Origin: Octopus vulgaris
Taxonomy: Eukaryota
Assembly (NCBI GenBank): GCA_951406725.2
Contig: OX597827.1
Coordinates: 43,958,001-44,022,000 of the forward strand
DNA length: 64,000 bases
Reading direction: 5' to 3'
The notes under the pieces are model-generated. The model was given only the letters and a program-made list of their open reading frames with translations, was not told where the DNA came from and did not search any database. The position numbers were made by a program, and so were the translations under genes. Positions 1 through 64,000 of this stretch are shown here, one piece after another. Positions within the stretch are counted from its first letter, which is position 1. Every line of letters starts with the position of its first letter.

Positions 1-504
1 GAGCAGAACTGAGGAAAATATCACAGGTGTGCGTGCAGCTGTGATGGGAAATCGTCGAATCACCATCCGTAAGGTATCAGAGGATGTGCAGATTAGTTAC
101 AGTTCATTATCATTGAAGATTTGGGTATGAGACGCGTGTCTGCCAAGTTTGTGTCAAAACTGCTTTCAGCTGACCAATAAAGCACTCGGGTTTCAATTGC
201 ACAAAATCTCCTTGATTGTAAACGAGAACGATGAAAACTTTTTGAAAACATTGCGTAGGCCTCTGAGCAGGTATCACCAAGCATTTGGCAAAAATTGATG
301 CAGATTCTCTGCTCAATTTTCTCTGTTATGGTCAATGCAACGATCACACGCTACACATCTTCCTTCCAAGCACTGCTGCAAACAAGGGACGTGAGCTAGA
401 ACGTTAAAATGTAGTGCGCATGCACAGCAGAGTTCAAGATCAATCTGTGCCAAGTGGCTTTACTCTACGTCCTTTAACTTTGTTACTATTTTGATCAGAG
501 TACG
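1..504 (-). mobile_element. Mariner-derived non-autonomous element (rearranged; 5' end joined to an inverted internal transposase segment), truncated by the window edge
   Basis: Minus strand 347->250 reads the mariner N-terminus (EKIEQRICINFCQMLG). Plus strand 2-250 reads decayed RTEENI..V...NRRITIR..EDLGMRRVSAKFVSKLLS, the mariner HTH and WVPHEL-like region. A TIR-like end TA|CGTACTCTGATCAAAATAG lies near 486-506. A homologous copy is at 41930-42324. Confidence 0.8.
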
Positions 505-569
505 TAGATGTGTGTAGAGGTATAGATGGGCAGTCATCTTTAATCTTTATCTTCTATCATTTGTCTTTT

Positions 570-800
570 TCTTATTTCAGTCACTAGATTTCGGTCATGC
601 TGGAACACCGCCTTTAAGTTGAAGGAATCGACACCACTACGTATTTTGTTCTTTGTCTTTGTTTTTTTTTTTCGTTATTTTAAACCTGGTACTTGCTTCA
701 TCGGTCAGTTTTTGCCAAACAGCTACGTTACACGAACGCAAACAAAGCAACACCAGTTGTCCGATGATGATGGTGGGAAAACATGAGCATAAACACAGAC
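570..800 (-). mobile_element. SINE family A, diverged 3' part
   Basis: TTTCAGTCA..GGTCATGCTGGAACACCGCC..ATCGAC matches the tail of the full copies at 6345-6811 and 13315-13729. Confidence 0.65.
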
Positions 801-829
801 GGTCGCATATGTGGGTGTTTCTATTCATC

Positions 830-861
<32 letters not shown>

Positions 862-1112
862 GATATATACATATACATACACACACACATGTACACATAC
901 ACACACACACTTATCTACCAACAATGTAATGAACGGGGAAAGCTTGGTTTGTAATATCCGTGGACGTGTGTGGTTGTATATGTTTGTATGTTTATCAAAA
1001 GCTGGGATCATTAGTCACCAGCGAAGCCACAAGTGTAACGTATAAATTAGTCTGAGTGTACAATGTTCTTAATGTTCAGAGACGGCCTTCCGCGGTCACG
1101 AGTGGATAGACA

Positions 1113-1164
<52 letters not shown>

Positions 1165-1327
1165 TGTTGGCTTGCTCGCTTAGCCAGCGGGGTGGCGTCA
1201 TTCGAAGGCTAAAACAATGCGAACGCATTGTGACCAGCGATGTGTAACTACATCTGATGGTCGGTCACGTGATATACATATATATATATATATATATAGC
1301 GATGTGTAACTACATCTGATGGTCGGT

Positions 1328-1336
<9 letters not shown>
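1165..1336 (+). repeat. Inverted 110-bp copy (1165-1274) plus a second 39-bp partial copy (1298-1336) of the SINE tail at 1361-1470
   Basis: 1165-1274 is the exact reverse complement of 1361-1470 by eye. All three copies end in GTCACGTGATA followed by (TA)n. Confidence 0.9.
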
Positions 1337-1360
<24 letters not shown>

Positions 1361-1369
<9 letters not shown>

Positions 1370-1610
1370 ACCGACCATCAGATGTAGTTACACATCGCTG
1401 GTCACAATGCGTTCGCATTGTTTTAGCCTTCGAATGACGCCACCCCGCTGGCTAAGCGAGCAAGCCAACAGAAGAAAGAGTGGCAGAAAGAGTGGTGAAA
1501 GAGTCCAGCAGGGATCACCACCCCCTGCCGGAGCCTCGTGGAGGTTTTAGGTTTTTTAGCTCAATAAACACTCACAACGCCTGGTCTGGGAATCGAAACC
1601 GCGATCCTAC
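1361..1610 (-). mobile_element. tRNA-derived SINE (family C head, alternative tail), 5' truncated
   Basis: The reverse complement has a B-box-like GGTTTCGATTCCC and a body CCACGAGGCTCCGGCAGGGGGTGGTGATCCCTG shared with 4672-4995 and 32988-33295. Confidence 0.8.
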
Positions 1611-2329
1611 ATGACATGGAATAAACTAAAATTTATATAAGACATTCTATTGTAAAAGTCACCTGGCAACGACGAGCGTCCAACAACACTATACTTGTTC
1701 CACGTCCTCGCGTTGTTGCGTTTTCTCTTTGTTCATGTTTGGATTATATATAGTGTGAAGTGTGTGTGTATGTGTGTGTGCGTGTGTGCATGTATCTATA
1801 TATTTACGAAAGTATGAATGCAGCGTTGCGTGCATATCCGTGAATGACAGCTGTATTAACGTTAACATCCCACTGCCACTCCATATTTGTCGCTTACACA
1901 ACGCGGTTTCCCCTTCCCTAATATCAACCACACTCACTATGCCACCAGAATTCCCTCATACTAAACACTCTTGCACCCTTCTAATTTTATCAAACGTTTC
2001 GCGTTTTTATGGAAGTCTAGGAATACTTTTACCAAATACCCAATACCACATAGGTCCTAATTTAAGGAAGGTTTGACTACCATTTCTAGCTGCTCAAACG
2101 ACCACTGGAACGTTGCCTCAATTTTTCCTTTTCTTTTCTCTCTTTGTTTCTCCCTCTCTCTCTCTCTCTCTCTCTACTTCTCTCTCTGTCTCTGTCTCTC
2201 TTTTTCTCTCTCTCTTTCTTTCTTTCTTTCGTTGCTGCTGGTCTTGTTTGTCTAACAGTAATGGCGGATGATGTAATTGTTAATAAATTAGATATGAGAG
2301 TGAAATGAAATTATATCAAATTAAACACA

Positions 2330-2845
2330 GTAACAAAAAACAACAAAAACAAAAAAAAAACAACGATAACGACTAAAACATTATCGATAATAGCAATATT
2401 AACAGCAATAATAATCACAATAATGACAACGATAGCAACAACAACAACAGCAACAACAGCAACAACAACCATTGCAACAACAACTACTACAGCGGTCACA
2501 ACAACAATAACAAGCGCAATAAGAACCACGTTAGAAAGCCAGAGCAACAATAGCAACTATAATCACCACAATAACGACAACAATAACAATAAAAGCGACA
2601 ACAACAACAACAGTAATAACATCAGCAGAAACGATAGCAACAATAACAACAACAACAACAGCAACATTCCTAATAGCAATAACCCAATGAAGCAGCTAAC
2701 CACCCTGCCTGCCTCACTAATCACAGAGCCAGTCGGTTCTCTCTTGGGTCACCTGCCAGCCAACACGGCAGCAGTCTTGTCAAGTAAATATTTCAAGCAT
2801 TTCACGTCATTTAACAAATCTGATTGATAGCGATGGCGATGACGT

Positions 2846-2882
<37 letters not shown>

Positions 2883-3069
2883 AACGATGATGATGATGAT
2901 GATGATGATGATTATCGCGATGATGAAGCTGACGACGACGGCCACGACGATGACGGTGACGAAAACTAGCGACACCACCACCACCACCTCCATCACTACC
3001 ACGAACACGACGACCACGACGACTTCAACAGTAATAATAATAATAATAATAATAATAGTAGTAGTAGTA

Positions 3070-3115
<46 letters not shown>

Positions 3116-3162
3116 TGATGATAATAATAATAATAATGATGATAATAATAATAATAATGATG

Positions 3163-3218
<56 letters not shown>

Positions 3219-3220
3219 TG
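2330..3220. repeat. Compound trinucleotide low-complexity tract (CAA, GAC, GAT, TAA) interrupted by a unique ~130-bp island at 2690-2820
   Basis: Directly visible repeats. Confidence 0.9.
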
Positions 3221-3399
3221 TTTATAGGCGGAAACTGCGGACACGTGAAATATATATTCGTGTGTGCTGCGCGTGTATGTATGTATGTATGTATGTATGT
3301 ATGTATGTATGTATGTATGTGTATGTATGTATGTATGTATGTATGTATGTATGTACGTATGCATGAACGTTATATGTGTGTTCGTTTATGTGTGGGTGC

Positions 3400-3473
<74 letters not shown>

Positions 3474-3520
3474 GTGTGCGTGCGCGTGTGTGTGTGTGCG
3501 CGTGTGTGTGTACGTGTGTA

Positions 3521-4605
3521 TAGTGAGAAATTAACGTGCATGGAGAATGGTTCAATCCCAGACTGGAAGAGTATTACTAAGCGAAACGTCACCTCGTTCA
3601 ATCCTCCCTGCATGACAGATGCCTTTTCTAATACAGCCAAAGACATTTTATCTTTAACCAGATACACGTAATTACGCTAAAGGCTTTAATTTGCATAAAA
3701 TTAAAGTTAGCTAATCTTACATAGAAACCATAACTTTCAACATAGCCTGCTGAAAAGCAGCCCAGATCACTGAGTGGCTTTTGTCTTTTCAAGGTTGTGG
3801 TCAATAGAGCACGAACAAGTCTAACTTCATCTAATGTTGCCCGTGAACTTATATGAGATTACATCTAACTGAAAGTAAAATGCTTATTCACTATCTGTGC
3901 TTCTTCAGTTCCAGAACCAGAGTAAACATTATCCGCCCGTCTAGTTTTATTTGTAGCCTTCAGAACTATGAAAATGACTAGCCTGGTGCAACCGGCAGCA
4001 TTCTAGACAAGGCAACGTTTTCCTTTCCCCGGAGCACACACCTGTAGTTTTTGTCCTTCTGAGTAAGTATACATACTGCAACAGCCAGCCATACCACTCG
4101 GTAAGAAAATGAACTGTCATACACGTACCACAAAAAGAGTTTTTTTGTTAGTTTATATTTAGCCCTTAGCTACAAGTCCCATAAATTTTTCGCGAAAATG
4201 TTCATTCTACTAATATTTCGAACAAAAAGGAAAACGAATAATTTTATTCGCTGCAGTATAGAATTGCCTTCTATTTACCAGTAAAGAAAGAGTTACCCAT
4301 TCCAATACGAGGCACGAAATAATTAATACGAATGAGCTTTACGAATGGTAGTACGCCATAATTAAAAACCTCATCAGTCACTCATTATGAGAGCGTTCAA
4401 ATGATTGCATGTTTTTCTGATCTACGAAACTTTTAGTATCGCAAACCTAAATTAAACTCATTAGGCAAGTATATTTTGCCATCATTATGTGCTGAGTGGT
4501 ACTTCCTTCTGTTTGTGTACCTAAACTCTTCTCTGTATGTGTGCGTGTGTGTATTTATATATACATATAAGTATAGATTTAGATATATATATATATTTGT
4601 AATGG

Positions 4606-4660
<55 letters not shown>

Positions 4661-5256
4661 GTGTGTGTGTAGTGGAGACGCAATGGCCCAGTGGTTAGGG
4701 CAGCGGACTCACGGTCGGAGGATCACGGATTCGATTCCCAGACCGTTGTGTGTGTTTATTGAGCGAAAATGTATAAAGCTCCACGAAGCGAAAATATCTA
4801 AAGCTCCACCAGGCTCTGGCAGAGGGTGGTGGCGACCCCTGTTCTACTCTTTCGTCCCAACTTTCTCTCAATTTTCTTCCTGTTTCTTGGGTAACGCTGC
4901 GATGGATTGGCATCTCGTCCAGCAGGGGGGAACACATACGCCACAGAAACCGGAAAACCGAGCCCACGAACCTGGCTAGGCTTGAAAAGGGAGCATAAAT
5001 AAAGATATGCGAATAAATAAAAATAACCACACGTGAACTGGTAGCAAGCTTTCCTTATTTTTCCTCTTTGGACGTTCCTGCTTCCGACAAAGAGCTATGC
5101 TCGAAACTTTAACAACTCTTTCCCTTCACCAAGCGTCTAATTAATGTACTTCTTGTGATGTCCTCACGTTCGTTTTCTTTTCACTCTGTTTTTTAATTGT
5201 TCGTTTATTTGAATTATATATATATATATATATATACATATACATACATGCATACT

Positions 5257-5289
<33 letters not shown>

Positions 5290-5290
5290 T

Positions 5291-5354
<64 letters not shown>

Positions 5355-5561
5355 CATAGATAGGCAGACGGACGGACGGACGGTCGGACGGACAGACAGA
5401 CAACTAGACAGACAGGATTTTTGGGTAAGGATAAAATGTCTTTGGCTGTATTAGAAAAGGCATCTGTCATGCAGGGATGATTGAATGAGGTGGCGTTTCT
5501 CTTCGTAATACTCTTCCGGTCTGGGATTGAACCATTCTCCATGTACATTAACTTCTCCCTA
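3521..5561. repeat. Inverted duplication with ~138-bp unique arms at 3521-3659 and 5424-5561, extending outward into mirrored microsatellites
   Basis: GAGAAATTAACGTGCATGGAGAATGGTTCAATCCCAGAC...GACATTTTATC recurs reverse-complemented. The ORF track shows near-identical peptides (..MENGSIPD..TDAFSNTAKDILSL) on opposite strands. Confidence 0.9.
4672..4995 (+). mobile_element. tRNA-derived SINE family C with a V-domain-like central segment
   Basis: A-box TGGCCCAGTGGTTAG and B-box GATTCGATTCCC. The central CTGCGATGGATTGGCATCTCGTCCAG resembles the V-SINE domain (recalled). Other copies at 32988 and 33370. Confidence 0.85.
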
Positions 5562-5581
5562 TACACACGTACACACACACG

Positions 5582-5613
<32 letters not shown>

Positions 5614-6344
5614 TAAACGAGCACACATAAAGTACATCCATCCATACATACATACATACACACGCGCACATACATACTTACATACATTCATGCATACATA
5701 CATACATACATACATAAATACATATGCATATAGTTGTGACCTTGGCCTTGTTTTTCCGTACGTGTTTGCAAATAACTAGTGTTCTATAAAAAAAGAACAT
5801 GACTTATACCATTCAAAATTAATAAATATTAAAAAAAAACATAGCAAACTGAAATAAAAACTAGAACTCGCGTGATCGACTTGAAGGCGGTACCTCAGTA
5901 TGTTCACTGCTAAACGACTGAAATCATTAAAAAAAAACGGGCAAAATAAACCGTAGAAAATTGTGTTCCTATTGTCATAGAAAAATAGAATTGCGTAAAT
6001 AATAAATAATTCAGCGGTGCCATCTGTATGAAAGAGAATAGAAAATTTACTGGTAACATATTTAATACGAGTACCATTGAAAAACTGACGATAAAAATAT
6101 ATGCCGTGAGGAGAAAAATATAAATATTAATCAATAACGAATGACTTCTTTCGTATGCTTTAATCAGTAATGGACAACTGCAGTCATGTTTTGGTATTCT
6201 GTTGACCTCGTCAGTGAAACATAATTTTCTTTTTGTACTTGTCAAAGCAGCTGTAAAAGGATCACCAAGTAAATGTAGAAATATTAGGCATTTGTCGATG
6301 AAGGGGGGAAAAAGAATTGTTTCGAAAGGAGATGTGATTTTATT

Positions 6345-6563
6345 CTTTTCTTTTGTTCTTTTACTTGTTTCAGTCATTTTGACTGCGGCCATGCTGGAGC
6401 AACGCCTTTTAGTCGAGCAAATCGATCCCGGGACGTATTCTTTGTAAGTCTAGTACTTATTCTATCGGTCTCTTTTGCCGAACCGCTAAGTTACGGGGAC
6501 GTAAACACACCACCATCGGTTGTCAAGTGATGTTGGGGAACAAACAGACACACAAACAAACAG

Positions 6564-6649
<86 letters not shown>

Positions 6650-6811
6650 GATGGGCTTCTTTCAGTTTCCGTCTACCAAATCTACTCACAAGGCTTTGGT
6701 CGGCCCGAGGCTATAGTAGAAGGCACTTGCACAAGGTGACATGCAGTGGGACTGAACCCGGAACCATGTGGTTGGTAAGCAAGCTACTTACCACACAGCC
6801 ACATCTGCGCC
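6345..6811 (-). mobile_element. Full-length tRNA-derived SINE family A with an internal (CA)n/(TA)n tract
   Basis: The reverse complement starts GGCGCAG..TGGCTGTGTGGTAAG..CATGGTTCCGGGTTCAGTCCCACTG and ends ..CCAGCATGGCCGCAGTCAAAATGACTGAAACAAGTAAAAGA. Many copies occur in the window. Confidence 0.9.
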
Positions 6812-6849
6812 TATTTGTGAGAAATAGAAACACAAAATCGTTTATCTTT

Positions 6850-7045
6850 ACATGTTCCACTCATTGTACTGCGGCCATGCTGGAGCACTGCCATGAAGGA
6901 TTTAGTTGATATCAGCACGTCGAGGTTTTTTTTAAGGCTGGTGCTTATTCTCCCATTCTTTTCTGCTGAACGTCTAAATTACGGGGACGTAAATAAACCA
7001 GCACCGGTTATCAAGCGGTGGCGGGGACAAGCACTTACACAAAGA
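6850..7045 (-). mobile_element. SINE family A, 3' part
   Basis: TGCGGCCATGCTGGAGCAC...TTACGGGGACGTAAA...TCAAGCGGTG matches family A. Confidence 0.75.
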
Positions 7046-7149
7046 CACACACACACACGTGCATACATATATAACTGTGTGTGTTTATGTGTGTGTATAT
7101 ATATATATTTGTTGATTCTACCTATATTGGATCTGCGTGTGTGTGTGTG

Positions 7150-7189
<40 letters not shown>

Positions 7190-7209
7190 TGTGCGTGTGT
7201 GTAGTAGAC

Positions 7210-7572
7210 AATACTTGCCCGAGGATGGAGTAAAGAGCAATGATCCCGCTTTGGTCATGGATGATCATGGGTTTACACCAAGTAAGTTCCCCTCCAAGGC
7301 ACAAGTACGGGCAAGGTTATTTATGGATGACCAGCAGTCGCCCATGCATACCAGACACCCCACTCGACGCCACCGATGTTATCCAAAGGAAAGGCAAAGG
7401 CCGATACAGCTTGGCACCAGTGACATAGAAACTCATTTCTACAGCTGAGTGAACTGGAACAACGTGAAATAAAGTGTCTTGCTCAACAACACAACACACA
7501 GCGCAGTCTGGGAATCGAACTCACTTCCTCATGATTGTGAGCCCGACGTTCTTACCACAGAGCCATGCACCT
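7210..7572 (-). mobile_element. tRNA-derived SINE family D (CORE-like central domain)
   Basis: The reverse complement has A/B boxes (TGGCTCTGTGGTAAG, GAGTTCGATTCCC) and TTGAGCAAGACACTTTATTTCACGTTG, shared with 15027-15315. Confidence 0.8.
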
Positions 7573-7961
7573 AAAGACGGATAACTACGCTCAATTTTTT
7601 AAGGATAACTACGATCATTAATCTGAGTATAACTACGTTCGTTTTTCCCTACAAGACTCGGAGGTATCAAAAAGGATTATGTGCACTGTCCTTTCTCCTT
7701 AGGATAAGCCAGTAACAAAAAGAAAACCATTTTAAACATACTGCTAAGATTATGGGGACTCGGTGTAGCCTAGAGGATCCAAGCAGTAGATATGTGTTAA
7801 ATAGACTAATAACATCAGATGACTACCCACTAACCTGCTTTATTTTTTCCTCTGTTAAAAGCAATCGACCGAATCTGTTTGGTCGATAACTACAGGCTGT
7901 GGTTATCAACACACGATCGTAAAACGTACAAATCGATTTCAACATACATACATACATAAAT

Positions 7962-8000
<39 letters not shown>

Positions 8001-8082
8001 TATATATATATATAAAATAAATATATATGTATGTGTATATTATATATATATGTATAAATTGCACACACATTATGTATGTATG

Positions 8083-8130
<48 letters not shown>

Positions 8131-8153
8131 TATATATAAAGAGAGAGAGAGAC

Positions 8154-8204
<51 letters not shown>

Positions 8205-8275
8205 TATATATACACATATATATATGCATATATATACATACATATATATATACATACATATATATATATATATAC

Positions 8276-8335
<60 letters not shown>

Positions 8336-8831
8336 GTATGTATATATATACATATATGCATGTGTGTGTGTATGTGTGTGTGTGTGTGTGTGTGTGGTAC
8401 GTGAAACACGCTATACAGAAGAAAATGGCCGAACGAAACGAAAAGCTGAATAAATTGCTTGGATCAAGCAAGGGGCTGTGAATCATAATCGATAACAGTT
8501 GATTGATGATGTTGTAGGGAAATATGGCTGAAATGATGGTTTGACCTGATCTAAATACCGGACATCGTACAAAGCAGTTAAATCAGCGAATGAGATTGCT
8601 TAAACTATGACAAACGACTTCAATATCAACGTCTGCGAATCGTGTGTGTGTGTGTGTGTGAGTGTGTCTGCGTGTGTGTGTGTCTGTCTGTGTGTGTGTG
8701 TGAATGTGTGTGTGTGTGTGTGTGTGAATGTGTGTGTGCGTGAGTTTGTATGTGCAATGTGTGTATTTGCTGGGTATACATCGAAGCGCAAATTTCAAAG
8801 GCTAATGTGCATGCATATATATATATCGTAT

Positions 8832-8875
<44 letters not shown>

Positions 8876-9485
8876 GATATTACATATACTCATATGTACA
8901 TGTATATCATATATATATACACATATATATATACATCGATATTACATAGATATATATACTCATATGTACATGTATATAGTCATATACATACATATCTATA
9001 AATATACATACACACATATACATATATGTTTAAGCACACACACACACACGCGCACACACATACACACACACGCGCACACACATACACACACACATGCGCA
9101 TACGTGTAGTGCATGTTTGCGCATATCATTTAAACTTTATGCATGCGTTGTTGCATTGAAACACAAAGGTCATGCACACACACATACATATATTTATATA
9201 TGCATATTTATATATATACACACACACACATATATACATACACTCAGGCACACGCACGTATACGTTTGTATATATGTTTGTATACATATGTGTGTGTGTG
9301 TTTGCATGTGTGTGTATGTGTTTCTGTGTGTGTGTGTGTGTGTATGTGTGTATGTGTGTATGTGTGTGTGTGTATGTATGTGTGCGTGTGTGTGTGTGTA
9401 TCCTTCATCCGTTGCCCTGTTTACTTAATCGTACCATGCTTCTAACCTCATATATCATATTCTACTTCGTACGTGTATCTGTGTA

Positions 9486-9526
<41 letters not shown>

Positions 9527-10148
9527 GCTTACTTCCTCAGGAACTTTCCTTAGTTGATACAGATAACTGTAGCAGAGATTATTTGGCACGTACACAGAAT
9601 CAGAGACACAGTATGCAGTCTCAGAAACTAATATTTATCGCAGCGAACTCTAAGCGTTGATCTAATCAGCTATCAGCACATCACTTAATCACATATGGAT
9701 TGAATTTCCCTCCGAATTACATTATATGCGTCTTTCAAAACAGTAGCAACATTCTCCTCTACTTTTGTACGGGCAGGGAGATGGTCGAATCGTTCGAGAG
9801 TCAGACAAAATGCTTTTTGTGGTATTCAGTTAGGGGTCTTTATGTAGTGAGTTCAAATCCCACAGTAGTCAGCTACTTTGTTTCATTCCACCATCGGGCA
9901 TTGTCAAACGCTAATGCAGGTCGATGTAAATGACTAATACATTCTCTCTGACAATTTTGACGTTTTGTCTGATTTAGAAACCATTCTCTGTATTTGATAT
10001 GCAAATCGAATTTTTAGACCAAATTTATACCCAAAATAGACGGCTCGACTTATGCACTACGACAGAGTCAAAAAATTCCATGTAATATGTAGCAAGGTTT
10101 GGAAAGATAGTAACGATGTTTGAATGTTTATATGACATAGTTGTACTA

Positions 10149-10573
10149 TTGGATTGTCCGGAAAGTTCGTGCCGATTTATAATAGCTTACCTTTCGATTT
10201 ATTTTAGAACATAGTTGAGTCCATAAAATAGGATTTGACTACACCTCCATTTAGAGCACAGTTTAAGCTATCTTTTCGTGGAAGAAGATTTATGTTCCTA
10301 TAACCTGTGTTAATTCTGTAACCCTTTAAAATGGAAGATAAGAAAATTCATTTTCAGCCAATTCCTTGGATGACGTAAAAAGATACCTTGATGAATTCTT
10401 TGCCATGAAACCACCTCAATTCTGGGAAGAAGGTATTTTCAAGTTAACGGAAAGATGGAGACGTATTGTGCAACAAAATGGTTCATATTTGGTTGATTAA
10501 AAATGTAATGGCAATTATTTATTGACCTTTTTCTTTCCTTTAAAAATCGGCACGAACTTTCCGGACAACCCAA
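10149..10573 (+). mobile_element. Internally deleted mariner element (MITE) with TIRs and TA target duplication
   Basis: TA|TTGGATTGTCCGGAAAGTTCGTGCCGATTT...AAATCGGCACGAACTTTCCGGACAACCCAA|TA. It encodes the start MEDKKIHF joined to the C-terminus LDDVKRYLDEFFAMKPPQFWEEGIFKLTERWRRIVQQNGSYLVD*. Confidence 0.93.
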
Positions 10574-10805
10574 TATATACCGCGTCGATTTCTATGTCAG
10601 AAAATACAGTATTTATATCCAAAATTCTAGGTGCAATTCATTGGGCAGGCTTCTATACTATTTTCGACTACCTAATTTCATATGCAATGTATGAGTGGAC
10701 TGGAGGTTATAGAAAATGGCACGTTTCTATGATTGCACGCGATGGAGTCTAAGTAATATGAGACAACTGGTATCGTATCAAATTATGACATTTATATATT
10801 TAAAC

Positions 10806-10907
10806 ATTGACACAGCATGAGCGTGGAATTGAATGTCACAGAGGAAGGCTACCTCTTTTGATCTAAACTCCTGTAACAGTCAGTTCTGCCCTCATGCTGT
10901 GTCAATA
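10806..10907. repeat. Short imperfect hairpin (MITE-like)
   Basis: ATTGACACAGCATGAG...CTCATGCTGTGTCAAT inverted arms. Confidence 0.6.
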
Positions 10908-11179
10908 CTTTAATTCTGGCAGTGCCTCAGCATTGCCGCATGGCCGCAGTTTGAAGGCTGAAACATATGAAAGAATAAAAGAATAAAAGAATATTAATCT
11001 CATAATCTGGCCTGATACCAGTTGCTTTGCCTGTTTATACTTTTATTCTATTATATGCATCTCTATATTCACACATACACAAACACACGCACACACACAC
11101 ACACACACACTCGCACAAATATGTGTGTGTGTATCCGTATATATTATAATATAGTGTGTAGCGTGTGTATGAATGTGTA

Positions 11180-11211
<32 letters not shown>

Positions 11212-11469
11212 CGTGTGTGTGTGTGCGTGTGTGTGTGTGTGTGTATTTGCTGTTCTAATATAGAAGTACGATAGTTCTTAGTGCGCTATCAACTACGGAT
11301 TCGATGACTGTAGCTGATGAATCGTAACGAGGCTGAAACACGCGTCTTACAGCTCGATGGCGTCGTCCATAGCCCACTTTGGGCTGTTTTCACAAATATT
11401 ATCTATAAGATTTTTTTCTTTCCTGAGACACTTGCCACGGAGAACATCATTCCACATATAAATATACAC

Positions 11470-11512
<43 letters not shown>

Positions 11513-11520
11513 CACACACA

Positions 11521-11573
<53 letters not shown>

Positions 11574-11581
11574 ACATATTT

Positions 11582-11822
11582 CAGGGTTGGCCAAAAGACA
11601 CCTGGGAGTAAATCGAAACCATTTAATTCCAAGATGAAAATAAAAAATTATTTTATGAGACTTTGCTAGTAAATAGACAAATGTTAGGGGAAAAAAACGG
11701 TGATTTCAACTCACAGCATTCAATTATTAAACATTTATAATTGGAATGAATAAAGAAAATTGAATATTTAGTATTTATGGAATTTTGATTTACTGTCCAG
11801 TGACTTTTGGTGGCCAAACCTA
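11582..11822. mobile_element. Tc1/mariner-type MITE
   Basis: Imperfect TIRs CAGGGTTGGCCAAAAGACACCTGGGAGTAAATC / GATTTACTGTCCAGTGACTTTTGGTGGCCAAACCTA around an AT-rich interior. Confidence 0.7.
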
Positions 11823-11979
11823 TGTGTGTGTGTGTGTGGGTGGGTGTTTGTGTGTGTGTATGTGTGTACATACATACATATATAAGAGTGTATAAGGATT
11901 TATACGCAGAGAGGTGACCCTTGACAGGACGCCTTACACGCTAGAAAGAGCAGTCAAACCCGAATTACATACATACATT

Positions 11980-12091
<112 letters not shown>

Positions 12092-12136
12092 CATACATAC
12101 ATAGTACATACACACATACATACATATATACATACA

Positions 12137-12175
<39 letters not shown>

Positions 12176-12229
12176 TATATACACACACATACATACATAC
12201 ATACATACATACATACATACATACATACA

Positions 12230-12261
<32 letters not shown>

Positions 12262-12734
12262 CATATACGCGTATACAATAAAAATTGAAGTGCAAGTTAC
12301 TGTAAGTTTCATGCCGATGATAATATAACAGTCAGACCAGCTTGTACGGTGCGCCGCATGTTATCGGCTAATCGTTATTAATTCCCATTCGAACGGACTA
12401 AAGGGACGCAACTATTATCTCCCTTCACTTCATGGTTGCAATATGTATATATATATATATATTTTTTTCAATTACTTTTTGCTCCTCGTTCTTTTTCATC
12501 TTTCCTTGTTTTTCAGCAGAGAGCTTCCATGACTTATTTTGAGCTTGAATAATTATTACCCGATAATACACGACACGTTATGTAAGCTCGTTCGTCTATC
12601 GTGTTATCAGAATCACGAAACTAACAGTAACTGACATTTAAATCTTGTGCGTGCTTTTACAAGATGGAATACATTTTTGCTGATACCATCAACAACGGAA
12701 CAGTACAATACGATGCGATACGATACGATAGATA

Positions 12735-12940
12735 TTCTTTTATTCTTTTACTTGTTTCAGTCATTTGACTGCGGCCATGCTGGAGCACCGCTTTTAGTCG
12801 AACAAATCGACCCCAAGACTTATTCTTTGTAAGCCTAGTATTTGTTCAATCGGTCGCTTTTGCCGAACCGCTAGGTTACGGGGACGTAAACATACCAGCA
12901 TCGGTTGTCAAGCGATTGTGGGGGGTCAAACATAGGCACA
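12735..12940 (-). mobile_element. SINE family A, 3' half
   Basis: Near-identical to 6355-6550. Confidence 0.85.
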
Positions 12941-13314
12941 ATAAAACAAAAATATCTAAAACTACTGGCACGTCCTAGATATACCTACATCCTTTTAGTG
13001 AACCATTGAAGAACATGACCCGAGGCGAGTACACCTAAATATACACACCTGCTTACAAAGTTCGACATACATGAATAAATTCTAAACTATAACATAACCA
13101 CAATTTTAATCAATTAGAATTTCTCAGAAACATATCTCTATCATAACCCACCCTACAACATATTTGCCATTCCACTCAAAACCATATACCCAAGGAAGGT
13201 TTTAACTCAACAGAGACAATATAAAGCCAAAATCGTACTCTAACGATGGCTTATCTGGTCGAAACTTCTAAGTCACTATCAATAATATTCTTGCATAAGA
13301 ATTATATATACTCT

Positions 13315-13808
13315 TTATTCTTTACTCTTTTACTGATTTCAGTGACTTGACTGTGACCATGCTGGAGCACCGCCTTTTTAGTCGAGCAAATCGACCCCAG
13401 GACTTATTCTTTGTAAGCCTAGTACTTATTCTATCAGTCTCTTTTGCCGAAGCGCTAAGTTACGGGGACGTAAACACACCAGCACCGGTTGTCAAGCGAT
13501 GTTGGGGGGACAAACACAGACATACAAACATATACACACACATATACACATATACATACATATATACGACGGACTTTTTCGGTTTCCGTCTACCAAATCC
13601 ACTCACAAGACTTTGGTCGGTCCTAGGCTATAGTAGAAGATACTTGCCCAAGGTGCCACGCAGTGAGGCTGAACCCGGAACCATGTGGTTGGTAAGCAAG
13701 CTACTTACCACACAGCCACTCCTACGCCTACATATATATGTGTGTGGGACTGTACCTGGAACCATGTGGTTGGGAAGCAAGTGTCTTACCACAGCCACGC
13801 CTGCGCCT
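13315..13808 (-). mobile_element. Full-length SINE family A plus a duplicated 5' head (13745-13808)
   Basis: Matches 6345-6811. A second GGAACCATGTGGTTGG..CCACAGCCACGCCTGCGCCT head follows. Confidence 0.9.
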
Positions 13809-14293
13809 ATATGTATCTATGCATGTATGTACATGTATAAGTATATAGATAAAGTCGGGAGGTCAACCTAAGGCTATTTTAAGAACGATTGCAAAGCTAC
13901 CGCGCGGTGGGACCAGACCATAAGCCACGTATTGGAGAATGAAAATAATGACTTGACCACACAGTGTTATCTGCATCCAGAATGAGATAGATATGCTTCG
14001 ACAGTTCTTAACCTTGCTTCGAACAGCGCTTAGATCACACGATGTATTTCAGGTTCAAGAAAGTTGTCTTGAATTATTCCCAAGAACATAGTAAACACAA
14101 AAATACGATTCTTTATCGTATTATATATGATGCAGAGAAATCTATAAAATATTCGTGACAAAGCGAGACATCACGAGATTTCAACTGCATTCAAGCTGAT
14201 AAGACTAAAGTAAGGTTATATATCGTGAATATTCATTTGTTAATCTCCTGATTTCTATCCTGCACTCTCTCTCTCCCTCCCTCCCTCTCTCTG

Positions 14294-14370
<77 letters not shown>

Positions 14371-14569
14371 GTCCTAAATAATTATCTAAAATGCTTTGTG
14401 TATCAGTAACTCTTTCTATCTATCCATATATACGCGTGGGTCTGTGAGTATATGCGAGGTACGTGGTGTATGTGTGTGTGTGTGTGTGCGTATGCATACA
14501 TATGTGCATGTGTGTGTATGTGTGATAAGAGTATGCATGTGTATACATGTCTCTGTTTGTATATATGTC

Positions 14570-14630
<61 letters not shown>

Positions 14631-14696
14631 ATAGTATGGCAACAAAAGAATGAATGAGACCTCGATATTACGAAAATAGAGCAATCTTTCAGTAAC

Positions 14697-14966
14697 ATAA
14701 TATGTGACAATTATTCTGTTGTCATAATAAAATTCCTAGTTTCAATTGTCGGGGAGGAAAACTGCTCCGGCATCTCGTCAGTTATTAAGACAAACAAAAA
14801 TGCTATGAAAATGATCGTCATTTACATCGTAATTTCCCTGTTTCACGGTCATTTTCATAGCATTTTTGTTTGTCTTAATAACTGATGAGATGCCGGAGCA
14901 GTTTTCCGCCCCTACATCCGAAACTCGGACTTTTATTATGGCAACCGAATAATTGTCACATATTAT
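14697..14966. repeat. ~120-bp-arm palindrome carrying a hammerhead-like motif in each arm
   Basis: 14697-14818 is the reverse complement of 14845-14966, with a ~26-bp spacer. Confidence 0.85.
14876..14938 (+). ncRNA. Degenerate type I hammerhead ribozyme
   Basis: TAATAA-CTGATGA-GATG..CATC-C-GAAA-CTCGGAC-TT-TTATTA. Stem I and the core are intact; stem III is decayed. The mirror copy on the minus strand has CTGACGA. Confidence 0.55.
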
Positions 14967-14973
14967 ATGATAG

Positions 14974-15020
<47 letters not shown>

Positions 15021-15026
15021 TGTGTG

Positions 15027-15313
15027 AAGGCGCGTGGCTCAGTTGTTAGGGCATTCGGCTCACGATTGTAAGGACGTGAGTTCGATTCCCGTCGACGCGT
15101 TGTGTTCTTGAGCAAGACACTTTATTTCACGTTGCTCCAGTCGACTCAGCTGGCAATAATGAGTCCTACCGTCAGGCTGAATCTCCCTGAGAACTACGTT
15201 AGGGGTACGCGTGTCTGAGGCTTGCTCAGTCACTTGCACGTTGATTTCACGAGCAGGCTGTTCCGTTGATCTTATTAGCTGGGAGCTTCGTCGTCGTAAC
15301 TGCCGGAGTGATC

Positions 15314-15315
<2 letters not shown>
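15027..15315 (+). mobile_element. tRNA-derived SINE family D (CORE-like)
   Basis: GGCGCGTGGCTCAGTTGTTAG, GAGTTCGATTCCC, CTTGAGCAAGACACTTTATTTCAC. Confidence 0.8.
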
Positions 15316-15364
<49 letters not shown>

Positions 15365-15471
15365 ATGAAATGGATAAATGAATTATCTTGTTACGGATTA
15401 TTCTACATGTGTAGAAAATAATAAAAAGGAATTTTGTAGAATCTTCGTTCGGCTCCATTTCTTCCCTTCAC

Positions 15472-15545
<74 letters not shown>

Positions 15546-17023
15546 CATATATATATACATACATACATATATATGTGTGTGTGTGAAGCTTTTTCGATTC
15601 AATATCTTTCAGTTCTGTGAACTTTACCATGCGTCTAGAATTATACTTGCCAGAACTAGTTTTACCCTGGTTTTTTAATGCCAGCATGATTTTGAGACTG
15701 TATTTCTGGAAACATAAAACAATTGAGCAGATTTAGAAACTGAAGCTTCAGCCGCTCGTTACAATAGGTCAGGCATTTAAACTTGTTTAAATACAAATAT
15801 CTACAAAAAAGGAAACAGAGGGTTATGTCACAAAGTGCAAAGGAATCCATAACACATATGAACACATCCACAAAAACAGTTTTGAATTTGTAATACTGTC
15901 AAAAGGAAAAAAAAGTAACTAAACAAAATGTGCTGTTACTCTTATTTTGTCCAACTCCTCTATATATACATGTTTGTTCTCTTCAATTCTAAATTTTTCA
16001 TGCCTTCCTCTAAGGAAGAAAAGCCGGTTTCCAACAAAGATAGAAAGCCACATCGTTGGAACGAAGATAACAACAAAAGAAAATGTCCCGTATGGAAATT
16101 GAGAAACGTCTTCCATAACTGTTACGGTTGGAGAATGTATTTGTAATGTGCGAGTAAGGTGGTCGGTTGCTTTTTCCAGAAAACCCCCTACTCTTTGAAA
16201 TTATCACCAGTAAAACCAGATGCACTAATTATAATTCGCATAGATGCGAATTTATGATCTGAGTATTGAAGCTGAAAGTTTGGAAACGGTTACCATAGTT
16301 ATCCTCTTTTCTTTTGATTTTTGAAGAGACATTCACAGCAGATGGTGGGCAGTGTGAATGTACGTATGAATGTATAGTACAAAAGTATCTAATAGCTCAA
16401 CATGTAGCATTTTAATTGGAACTCCACGAAATCCATTATATTCCAAAAATGCAGCTACGAACCCAGTTCATGCAATATACATGTAGTAACAAGAGTGAAA
16501 GCCGTTGATTCCAAAATCCATAGAATACAGATCTGCATTATGTCAATATCAAAAAGAACTATTGTAAAGATATGAAAATTTGAATAAATATTTCTTTCTA
16601 TTATATAATCTGGTAATGCAAACGCATATATATCCACACGCACACACATATATATATATATCTCTCTCTATATATATATATATTATATTCATATATATAT
16701 ATATATATATGTGCATTTGTGTGTATCTCATTCTCTCTCTGCCGTTCTCTCTCTCCCTTTCTCTGGAACAACGGCGTCTGCAAATGATAAATAAACGTTT
16801 TAGGTCTTATCATTAGGGCTTGGTACTCGTTTGGTATATTAAATTAGCGTTTAGAAGGATATAAAGTTATATACGCGGGCGCATGCGTATGCATGTATAC
16901 GTGCATCCATTTTGGTATTTGTCGGTGTGAAGGGGTGATATGTACATACATATACATACATATATGTGTTCGTGTGTGCGTTTGGTTGTATCTATGTATG
17001 TACGAATGTATATATATATATAT

Positions 17024-17114
<91 letters not shown>

Positions 17115-17409
17115 TACATATATATAAAGGGTGGGTCTGTATGTATGCTGAATTTGATCATTAATATGCTGTGTGGAGGGAAGCTTTGGAACTCTCGTCA
17201 CAGAACCATAATATGTGTTCATGTTAATTTTTGATTGGGTGATTTAGAAAACATTTTTACGAAAAAGCTAAGCGTAAAACAGTAAATAAATTCCAACATA
17301 TTGATTTACATACATATATACACACATACATACACATACATATACATATACATATACATACGTACATATATATATATATATATAAATATTTATACACATA
17401 CACACATAC

Positions 17410-17444
<35 letters not shown>

Positions 17445-17595
17445 CATATATATAGCTATACATATGTATGCATGCATGTATATTATATGGGTGTGTATGT
17501 ATATATGTATGTATGCGTATGCGTATGTACGTGTATGTGTATGTACATATGTAGAAAATGAGCTTCCTAGATATATATACACACACACATATATA

Positions 17596-17631
<36 letters not shown>

Positions 17632-18292
17632 TGTATGTATGTATGTATGTATGTATGTATGTATGAATATATGTATGTATATGTATGTATGTATGTATGT
17701 ATGTATAAACGTATGTATGTTTGAGAGAGAGAGAGAGATAAAAAGAGAGAGAAGGAAACAGAGACAGAAAGAAAGAAGAATATACAATAACAATATTAAT
17801 CTTTTTTTAAAAAAAAAATTACTTGATTTGCATACATATAATTTGAACACGTTGCCATTTTTATACGTATTTTTACGTTTAAATCTTTTATTTCTTCATT
17901 TATTTCTTTTTTTCATTCATTTGTATGTTTTTGCCTTTTTGCAGAATATTTATATTCATATATTCTACAGCTAACGAAATAAATGAGAAAAAAAAGAACA
18001 AAAAATAAAAAAATAAAAATCAGAAAAAAAAAAGAAAGTGAAAAATAAGCATATTAGAAATACTCCGAGTTTAGAATATGATTAAATTTAAAAAGGAAGA
18101 AAAAAAAAAGAAAGAAGAGGAGAAAAACATTGATCTGATACGTAATTGATTATTCTGGGAACATACATATATACATTAGCAGATATATATACAAGTACAT
18201 CCACACACACACACACACACACGCACATATATATATATATATATGCATATACGTACAAGTATGTATATATATATATGTATATATATATGTAG

Positions 18293-18328
<36 letters not shown>

Positions 18329-18564
18329 ATATATATATATGTATGTATGTTTATATATATATGCATAATAGTTATACATGTATTTATATATGTATATATA
18401 TTTATATATATATGTACGTGTATATATTTGCATATATATATATATATATATATATTCTTATACATATATGCATATGTGCATGTACATATGCATATACATA
18501 TGTGCATACACATATTTACATATATACGTAAATATACATATACATATTTAAATATAAATATGCA

Positions 18565-18650
<86 letters not shown>

Positions 18651-19226
18651 CATACATATATATTTATACGCATATATATGTACATTTATATATATATTTA
18701 TCTATATACATATATACATAATTGTAAGCATATATGTGTGTCTGTAGGATGGGGGGGGCTGGTGTCATTGAGAAGTATTTAGGATTTTGTTGATTCTTTT
18801 CTTAATGTTGTTGTTGCTTTCTTATTTTTCTTAATTATTTTATATTCTTTCTGTTTTAGTTTTGTTTGTTTCTTTTTGTTCTTTCCTTACACTTTCTGAG
18901 ATATTTTTTTTTCTCTTCAGTCCCGTCACATTATTATAAGTTACAGTTGATTTTCTTAATTTATTTATGTATTTATTTGTATATATTTTTATCTAGTTAA
19001 AGCGTTTTGATAGATAATATATATACATACATACGTATATATATATATACATATATATATACATATACATATATATATGTACATATCACACTCAGACACT
19101 CTCTCTTTCTCCCTCTCTCTCTCTCTTCCTCTCACTTTCTCTCTCTCTCTCTCTGTAAGTAAGTTATGTTCAGGGCATACAACCACATGCACCTGTACAC
19201 ACAAACATATGTATATACATATATGC

Positions 19227-19298
<72 letters not shown>

Positions 19299-19350
19299 GG
19301 AGACAGAGATGGAATGAGACAAAAATACATAGCAAGATAGAAAGATAGAT

Positions 19351-19383
<33 letters not shown>

Positions 19384-19712
19384 CAACATACATACATACA
19401 TACATACATACATACATACATACATACATACATACATAAAGTTTTCAATAGTTTTCTTTCGATTGAATTAACGTTTTCGTTTTTTTCTCTCATTATTTCT
19501 GGATGTACAATAACAAGTTCGCATATGACTATGTTTGTGCGTGTGTATATATACGTTTGTATGTAGGTAAATATATGCGTGTAATTAAGTAGATGTGTGT
19601 GTGTATGTGTGCATATATGTCGATAGATGTATGCGTTATATACGGGTATGTATATATAAATTTATATGTATACATATATATATATATATACGTATATACG
19701 TATATATGTATA

Positions 19713-19762
<50 letters not shown>

Positions 19763-20172
19763 GATATAATATATTCTCATACATACATACATACATACAT
19801 ACATACATACATACATACATACATGCATACATACGAGGGAGACACTGTGGAAGAGAGAAGAGAGATGGTGTGATAAAAGAGAAAGAGGGGGAGATAAAGA
19901 AACAAGAATGGATAAATTTGCTTAGGAGATGAGCAGATTTATACATGTGCATATATATATATATATGTACATATATATTTATACACGTATGTATATATAA
20001 ATATATATATACATGCATGTATGTATGTATATATATATATGAGTGTGTGTATGTATATACATATATACATACATATATGCGATACACATATATATGTATG
20101 CATATATAAATGTATGTGTGTGTGCATATATATTTGCATATATTTATATGTATATATGTGTGTGTGCATATA

Positions 20173-20204
<32 letters not shown>

Positions 20205-20938
20205 AATGTGTATATCTATATATGTATGTATGTAAACGTTTATATGTGTGTAGTATGTATGTATAATCTGTAAATGCACTGGAGTGTGTGCGCATATCAT
20301 TGAGAAATGTTCAGAAGAATTTCAACAGACAAGCTAGCTACAATAACACAACATCCCGGCGCAAATGCCTTCCTCCAATCTTCACCAGAGAGCCATCCAT
20401 TATAAATAATTAATCATGGAACCAATCTAATATGGCGTCGATATTAACAACCAAAAGACTCTTCTTCGTATCACTATAAATGGTGACTTGCTGATGGAAC
20501 CCTGTTCAGTGAAATAGATTCGCCCATAAATCTCTGATTTTCAAGATAAATGGCAACGTGTACATGTGTGTGAGTGTCTGTGTGTGTGTGCGTGCGCGTG
20601 TGTATGTGTGTATGTGCATGTGTATATATATATATGCATATATACACTTATATGTATGTACATAAGTATTTGTATATGTATGTTTATGTCTATATATATT
20701 ATATATATATATATATTCTCACATATTCATATGTATGTATGTATGTATAGATATGGCGAAGTATGCACGTATGTGCATATATAGAAACATAGAAATATAT
20801 ATACATATATATATATGTATACGCACACGCTCATCTGTATGTATGTACGTACGTATGTATGAATGTATGTGTGGATGTACGTATACATATTTATATGTAC
20901 AAGTGTACGTAATATACCAGTATGTTTATACATGTATG

Positions 20939-20979
<41 letters not shown>

Positions 20980-21984
20980 GTAGTTATATATGCATGTGAA
21001 GCCGCTTGACACAGATTGGCTGTGCATGCGCACTTGGAAGAGATGAGAAAGAAAAATGCGCCACGCAGTGAGACTGAACCCGGCGTATGGTCTATGTGTC
21101 TTTGAATATATGAATACGTATGTGTATGCTATTTATGTGGAAAGACTGGAAAAAAATTCGATGTGTGTACATGTACGTGAGCGAGAATGCTTTATTTGTG
21201 GCTAAGTATATTTTATATAAATTATCTTTAATTGAGTGTTTTACATGAATGTCTATATGCAGTTTTGTGTATACGTAAGTGTATGTGAAGAAAGAAATGG
21301 ACGTGCGACGGTGTGGCGGCTGAAGAGGGGCGTTGGACACCGACAAACACACAAACAGTCTTACAGGCCGATTTCCAGATAAATTGATAAGTAGTTAATG
21401 CTGATAGTATATATTGATGCAAGTCAACAATATTCGTGTATACGTACGTATGAGTGTATGTATATATACTTGTATGTATATATCTTTTATCATTGTTTGT
21501 TTTTGCTTGTTTCACTCATTGGTCTCTGGTCATGCTGTGGCACAACCTTGAAGGTTTTAATCGACTAAATCGACCTCAGGACTTAACATTTTTTCAAAAA
21601 GACTAGTGCTTATTCGATCGGTCTCTTTTGCCGGTTCACCAAGCTATGGAAACGTTAACAAACCAACTCTGGCTGTTACTTGGTGATGGTAAATGATGGC
21701 AGAAACACATATAAAAAAATTTGCACATAAATTTGGCTTACAGCTGTTTCCAGTTATATTTTTTATAGGTAGATTACTGATAGGTTTACTCAAATGGTCT
21801 ATGGATCAATTGAGACAAATTGAACAACCCAAGAAAATTAATGCCACTTTCTGTTTATAACGAGTAGAGAACTAGAGGAATAGCTATTGTGTGGAGAAGG
21901 TAGAAGAAGATGGGAATGTCCAAGTTAATAGAGAACAGGGGAAGACAGGTTACAAAGGGGTGGAAGAAGGTATAAGAATGATAT

Positions 21985-22136
21985 AAGAGATACCAACACG
22001 CTGAAAATGGTAGTCAAAACTTGACTCTAAAGCCACATTAAATGTTCATATAGCACAAGGAAAATGCAATATGAACATTTAATGTGGTTTTAGAGTCAAG
22101 TTTTGACTGCTATTTTCAGCACGGTGGTATCTCTTG
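21985..22136. repeat. ~70-bp-arm palindrome carrying the GCTGAAAATGGTAGTCAAAA motif, abutting (TA)n
   Basis: AAGAGATACCA..CATTAAATGTTCATAT / ATATGAACATTTAATG..TGGTATCTCTT. Confidence 0.85.
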
Positions 22137-22143
22137 GATACCC

Positions 22144-22267
<124 letters not shown>

Positions 22268-23044
22268 TATTTCAAATTTTGTGTTAGAAACAGTTAAATA
22301 ATGTAAACGTTACCAATATCACACAATAAATACATAGTAGCAAACACACACACAGGTATTTTGACGGGTAGAGAGCCATTTAGAGGCGAGGCATATAGTG
22401 TTAAAAAGGACACTGTATAGTTCAAGGCTACGCAAAACGAAAATCGCCCGGAAGTGAAGGAGAGCGACAGATATCGATATATTTGAAATATTTTGTTACT
22501 CATCAGTTTCGTACAATTAAACCGTATATATATATATATATATATGAAAACGACAGCTTGAAGTATATGCAATTAGTGTAAAATCTATTTGCTAATGTGC
22601 AACAGTGCTCCACAAGTAGAATAAAATGCAAATTTTGTGTTAGAAGCAGCCAAATAACGTGAACATGATCCATTTCACATACTCAATGTGTGTGTTGTTG
22701 AACGCTTTTAACTGCGGTATATCGTCCGGGAAACTCTATACGTCTCTAAAGACGTATAGTTGCCGCATACCATCCGTATCTGAGATTTGGATGGCAAGTA
22801 GCAAACGGACGCCTGTCGCTGAGGAAACGCAGTACGCTGAAATAACGTGATCTGGCAGTTCCGACGACCATGCAAGACAATATATAGGATTCACTTAACT
22901 AGCCGACTCGTTGATTGCCTCGAAATTGTAGATTAAAGATTGTGCAGGTCAAAGAAAAAAATACCCTTGGAATCTAGATATTTTTACAAAAGATGTCATG
23001 ATTAAGTAAACATCACATTAAATATATTTGTATTAAACTTTGTG

Positions 23045-23094
<50 letters not shown>

Positions 23095-23098
23095 ACAT

Positions 23099-25602
<2,504 letters not shown>

Positions 25603-25807
25603 TGAGAGAAATCTACTATGAAAGGCTCATAGTATAATAACTATATAATAATATATCATAACAATATTTTATTCTCCAACAATTTTTTAAATACAAATAA
25701 CTAAAAGATTATGAGCTAACTCCATGGTAGCTTTTTCTGTAATTTACAAACCTTTCGCGTTTGTTTACAAATATTATATGTAGTGTGTGTGTATATATAC
25801 ATACATT

Positions 25808-25882
<75 letters not shown>

Positions 25883-26067
25883 TAGCAATTAAGGGTTTAG
25901 CAACGAATTGCCTCACCACACACCGAATTTAGAAATAGCAGTCAAAGATTTATAGCTATTCTTTCTACTAAAAGGGAGATCTCAGTAAAAACACAGCACT
26001 TGAAAGGCAAACACAGACAGGTAAGAGAGAATGAAATGACGGCAATCTATCATACAATTTTAAGTCA

Positions 26068-26159
26068 CCTACGGACGTACGTTTCGAAATCAGGTTTTAG
26101 GAAAGCATAAGAATTAGAAAATTCTACCTTACCCAAACTTCTTTTCTCATCAGTGTAGG
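26068..26159 (-). ncRNA. Type I hammerhead ribozyme (mirror copy; one stem I mismatch)
   Basis: Reverse complement reads CCTACA-CTGATGA-GAAA..TTTC-GAAA-CGTACG-TC-CGTAGG. Confidence 0.75.
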
Positions 26160-26221
26160 ATACTACAATTATGAATAATTGTATATTAAATTTAATATAC
26201 AATTATTCATAATTGTAGTAT

Positions 26222-26312
26222 CCTACGCTGATGAGAAAAAAGTTTGGGTAAGGTAGAATTTTCTAATTCTTATGCTTTCCTAAAACCTGATTTCGAAACG
26301 TACGTCCGTAGG
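26222..26312 (+). ncRNA. Type I hammerhead ribozyme, canonical core
   Basis: Stem I CCTACG/CGTAGG; CTGATGA at 26228-26234; a 60-nt stem II closed by GAAA/TTTC with inner AGAATT/AATTCT; GAAA at 26295-26298; palindromic stem III CGTACG; GUC cleavage triplet ending at 26306. Confidence 0.85.
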
Positions 26313-26598
26313 TGACTTAAAATTGTATGATAGATTGCCGTCATTTCATTCTCTCTTACCTGTCTGTGTTTGCCTTTCAAGTGCTGTGTTTTTACTGAGA
26401 TCTCCTTTTAGTAGAAAGAATAGCTATAAATCTTTGACTGCTATTTCTAAATTCGGTGTGTGGTGAGGCAATTCGTTGCTAAACCCTTAATTGCTTAGTA
26501 TTACTTAAATTTTCCTCGAATGAGGCTTTTACATGCCGAAATCTACTTGGTGTAATTAATAATTATTCCAAATTATTTAATTTCACCCTTTATTGTTA

Positions 26599-26649
<51 letters not shown>

Positions 26650-26653
<4 letters not shown>

Positions 26654-27007
26654 TATTAGAGAGTTACCACTATGTGGATAGCTCTAGTGCTAAAAATAGC
26701 TCCGATAGTATAGCCACAGTATAGCTACATATTACATTAGTAATGAAACAATTGTTCAGGGTCAATCTATTTATTCGTTATATTTCACTTTCCTTCCGTT
26801 AAATGTAATGTTATTTCTAGTTGGAAACATCATTTCTGTGGCTATACTATCGGAGCTATTTTTAGCACTAGAGCTCTCCACATAGTGGTAACTCTCTAAT
26901 AATTTATGTATAAATTTGTATTTTCTCCCTAGTTTTTTGTGCTAAGCCACTCGGTGTTAAATAAATGGTATTATTAAATTAATATCAATTTTCACCCTCA
27001 TTTATAA

Positions 27008-27010
<3 letters not shown>
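26650..27010. mobile_element. Second inverted-arm element between (TA)n tracts (arms 26650-26718 / 26836-26905, plus tail)
   Basis: AATTATTAGAGAGTTACCACTATGTGG..GCCACAG recurs reverse-complemented. It carries the GCTAAAAATAGC motif. Its tail ends ATTTTCACCCT, like the 25884 element (ATTTCACCCT). Confidence 0.75.
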
Positions 27011-27038
<28 letters not shown>

Positions 27039-27051
27039 CGTAAAATATATA

Positions 27052-27560
27052 AAGCTGCCTGTTAAAGGTCACTTCTCTTGTGTTTAAATGTACACTATTT
27101 CATATTGAGAATATGTTGTCCATTGAATTTTTATACATGCTAGGCCACTCGTAGTGAAATTTAAAAAAAAACTCGCTACCCTATATATATTACGCATTTT
27201 CATAAGATTAGTTCGGCATTTTTTCATTTGCTGCCGACTGAAACTGCGCTTGCGCTGTGAATTTGAAAAAAAATTATGATATATAATGATGAGACGTGTT
27301 ATTTGTCTCTAAATTATATGTTAATGTTATGGCGCGGTCATTGATGAGAATTTCGTCTAGCAAATTATCTTATTTGCTAAATAAAGTTCAAAACTTAAGT
27401 ATGACCGTAAAAAAAATAACAAGATAAAAGTTTTTATTTTTCATTCCCTTCAAAATTGCTGTTAAATGTGGTATTGGTCGTTTTTGACTACTTGTTCTAG
27501 CGTGCAAAGATGTCTGTTAAAGGTCGCTTCCTTTGTGTTTAAATGTACACTATTTTATAT
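27052..27560. repeat. Element with ~50-bp direct terminal repeats (pseudo-LTR-like)
   Basis: CTGTTAAAGGTC(A/G)CTTC..TGTGTTTAAATGTACACTATTTT at about 27059 and 27514. The second copy is preceded by TTTGACTACTTGTTCTAGC and is homologous to the reverse complement of 11910-11958. Confidence 0.65.
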
Positions 27561-27599
27561 ATATATACACTCAAATGTGTATACACTCAAATATATATA

Positions 27600-28380
27600 C
27601 ACTCAAATGTGGACGTAATATACCTTGACTTTGCAAAAGCTTTTGATAAAGTGGATAATGGTATGATATGCCACAAACTGCGTGATCTTGGCATAGCTGG
27701 AAAACTTGGAGAGTGTTTACATCGTTCTTAAAGAAAGAAGTCATGCAGTAGTAGCCAATGGAGCCACCTCAAAGAAAACAAAAATAGTGAGCCATATTCC
27801 ACAGGGTACTGTCTTGGGACCTCTGCTTTTCATAGTGGCCTTCTCAGATATGCCGTCAGCTGCCCGGATATCCACACTTCCTAGTTTCGCAGACGATACG
27901 AAAGTCTCGCAGAAAATACAGAACCCCAGCAATGTTGCACACCTGCAGCAGGAGTTGGACTCAATTTGTAGATGGGATGAGGACAATAATATGCAGTTTG
28001 ATGCTGAAAAGTTCCACACCCTGCGCTACCAGCGTCCAAAGCTGAATGTAAAACTTACAGGGTACACTGGTCCACAGGGGATTGCAATCCCAGAGCCTAA
28101 ATCAGTGAAGGACCAAAGTATCGACATGAGTGATGATACCTCTTTCCAAATGCACATTACCAGAATGGCCACAAAGTGCAGACGACTAGTTGGATGGATC
28201 CTGAGAACGTTCAGAACCAGAGAGAAGAAAACCATGATGGTCCTCTGGAGGGCATTTGCCCACAGCCGCCTGGAGTACTGCTCCCAAATATGGTCACCCA
28301 ACAGTGTAAAATTAAAAGCGGGCCTTGAAGCAATCCAGCGAAGCTTCACAAAGAAGATCGTCGCGTTGCAACAGCTCAAC
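27600..28380 (+). pseudogene. CR1-group (Jockey/CR1/L2-like) non-LTR retrotransposon RT fragment, frameshifted
   Basis: DVIYLDFAKAFDKV, PQGTVLGPLLF, FADDTK and SRLEYCSQIWSP motifs; frameshift near 27710. Confidence 0.92.
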
Positions 28381-28402
28381 ACAAAGACACACATAGACAT
28401 AC

Positions 28403-28433
<31 letters not shown>

Positions 28434-28482
28434 CGCGCGCGCACGTGTGTGTGTTGTGTGTGTGTGTGTGTGTGTGTGTATA

Positions 28483-28635
28483 CACAACGGGTTTCTTTCA
28501 GTTTCCGCATACCAAATCCACTCAGAAAGCTTTGGTCAGCTCGAGGCTACAGTAGAAGACACCTGCCCAAGGTGCCACGCAGTGGGGCTGAACCCGGAAC
28601 CATGTGGTTGGTAAGCAAGCTTCTTACCACACAGC
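28483..28635 (-). mobile_element. SINE family A, 5' part
   Basis: Matches 6648-6800. Confidence 0.85.
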
Positions 28636-28905
28636 AACGTTGTTGTTTCCGTTTCCCCGCATCCTGGAATCGAAACCAGATCGTGTAATGAGCTAGCCAC
28701 CAGTGGAGCCCTTCACATTACATTAAGATGTTTACCATCGAAGAAGTGAAGCACAAACGCTATAATGGTACCTGCGAGACTTGATGTCAGCGATTTTATT
28801 TCATTCTGACACCATAATGGAAGCTAAATGGGATGACACTTGGCGCCTACAAAGATGTAGAACTGTACGTGTACGTGTGTGTGTGCGTGTGTATGTTTGT
28901 GTGTG

Positions 28906-28945
<40 letters not shown>

Positions 28946-29028
28946 CGTATAAGCTTCTTTGTTGGCTGTATGCTGCTTTGCATCTGTCTCTCCTTTCCAT
29001 TCTCTCACTCTGTATGCGTGTATGTATA

Positions 29029-29111
<83 letters not shown>

Positions 29112-29226
29112 CTCTTACAGCATATATACATGCATATATTCGTACATATGTGAGTGTATCTATCTATGTACGTATTTCTGTGCGTATATATATATATACA
29201 TATACGCACAGAAATACGTACACACG

Positions 29227-29266
<40 letters not shown>

Positions 29267-29326
29267 CATATACACATATATATTTATATATATATATACA
29301 TATATACATAAGTATAAATATATATG

Positions 29327-29403
<77 letters not shown>

Positions 29404-29560
29404 GGTTATGCATATGTGTCTATATACAGGGTTGGTAGATAAAAATAGGAGAAAGAGAACAGACTACTTGAGATGATATACGTTTTTATTTTTAAAGTTT
29501 TCAGAACTTTCAGCTGATTAAAAACAAAAAAAAGTGCATATAGATAAATAAATACACACA

Positions 29561-29608
<48 letters not shown>

Positions 29609-29672
29609 TGTTTATGTATGTATGTATGTATGTATGTATGTATGTATGTATGTATGTATGTATGTATGTATG

Positions 29673-29741
<69 letters not shown>

Positions 29742-30190
29742 GGAGAGTGAAACACAGAGAGATAGGATATATATGCATTTATATATGTATATATATGTAT
29801 GTGTGTGTGCATGTATATGCATATGTATATGCATATGTATATACATGTATATGTACATACATAATATATATCCATACCTATATTCATACACATATATATA
29901 CACCTTCACCTCTCTGCGCATTTCTCTACCTATCACCCATGTGACTATCATTATTACTATCTGTAAAATATACAGCCAAAAATATGTACACACACACAGA
30001 CACACACAGACACACAAAGACACACACACACGCACACACACATGCACACATGCACACACACACACACACAAATACACACACTCACAAGCATATGTACAAA
30101 TACATAGAAACACACACATATAAGCAATATACTCGCCATTTTATTCTAATTTGAAGAAATATTTATGTGATTTTAATAAAAATGGGCACG

Positions 30191-30228
<38 letters not shown>

Positions 30229-30310
30229 TCTCTCTCTTTCTTTCTCTCTCTCTCTCTTCCATTCTATGATTTTTTTCCCTCCCATATGTCTCTCACATAG
30301 TGGCACATAG

Positions 30311-31400
30311 TCATGCTAGCGGTGTTGGTGGTGCTACATGTTGTTGTGCTGGTGGTGCTAGTGGTACTTCGGGTGTTGGTGGTGCTAGTGGTGCTGGTGG
30401 TAGTGATGCTAATAGTGCTGGTGGTGTTGGTGGTGTTGGTGGTGCTTGAGGCACTGGTTGTGCTAGAGGCACTGGTGGTGCTAGTGGTGCATATGGTGTT
30501 GGTGGTGCTAGTGGTGCTGGTGGTTCTAGTGGTGGCGGCGGTGATGGTGCTGCTAGTGGTGCCATTAGCACCACGAGCACCACCACCACCATTAGCACAA
30601 CCAGCACCACAATCACCACTAGCACCACCAACACCACAAGCACCACTAGCACCACCAACACCAACACCACCACCACCATCACCACTAGCACCACCAGCAC
30701 CATTAGCACCACCAACACTATATGCACCACTAGAACCACCAGCACCGCCACTAGCACCACCAGCACCGTATGCACCGCTAGCACCACCACCACCACTAGC
30801 ACCACCAACACCATTAGCACCACCAGCAACACTAGCACCACCAAAACCACAAGCACCACTAGAACCACCACCACAACGAGCACCACTAGCACCACCAGCA
30901 CCACCACCACCACTACCACCAGCACCACTAGCACCACCACCACAACAAGCACCACTAGCACCACCACCACCACCACTAGCACCACCAACACCATTAGCAC
31001 CACCAGCACCATTAGCACCACCAAAACAACCAGCACCACTAGAACCACCAGCACGACCGGAACCACCACCACAACAAGCACCATCAACATCACAAGCACC
31101 ACTAGCATCACCACCACAACAAGCACCACCAGAACCACTAGCACCACCAGCACCACTAGCACCACCAACACGACTAGCACCACCACCACCACTAGCACCA
31201 CCACCACCACTAGCACCACCAGTACCACCAGCACCACTAATACCGGCAACATCACAAGCACCACCAGCAACACCAGCAACACCAGCACTACTAACACCTC
31301 CAGCACCACTAGCACCACCAACACCACCAGCACCACTAGCACCACCAGCACCAGTGGTACCACGAACACCACTAGCAACACCAACACCACTGGCTCCCTA
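30311..31400. repeat. Degenerate (CCA/GCACCACTA) minisatellite with a strand switch at about 30562
   Basis: GGT-rich 30311-30562, then CCA-rich to 31400. The TATGCACC/GGTGCATA motif is shared in opposite orientations. Confidence 0.85.
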
Positions 31401-32308
31401 GCAACAGGTTTAAAGTAGCGCTATTCACGTCTGTGAATCTTCTTACGAGCAACACTTGAGTACATCGAACGCGAACAGCCAGCCCCCTTATTAACAGATA
31501 CTTACCACACAGGCATAAAAAGTAATGCTGGTAGTTACTCGCTATAGAATCAGCATAAACATGAGAGAGAGCTGAACATTTCTTGGCTTTGAGTAAAAGA
31601 AAATACAGGAGGATCAGTTATTCATGATTTTATTCAACAAATCCCTCTCTCAGATTCACAAATTATTGCAGCGGTCCTTCATTTTTTTTTTACGCCCTGT
31701 AAATGAATTCGGAAGTTTGGCCCCCAAACAAGTCTTTCGCAATACCCTTAGAGCCAAGAACTTTTCAGCACCATCTCGTACAGCTCTCTGGAAGAAGCAG
31801 ATAAAAGTAAAAGAGTAAAGAGTATACAATAAAGGCAACGAAACGTTACGGAACCATATTTTGAATAAGTATAACCAATCTACATTCGGCCAAAAGAAAC
31901 AGAAAAAAAAAAAACAAAATATTGAACAGATATTATATCAGATCTTTTATACTAGACCTGCTTGGGCTTTCAAATCACTCTAAAAACCACAATAAAATAC
32001 GGAATATAATATACAAGACGGAATGTTATTCATCATAACAGAATGTGCGCAGAGCAGACCACACAACGCAATGTTCTCCGACTCAGAGAAGCAAACATAC
32101 TAAAGATGAAAGTTCACCTCGGCACATGAAGGTCACAGTTTGGTGTTGTATCAGTCAAAAGTTTCCACAGTTCAACCCACGGCATGAAAAGCCTTATCGG
32201 AAGAACCACACAAACAATGAACCCACCAGATCACTACTACCATAACACATTGCAAACAGTATGCTTCTCACTCAACTCAGACAAACATAAGGGAGACACG
32301 CGCGCACG

Positions 32309-32379
<71 letters not shown>

Positions 32380-32410
32380 CATACATGCAGCAGTAATAGC
32401 TTCATTAATA

Positions 32411-32643
32411 AGGTGGTGAGCAGGCAGAAACGTTAGCACGCAGGGCGAAATACTTAGCAGTATTTCGTCTGTCTTTACGTTCTGAGTTCAAATTCCGCCG
32501 AGGTCGACTTTGCCTTTCATCCTTTCGGGGTCGATAAATTAAGTACCAGTTGCGCACTGGGGTCGATGTAATTGACTTAATCCCCTTGTCTGTCCTTGTT
32601 TGCCCCCTCTATGTTTTTCCTCTTGTGGGCAATAAAGAAATAA
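32411..32643 (+). mobile_element. tRNA-derived SINE family B (Meta-like central domain)
   Basis: GAGTTCAAATTCC B-box followed by GCCTTTCATCCTTTCGGGGTCGATAAATTAAGTACCAG; ends CAATAAAGAAAT. Confidence 0.85.
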
Positions 32644-32890
32644 GTAATAGCTTCACTAACACCAAACATTATGCTGGAAATCACACCACAAATAACTGCT
32701 GTGATCTGACCGACACCGTGGTTCCTCTCTCTCGTTGTATCTTTGTTGAGTGTTAGACAAGAGAGTGATGAGAATGTAAAATACTCAGTTTGTTACCCTA
32801 AAGGTTGCAGTACAGTTGTTACCAAGTCAGAGACATGACATATGTGAAAAGATCGATCTAGGAGCCGTACCACGTCGCTCGGCTAGTTAC

Positions 32891-32942
32891 CTGCATGTCA
32901 AAGGACTGCTCATCAGGGTTGTCCTCGGTTACACAACGACAG
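32891..32942 (-). CDS. Possible small host exon (CRCVTEDNPDEQSFDMQ)
   Basis: TTACAG| 52 bp |GTAACT in unique sequence, open in that frame. The polypyrimidine tract is weak. Confidence 0.25.
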
Positions 32943-32987
32943 CTGTAATAGTTACTTTATAATTAAATGAGTTGGTATATATTATAT

Positions 32988-33295
32988 TGGAGGCGCAAAG
33001 GCCCAGTGGTTAGAGCAACGGACTCGCGGTCGGAGGATTGCGGTTTCGATTCTCAGACCGGGAGTTGTGTGTTTTTATTGAGCGAAAACGCCTGAAAGCT
33101 CCACGAGGCTCCGGCAGGGGGTGGTGGCGACCCCTGTTGTACTCTTTCACCACAACTTTCTCTCATTCTCTCTTCCTGTTTCTTGAGTAACGCTACGATG
33201 GGCTGACGTCCCGTCCAGCTGAGGGGACCACATACACGACAAAAACCAGGAAACCGGGCCCATGAGCCTGGCTAGGCTTGAAAAGGGCGACGTTT
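32988..33295 (+). mobile_element. SINE family C (V-like)
   Basis: Homologous to 4672-4995. Confidence 0.87.
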
Positions 33296-33371
33296 ATCAT
33301 TTTATATTTTATATTGTATTGAATTACATCACATTATATCATATTATGTCATAAAATATATTATGCTATAT

Positions 33372-33681
33372 TATTGTTGTTTGTTCCTTCTCGAGCCACG
33401 ACTGGCCATAGGGCCGGTTTCCTTGGCGTATAGGTTCCCCACCTGGAAAGAAAGTCGGTCCGTCGCAGGTGAGCTGCAAGATGCAGGAGGAAAGAATGAC
33501 AGAAAGTTGTGGCGAAAGAGTCAGCAGAAGTTCGCCATTACCTTCTACCGGAGCCGCGTAGTGCCGCGTGTAGCTTAGGTGTTTCGCTCATAAACACACA
33601 CATCGCCCGGTGTGAGATTCGAACCCGCGATCCCTCGACCGTGAGTTCGCTGTTCTAACCACTAGGCCATGTGCCCCCACT
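33372..33681 (-). mobile_element. SINE family C variant, tail-to-tail with the 32988 copy
   Basis: Reverse complement has TGGCCTAGTGGTTAG, GGTTCGAATCTC and CCTGCGACGGACCG..TCCAGG. Confidence 0.82.
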
Positions 33682-34275
33682 TATGTTATATTATATTATA
33701 TATTATTATTAACTGAGATCGTTTATCGAACTATTGGAACACTCATCTTCGAAATAGAAGTCCGTCAAATACGTTAGTTTGGGTTAATCTAAGGCATGAA
33801 TATTTTTCTTGTTGTTTATACATGGACTGCCCTGATCCAAAATCTCAAAAAGTAAATATCATACAAAAGCATTACAGTATAAAGCTAACGCAGTATTACT
33901 AACGGATGTATATTGGCTTAAAGGCGAACACTTTCAAAAACAGATGCAAGTGGCACATTCACACTTTCAGTGATACTTAAAGCAAAAATATACTTCTGCA
34001 ACCGGAAACAAATCAACAATCACTTTTGAAAGTTAACATGAAACTTACCAATGCCATTGCCAATAACATTAGAAAGATGGCAATACGCTGTTTTAATAGT
34101 CTTAGTGGTCCTAATGGTCCACGAAAATATCTTGTATGTTTCACCAAAACACATCAAATACAAGGCTCCAGTTTACTGAAATGATTTTTAAAAAACAGAG
34201 ATTATGTCGCAATGCAGACAAAAGACTAAACTTCTCCACCATCATGTCTTAGAATGAAGATTCTTTAAGTAAAGT

Positions 34276-34343
<68 letters not shown>

Positions 34344-34471
34344 GCAAAATTAGTAGAGGTCACAAAAGTGACGGAGGGTCACACACATACATACATGCAT
34401 ACATACATACATACATACATACATACATACATAAACAGACAGGCAGATAAATAGATAGACAGACAGACAGG

Positions 34472-34562
<91 letters not shown>

Positions 34563-35617
34563 CTTAGATAGGATAGTCTCTAAGTAATGTTCAGACACAT
34601 CAGATTTTTAAACACCTAATTCTTCACCAGTGAAATAGTCCTAGGATAGATTAATCGTTTAGAAGAATGATTAAAATCGAACATATGTCGAACAGGTATG
34701 ACAGACCAATAATACAGGTATATGGAATGCATTTATGTAGATAATAATTTGCTGCAATTTTTCATATTAATTCGTTACTTACACCTGTTAATGTTTGCCC
34801 CGCCATTCTCTTTTGATGAATGTGGACAGCACTCAGCACATGATGGTGAGTTATATTAGAATAATTATTCATTTAAACTAAAGTTTTGTCCTCTGATTGA
34901 GTTTCACCTTCCACTATCTTTCAGGTGACTGCATAGTCACCTGGTATGAAAAAAAGTGGAGAAACTGAAGGAGTAAAGAAAATCATAAAGAACAACACAA
35001 TAACAACCACAACAACAACAACAATACCAACAACAGCATAAACAAATCGCAGATGATGAAAATAGCTACATTACTTCAAAAATAAAAAAAGATAAATAAG
35101 ACATTACGTAGAAACATGAGTAGATAAGGGAAGCCATATAAATTGGCAGCCATCTTAGCGAAGAGCGAGAGATAACCTGATACGCGAAAAGAGGAAAACC
35201 CCATAAAATAAACAAAAATAAAGCAACAAAATCAACAAATAATTGTAATAAACAAGCTGATATCCTCGTGTGATATTTATTATTTAGAAAATTTCATCCA
35301 ACGCACAATTTTTCTTTCCTGACAGTGACATATTCCATGTCGCAGTGTGATTGATAAACTGAATGTGTCGTCTGCTTTCAGATTTCCATCGTCTGTCTTC
35401 CTGTTTTCTACCGCTTTTAGCTTCAGCACCGTCTACCAACCGATTTCTTGTTCATCATCATCGTCACCGTTTTCCTTGTCGTAATCATCGTTGACATCCT
35501 CATCCACAGCATCATTATCTTATTCTCTGACACTTCATTTATACTTTCTTTTTCTCCATCCATCCTCCTCCTCCCCATCATCATCATCATCATCATCTTC
35601 TTCTTCTTCGTCTTCTT

Positions 35618-35650
<33 letters not shown>

Positions 35651-35747
35651 TTTCTTCGTCTTCTTTTTCTTTTTCTTCTCCTCCTCCTCCGTTACCATTT
35701 TCTTTTCGTTTTTTCTTCTTTTTATTTTTCCTCTTCTGCTGCTGCTG

Positions 35748-35780
<33 letters not shown>

Positions 35781-35834
35781 ATAATAATAATAATAATAAC
35801 AATAATAATAATAATAATAATAATAATCCTTTCT

Positions 35835-36480
35835 ATATTAGGCACAAGGCCTGGAATTTGTGTAGTGGGGGATAGTCGATTACATCGACCCCAGGATGAA
35901 GTCCCCGAAGCCGCGGAGGTCGGACTTTGCCTTTCATCCTTTCGGGGTCGAAATAACATGTACCGTTTGAGTACTAAGGGTCGATGCAAACGACTTACCC
36001 GCTCCCTTAGATTGCTGGCTTTGTGCCAAAATTTGAATTCCTTCTTCTTCTTCTTCTTCGTCTTCTTCTTCTTCTTCGTCGTCGTCGTCGTCGTCGTCGT
36101 CTTCTTCTTCTTCTTCTTCTTCTTCTTCTTCTTCTTCTTCTTCTTCTTCTTCTTCTTCTTCTTCTTCTTCTTCTTCTTCTTCTTCTTCTTCTTCTTCTTC
36201 TTCTTCTTCTTCTTCTTCGTGGTACTGCCACTGTCCATGTTGCTATGCCTATTGTTAATAATATCGTTCTCGGAGGCGAGCCAAAAGGCTTGTTCGAACT
36301 CGGAATAAATGCCTCGTATTTGTTCCAATTTATCGCATACTGATTTCAAATCCAGTCGAGTTCAATTTTGCCTTTCCTCCTTCTGGGCTCGATTAAAATA
36401 AAGTAGCAGTCAAGTAAGGAATGATGGATTGACTAACCCGTTACCCTCAAATTGTGAGACCTTGTGCCAAAATAAAAAAC
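35835..36480. mobile_element. SINE family B fragments interrupted by (CTT)n
   Basis: GCCTTTCATCCTTTCGGGGTCG near 35928 and a diverged copy near 36370. Confidence 0.65.
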
Positions 36481-36556
36481 AAACATTTTCATAACGGCGG
36501 TGCATCAGCATGGCCGCAGCTTTGAGCTGAAACTAGAGAAAAAAATAATAATTATA

Positions 36557-37640
36557 CTGGTCAACAGCCAATTTTCATCAGGGATATTATATGGTGTTTT
36601 ATATGTAGTTTTGTCCGCAGATTTCAAAAACGTAATCAGTTTCCTTCTATCAGGTACAGTTTTTCTGATGAGATAAGAGAGGTATATAACTCTCATCAGT
36701 AGTATCGCTGCACGTAAACATCTTATACAGGTAAATTCTGACTTCTGTTTTATAACTATTTGTATTCATTTTGTAATTTTATGTTTTCATAATCTTTTCT
36801 TTTCATAAAGTTTAATTTTGTCATGTCTGTGGTTCATTTACCACCAAAGCTCAGCAACGTGCCATCACAAGTGAAATCAAGAAGATCTACCAGTTATATT
36901 TTGGCTGCTCTCTTGGGGATCAAGATAAGAGTTGGGTAATAAGAAACCATCCATTCTCACAGGACATTCAGTGCACATGAAGGAGTGTTATGAAAACATG
37001 CGAGTACTCCTCAATGCCATAAAGTATACAAACTACAGCTGGAAAATATGTGGAGACTTGATGGTGATTGGAATGTTGATGGGAATGCAACCTGGGTTCA
37101 CGAAATATTGTTATTTTTTATGCCTATGGGACAGTCGTGCAACTGACAAGCACTATGTGCAATCAGAGTGGCCTTTGCGAAAATCATATGAGCCGGGAGT
37201 TTCTAGCGTCCAGAGTAAGCCACTTTTAAACCAAGAAAATTTTCTTCTTCTCCCTCTTCACATAAAGCTTGGCCTCATGAAACAATTCGTGAAGACACTT
37301 GCCAGGAAAAGCTCAAAAGGTTTTGAATATATGAAGGCCAAATTTCAAAAAATCACCGAGGCAAAACTGAAGGTGGGCGTATTCATAGGTCCGCAGATAA
37401 AAGAACTCCTGAAGAACAACCACTTCCTTATATCATTGGATGAGATTGAGCTTAAACCTGGGAATCCTTCAAATGGCTCTGAAAATTTCCTAGGCAACAA
37501 GAGATCTCTAGAATTTAGATGTGGAGTGAAATGTCTTCGAGACTCCTACGCTGCAATGGGCTGTCGGAGCCAGGTCATTTGACCGTTAATATTCAATAGG
37601 GATATTATGACTGAATCACAGAGGAGTTGTATTTGAAAAA
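36557..37640 (+). mobile_element. Chapaev3-like (CMC superfamily) DNA transposon remnant with decayed transposase (36932-37582)
   Basis: WKICGDLMVIGMLMGMQPGFTKYCYFLCLWDSRA, PLHIKLGLMKQFVK, KLKVGVFIGPQIKELL and NFLGNKR match Chapaev3 transposase motifs as recalled. The left end is (C/T)ACTGGTCAAC-like. Confidence 0.82.
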
Positions 37641-38210
37641 AAAAGATGATATGGAGGGGAGAGGGGAAGGAGGGGGAGAAAAAGTATGCATGAAGAAAGC
37701 AAGATAGAATGGGCAAGATAGAATCGAGGCGGGTATTACTAGCAATCAATTAAAGAGTGTATATTGTGTGCGGTGAGCGTGTTTACAGTATGAAGTAATA
37801 GAGGTGTATGTTGGCGTATTTACTTGTAAGTTTACAATGGGTGGGGGTAGGAGGGGGAGGCAGGTGAAATATGAGAAAAAATGCTTATATAAATGGTAAG
37901 GAAATGTACAGAGAAAAGTATGTAAACGATAATAAGGACTTAAAAAAAGAATAAGAGAAAAAAGGGATTTTATAAATGGTAAGGAAAGATACAGAGAGAA
38001 ATATGTAAGTAACAAAGAGGAATTAAAGAGAAGACATAATGTTGGTTTAATAAATAGTGGTAGAGAGGGTAAATAAGAGGGAAAATTTATGAAGGTTAGG
38101 GGAAAAGGCGGGGTAGAGTTGTTATTTGTATTTTGAGAATAGATCTAGTGATCGATGTTTGCAGGTAAAACTTATACTGCTGCGCTCATCAAGACAATCT
38201 GTGGATTGCA

Positions 38211-38256
<46 letters not shown>

Positions 38257-38284
38257 AGAGAGAGAGAGAGAGAGAAAGAGAAAG

Positions 38285-38390
<106 letters not shown>

Positions 38391-38396
38391 CAATTC

Positions 38397-38442
<46 letters not shown>

Positions 38443-39729
38443 ATACCACTGAAATGCATACACAATTGTGTGTAAGAGTGTTTATGTTCTTGCATGTCAT
38501 ATCAAGGTGTCCTTCCCTATTTTATTGAATGTCGAATCACGTGCAAAATTAATTAGCGAATGCTGCTTACGGGATTTTGACATTTTATATGACCATAAGA
38601 TTATAAAAATCTCATTTATTATAACATAATCTACCCTGCTATATCTTATGGATATTTTACTGCCAATGGATTTTATCTATACGAGATGTTTATTATATAA
38701 CTCCGCAGTTATTCTATTCTTCATTTCAACAAAAAAAAGACAAAAAACACTTAGCACATAAATTCCACAACAAAATTGCATATAACACTATGGTGGCGTA
38801 GCATTTGGCTCCTGTTCGGGATCTCAGTTTGCTAACCTTTATTTGTGTGTCAGGGAAAACAAAAATAAGCTGCATTGCAACTAGAGTAATAACCACTCGA
38901 CTGTATAACTCACCTTTAGTCGAAAATATATGGTGAATTTTCCAAAAAAAGATAAAGAAATCTAATAAAATCTATTTGGTTGCTTCTGACTGTCTGGTTA
39001 TATATGCTGCACTGGGCACCAACGTACACATCCAAACTATTCCTTTATACACTTTAAAATAAGTGTAAAACAAAGCAGAGTTTTCTCATAAATTTCAATG
39101 TTTCTGCTTGATTTCCTTAGCAAAATTAATTCAGACGGAAATTTTTGTATTTTTGCTTCAACTTTAGCACTGATGCGGTGGTTTCTATTTTCAGTTTTGT
39201 GATGACGGTTGTCGAAACCCGACCGGAAGTCAGTTAGTAATCCAGGAACAGACGAAAACATAATAATATAAATAATTATGATGACGACGACAACAACAAC
39301 ATCACCATTCAGCAATAAATACGACAGTAGCAGACCAATGTGAATTAACAGTACAGGTGAACTGAAATCTGACACAAAACATGATTTTTTAGTTGCTACC
39401 TCAATATTCCCTTTTAGAAAAAAAAAAAACTCAAACACAAAATAGACAAAACAAAACGAAATAATCTTTCTTTGCTTTCATCTTTGTTTACTGGAATAGC
39501 TCACATACATACAAGCTCAGAAACGCGCTCACGAGTAATTACGCGCGCACGCACGCACACACACACACACACACACATATATACATACATGCATATATAC
39601 ATACTTGTATGTGTGTGTCAGTGTGAGAGTGAATGTATAATATCAAGAGGTACCTTGTACTTTGTGATTATTCCTACATAAAGTATACATGAATATATAT
39701 ATCTATATATATATAAATATAGCCATTTG

Positions 39730-39910
39730 AAAGCGGCCATGCTGGAGCACTGCCTTGATGGGTTTTAGTCGAACAAATCGACCTCAGAACTGATTGTTAA
39801 AGCCTAATACTTACTCTATCAGTTTCTTTTGCTGAATAGCTAAGTTACGGGAACGTAAACACACCAACACCGGTTGCCCAACGGTGATAGGAGACAAACA
39901 CAGATACAAA

Positions 39911-39915
<5 letters not shown>
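39730..39915 (-). mobile_element. SINE family A, 3' part
   Basis: GCGGCCATGCTGGAGCAC..AAGTTACGGGAACGTAAACACACC. Confidence 0.8.
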
Positions 39916-39947
<32 letters not shown>

Positions 39948-39951
39948 CTAT

Positions 39952-40003
<52 letters not shown>

Positions 40004-40005
<2 letters not shown>

Positions 40006-41513
40006 GATGAAGCAAATGAAAGCTAGATGAAGCAAATGAAATAAAAGAATTAGACCAAAGCCAAACTTACAAATACTTAGGAATCCATGAACTAGATAAG
40101 ACACAACACACACAAATGAAAGAGAAAAAAAAGAATATTATAGACGAGTTAGATCAATACTAAACACAGAGCTCAATGCTAAAAACAAGATAATAGGTAT
40201 CAACACTTTAGCTGTCCCAGTTATAAGTTACAGCTACAATATCCTTAACTGGACACGAAATGAACTGACCAAAATAGACAGGAAAACAAGAAAAATAATG
40301 ACAGGATCTAGGATGCATCACCCAAAATCTGACATAGAAAGACTATATATACAACGTATAGAAGGTGGTAGAGGCCTTATACAGCTGGAAAACTACTATA
40401 AAATAACCACCATAGGACTGCAAAAATATCTACTTCAGAAGGAAGGAAAACTGATCCAGATAGCGGCAAAACACGAGCAAAACAAAAAACTGTTCTCAGT
40501 ATTTAAGGAAGCTGACAAATACAAACAAGAAATCATACCACCTAATAAACATGAAGAAGAAGAAGAAGATGAAGAAACAACAAAAGCTATAAAAAAAATG
40601 AAATCCAAACTAAAAATAGAACAGCAAAGAACCATGATAAAACGATGGCAAGAAAAGCCCCTTCATGGTAAATACTGGACTAAACTAAACGCAAAAGAAA
40701 TAGACAAAGAAAAATCCCAGCAATGGCTGAGAAGCTCAGGACTCAAAGCAGAAACAGAGGGATTTTTAATTGCAGCACAAGACCAAAGCCTCCCCACCAG
40801 AAATTACCAAAAACATGTAATGAAAAGAAATATTACAAGTAACTGCAGAATATGTGGAGATGGACAAGAAACAATAAATCATATTATCTCTAGCTGCCCA
40901 GTCCTGGCTAAGAAGGAATATATTCACAGACATGACAGAGTTGGAACTTACATACATTGGAAGCTATGCCAACATTATGGAATAACAACAGAAAAAAGAT
41001 GGTATAGGCACACACCAGAAAAGGTCACAGAAAACGAGAAAGCAACCATACTCTGGGATATGCCGATACACACAGATAGAGAAATTAAGGCCAACAGACC
41101 AGATATAGTTGTCAGAGACCATGAAGAAAAAAAATGCTTTCTAATTGATGTATCAGTACCGGCAGATGACAACGTGTCTCTAAAAGAAATGGAGAAACTC
41201 TCAAAATACAAAGACCTGGAAATAGAGGTAACTAGAATGTGGAATCTGAAAACAGAAACAATTCCTATCATAGTAGGTGCATTAGGCATGATAAAAAAAT
41301 ATTCAGACAAATACATAACAAAAACACCAGGACTTACAAACACATATAACATACAGAAAATTGCACTACTGGGCACTGCACACATCCTACGCAGAACACT
41401 TTCCATACAATAACCATCAGAGCATCACAACAAATCACAGCACATACCCAAGGCACACAGAGCTGTGCTCGGTAGTGAAGTGAAAGCACGCTATAAAAAT
41501 AAAAATAAAACTA

Positions 41514-41516
<3 letters not shown>
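40004..41516 (+). mobile_element. 5'-truncated R4/Dong-type RLE non-LTR retrotransposon inserted in (TAA)n
   Basis: YKYLG RT end, then a frameshift in the A-run near 40125. The ORF to 41413 has GGRGL, CRICGDGQETINHIISSC (CCHC), RHD and RPDIVV..D..K..KY (restriction-like endonuclease). A ~100-bp 3' UTR follows, with (TAA)n on both flanks. Confidence 0.93.
40298..41413 (+). CDS. C-terminal part of an RLE LINE ORF (thumb, zinc knuckle, RLE endonuclease), 371 aa uninterrupted
   Basis: ORF track and the motifs above. Confidence 0.85.
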   Translation: MTGSRMHHPKSDIERLYIQRIEGGRGLIQLENYYKITTIGLQKYLLQKEGKLIQIAAKHEQNKKLFSVFKEADKYKQEIIPPNKHEEEEEDEETTKAIKKMKSKLKIEQQRTMIKRWQEKPLHGKYWTKLNAKEIDKEKSQQWLRSSGLKAETEGFLIAAQDQSLPTRNYQKHVMKRNITSNCRICGDGQETINHIISSCPVLAKKEYIHRHDRVGTYIHWKLCQHYGITTEKRWYRHTPEKVTENEKATILWDMPIHTDREIKANRPDIVVRDHEEKKCFLIDVSVPADDNVSLKEMEKLSKYKDLEIEVTRMWNLKTETIPIIVGALGMIKKYSDKYITKTPGLTNTYNIQKIALLGTAHILRRTLSIQ

Positions 41517-41556
<40 letters not shown>

Positions 41557-41698
41557 TTATTTAAATGTGAGTTTAGTTTAATGGCCTACCAATGTATACT
41601 ATGAGTTTCTTTGCCCTAGAAGTCGGGAAGACACTCGGCAAGAAATGGAAGTAAATTTGAAAGAAGAAGAAAAAAAGATAATGATAATAATAATAATG

Positions 41699-41778
<80 letters not shown>

Positions 41779-41871
41779 TTAGTTATATGTTTTATAAAAA
41801 TATATTTTATTTTTTATTTATGATTTGGTTTATGTCTATCATTGTTTGAATTGCATAACATTGGTTTTTCC

Positions 41872-41929
<58 letters not shown>

Positions 41930-42324
41930 CTTGGTCTGATCAATAAGTGTCAGGATTGTTGCTATAGTAAAGGAGTTATAGCACGCAAAGTGAAGCCGCT
42001 TGACACAGATTGGCTGTGCATGCGCACTAAGTTTTAACGTTCTTGCTCACTTCCGCTGTTTATAGCAGTGTTTAGAAATAACGTGTGTAACGTGTGATCG
42101 CCGCACTGAACATGACAGAGAAAATTGAGCAAGGAATCTACGTCAAATTGTGCAAAAAGCGATACCTGCTCAAAGCCCTACGCAATGTTTTCAGAAAGTT
42201 TTTATCGTTCCCAGCGCAATCAAGGAGATTTTGTACTACTGAAACCCGGACGTCCTTTTGGTCTGCTGAAAGCAGTTTTGATACAAACTTGGGAGACACG
42301 CATCTCATACCCAAATCTACAGTG
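41930..42324 (+). mobile_element. Mariner-derived element, second copy of the 1-504 family
   Basis: TA|CTTGGTCTGATCAATAAGT TIR; MTEKIEQG..VKLC; the same junction into the inverted internal segment. A short fragment also occurs at 20996-21035. Confidence 0.82.
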
Positions 42325-42351
42325 ACATTGTTGTTGAGATAGGCTCTCTTT

Positions 42352-42433
42352 CTTTCCTGATGAGAAGATTGCGTTTTACACCGTTTATTCCTTTGGAATA
42401 AACCAATGTTGTCTTCGAAACATATGTCGAAAG
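42352..42433 (+). ncRNA. Type I hammerhead ribozyme, canonical core
   Basis: Stem I CTTTC/GAAAG; CTGATGA at 42357-42363; stem II GAAGAT..GTCTTC with inner GTTTATTCC-TTT-GGAATAAAC; GAAA at 42417-42420; palindromic CATATG; GUC ending at 42428. Confidence 0.85.
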
Positions 42434-42622
42434 TAAAAGAATTTTAATAACATCTTCGTTCAACTCCATTTATTTACTTATACTGCACAAATTACTACAC
42501 ATTAACCCGGAGATTCTAACTTTGAATAGGTCGCTTCATCCGTGTTACTTGAGTGAATTTTGCTAACCTGGTAACTGTTTATTGAATTTTCCATGTTAAC
42601 GGTAAACAAAGGATAATTTAGA

Positions 42623-42682
<60 letters not shown>

Positions 42683-42689
42683 ACTATCT

Positions 42690-42850
42690 GTTCATTCGAC
42701 GGCCTTCTTTCAGTTTTGCGTATGTTAAATCCACTCACAAGGCCTTGGTTGGCTCGAAGCTATAGAAGACACTCGCCCAATGCGCCACGCAGTGAGACTG
42801 AACCCGGAACCATGTTGTCAGGAAGCAAGAATTGTACCACGCACCATACT
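42690..42850 (-). mobile_element. SINE family A, 5' part
   Basis: TTCTTTCAGTTT..CACTCACAAGGC..GACTGAACCCGGAACCATG. Confidence 0.75.
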
Positions 42851-42855
42851 TGCTC

Positions 42856-42907
<52 letters not shown>

Positions 42908-43050
42908 CTATAAATATATAAATATATATATATATATACATACATACATGCATACATACATACATAATTGCATACATACATACATACATACATACATAAT
43001 TGCATACATACATACATACATATATGTACACATATATATTCTTTATTTGT

Positions 43051-43234
43051 GAATTAAGGTTGCCATTAGTTTCATATTAAGAAGAGTAGGAAAATATCGT
43101 AGTATCTTAACAATTTTTCAAGCCGATCACATGGAGAATGTTGTTCGCCTCCATTTTGGAAAATAGCCTGTTTTCCCACATACTAGGATATTTTTTTACT
43201 CTTCTTAACATGAAACCAACGGTAGCCTTTATTC
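43051..43234. repeat. Imperfect inverted repeat (~55-bp arms)
   Basis: GAATTAAGGTTGCC..TTAAGAAGAGTA..TAGTAT / ATACTAG..TACTCTTCTTAA..GGTAGCCTTTATTC. Confidence 0.65.
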
Positions 43235-43690
43235 ATAAATAAAGAAATTATAAATCCACCAATGCAGTGTTGAGCACTCATTTCATCGTTCTACATTTAA
43301 GTGTTTATATATTGTAGGTCGCCGCGTGGTAAGAATGGTTCCGGATTCAATCGCACTGTATGTGTATAGCGTGTACAGTACAAGCATGTGGCCCAGTGGC
43401 TAGTGTTCGACTTCTGATCACAAGGTCGCGATTTCATACCCCGGCTCTTTACAGCAGAAAACATTTCTTTTGAAGTTGCTTCACGCATAATGAGTGCCAT
43501 CCTGGTATTGGTGTCACCCTCTCATCTATTTTGCTACCTTTGGTGTATGTATGCGTGTGAGTCACAGTTTCTTTGTCTTAACTGTTTACTCTCCAGCAAT
43601 ATCTCTCTGTCCATTTTCTCTCGACTAACCCCTACTCTCCTTCACTAAATCAATTCACTCCATTCCGAATTCTCTCTCTCTTTCTTTCTT

Positions 43691-43727
<37 letters not shown>

Positions 43728-43813
43728 CCTTTTCAGTCAGACTGTTTCTTTTATATACACCCATCTATTTGCCTATCTATCTGTCTGTCAGTCTATCTAT
43801 CTATCTATCTATG

Positions 43814-43876
<63 letters not shown>

Positions 43877-44106
43877 GTCTATCTATCTATGCCTATCTAT
43901 CTACCTACCTACCTACCTACCTACCTACCTACCTACCTATCTAGTCATCTGTCTATCTATTTATCTATCCATCCATTTACCTATCTAAATGTCTACCAAA
44001 ATATTTATTACCCTGGCTCTCTCTCTCTCTCACTCTAAATGTCTCGCTCTCTCTCTCTCTCTCGTCCTATCTTTGTTTCGCTCTCTCTCCCTCTCTTTCT
44101 CTCTCA

Positions 44107-44145
<39 letters not shown>

Positions 44146-44740
44146 AATGCACGTGAGTGTACACACACACATACACATACATACATACACACACACACAC
44201 AGCGACCCGCTTCTCCTCTCTTCTCTCACACACAACACACTACCACTCTTCACATTCTTTGTTTTTCACTTAACCTGTCTTCCAGCTTCAATTCTTCCTT
44301 CCCATTTCTCACTCTCTCTCTCTCTCTCTCGCTCTCACTCTCTTACTTTCCTTCTTTCCGTTTCTCTTTCCTTTGTTCTATCACCACCTTCCTCTCTACC
44401 CCTCCATCCACTCTTCCTCCATACTGTTCCTACCTGTGGTTCAAGTCATCAGTTAATATTGTTTGCATCCTATTGTATTCTGTTTTCTAGTGATACAGAT
44501 GTCAGCGGAAATTCCGGCGCTTTTCTTTTCAAACTTTCGCCGATTCTTACACGCACACACGCCCGCAAACACACACACGCCCGCAAACACACACACGCCC
44601 GCAAACACACACACGCCCGCAAACACACGCACGCGAACATTCATTCACACATGCATGCATACAAACGTAGGAACGTACACGTACGAATTATACATACACG
44701 CAAGCATATATGCATGTGTGTATAGGTATACATACACACG

Positions 44741-44793
<53 letters not shown>

Positions 44794-44862
44794 GTATCAT
44801 ACACATGTGCGTGTATATAAATATATATATATGTTTATGTATGTATATATATATATATGTAA

Positions 44863-44906
<44 letters not shown>

Positions 44907-45011
44907 ATACATACATATATACATATATATGTGTGTACACATATATATATATATATATACAGAGAGAGAGAGAGATGTACATATACATACATATATGTAC
45001 GTGTTTGTATG

Positions 45012-45051
<40 letters not shown>

Positions 45052-45141
45052 GTAAATACATACAGCATATACAGACGCATGCACATATACATTCCTACAG
45101 TTCAGACAGTACTTGCAAACAATAACAACAAAAATAATTAC

Positions 45142-45299
45142 GTCATCCAAGCGCTCAATAATGAATTTAATAATATCCAGTGGATTAGTAGCGAAATCCT
45201 GATGACCTTCTGTGTGAGCTCGGAAGAGCGGAACTAGCGTATCCCGACAAAGAACTGGGAGATAAACACTCCGCATTCTGTTAAGCATAGGTATGTTTC
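45142..45299 (-). CDS. Probable internal exon of an unidentified host gene ([52 protein letters not shown])
   Basis: GTTTACAG| 158 bp |GTAATT. It is unique, higher-GC sequence, open in only one frame (phase 1 in, phase 0 out), with protein-like composition. The family was not recognised. Confidence 0.6.
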
Positions 45300-45329
45300 C
45301 TGTAAACTTGAAAGGATGACAATAATGTT

Positions 45330-47170
45330 TTCAAATTTTGGCACAAGGCCAGCAATTTCGGGTGGGTGTAAATTAATTACATCGACCCCCACTGTTTCAC
45401 TGGTACTTATTTATCAACCCTGAAAGGATGAAGAGGGCAAAGTCGACCACGGCGTAATATGAACTCAGAACGTAACGACGGACGAAGTTCGGCTAAGCAT
45501 TTCGTCCGGCGTGCAAACGAGTCTGCCAGCTCAACGCCTTAAAAAGAATGGTAATATTAATATTAATATTGTCAGGCTGCAAGCTGGCAAAAACGTTAGC
45601 ACACCGGGTGAAATGCTTAACGGTATTTTGTTTGCCGTTACGTTCTGAGTTCAAATTCCGCCGAGGTCGACTTTGCCTTTCATCCTTTCGGGGTAGATAA
45701 ATTAAGTACCAGTTACGCACTGGGGTCGATGTAATCGACTTAATACCTATGTCTGTCCTTGTTTGTCCCCTCTATGTTTAGCCCCTTGTGGGTAATAAAG
45801 AAATAGGTATTTCGTCTGCCGCTACGTTCTGAGTTCAAATTCCGCAGAGGTCAACTTTGCCTTTCATCCTTTCGGAGTCGATTAAATAAGTACCAGTTAC
45901 GCACTGGGTCGATATAATCGACTTAATCCGTTTGTCTGTCCTTGTTTGTCCCCTCTGAGTGTAGCCCCTTGTGGGCAGTAAAGAAATAGGTATTTCGTCT
46001 GCCGTTACGTTCTGAGTTCAAATTCCGCCGAAGTCGACTTAACCTTTCATCCTGTATTTAGCCCCTTGTGGGCAATAAAGAAATAAGAATCGTTAGCATG
46101 ACGGCAAAACGCTTAGTGGCATTCCATCCAAATTTATGTTCTGAGTCCAAATTCCGCAGGGATTGCCTTTGCCTCTCATACTTCCGGGGTCGATAAAATA
46201 AGTACCAGTTAAGCACTGGGGTCGATGTAATCGGCTAACCGCTCCCTTGGAATTGCTGGCCAGGTGCCAAAATTCTTAATCAATATTAACATCCTGTGTA
46301 GCCGTTCATGGACTCGTGACGGTTACAGTTCATCGCATCTAGAAGGCAACGTTTGTACTTTCCAGGAACAAATAACTTTGGCTATGAATTATCTAATGAA
46401 CAAACAGGGTAGTGAAATCCTTAAATTCCCAAGAAGCAACCGTGTGCCTCAGTCATGTCACTCTTCGGTGGAGGACATATCACATGTCATTAACAGCTGT
46501 CGAAAACTGCCGTCGAGCTTCCACCTCCCAATGAGATATGATGTTGTTGCTAAAGCAACATACAACGCTATCTGCTGAAAAGACTGAATTTGAGATTTGC
46601 CTTCTGATGATAAATAGAAACACTTCTGCTATGGAATGCATGCATATATATTGAATTCAAACTTTTGGCAGAAGGACAGCAATTTCAGAAGAGGGGTATG
46701 ATCAATTACATGGACCCCAGTGCGTAACTGGTATTTATTTTATCGACCTCGAAATGATGAAAGGCAAAGTCGAACTTGGCGGAATTTGAACTCAGAACGT
46801 AAAGACGGACTAAATGTCGATAATCATTTTGCCCGGCATGCTAACGTTTCTGCCAGCTCGCTGCCTCATTGCATTCATCTATATTAACACAAGGATTATT
46901 AACAGAACATGAGGTGTCAAGTTGGCAGACTCGTTATCACGCCAGGAAAGATGCTTAACGGCACTTCATCCGTCTTTACGTTTTGAGTTCAAATTCCGCT
47001 AAGCATTTAGTCCGGCGTGCTGACGATTCGGCCAGCTCGCCCCCTCAAAAGAATGGTAGTATTAACATTAATATTAACAGGCTGCAAGCTTGCAGAATCG
47101 TTGGCACGTTGGCAAAATGCTTAGTGGCATTCCATCCAAATTTATAGTCTGAGTCCAAACTTCACAAAAT
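45330..47170. mobile_element. Cluster of SINE family B copies in both orientations, including a ~183-bp tandem array (45622-46087)
   Basis: Repeated GGTATTTCGTCTGCCGTTACGTTCTGAGTTCAAATTCCGC..GCCCCTTGTGGG(C/T)A(A/G)TAAAGAAATA units. Confidence 0.85.
46330..46640 (+). pseudogene. Decayed RLE-LINE zinc-knuckle fragment homologous to 53360-53660
   Basis: SHLEG.V...QEQI and EDISHVINSC..L....HLPMRYDVVAK are similar to the 53.4-kb region. Confidence 0.65.
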
Positions 47171-47282
47171 TCTAGTTGGAATTTGGCGGAATTTGGACTC
47201 AGAATATATGTGTATATATGTGTATATACGTGTATACACAGAATATATGTGTATATAAGTGTCTTTACACATATATACACGT

Positions 47283-47405
47283 ACACTCAGACATACTTTG
47301 AGTACAAAATAGCATGAAGCAACACTGAAATAAATGTACATATTAGAATACTAGTGAGCCTATTTGTAATAGGAAATTATAGTAATGTTAACACATTATG
47401 TATGT

Positions 47406-47469
<64 letters not shown>

Positions 47470-47640
47470 GTATATATATGAATGTATGTCTTATCTATAT
47501 ATTCATATTAATATATACAGATATACACGCACACTCAGACGTACATTGGGTACAAAATAGCATGAAGCAGCACGGAAATAGATCTACATATTAGAATATT
47601 AGAAAGCATTGCTGTGATAGGAAATTATAATAATGTAACA
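47283..47640 (+). repeat. Diverged ~110-bp direct repeat pair separated by (GT)n
   Basis: ACACTCAGAC..GTACAAAATAGCATGAAGCA..ATAGGAAATTAT at about 47283 and 47531. Confidence 0.8.
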
Positions 47641-47646
47641 AATAAC

Positions 47647-47679
<33 letters not shown>

Positions 47680-47680
47680 C

Positions 47681-47746
<66 letters not shown>

Positions 47747-48265
47747 ATGTAACTACATATATGTGTTTGTGTGTGTGTGCGTGCGTGTGTATAAACGTTG
47801 TTTTGTGTTATGAATGTGTCATTGCACGTGTTTTATATATAATCTAGTTAGAAATGGTTGTACCTGCACAAACAAGTTTCACAATGCAACGTGAGTGATG
47901 TGAGTGATGTGTCATCTCTTCATATCGTCTATTAAGCTGTTGTTGAATTCATGTCAATACCACTGTGCAGTGCAGTGTATGTGCACAGACGCACACATAC
48001 ATTAATTGTCTTTACAACTTCCACACTATCACAATTTCAAAGTGTAAGTGAAATTTATGGACACCTTGTATGCACATAGATTCAAGCATACACACACACA
48101 CGCACGCACACACACAAACATAAACAAATGTATGTATGTATATATATATGTATGTATATATGTATGCATACATGTGTGGGCGTATACATGTTTGAGCGTG
48201 TGTGGTGTTCGCCTAGCTATGTTTATGAGTGTTTGATCATATACGTGTGCACTTACTGAAATGCA

Positions 48266-48375
<110 letters not shown>

Positions 48376-48453
48376 TATATACATATATACATATATACAT
48401 ATAGATATATATACATATACATATACATACATATACATATACATACATATACA

Positions 48454-48491
<38 letters not shown>

Positions 48492-48539
48492 CAGACACAT
48501 GTGTATGTACGCATGTATGTATAAATACATAGTAGCAAA

Positions 48540-48597
<58 letters not shown>

Positions 48598-49279
48598 CAT
48601 ACATGCAAACATACCATATACACATGTCTATATTCTGGCACACTCACTTGAAGGTCGATCGTTAGCTGAAGTTTAATTTTGGCTTTTCAATATAATTGTA
48701 ATGATGAAAGTTAGTGTTCTTCCTCTGTTCAGAACAGTATTATTATTCCTGTGTTCAGGAAGCAGCCGAGAGCAGCGAATTCGTTCGTCTATTGTTGACT
48801 TTTGAAAACTAAGTCTTTATATTAGATTACGCTTCGGTTATCTCTTTCCGGAGGTTTGTTTTGCCGCGTCTCACAACGTATATCAACCTACACATACATT
48901 TATAAATACATGCGTACATACAAACATAGATAAATACATACATACGTACGTACATAAATACATGTATGTATATGTACATATGTATGTATACATAGTATGT
49001 ATGAACATAGGAGGGTCTGTTAATTGCATGAGTAAACTCTGTTAATCGAAGTTTTTCATCTCACTGTATTATTATTATAGAAGAGAGACCCAAGCCGTGT
49101 TGTTTGTATTGACAATGCTGAGCGCTCTTCTTGAGACCTTGCTTTCTTGAAGCTATGTTTGAACATATAAACATGCGGTCGTTTGTTCATTGCATGCGCT
49201 AATGCAGGTCTTTCGTACACGCTTGTATATGCAGTGCATTGTAGTATACTACATACACATATATACATACATATCCACA

Positions 49280-49313
<34 letters not shown>

Positions 49314-49467
49314 GATGTATACATATACATATAGATACAAACAGAAGCTCTAATATTAGGGAATATATATAAGAAATGTGCTTGCAGATAAAGATGATAC
49401 ACAGTCGCTGACGAAGACTACAAAGAAAATCAATGCACAAACAGTATTTATCTCGTGTGTGTGTGTG

Positions 49468-49522
<55 letters not shown>

Positions 49523-49538
49523 ATGTGTGTGTCTATGT

Positions 49539-49902
49539 GGGCGCAGGCGTGGCCGGGTGGTAAGAAGCTTGCTTCCCAACCACATGGTTCCGGCTTCAGT
49601 CCCAATGCGTGGCACTTTGGACATGTGTCTTCTTCCATAGCCGGGCCTTGTCAGTGGATTTCGTAGACCGAAGCTGGATTTCAAGGTCTTTGTGAAAATT
49701 AATACAAATTTCAAGAATTTATTCTTTTATTTTTTTTACTTGTTTCAGTCATTTTACTGCAGCCAAACTGGAGCACCGTAGAACTTATTCTTTTGTAAGC
49801 CTAGTCTATTTTGCCGATCCGGTAAGTTACGGGGACGTAAACACACCAGTATTGTCAAGCAACGTTGGTGGGACAAACAGAGACACACAAACATACACAC
49901 AC

Positions 49903-49952
<50 letters not shown>

Positions 49953-50103
49953 GACGGGCTTCTTTCAATTTCCGTCTACCAAATCCACTCGCAAGGCTTT
50001 GGTTGTCCTGAGGCTATAGTAGAAGACACTTGCCGAAGATGCCCCGCAGTGGGACTGAATCAGGACCTATGTGGTTGGTAAGCAAGCTACTTACCACACA
50101 GCC
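49539..50103. mobile_element. Two SINE family A copies (plus-strand head 49539-49680; minus-strand copy 49733-50103)
   Basis: GGCGCAGGCGTGGCCGGGTGGTAAG head on the plus strand; a typical family A body on the minus strand. Confidence 0.85.
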
Positions 50104-50967
50104 TGAAGAGGATTTTTAGAAAACAAATTATTTTTGTTAAAGTTATGAAATATTTTACCAGGATGTTACTAACCTTTTTGGAAGAAGCTGTTTTCCTAGT
50201 TTGAGTGAGCGCATTCGATTAATCTTTTCAAACACGCACACACGTGTGTGTGTGTGTGTGTGTCTGCGTGCGTGCGTGTGTATGTGTGCGTGTCGAGCGT
50301 GTGTGCGTGTGCGAGCGTGTGTGCGTGTGCGAGCGTGTGTGCGCGTGTGTGTATGTGTGTGTCTGTGTGTTTGTGTGTGTGTGCGTGCCACAAAACCTCC
50401 CCAAACTAGACACCAATATCTAAGCAATGTCGAAGCCTAATTTGTGATTCTCACAAACTATGTGACCACAAACACTTTCCACTTTACATGGAAGGACATC
50501 TTAGAATAACGGGGCTAAGATATAAGAAATTCACAATCGATCATACGGTAAGTGCATTCCCATCAACAGCTGCCGAAACAGATATCACTGTGGTTTCCAC
50601 ACATGTGCAGTACCACTCAATCCAGCGGTGTCCACAGCGTTAAATATAAAAACGCTGCCTGAGAATCCTCCAGTTACAGAAGCGTAAACAAATAGTGATA
50701 ACTTATAGCTACAAATTAGTATTTATCACAGAGAACTAATTCAAAAAAAGGCCATTCAGACAATAGAGCAAACATAGACAAGTAGATACTTTTGTTTCTC
50801 CGTCAACATCATAGCAGAAATCTGATATCACACTTCAGAACAAACCTAATAACGATTAATAACGAACGGTACATTACGTAAACAACATCTTCGAAGTACG
50901 TACAAAGAAAAGGACAGGCTTAAATCAATATCTATGAAACAAGTTCAATACAAAATATATAGACCAA

Positions 50968-51020
<53 letters not shown>

Positions 51021-51329
51021 TGTGTTTATATGTATCTATCTATATATATTTATATACATGCAAAGATATAGATGGAGGGGATAATTATAATCCTAGATAT
51101 CACCTCGTTAGTATACCATGCTGGAACCTGGCGATCGTAGCATCCCAAGATCTTGTATACGCAATGCATTATAGTTTAATACACGCATACATACATACAT
51201 ACATACATACATACATACATACATACATACATACTTACATACCTACATGCATGCATATATACCTTCACTCACATATACATACATACAACATCAACCACAT
51301 GCGCCGTCAGATTGGATGGTTAACAACAA

Positions 51330-53670
51330 TAAAATGTAAAGAGAAAATGAACTTACACCTCACCAACTCTACCTGAGACAAAAATTAACGAAACTTTATG
51401 GCAACTGTTCACATCGAGCTCTTGAAGGAAAGCTAATCACTTTAAAACATGAACTTAGGACGATGAGCGAGAAACTTCGATATCGCATGTGAACTTTTGA
51501 GCTAGCCAGTATCGATCGCAAGTTTGCTTCCAACCCGCAAGCATTATACAGAGAAATGAGAAAAGAAAATATTACCATTTAGAAAGTTCCCTCCCAAGAA
51601 GATCCTCTATCATTCTGGTGAAAAATTTGGAAAGAAAAGAGGGATTCCAACCTGAATGATTCATGGTTAAATACAATTGAAAGAGAATACTGTACCAACA
51701 CTAACAGTGAAACATACAAAATTGATGCAGAAACCTTTCCTATAGCAGTAGGCAAACTGCAGAATGGGAAGGCACCTGGAAGGGACCTGATAGTTGGATA
51801 TTGGTACAAGAAGCTGACATTTTATAGAAACCAATTGATATGTATGTTCAAAAGGACTTTGGAAGGTCAGGCTGATTATGCCACATTGGCTTGCTACAGC
51901 AAGGACAAATCTTGTTACCAAACACGAAATCCCCGAGATGGTAGGAAACCACAGGCCCATTGCTTGCCTAAACATTATGTACAAACTGTACACAAGCTAC
52001 CTCAACCAATTCCTCCAGGACCATTGTGAGTCGAGCAACATTGTGACTGATGAACAGGCTGTTGTAAAGAAGGGAGTGTGGAGATATGGCGAACAACTTT
52101 TAATAAACAAAGATGTACTGTCTGAAGTAAGAAAACAACACAGAAACCTTGTGACAGTATGATTTGACTATAAGAAGGCATTCGACTCTATCCCTCATTC
52201 ATGGCTGTTAAAGTGCCTACATTTGGCTATGGTACCTACTACCTTAACTGGTGCTATAGAGAGACTTACAAAGACATGGACAACTATTCTTACCCTTGCA
52301 ACTGAGAACAGAATAATTGTTTCTAATAGTGTAGGCATTACAAAAGGAATATTCCAGGGAGATAGCCTTTCTGTACTTCTTTTCATTTTGGCACTGAATC
52401 CATTATCGTTCCTACTGCAGGAAATAAATGGCTACCTGTTAGGATCTTCAACTGCCAGAAATATCAACGTAACGCATAATTTCTTTGTAGACGATCTGAT
52501 GATTTATGCTAAAAGTGTTAACGATGCCAAAAAACAACTGGAATTAATAACAACATTTTCAGCTGATACAGGCAGGAATTTGGCCAAAATAAATGTCCAT
52601 ATTTGGTTATAGAACGAGGCAAGTCAGTGCCCCAAGCCCAAAACCTGTGCATCAACGGTCTCTCTATCTCCCACCCCCATTCCATACAAAGTATGTTACA
52701 AGTACCAAGGCATATACGAAAATGAATCATATGAAAACACTATGAAAAAAGATAGAGTGACCCGAGAATATTACACTAGACTTAGGAAAATGTGGCAGTC
52801 GGAACTCTCCTCTTACAACAAAACAATATCCCACAATGCATTTGCAATACCAGTGCTGATACCAACATTTGGGATACTTTGATATTTGATTGGTCTGTAG
52901 AAGAAATTCACTCCATAGATATCAAAACCTGCAAAATCCTGACAACAACTAGGAACTGCCACAGAAACAGTGATGTTGACAAGCTCTACCTAAAAGGAAA
53001 TGAAGGTGGTAGAGGCCTGAAATCAGCGCAGACGGCCTTCGAATGCGGTATGGCATCATAGCACCTTCTAAACGACAACAGTAGAAATAAATATATTAAC
53101 GCAGTCCTGAAAAGTGAAGTGAGCAACATTGTACGAGTTGGCAGTGAACTCCACAAGGAACATTCTCTTCCTGATGATAACCTATACAGCCCCAAAACAG
53201 CTGGGCTCTCTTACCTCATAGAAGACCTGGATGGAAAGCACTCAGCATACAAAAAGAAAAAGAAAAAAGACCCCGCATGGTTATGTTGCCCGGAAGCTTG
53301 AAGAAGACAGTAGAATTGACACGAAGCGCAGCCTCTCTTGGACACAGGACCATTACACCACATCACACTTTGAAGGCTATGTGTTTACAATCCAGGAACA
53401 TGACATTGCCACAAAGTACCTGGTGAACAAGAGAGATAGTGATGCTCTTACAATCCCAAGGTGCAACCGCATGTGTAGGCTATATCACGCTTCTGTGTAA
53501 AACATTACGCATGTGATTATCAGTTGTCCTAAAATGTCGTCACGGTACTACCTTCCTATGTAGCATGATGTTGTTGCTAAAACAATTTACAATGAAATCC
53601 GCTAAAAAGACTGTCCTGAAATAAACTTAGAAAACCCCTCTGTTATGGAATACATTCATAAACACATTCA
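51330..53670 (+). pseudogene. Old R4/Dong-clade RLE LINE (RT plus zinc knuckle) with many stops and frameshifts
   Basis: KAPGRD, NHRPIACLNIMYKL, DYKKAFDSIPHSWL, GIFQGDSLSVLLF, HNFFVDDL, EGGRGL, CRLYH..HVIISCP. Confidence 0.9.
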
Positions 53671-54206
53671 AATCCATATTCGTTCAAATGAGTCGCGGAT
53701 GTTTCTTCTGCAATCTGGAAGACCCTTAAACATGCAGATACTTAATGAATAGAAAGAAACCTTTGCCTTTGTCATGGATATCTTGCATGTTAGACAACAG
53801 TGACTCGAAGTATCCACATTGTGTGATGCCATTCAAATTAAAACGCTTCTACTTAAATAAAAATCTCAACCGAAATCTCATTATCAAATGAATAACACCG
53901 CGTCTTCTTTTTTTTTCAGTAAATATTTATTTATCTGTTTATCAGCTGAAAGCGAGCTCAAAATAACGATGAATTTTGATTTTTAACAAATGATGCATAT
54001 GGCTACAAACGTTGGTAGGAAGAACAGCCATTTAATATCAACCCCATAATAGGAGTGGCATTTTCGCGTTCCAATGGTGTAGCCTCTACGTATTTGGTTT
54101 ACATCCTATAAATAGCAGTTGACTATTTTGACAGTATAGAATATCAATTGATTCTTTGGATTTTACAGTTGTAAGAGTTAGTTAGGCAGACAGACAGAGA
54201 CAGACG

Positions 54207-54300
<94 letters not shown>

Positions 54301-54449
54301 CAATGAATAATGTAGTCTTACATTCACTGTGCCTAAACAATTTTCTTATGAATCTTACTTTGTCATTTGACAAAGGATAATGGATAATAATGTAATAATA
54401 ATGATAACAAAAATAATAATAATGATAATAATAATAATGATGACAATGG

Positions 54450-54728
54450 AAACACGGGTGTTTCGTTCAACATCCTTAAACAACCCTTATTCAAGGAGCT
54501 CTTGAGCGGGATGGGCTACACGACCAGAAGAAAATTCTAACTGGGCCCCACCTGCAAGGTCATGTGCTGATTATCTTGATATGAGACCGCCATGTCGCGC
54601 ACATATGGTTGTGATGCATGTGCCTGGTGTACCCTTATCAGACGGGTAGTCATGATGGGTGTACTGGGCTTCGTATATTTTACCCCAGTGTCACTTTGAT
54701 GGCATGCACTGCTCTCTCACTCAATAAT
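54450..54728 (+). mobile_element. Probable retroposon 3' end next to a (TAA)-rich tract
   Basis: GC-richer block ending ..GCACTGCTCTCTCACTCAATAAT after degenerate (TAA)n; family not confirmed. Confidence 0.4.
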
Positions 54729-55045
54729 ATACATATACATATATACATATATATACACACAGACATATACATACATACATACACACATACATACACACAT
54801 AGATACATACATACATACATAAATACATACATACATACATACATACATACATACATACATACATACATACATACATGCATACATACACGCATACAATGGT
54901 ATGATCATAGCTAGAAAGCCTTTAATCATATGCCTATCTGATCAGAAGTGATGTGGTTAATTAACACAAAAGATAATTATTTTCACTCACCACTGATTGG
55001 TTTCTGAATTATAACCACAGTTATATTATTATGTTATATATCATT

Positions 55046-55183
<138 letters not shown>

Positions 55184-55211
55184 GCAAATATATATATATA
55201 TATATACATGC

Positions 55212-55264
<53 letters not shown>

Positions 55265-55877
55265 TCGTATATAACAATTAAGAGCGCACATCTTTATGCC
55301 GGTCTGATGGAGTGAAATTCCAATATAATCAACCTCAAATATTGCGTGATTTTCACATGAAACAACTTACATAGAATACCGTTAGAGTGGTACAGAAACA
55401 ACTGCAACTAATAATAAAGACGAGCTAATTTCATTCTTTGTTTTCTTAATTGGAAGATAAATGTGTGTGTGTGTGTGTGTGCGTGTGTATGTGGTCGCGC
55501 GTCTGTGTTTGTGTGCGTGTGTGTGTGTTTGTGTGTGTGTGTATGTGTATGATGACAAATATTAAGAAATAGAATGAGCAAATTATTCATCTTACTACTT
55601 CCATTTACAATTGTTTCGTCATATTTTCAATATAACCAGTCTTGCATAATGATGTATTAATTGGTTCAACTATTGATTAATTTTTATATTCTATTTTGAG
55701 TATCTTCTATCACAGATGATGAAGATAATTCGTCAGAATTCTGTAATAATAATATGCTGGATTTTCAAATATTTGTCAAACGATCTGCAATTTCCAGTTT
55801 TGTCTGATAGCCAATATCCGTGGATGTGCTTAATGCGGTAAACAACAGTTATATAGATATATAGATAGCTAGCTAGC

Positions 55878-55956
<79 letters not shown>

Positions 55957-55957
55957 G

Positions 55958-55992
<35 letters not shown>

Positions 55993-56569
55993 GTTTCTTT
56001 ATTGGCCACACAGGGCTGCACACAGATGGGACAAGTTACAAGGTAGAGCTTTTCTTTTGGGGGATGAAAAAAACAAAAAACAAAAGAAAAAAAAGGGGTT
56101 GGCGTAGGTTTTCGATCAAGAGGGATCGTAAAAGGGAAGAAAAGAACAAAAAAAAATAAATAAAAAAATAAATAAATAAATAAATAAAATAAGATAGATA
56201 GATAGATAGATAGAAAAAATGGTAATCGAATACCGGAGGTAGAGGAATATGCTTTATTATTAAAACTGGAAAAAACATCTCAAAACTGCTATTCAGAATT
56301 TCACGTTCCCGTTCGTCGGACATTCTGAATCAAAATTATCCGACGAACGGAAACGTAAAACTCTGAGTAGCAGCATTTTTGTGATGTTTTTGCAACTTTA
56401 ATAATAAAGCGTATATGTATGTGTATGTGCGTGTGCATATATATACATATACCCATGTACATGTACATATATGTATATAAACACACACGCACACGTATAT
56501 ATTTTCCTCCAAATAAGTTTTTATATATATACATATATATATATATATGCATATATATGTACATATATA

Positions 56570-56609
<40 letters not shown>

Positions 56610-56879
56610 CATATCTCTATATGTACATATATGTATTATATATATATATAGATATATATATATATATATGTCTATGTATACATATATGTGTGTATGTATA
56701 TATATATATATGTATATATATATACATATATGCATATATGTATATATATACATATATACATATACATATGTATATATATATACACATATATATACATACA
56801 TATGTATGTGTGTATATGTATATATCTATATATATGTATGTATACATATGTTGTATATATATATATATATATATATATC

Positions 56880-56920
<41 letters not shown>

Positions 56921-57509
56921 ATTTCAAAATTGTACAAAACGCAGATAATCAAAGGGAACAACAAACAAGGATGTTTTCTTTGACACGCAAGAGCAATGGA
57001 AGAGCTTTTGATGTTTCGAGCCTGCGCTTTTTCTACTGAAAGTAATGAGGAGAGGAAACAGACGAAAAGAGGAGGAAAACACGGAGAGAGAGGAAAACCT
57101 TCCTGGGGTAACTGTTTAACTTAAAACTTAAAAGTTGCATTATTTCGCTAAAGCCTTCAGCTATATTATTTCCAGCTTCGGTTAAAGCCCCTAGTCGATC
57201 TTTCCTATTACTAAATATGGCTACACAAGAGTTAACGCTCCCACTTTCTTCTCAAATTTAGATAATTAAGAATAACACGAGTCAATGAACATTTGCTAAT
57301 TAGGAAAGGAAAGGGTTTGCTGAAATGAATTTGCATTTAGTGAGGCAGATTTTCCCCTCAAGGAATTCGTTAGTAAATGGTAAAGTTAATGCATCGTTGC
57401 AACTACGTTAATTATGCTTATGATCGGTTAATTACTGATTACTGTTGCCTTTCACTTTGACATTTAAGTAAAATTGACAAGTTAGTGCAGCCTAATTTAG
57501 ATAAATAGA

Positions 57510-57556
<47 letters not shown>

Positions 57557-57572
57557 GTAGGCAGATATATAA

Positions 57573-57655
<83 letters not shown>

Positions 57656-57674
57656 GACAGACAGACCGAATGAT

Positions 57675-57743
<69 letters not shown>

Positions 57744-57774
57744 CAAACAGCCAGACTGATAGATAGATAGATTT

Positions 57775-60446
57775 CCAAATTTACATTAAATCTGGGATTT
57801 TGAAGTTAGTTTTGGCAGCAAACTTATCTTTTAAAGAGAATTCGGTGTCATACTCTTTGTATGCAATATGTACCAAAGTTGCACCTCTTCTAATACTTGG
57901 TAAATTTTCTATATATCATCCATAATCTTCTCACATAATAAATTTATCGATACAAATATTGTATATGACGTAATTACCTATCGTACGCGTTCATTATTTG
58001 TTTATACTTGTATCATCCCAGGCAACAACTAGTTACAACGCGATGGTGGCCGCTTGTAAACTTGTCTGAAACTCTGACACCACCGGTTGACAGTTTGGCT
58101 GTGTTGATGGTGTACGCTTCGTTTGTTACTAGCGAATTAAAACTTGCTTGACAATATTTTGAGTGAGTGTTTTTGTTTTATAATCCTTTGCGAAGTAATA
58201 GCAGACAAATGTATGTCCAAAAAGAGGAAGTGGTACACCCAAAATTTCAAAAACTCATGGTTGGAGGATGCCGAGCTTAAAAATTGGTTACGCCATGATG
58301 AAAGAAAATATTGACACCTGCCACTGCGTTTGTTGCGACGTTGTATTGCAAAATGCTAATAAATCAATGCTGTTAGCTCATAAAAACACTGCCAAACTCA
58401 AGAAAGCTTTCGATTGTGCGAAAACTTCTATTAAATTAGATTCATTTATTGTTAAAAAAAAAAGATGATACATTAAATGAAACAGTAATTAAGGCAAACT
58501 TGCTTCTAACAGGTTATCTTGCTGAACATCACATACCTTTCATCCATGAAATTTGTAAAAAGACCTTTACCGATAGTGAAATAACTAAAAATCTACAAAT
58601 GAGAAAAACTAAATTAACATACATTATGCTAGACGGAATTGCACATTATCAACGAAATGAAATCTTGGAAATTTTCAAGAAACAAAAGTTTTCATTATTG
58701 AGAGATGAGAGTACGGGCATCTCAGTGACACAAATCTTAGCAATAGTTGTTCGCTTTTTTGATGAACAATCGCTTAATGTCAAGGATGCTCTTCTGGATA
58801 CAATTATAGTAGAAAATGGTTCGTCTCAGGGTTTGTATGATTCTATCAAGTCTACGCTTACAAAAGAAGATGTATCTATGAGCAACATACTTGCATTTTT
58901 CCAGCGATAATAGCTCAACAATGACGGGTGGCAAGAGCGGGTTTCAAAAGTTATTGAGAAACGATATTCCAACTGTATTTACAATATGCTGTGTTTGCCA
59001 TTCGTTTGCACTTTGTTCAAGTCATGCAGTGAAGGTGTTACCTTTGTATCTCGAGTCCTTTTTAAAGAACTTAACTTCTTACTTTTCTCGAAGTAGCAAA
59101 CGTTAAAATGACTTCAATATGATACAAAGTGTTGCTGGCACAAAAGAAAACAAGATTCCAAAGCTTTCACACACTGGATGGTTGTCGCGTGAAAATGTAA
59201 TTAACGTTATAATAGAACAGTGGGATGCCCTTGTACTTTATTTTCAGTCAGAGGCTAAAGTTGAGAAAGTGGACGGAGCAAAAAGGATGTATGAAAATGA
59301 TTAACAAAGGGGCGAAGCAGATGCTGCTCTTCTTATATTATATATTAAAGAAAGTAAAAGCTCTTAATGTCGAGTTTTAATCGGAACACTTTTGACTGCA
59401 TCTGTTGCATACACTCGTAACCAGTGAATATAAAAGTATCTTTAGCTGCTTTATAAAAGAGAATGTTTTAGCTGTATCTAAATTATCAGATATTGATCTT
59501 AATAACACAACAAATCACAAAGATATGATTGATATTTACTTCGGTGGATGTGCAATGAGATATCTAGAACAAAACCCCCATCGTTGGTGACTCAGCTAGA
59601 TTCAAAACCGATTGCAAACATTTTTTAATAGAATTATGCTCTCATATAAAAATGTGCTTTTCTCCCGATGAAAGCTGGAGTGCTTACTCTTTTAGAAATA
59701 CTTGATCCAAAAGTAACACGCGGTCTCACTAACTCTCCTCAATTAATAATTCCTTTGTCATCAAACTTTCTAGCAATCGCAAAGAAAACATACTTGATGA
59801 ACTAGACGATGAGTGAAGATTTTTTTCGGTAATATAAAGATATTCCTGTTGCCTCAAAAAGCTTCCCTGAATTCCAGTATTCCATACGCAATCTTAAAGA
59901 CGGGCTTGACCAGTCTAAATTTGAGAGGCTGTCACAATTCATGACTAATTTAACGGTATTGCATCATTCATCAGCGTGCGTGGATCGCATATTTTCCCAA
60001 GTAAGTTGTACAAAGACAAAGTTCACTAATAGGTTGAAGGCCGAAACGATTACCGATCGTCCACTCGCTAAACAAGCAATTACAAGAAAGGGAGCGTCAT
60101 GCATTTCTTGAGAGCCGAACGCTAAACTTATTAAAGATGTGGAGAGTGGATGGGTCTTGTCACCGTTGATATACGAGTAGATTGAACTTCAAAAAGGAAG
60201 AAAATATAGTTATCACCATTGAAGAAGTGAATGAAGATGATGTGGATGTGTACGAAATTGACAATTAGCTGCCATATGATATAAAGTAAGTATTAAATTC
60301 TGGATTCATTTTGTCATATAACATATTTTATCAAGGAATGACCATTTTTATACCTGTTTTCTAACATTTGGGTTTATAAAATAGGATCTGAGTTTTTCGC
60401 AGCAAATAATCTGGGTGTTTTATTACTTGATGAGTGGCAACCCTGG
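57775..60446 (+). mobile_element. hAT DNA transposon with a full-length but decayed transposase (about 58212-60270)
   Basis: MSKKRKWYTQNFKNSWL..CHCVCC..H (zinc finger), FSLLRDESTGIS, SDNSSTMTG, CVCHSFALC, TGWLSR and HSSACVDRIFSQV..NRL (hAT dimerisation domain). The right TIR GTGGCAACCCTG (reverse complement CAGGGTTGCCAC) is visible; the left TIR is not. Confidence 0.88.
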
Positions 60447-60609
60447 TGATATATAGATAGATAGATGGATATGTAGGGTGGGGGAGGAGACTGATAGACA
60501 GATAGTTAAATAGACTGACTGACAGACAGACAGACAGACAGACTGACTGACAGAATGACAGACAGACAGCGACAGAAATAGATAGACAGACAGATAGATA
60601 GACAGATAA

Positions 60610-60692
<83 letters not shown>

Positions 60693-60749
60693 TATCGAAT
60701 ACAGTTATTTCTAGATTTATTATACCTGATTAAAGTGGAGGAGGTCACA

Positions 60750-61430
60750 GCTGAAAACTTCTTGATGGTAGGTCTACTGGATTTATCTGGAAACTAAGCA
60801 GTGGATAGACCTCTATGGAATGTTCGGTGGCGTTTTGCAGCTGATCGAGATCGTGGCCGTCCACTCGCGACCGAGAAAGACCATTGCTGACCTTCAAGAA
60901 CATAGTGCGCTCTAGGATTAACTTATATTTTGCATTTGCGGCTCCGTTGGTGGCTAATGAGCCCTGCTCTTGACAAGCATACACAACTGCAAACATTGCA
61001 AACCAAGCTCTTCCCATTCACTACACCAGCAATGCGCTTTCGAGCAGCACGCTTAAGTTCTCAATGCAGAATACGTTCTCTCACAAAGGTGTCAACTCCC
61101 TCCTTATCCTGTCTCCTCCATCTGTGGTGATGACAGGCATTGTTCTCCCAGTCAGTCTCCTGTACATCACAGGTCTTTAATCAGGCCTTGAGACAGTCCT
61201 TAAATCGCAGCCTTGGTTTCTGTCGGGGTCTCTTTCCATTCACAAGTTCCCCATATAGCATCTGCTTAGGGACCCTGCTATCCTTCATTCTAATAAGGTG
61301 TCCAGTCCAACGTAACCGGTGCTTGTGCACCATCGCCTCAATACTCAAGATATCAGTTGTTCTCAGGACCTGTGTGTCTAGAGTTTTTAAGGTCCAGCCA
61401 ACATTCAAAATGCGCCAGAGATGTCTCAGA
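60750..61430 (-). pseudogene. RTE-clade LINE 3' fragment
   Basis: SIEAMVHKHRLRWTGHLIRMKDSRVPKQMLYGEL..GKRPRQKPRLRFKDCLK, followed by a C2H2-like CNVCSCVCLSRAGLISHQR. Confidence 0.88.
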
Positions 61431-61570
61431 TATACATATTCATATGTACGTCTTTACATACACACACACACATACATACATGCATACGTTGTATGTGTGT
61501 GTGTTCGTGTATAAATAAATATATAGACTATGACACCCACACTTGTATGTGTGCATGTATGTATATAAGA

Positions 61571-61613
<43 letters not shown>

Positions 61614-62021
61614 TGTCTGTGTGTGAGTGTGGGATTTTCTGTGTCAGTATAAGAGTATTAGTTTTGCTGTTGTTGTTAATACTGAGAGTGAGACTGATTT
61701 GCACTTGGTGATGTTTGATTTCATTATATTTCTACAATTCTATTTTATTTTATTTTATCGTTCTTATTTTTTTATTCCTTCTCTAGTTTAGTTTTGTTTC
61801 CCATGTTTTTGGTGCACTCTGTAAGTGTGTTAACTGTCTAGACAAGATTCACTAGTGCACACGATAAGGTCAGCAAAGATGGCCGACTTTACACATCGCA
61901 GACGTGTTTATTACGACATGTCGGTGGTAATTTTTCTTGATTTCGATACAGTGATCGAGCATTATACAAAAAAAAAAAGATATCGTTCAGGAATATAAGA
62001 ACAGCAAAAAACATAAAATAA

Positions 62022-62090
<69 letters not shown>

Positions 62091-62622
62091 TTGAGTTGGC
62101 TAAAATGAAAGAAAAGAAAATTGAATATAAAAATCCTTCCTCAAAAAGGAGAAAACTGCTTATGTCGAAATGTAAGTAGGTGTGTAAATACATACATACA
62201 CACGCACATACATACATAAATACAAATACATACATACATACATACATACATACATACATACATACATACATACAAGGAATAAATAAAGATATATATATAT
62301 ATATATATATGCGCACATACTGATATAAGCTATATATGCATGTAGTAATACGCGTGTAAGTGTGCGTATATCTGTGTATTATATGTATTGAATAAATGAG
62401 AAAGTTAGAGAGAAAAATACAGGAACCTAGCGAGAGGGAGGGAGGGAGAAAGAGCTAGAGAAATATATATAGGCAATACTGAGGGAACATAAGCTGTAAA
62501 ATGAAGGAGCATAAATAACAGAGAAACAATTTAAAGAAAATCTTTGAAGAAAACGCTAAATGAAGTATATGACAGTGACTAGAACGATAATAATAATGAT
62601 AATAATAATAATAATAAAAATA

Positions 62623-62753
<131 letters not shown>

Positions 62754-63053
62754 AATCGGTGAAGAGAAAGGGAAGAGTGCAAAAGTTGTGGGGGTGTTAG
62801 GAGGATACATTAGCAGACGTTGGTGACGTTGAAGAAGGAAGACAACAGCGAGAAATAAAACTTTTTTTCAGAAGAAAATAAAGTAAAAATGAATTAAAAA
62901 TTACTGATACTAAGAGAAAAAATTATGAGCGAATGAAAAAGAAAGAAACAAAGAAAGAGGGTAAGGAAAAAAGAAAGGAAGAAAGGGAAAAGAAAAAAGA
63001 AAGAAAAAGGGGTGAGAAGGAAACAGAAGTAAAGAAAATGTGAATAGAAATTA

Positions 63054-63164
<111 letters not shown>

Positions 63165-63228
63165 GAGTTAGAAAGAGAAAGAAATAGATGAATAGGCAGA
63201 TGCACACAGATAGATGATAGATAGATAA

Positions 63229-63288
<60 letters not shown>

Positions 63289-63295
63289 ATAGATT

Positions 63296-63389
<94 letters not shown>

Positions 63390-63589
63390 TAAAGAGAGAG
63401 AGAGAATGGTTGATCAACTAGAGCAGGGAACTGTTTCTGGTAGTAACAATACCTATAAATGTAGACGGTCACGCAATGCCTTCACCAACCTGTATACTTA
63501 TAATTATTCACAAGAGACAACGAACAACGATAACGCTTTCTGATTTAGGCGTAACGCCAGCATTTTTGATGAGAAAACCCATAGGTATT

Positions 63590-64000
63590 ATGATCTCTTC
63601 AATACCCCAAATATTATGGTCAGATAGGTACTCTTGCTGAAACACACACCTACAAACACACATCTAACACAGCCTTTTATTAACGCCTCAACCTGTAACT
63701 TTCGAAATTCTACCAATTGCCCACTAGGAGTATCCTGCCCCCAAAGTCTGTATTCTAAAGAAATATCTTCACACCATCCGATGACATCGCAAGGTACTAT
63801 ACGGACATAATAGCCAACCAATGATTTTATGGGAATGTAAACACAGCACATATATTCCTTCAGGTCCAGCGATAGGGAAAATCTACTCCTCTGTCCAGCA
63901 TCTTCTGGAGAATCCGCAACCATCGGAATGCCTAGCAAATTTGAAATGGAATGTCCCTGTCAGGGCCCCCACTTTACTCACTCTGGGACTCAGAATTGCC
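63590..64000 (+). pseudogene. Decayed Penelope-like element linker plus GIY-YIG endonuclease fragment, running off the window edge
   Basis: With frameshifts it reads TCNFRNSTNCPLGVSC..ARYYT..HIYSFRSSDRE..STPLSSIFWRIR..LKWNVPVRAP..GTQNC. This resembles the PLE consensus CNCR....CPL.G.C..YIG..H..SF....T.LSKYIW.LK...W....A....C. Confidence 0.7.

Follow-up and report, generated by a model that had tools for sequence, protein, structure and literature searches.

Around position 26190 of the window (the whole 64,000-nt stretch of Octopus vulgaris DNA that was analysed, to which all coordinates refer) lies a near-perfect palindrome with a hammerhead motif in each arm. The palindrome is one insertion of two truncated copies of a 583-bp monomer lying back to back, and not the element itself. 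We think it likely that the two 5′-truncated, head-to-head copies were placed in a (TA)n tract by a borrowed Penelope-like reverse transcriptase (RT)/endonuclease, which would have primed at both ends of the same break. On its sequence and insertion anatomy, the element is best read as a non-autonomous retrozyme of the Penelope-like element (PLE) type. The observations behind this reading are the monomer and its copy number, the (TA)n target, the two 3′ ends and their regular pairing, the variable junctions and the conserved ribozyme; the steps of the mechanism are what we infer from them.

Organization of the Palindrome

The initial annotation described a spacerless foldback centred at 26190/26191, with (TA)n on either side and no open reading frame (ORF), and all of this holds. 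The inverted arms (25884–26190 and 26191–26495) are reverse complements with a 0-nt spacer, apart from one substitution (26154/26227) and two one-base indels. The (TA)n tracts that form the left and right targets are read directly from the sequence at 25792–25884 and 26602–26650, and the longest stop-free frame of the family monomer is 69 aa. Monomer positions are counted here from m1, the base matching 26191. The left copy (25884–26190, minus strand) runs from m581 to m307, and its 3′ end, called site A, abuts (TA)n. The right copy (26191–26604, plus strand) likewise has its 5′ end at m581 and continues to approximately m416, where its 3′ end, site B, abuts (TA)n. Each arm is shorter than one monomer unit, and the two overlap by 6 nt on the hexamer AAATTT (26188–26193, m581–m3), a native palindrome of the monomer common to both arms. 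There is no spacer because both arms end at this hexamer. In an unbiased sample described below, the two 5′ ends lie no more than 5 nt apart in 2 of 42 head-to-head insertions, against 0.8 expected by chance, so that chance could account for a spacerless palindrome, although such cases are uncommon. A conserved 3′ module (26440–26601, plus strand) contains both site A (~26495–26501) and site B (~26601–26604). The stretch from site A to site B forms a tail of ~100 nt (26496–26604, plus strand) in a single arm only. This tail had been taken to be unique, which is true inside the palindrome, whereas 26496–26601 is ordinary family sequence.

Several other repeats are found in the window. A second head-to-head insertion, of another family, lies in the same (TA)n tract at 26651–27002 (1,173 candidates); its inverted arm is short, its long arm is ~100 nt longer and, judged by eye, its B-end motif resembles that of the monomer. 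It also retains the 3′ half of a hammerhead whose stem III is CAATTG; this hammerhead is complete in 6 of 11 other copies. Adjoining the palindrome, an imperfect inverted repeat between (TA)n tracts (25372–25780) has no clear likeness to the monomer, and upstream of the palindrome a 95-bp direct repeat (24351–24445 and 25197–25291) is 98% identical at a spacing of 846 bp. A long-stem-II hammerhead with stem III CATATG is present at 42357–42428 (plus strand) within a (TA)n-bounded insert (~41905–42625), and this ribozyme type also makes up the pLTR of an older PLE family. The frames at 27697–28614, 40100–41413, 36929–37582 and 58440–58910 presumably resemble a LINE RT, a restriction-like non-LTR element and two DNA transposases.

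The 583-bp Monomer Family

The right arm together with its tail is a repeat, with full-length matches 96–99% identical among the best 40 of 3,127 candidates scored. Upstream of the point that corresponds to the palindrome centre, other copies continue for 172 bp, and they are arranged in partial tandems, head to tail, that repeat every 583 bp. In addition, contigs from independent runs pass the centre (with loose ends at 26188) into normal monomer sequence, and contigs of four runs, which we guess to be RNA and which may be DNA, cover most of the monomer. Since copies and contigs continue past it, the centre belongs to the insertion in the window and not to the element. The monomer has a GC content of 36% and the tandem structure expected of a non-LTR retrozyme, i.e., non-coding units with a period of 583 and one type I hammerhead in each. 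A hammerhead encoded on either strand of the element, as initially proposed, was not borne out, as the unit is a single-ribozyme monomer and the inversion point is specific to the insertion; whole ribozymes on both strands occur in only 4 of 85 insertions (strict pattern).

A genome-wide check of copy number returned 544 exact matches to a 22-nt ribozyme core and none to its reversed control. The copies are dispersed, 5′-truncated and often partly tandem, and they lie in (TA)n, with (TA)4+ within 40 nt of 118 of 123 ends at site A or B. The longest arm spans ~2.5 periods (1486 nt), and no long tandem arrays were present among the first 100 of the 544 core matches. The earlier view of a young, non-autonomous hammerhead retroelement of the PLE or retrozyme kind in (TA)n agrees with these copies, across which the ribozyme stems covary.

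Sister subfamilies are ~85% and ~75% identical to the monomer (15–28% apart overall), and sister families share the 3′ module at 68–91% identity. The predicted fold of the module has a multibranch stem around site A and a hairpin ahead of site B; its covariation is weak (4 of 29 pairs compensated, term −0.11). Two remoter relatives of the 3′ module are non-coding tandems of ~555–565 nt with variant ribozyme motifs. Tandems of this length that share the 3′ module lie at loci L394 (978–1698) and L440; the ribozyme core looks degenerate in L394, which could show whether cleavage is required. In the literature outside Repbase, subscription papers and supplements, we found no report of the 583-bp family or of the pairing counts given below; Repbase or paper supplements may already list either.

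The Predicted Hammerhead Ribozyme

As initially proposed, each arm carries a putative type I hammerhead with a palindromic CGUACG stem III. The plus-strand motif (26222–26312) has a 6-bp stem I (26222–26227/26307–26312), CTGATGA at 26228, 60 nt of stem II followed by GAAA at 26295, stem III CGTACG, and GTC with C26306, after which the cut is predicted. The minus-strand motif (26068–26159) has 61 nt in stem II, an A–C mismatch beside the core at 26154 and a predicted cut after 26074. Both are assigned to type I on the CUGANGA/GAAA/UH core, the three-way junction and the location of the 5′ and 3′ ends in stem I. Among 18 copies selected only by their 3′ part, the 12 core bases are identical in 211 of 216 cases (98%) compared with 982 of 1304 (75%) downstream. 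Position N7 varies in these copies (T, A, G), stems I and III are 93–96% identical, and the remaining stem II and downstream flank 75%. A lack of stem covariation across copies had been named as evidence against the ribozyme; compensatory pairs were found instead, with two-sided changes in 4 of 12 pairs of stems I and II and 97% of cells paired (11 hand-picked sequences). None of 500 shuffles did as well in score or percentage paired and 26 of 500 in the number of pairs, while slid controls gave 17–39%.

A search with the Rfam hammerhead models, suggested by the initial annotation, matched no hammerhead family in the locus or the full monomer (E up to 1 or 10), a miss that we attribute to the 60-nt stem II. 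Rfam matches to miRNA precursors fell below the gathering score, reflect the hairpin and were set aside. A long-stem-II pattern with four stem III bases left free occurs at 4,202 places genome-wide (control, 0), many of them in divergent pairs. In the loci analysed, the stem III hexamer is palindromic in 207 of 233 matches and of nine kinds (overlapping loci included; 128 represent the selected family), so that at least nine kinds occur in the genome. The long-stem-II hammerheads suggest that standard surveys undercount ribozymes in such genomes.

According to a review, PLE hammerheads with short palindromic stem III likely cleave as dimers (PMC6765202), and of nine predicted Xenopus elements one cleaved, as reported in a preprint (bioRxiv 10.64898/2026.07.22.740005). 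The stem III 10-mer duplex of the monomer is computed at −11.2 kcal/mol. The ribozyme fold lies 3 kcal/mol above the free-energy minimum, a fold without stem III. The mismatch in the minus-strand copy had been offered as a natural comparison of activity. It does sit at the first pair of stem I, but it looks like decay and not design, because the change is of the CpG type and recurs in 3 of 118 other arms.

Two 3′ Ends and the A+B Rule

Insertion anatomy was scored in a sample picked only on the ribozyme core: 100 of the 544 core matches, on contigs C1–C3, gave 85 insertions once overlaps were merged. The 3′ ends fall at two sites ~100 nt apart, site A (m285–325, mostly m307–313) and site B (m400–430, mostly m411–416), each adjoining short TA/AT matches, while the positions of the junctions vary between insertions. 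Among the 43 one-arm insertions, 37 end at A, 4 at B and 2 elsewhere. The 42 head-to-head insertions comprise 32 A+B, a sole A+A case resting on a borderline 33-nt arm, no B+B and 9 with one end elsewhere. When both ends lie at A or B, 32 of 33 are therefore A+B, where independent choice predicts about half (p = 4e-9). The insertion in the window is also of the A+B type.

The A+B rule extends beyond the monomer family. In the sister subfamilies 23 of 24 two-arm insertions are A+B (47 loci), a count in which only the second arm is free because the query contained site B. All 19 head-to-head insertions analysed (of 20 observed pairs) of an autonomous PLE with a 727-aa ORF are A+B as well. Adjacent inverted copies, a (TA)n bias and a tail often present at one end only have been described for PLEs (PMC8557442), and it is the A+B counts that are added here. 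Indeed, 5′ truncation, partial tandems, an inverted copy, a one-sided tail and a microsatellite target are all found in the monomer insertions, and the same anatomy is seen in the intact 727-aa PLE family of this genome. The 5′ ends of 9 of 43 B arms lie at m196–211, at a predicted hairpin, and may mark an RT pause.

These counts bear on two other accounts of the palindrome. That it is an assembly fold-back artefact seems hardly credible: none of the independent contigs listed was seen to span the centre (these contigs are short, with repeats skipped) and two of the three differences between the arms are single-base deletions within or next to homopolymers, but the mirror symmetry ends at the family-specific sites A and B, the outer flanks are unrelated, and the same anatomy recurs in 42 of 85 insertions and in other families. 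Alternatively, a cDNA primed at site B could have folded back on AAATTT and copied itself into a second arm by DNA synthesis. The exact centre on a native palindrome, the 99% likeness of the arms and the left arm being a subset of the right would all suit such an event. It offers, however, no reason why the left arm should end at site A, as do 37 of 43 one-arm insertions. Moreover, the 5′ ends of most two-arm insertions bear no relation to each other, and neither arm is a subset of the other (e.g., 909 vs 129 nt), and coincident 5′ ends are about as rare as chance predicts. Fold-back is thus disfavoured for the family, and we regard it as unlikely.

In L1 twin priming, one break is primed twice, which leaves an inverted 5′ segment with a microhomology joint, and the second site is variable, just upstream of the first cDNA stop. 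The monomer insertions resemble it in the two primings at one break and in the microhomology joint. L1-type twin priming itself was rejected, as the sites are fixed here and the arms overlap by hundreds of bases.

The Template: Circle or Multimer

The arms in the window share two near-private variants, one absent from all 126 other arms compared and the second found in 1 of 149. Across the family, the median divergence between the arms of an insertion is 0.9%, compared with 4.2% between loci, and successive periods within an arm also differ by a median of 0.9% (41 arms). In all 43 two-arm insertions with enough overlap, the arms are closer to each other than to the median other copy; for most insertions one template is inseparable from sibling templates, since only 14 of the 43 pairs are closer to each other than to the nearest other copy. 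Of the A arms, 71 of 80 cross the predicted cut site, as do 20 of 43 B arms; a 5′ end within 10 nt of it was seen in no A arm and in one B arm. Because arms run across the cut site and almost none end there, a cleaved linear monomer is excluded as the template, which leaves a circle or an uncleaved multimer.

One version of events keeps the same element and the same two-ended priming and takes as template an uncleaved linear transcript of a tandem source locus, the ribozyme acting at another step or only rarely; it would replace only the first and fourth steps of the mechanism given below. We grant it an appreciable, though lesser, probability. In vitro, an anole PLE was reported to use mainly unprocessed RNA, with no reads ending at the cut site (Frangieh et al., 2024; PMC11167929), and in locus L023 the tandem monomers differ at several shared sites, which is not expected from one circle. 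On the other hand, the longest arm reaches only ~2.5 periods and long arrays were absent from the matches inspected, copying a linear source with 5′ truncation would only shorten arrays, and the ribozyme core is kept across subfamilies 15–28% apart. L023 and the in vitro preference thus favour a multimer, the short arrays and conserved core a circle. In the reading that we prefer, a single RNA, possibly a circle, is the likely template for both priming events.

Autonomous PLEs in the Genome

At least three PLE families with long ORFs are present in the genome. A 781-aa family (L081–L086) has RVT_1 and GIY-YIG matches and a CX4CXXC linker; its ORF is intact and overlaps an upstream frame of as many as 401 codons, and inspection by eye showed a variant hammerhead-like motif near the 3′ end of the element. 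The 727-aa family (L371:3595–3690, L372–L390) is young, as 150 of 150 scored matches, the best of a longer candidate list, are 98–100% identical; it has a 3′ UTR of ~1.1 kb, a tail of ~70 nt and a short hammerhead-like motif ~45 nt before end A. In the third, older family, the pLTR carries a long-stem-II hammerhead with CATATG. From their motifs, we take the 781-aa family to be Neptune-like and the other two Nematis-like.

The monomer has no ORF for RT and GIY-YIG, and no DNA shared between it and the three PLE families examined was found. An autonomous partner was not found with GIY-YIG, two RT fragments, ribozyme patterns or four diverged 3′ modules as queries, the protein searches each scoring the best 150 of 6,136–10,500 candidates. 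The linkage to PLE RT/GIY-YIG ORFs that the initial annotation proposed to look for was seen at none of the 207 loci with monomer-like DNA (of 335; 20 of the 207 with a PLE-protein match) and at none of 61 further loci. Apparent links at L049/L097, L017/L098, L119 and L414 proved to be independent insertions with (TA)n or an inversion joint between them. In a single case, of which no second was seen, a decayed PLE 3′ region joins the monomer at m140 without (TA)n (L002:2357–3413), possibly by a template switch or by insertion into an older element. The missing partner, the lack of shared DNA and the PLE-protein neighbours, which on inspection were separate insertions or had no link to the family, all count against a PLE-driven origin.

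A Predicted Hairpin in Read-Through Transcripts

The palindrome had been expected to yield a long dsRNA. Thermodynamically this is certain, conditional on read-through: the computed fold of a read-through transcript is −533 kcal/mol with 99% of bases paired, and either palindrome strand folds at approximately −530 kcal/mol compared with −62.5 for one arm. On either strand the antisense arm would be made first and would capture the ribozyme as it emerges, and since it precedes the ribozyme in either transcript, the copy in the window is likely catalytically silent and probably a dead end. It is very unlikely that selection maintains the palindrome for an RNA with two ribozymes or a long hairpin that would give edited or small RNAs. 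The predicted fold would suit such a role, but the junctions are insertion-specific, the copy is young and yet has a CpG-type change in one stem I, and the locus is not distinct from 42 similar insertions.

Proposed Mechanism

In the mechanism that we propose, the monomer RNA would first cleave itself, probably as a dimer via the palindromic stem III, and would probably be circularised. Second, a PLE protein would bind the conserved 3′ module and cut both strands of (TA)n. Third, priming would start from one 3′-OH at site A and from the second 3′-OH at site B, beside a short TA/AT match in both cases. Fourth, the two cDNAs would be made on a common template, in many cases continuing past the cut site and for more than one period. 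Finally, the cDNA ends would be joined by microhomology, here the self-complementary AAATTT, giving a spacerless palindrome.

The origin of PLE inverted repeats and tails has been called an open question (PMC8557442). For the anole Poseidon element PAc, two RT start sites and the cutting and extension of both target strands have been reported in vitro; as in the monomer, the two start sites lie downstream of the hammerhead and define a tail, and the target is AT-rich (Frangieh et al., 2024; PMC11167929). In the same assays no difference in start site was reported between the strands, whereas the double insertions of the genome studied here almost always use one site each, and ribozyme cleavage was not needed; both points tell against the proposed mechanism. 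So do the monomer differences in L023, the free-energy minimum without stem III and the weak covariation of the 3′ module, as well as the tail of ~100 nt, where 30–40 is usual.

More tentatively, PLE integration may be obligately asymmetric, one RNP placing A on one side and B on the other from a single RNA, and long-stem-II monomers may survive without a related autonomous element as circles that present a two-site module to a PLE enzyme in trans. We hold this generalization to be possible but short of probable.

Comparison with Known Elements

The monomer and the metazoan non-LTR retrozymes are both non-coding tandem monomers with one type I hammerhead per unit, have a GC content below 45%, and occur with thousands of related motifs and with PLEs in the same genome (Cervera and de la Pena, 2020; PMC7229834; bioRxiv 10.64898/2026.07.22.740005). 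The monomer is 583 nt long, compared with 170–400 (Cervera and de la Pena, 2020) and 51–972 (Li et al., preprint), and its 60-nt stem II is unlike those described in these sources. The monomer copies are dispersed as short partial tandems that show a tail and inversion of the PLE type, whereas the main text of PMC7229834 never uses the word "inverted". Furthermore, no autonomous PLE with a related pLTR was found here, while 21 PLEs were matched in Xenopus (bioRxiv 10.64898/2026.07.22.740005).

With EN+ PLEs that have a C-terminal GIY-YIG (Penelope/Poseidon, Neptune, Nematis), the monomer shares 5′ truncation, partial tandems, an inverted copy, a one-end tail and a microsatellite target (Craig et al., 2021; PMC8557442), as well as a type I hammerhead with palindromic stem III (PMC6765202). 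It differs from them, as they are described, in lacking an ORF and in its longer tail and stem II, the ribozyme of EN+ PLEs being minimal (PMC8557442). Non-autonomous Chlamys elements such as MRC1 are likewise non-coding, pLTR-forming, arranged head to tail and thought to be moved by PLEs. In that description (PMC8557442), however, their 3′ ends are like those of their autonomous partners and most have no canonical hammerhead, whereas the monomer has a hammerhead and its partner was not found.

Implications

Taken alone, the locus in the window is unremarkable, a probably inactive copy among hundreds, and the family-wide A+B rule and the long-stem-II ribozymes matter more. Here a retrozyme is tied to PLE-type integration by anatomy and not by sequence likeness. 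Approximately half of the insertions are inverted repeats, a potential source of long hairpin RNA if host transcription reads through them. The near-strict A+B rule, which holds for a non-coding RNA of 583 nt and for an intact PLE from one and the same genome, makes for a specific prediction and provides a small test substrate. If the asymmetric scheme put forward above is true, the genome would contain, by the thousand, readable products of the step from which inverted pLTRs and tails arise, together with ~4,200 hammerheads whose form escaped Rfam in the monomer family.

Follow-up and report, generated by a model that had tools for sequence, protein, structure and literature searches.

Hammerhead ribozymes in the repeats of Penelope-like retrotransposons have been reported before (PMC4209133, PMC8557442). 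Minimal and variant forms were described by Cervera and de la Pena 2014 (PMC4209133), and according to the available text of that study and of a later review (PMC6765202) cleavage by these ribozymes is weak and confined to dimers, monomers being inactive. Craig et al. 2021 (PMC8557442) described the Hydra clade of Penelope-like elements. The accessible parts of that account present canonical hammerheads as universal in Hydra, give a CxCX5C linker as the defining feature of the clade, propose a tie between this linker and the targeting of (TA)n microsatellites, and list one octopus family, Hydra-1_Obim. Here we analysed a hammerhead motif within a 64-kb stretch of Octopus vulgaris DNA (64,000 nucleotides, hereafter called the window). 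We read it, with a probability of roughly 0.7, as a type I hammerhead that belongs to a Penelope-like retrotransposon of the Hydra clade, truncated at its 5' end, and lies in the 3' repeat of this element; as judged from its sequence, the ribozyme would self-cleave only as a dimer paired through a palindrome.

Compared with the hammerheads of PMC4209133, as far as the available text describes them, the motif shares type I topology, a helix I of 4–5 bp, an enlarged helix II, a short palindromic helix III and a G10.1-C11.1 pair; the copies are likewise mostly solitary and truncated, and dimer cleavage with a circular template has been proposed. It differs in that helix II comprises about 11 bp followed by an internal loop and a distal hairpin, whereas 6–8 bp are given there, and in that the family to which the motif belongs (family A) has no unpaired base between A9 and G10.1. 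With the Hydra clade, as portrayed in the accessible parts of PMC8557442, the host element has in common a single ORF with reverse transcriptase (RT) followed by a C-terminal GIY-YIG endonuclease, the RW and DKT motifs, CxxC and CxH around E and N residues, a 3' repeat that contains a type I hammerhead, (TA)n ends, and tandem and inverted copies. In contrast, the zinc-finger-like CxCX5C linker is absent here and replaced by an Asn/Ser-rich one, and the unit reaches 3.6 kb as against under 3 kb there. The Hydra-1_Obim hammerhead also differs from that of the present lineage, and whereas Hydra-1_Obim was noted from four copies ending at one site, the copies here number in the thousands. Stem-loop II measures 47–56 nt across our lineage but 10–24 nt in 26 Hydra rows of File S2 of that paper (counted by eye). 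A long stem II alone is nevertheless not unprecedented, since the same file holds PLE-X1_sMoe, also Penelope-like, with a 53-nt stem-loop II; this spike-moss element differs in having no endonuclease and in targeting 28S rDNA, and its structure is flagged by the authors as non-canonical. Non-LTR retrozymes, in the available descriptions (PMC7229834; bioRxiv 10.64898/2026.07.22.740005), are ORF-less tandem units each carrying a type I hammerhead and thereby resemble a second family in the window, family B, although the units of the latter are longer (about 585 bp, with a long stem II, versus roughly 220–350 bp). The motif studied here is unlike them in coming from an autonomous coding element.

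The lineage was not found in the literature on octopus or Hydra-clade Penelope hammerheads or on extended stem II, Repbase and Dfam being outside this comparison. Long-stem-II variants may already be described elsewhere (Luense et al. 2017; Arkhipova et al. 2017), which could lower the novelty. What appears to be new is the long stem II with proximal covariation, the sequence support for pairing between ribozymes, and the lost linker.

The hammerhead motif and the element that carries it

The motif occupies 42352-42433 of the window (+ strand) and is a complete type I hammerhead of 82 nt. A preliminary description had proposed a canonical core with a palindromic helix III at this place, and both reading of the sequence and a type I descriptor found every part where it had been put. 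Stem I is formed by 5 bp between CTTTC (42352-56) and GAAAG (42429-33), the core consists of CTGATGA (42357-63) and GAAA (42417-20), and stem-loop II (42364-416) measures 53 nt. Helix III is represented by the palindrome CATATG at 42421-26 (ACAUAUGU in the hammerhead), which lies within a longer palindrome, ACATATGT, at 42420..42427. The cleavage-site dinucleotide TC (42427-28) follows, and the core thus agrees with the CUGANGA, GAAA and UH elements of type I hammerheads. Since C17 is 42428, the cut is predicted after C42428, the same position as had been proposed. All these features lie on the + strand.

Only two motifs in the 64 kb were retrieved by the type I descriptor, at 42352 and 26228, and 60 simulated 64-kb sequences (order-3 Markov) gave no match to its strict version. 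In the whole genome the lineage hammerhead pattern matched 7,798 times, compared to 7 for a control. The 82-nt motif folded with stems I and II formed at a z of -2.38, and 4 of 200 shuffles folded equally well; the pairing probability was 0.80 for the closure of stem I and 0.95 for G10.1-C11.1. Rfam returned no hammerhead in 42100-42625 even at E<=10, probably because the 53-nt stem II exceeds its models, and we do not take this as a defining failure. For the whole window, the 150 Rfam matches listed of 465 contained only microsatellite-driven miRNA.

The surrounding sequence (42328..~42620, +) is a 5'-truncated pLTR/3'UTR of a family A element. Over 42328-42618 it shares 93% identity with the upstream pLTR of a nearly full-length copy (L091). 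This copy was reached by walking upstream from family A copies; its parts are, in order, an upstream pLTR and its hammerhead, the RT and endonuclease frames, and a second pLTR with hammerhead followed by (TA)n. A search with 42330-42620 gave 2,326 genome candidates, and among the best 40 that were scored, the 39 non-self copies were 94–96% identical. Family A copies have ragged 5' ends and a common 3' end before (TA)n, with (TA)n ending 17 of 20. This solitary, truncated copy is likely to be inert, an ordinary remnant. Immediately upstream, a 5' fragment (41927-42327, +) with a frame starting MTEKIEQGIYVKLC is joined directly to the Penelope remnant; we take it to resemble a mariner element.

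The features by which Penelope-like elements are recognised were all present: partial tandem pLTRs, inverted 5'-truncated copies, a hammerhead in the pLTR, and a single ORF with RT and GIY-YIG endonuclease, the RT motifs FDI and GLYRDD occurring in frames of 778–934 aa. The position of the hammerhead downstream of this ORF is fixed in several subfamilies. For the RT there were 11,063 genome candidates, and an unbroken 899-aa frame was counted by eye in 20 of the 125 scored. Two loci, L123 (G000:C1:119513500-119523000) and L141, contain head-to-tail units of 3.6 kb that are 99.9% alike and have frames of 836–899 aa, and their subfamily is likely to be currently active. Tandem units are 99.8–99.9% alike within a locus and 98.5–99.1% between loci, which is compatible with rolling-circle copying as well as with later duplication at the DNA level. 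Four assembled contig sets cover the element without giving start or end sites, and one contig (antisense strand) presumably carries a cDNA template-switch adapter; neither was used as evidence, of expression or otherwise.

With regard to the endonuclease, neither Pfam nor a PDB sequence search recognised the element ORF, and Foldseek gave no match at E<=0.001, its top eight rows all being GIY-YIG nucleases. The predicted model (mean pLDDT 80.6) aligned with I-TevI (Z 9.4, rmsd 2.4, 89 aligned) and with T4 EndoII (Z 9.1, rmsd 3.3, 108 aligned), and the GIY-YIG residues Y, YxG, R, E and N are invariant in the protein alignment. Within CxxC..E..N..CxH, residues C110, C113, E116, N129 and C138 are invariant and H140 is conserved in at least 90% (40 rows), while CCHH was not seen on inspection by eye. 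An apparently invariant P16 proved to be an alignment artefact and was dropped. The Hydra-clade RT motif SDKT was found in 17 of 20 ORFs and R[MI]RW[KLR] (e.g. RIRW) in 10 of 20; the remaining ten are apparently 5'-incomplete, and RWL replaces RWK. Judged by these motifs the element fits the Hydra clade, the published reference proteins having been compared by eye and the homologues in the tree being unnamed. Naiad identity was rejected, because the endonuclease of Naiads is N-terminal and canonical hammerheads are missing from them. The 16 ORFs of the lineage formed one group of ladder-like order (SH-aLRT 100 in a quick tree without bootstrap), and from L128 to L142 they make up a single series of subfamilies along which the RT-to-endonuclease linker and the 3'UTR lengthen.

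Other repeats in the window also carry hammerheads. Family B is an inverted pair of the ORF-less unit of about 585 bp (25884..26604) with its own long-stem-II hammerhead at 26222-26312 (+). Out of 2,493 genome candidates the best 40 were scored, at 97–100% identity; the tandem spacing was 583–587 bp, with up to four units among the arrays listed. Its pattern matched 608 times versus once for the control, some matches belonging to other families. No ORF encoded by the unit was seen, and an autonomous partner was looked for and not found. The family fits a very young, retrozyme-like repeat as far as its sequence tells. A degenerate third hammerhead (27328-27413, within about 27040-27560, +) has a stem-loop II of about 44 nt and, in relatives, the palindrome ACCTAGGT; the best 40 of its 789 candidates were scored, the others being 86–90% identical, and the core was intact in 5 of 15 fetched copies. 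Hammerhead-like motifs that have the palindrome ACGTACGT and differ in the length of stem II were also seen in other repeat families (L124:735 on the - strand, L145, L152, L158 and L161). Two further repeats were observed in the window: a long, GC-richer tandem repeat of 9/18/27 bp at 30321-31391, possibly coding, with an inverted arrangement near 30474-30656, and a 62-bp unit at 1237-1398 in near-perfect inverted and tandem copies around (TA)n.

Fixed 3' ends, (TA)n and the lost linker

Downstream of the ribozyme the element ends at either of two fixed 3' termini. The first (end I) is reached after 42434..42482 (+), about 50 nt past the ribozyme, a stretch which carries ATCTTCGTTCAACTCCATTT; eleven partial opposite-strand matches adjoin the scored copies of 42330-42620, and seven of them stop at this one position. 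The extension to the second (end II) spans 42483..42620 (+) and runs into the next ORF start in tandem elements. A (TA)n run, the likely insertion target, follows at 42627..42680 (+); its start at about 42627 bears out the (TA)n that had been reported some 200 bp downstream. The resemblance that had been pointed out at 15441-15460 before another (TA)n is also real. It is part of a sister-subfamily remnant at 15361..15479, which lies between two (TA)n runs and consists of an inverted part (15361-15403) and a direct part (15404-15479). The latter matches the tail of that sister subfamily (L133) with 100% identity across 76 nt and starts inside helix III.

Loci L093-L142 provided 38 ribozyme rows, eight of which run into an ORF start, leaving 30 (29 distinct sites). 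(TA)n was present downstream of the ribozyme in all 30, at a distance of 47–82 nt in 16 and of 198–219 nt in 14. In these raw counts it is the two fixed distances that argue against chance. No (TA)n occurs at the unit-to-unit junction of the L123 tandem, indicating that the unit itself does not include the run.

The CxCX5C linker is absent from all 20 of our ORFs of over 680 aa. Of 103 homologue matches, 45 were set aside because no endonuclease could be recognised in them; among the other 58, 56 have the linker. In its position there is an Asn/Ser-rich stretch with a conserved SE.NP.R..F motif instead of the cysteines. As the nearest complete relatives (P0001 and P0003) retain the linker cysteines, the absence represents a loss, although linker-less relatives from other taxa were only partly sampled. 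In the tree the lineage is nested among relatives that have the linker, and we therefore file it as a derived variant rather than as a typical Hydra member. Since the (TA)n ends have been kept while the linker is gone, the linker is apparently not required for targeting, and the sequences argue that (TA)n targeting can do without it.

A probable helix III between ribozymes, and the alternatives

In a single molecule only 2 bp of helix III can form, with a probability of about 0.02, whereas two copies could form 8 bp with a self-duplex energy of -7.0 kcal/mol, probably through the palindrome at 42420..42427. The two central bases of the palindrome cannot pair inside one molecule at all, so that any pairing of these bases has to be between two ribozymes. 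Loop III reads CATATG in L128, L091, L137, L126, L127, L131 and L134, CATG in L125 and L138, CATGTG in L132, L133 and L130, and CACGTG in L135, L123 and L142; L124 had no ribozyme of its own in the stretch examined. Along the RT tree the palindrome changes from CATATG by way of CATGTG to CACGTG, the central pair thus going from U-A through U.G to C-G, although this two-step path is that of one lineage. The wobble form CATGTG gave 1,878 genome matches and its mutational mirror CACATG, which is mismatched, only 48, counts that are not independent because of master copies; judged from the stem II sequences among the matches listed, CATGTG apparently rose in more than one subfamily. Both mixed palindromes slip out of register in their best computed duplexes (-6.0 versus -5.2 kcal/mol), and energy alone therefore barely separates them. 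RNA editing (A>G) was considered as a source of the CATGTG excess and set aside as a general cause, as there was no general strand bias (A>G 17 and T>C 19 among singletons of the family A pLTR, 1 versus 2 among shared changes), which leaves a site-specific effect. Taken together, helix III likely forms between two ribozymes.

Under the preferred reading, head-to-tail transcripts of the element would carry two ribozymes, and these might pair via the palindromic helix III and cut out RNA of unit length. The two fixed 3' ends are located about 50 and 210 nt past the cut site and are followed by (TA)n. Because insertions end past the cut site and may be longer than a single unit, the RT template would have to cross an uncut or re-joined site; a circular RNA or a tandem transcript left uncleaved is the likely template. 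A bolder version holds that an active Hydra lineage without the linker zinc motif keeps strict (TA)n targeting, so that this motif would not be the targeting device, that the hammerhead is an obligate dimer which evolved by wobble and then compensation, and that the 50-nt stem II serves as an arm by which the RT-endonuclease docks onto a circular template. Taken as a whole we regard this version as tentative and rather doubtful.

The reading that comes next holds that the fold is a passenger or structural signal, kept as a platform for binding or priming by the RT-endonuclease, with cleavage weak or dispensable. One subfamily whose 778-aa ORFs are intact (L128, L129 and L140) has the core change U4C fixed, and this change was seen by eye in 9 of the first 100 rows of the lineage pattern. 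Changes at U4 lower hammerhead activity, and fixation of U4C beside intact ORFs suggests that the element may get by without strict catalysis; in the youngest subfamily, moreover, stem I contains a mismatch. Every one of the 30 mapped 3' ends falls past the cut site, which means that uncut RNA suffices as template, and Naiad elements proliferate without hammerheads, the function of which is called unclear in the accessible text of PMC8557442. What makes a mere platform unlikely in our view is that G5, A6, G8, A9, GAAA and U16.1 are invariant in the 14 representatives (which were picked by a core-bearing pattern), and that a binding site would not obviously need a catalytic core together with a self-pairing palindrome.

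Stem II bears on a further reading, in which the motif is a distinct subtype active as a monomer, its long stem II folding back to engage stem I in tertiary contacts. The 14 hammerhead representatives used here, 13 of 14 cluster representatives (L089 left out) and the window copy, were derived from 70 distinct motifs and aligned by plain MAFFT. In this alignment 89.8% of 373 cells pair, a value that none of 500 shuffles attained and that dropped to 34–47% when the pairing was slid. Two-sided changes occur in 10 of 27 pairs, namely in 7 of the 11 pairs of proximal stem II and 1 of the 5 of helix I, among others; it should be underlined that this count alone is not clearly beyond shuffles (32 of 500), the sequences being related and not independent. 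Compensatory changes are thus present in homologous copies, among sister subfamilies, and they count in favour of the preferred reading. They cannot be claimed between the 42.3-kb and the 26.2-kb ribozymes, where the preliminary description had placed them: the best blastn E between the two elements was 0.17, so homology was rejected, and without alignable sequence their differences are not covariation. A stem-loop II of about 40–60 nt does recur in at least three unrelated families of the window, and to that extent the proposed spread of a long-stem-II form over several families stands. A functional subtype is not borne out, as no stem II sequence is common to the families. Within the lineage, the 11 proximal base pairs covary and the distal hairpin keeps TTATT/GAAT, as a monomer subtype might predict, but this hairpin is the least conserved and weakest helix (82.6% paired cells, as against 94.3% in helix I and 90.1% in helix II) and has lost 8 nt in L127. 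The centre of the palindrome, moreover, evolves as if paired although it is unpairable in the monomer. We consider this reading very improbable. A chance motif or an assembly artefact, which the AT-rich, repetitive window, a folding z of only -2.4 and the missing Rfam match might suggest, is practically negligible in view of the simulations, the genome match counts and the fixed position downstream of the ORF.

Implications for Penelope-like elements

Both the role of the hammerhead in Penelope-like elements and the way in which microsatellites are aimed at are treated as open questions in the accessible text of Craig et al. 2021 (PMC8557442), and the lineage offers three natural experiments on them. 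The first provides sequence evidence for a helix III between two ribozymes. In the second, (TA)n ends persist although the linker has been lost, an observation that speaks against the hypothesis of targeting by the linker. The third, the U4C core in a successful subfamily, bears on whether cleavage is needed. In addition, one genome holds about 7,800 motifs of a form that Rfam missed at the 42.3-kb locus, and young, intact copies make bench work feasible. If the reading of a linker-free lineage with an obligate dimer were true, the at least 20 intact 899-aa copies and the perfect tandems would lend themselves readily to work on the still unsolved transposition cycle of Penelope elements.
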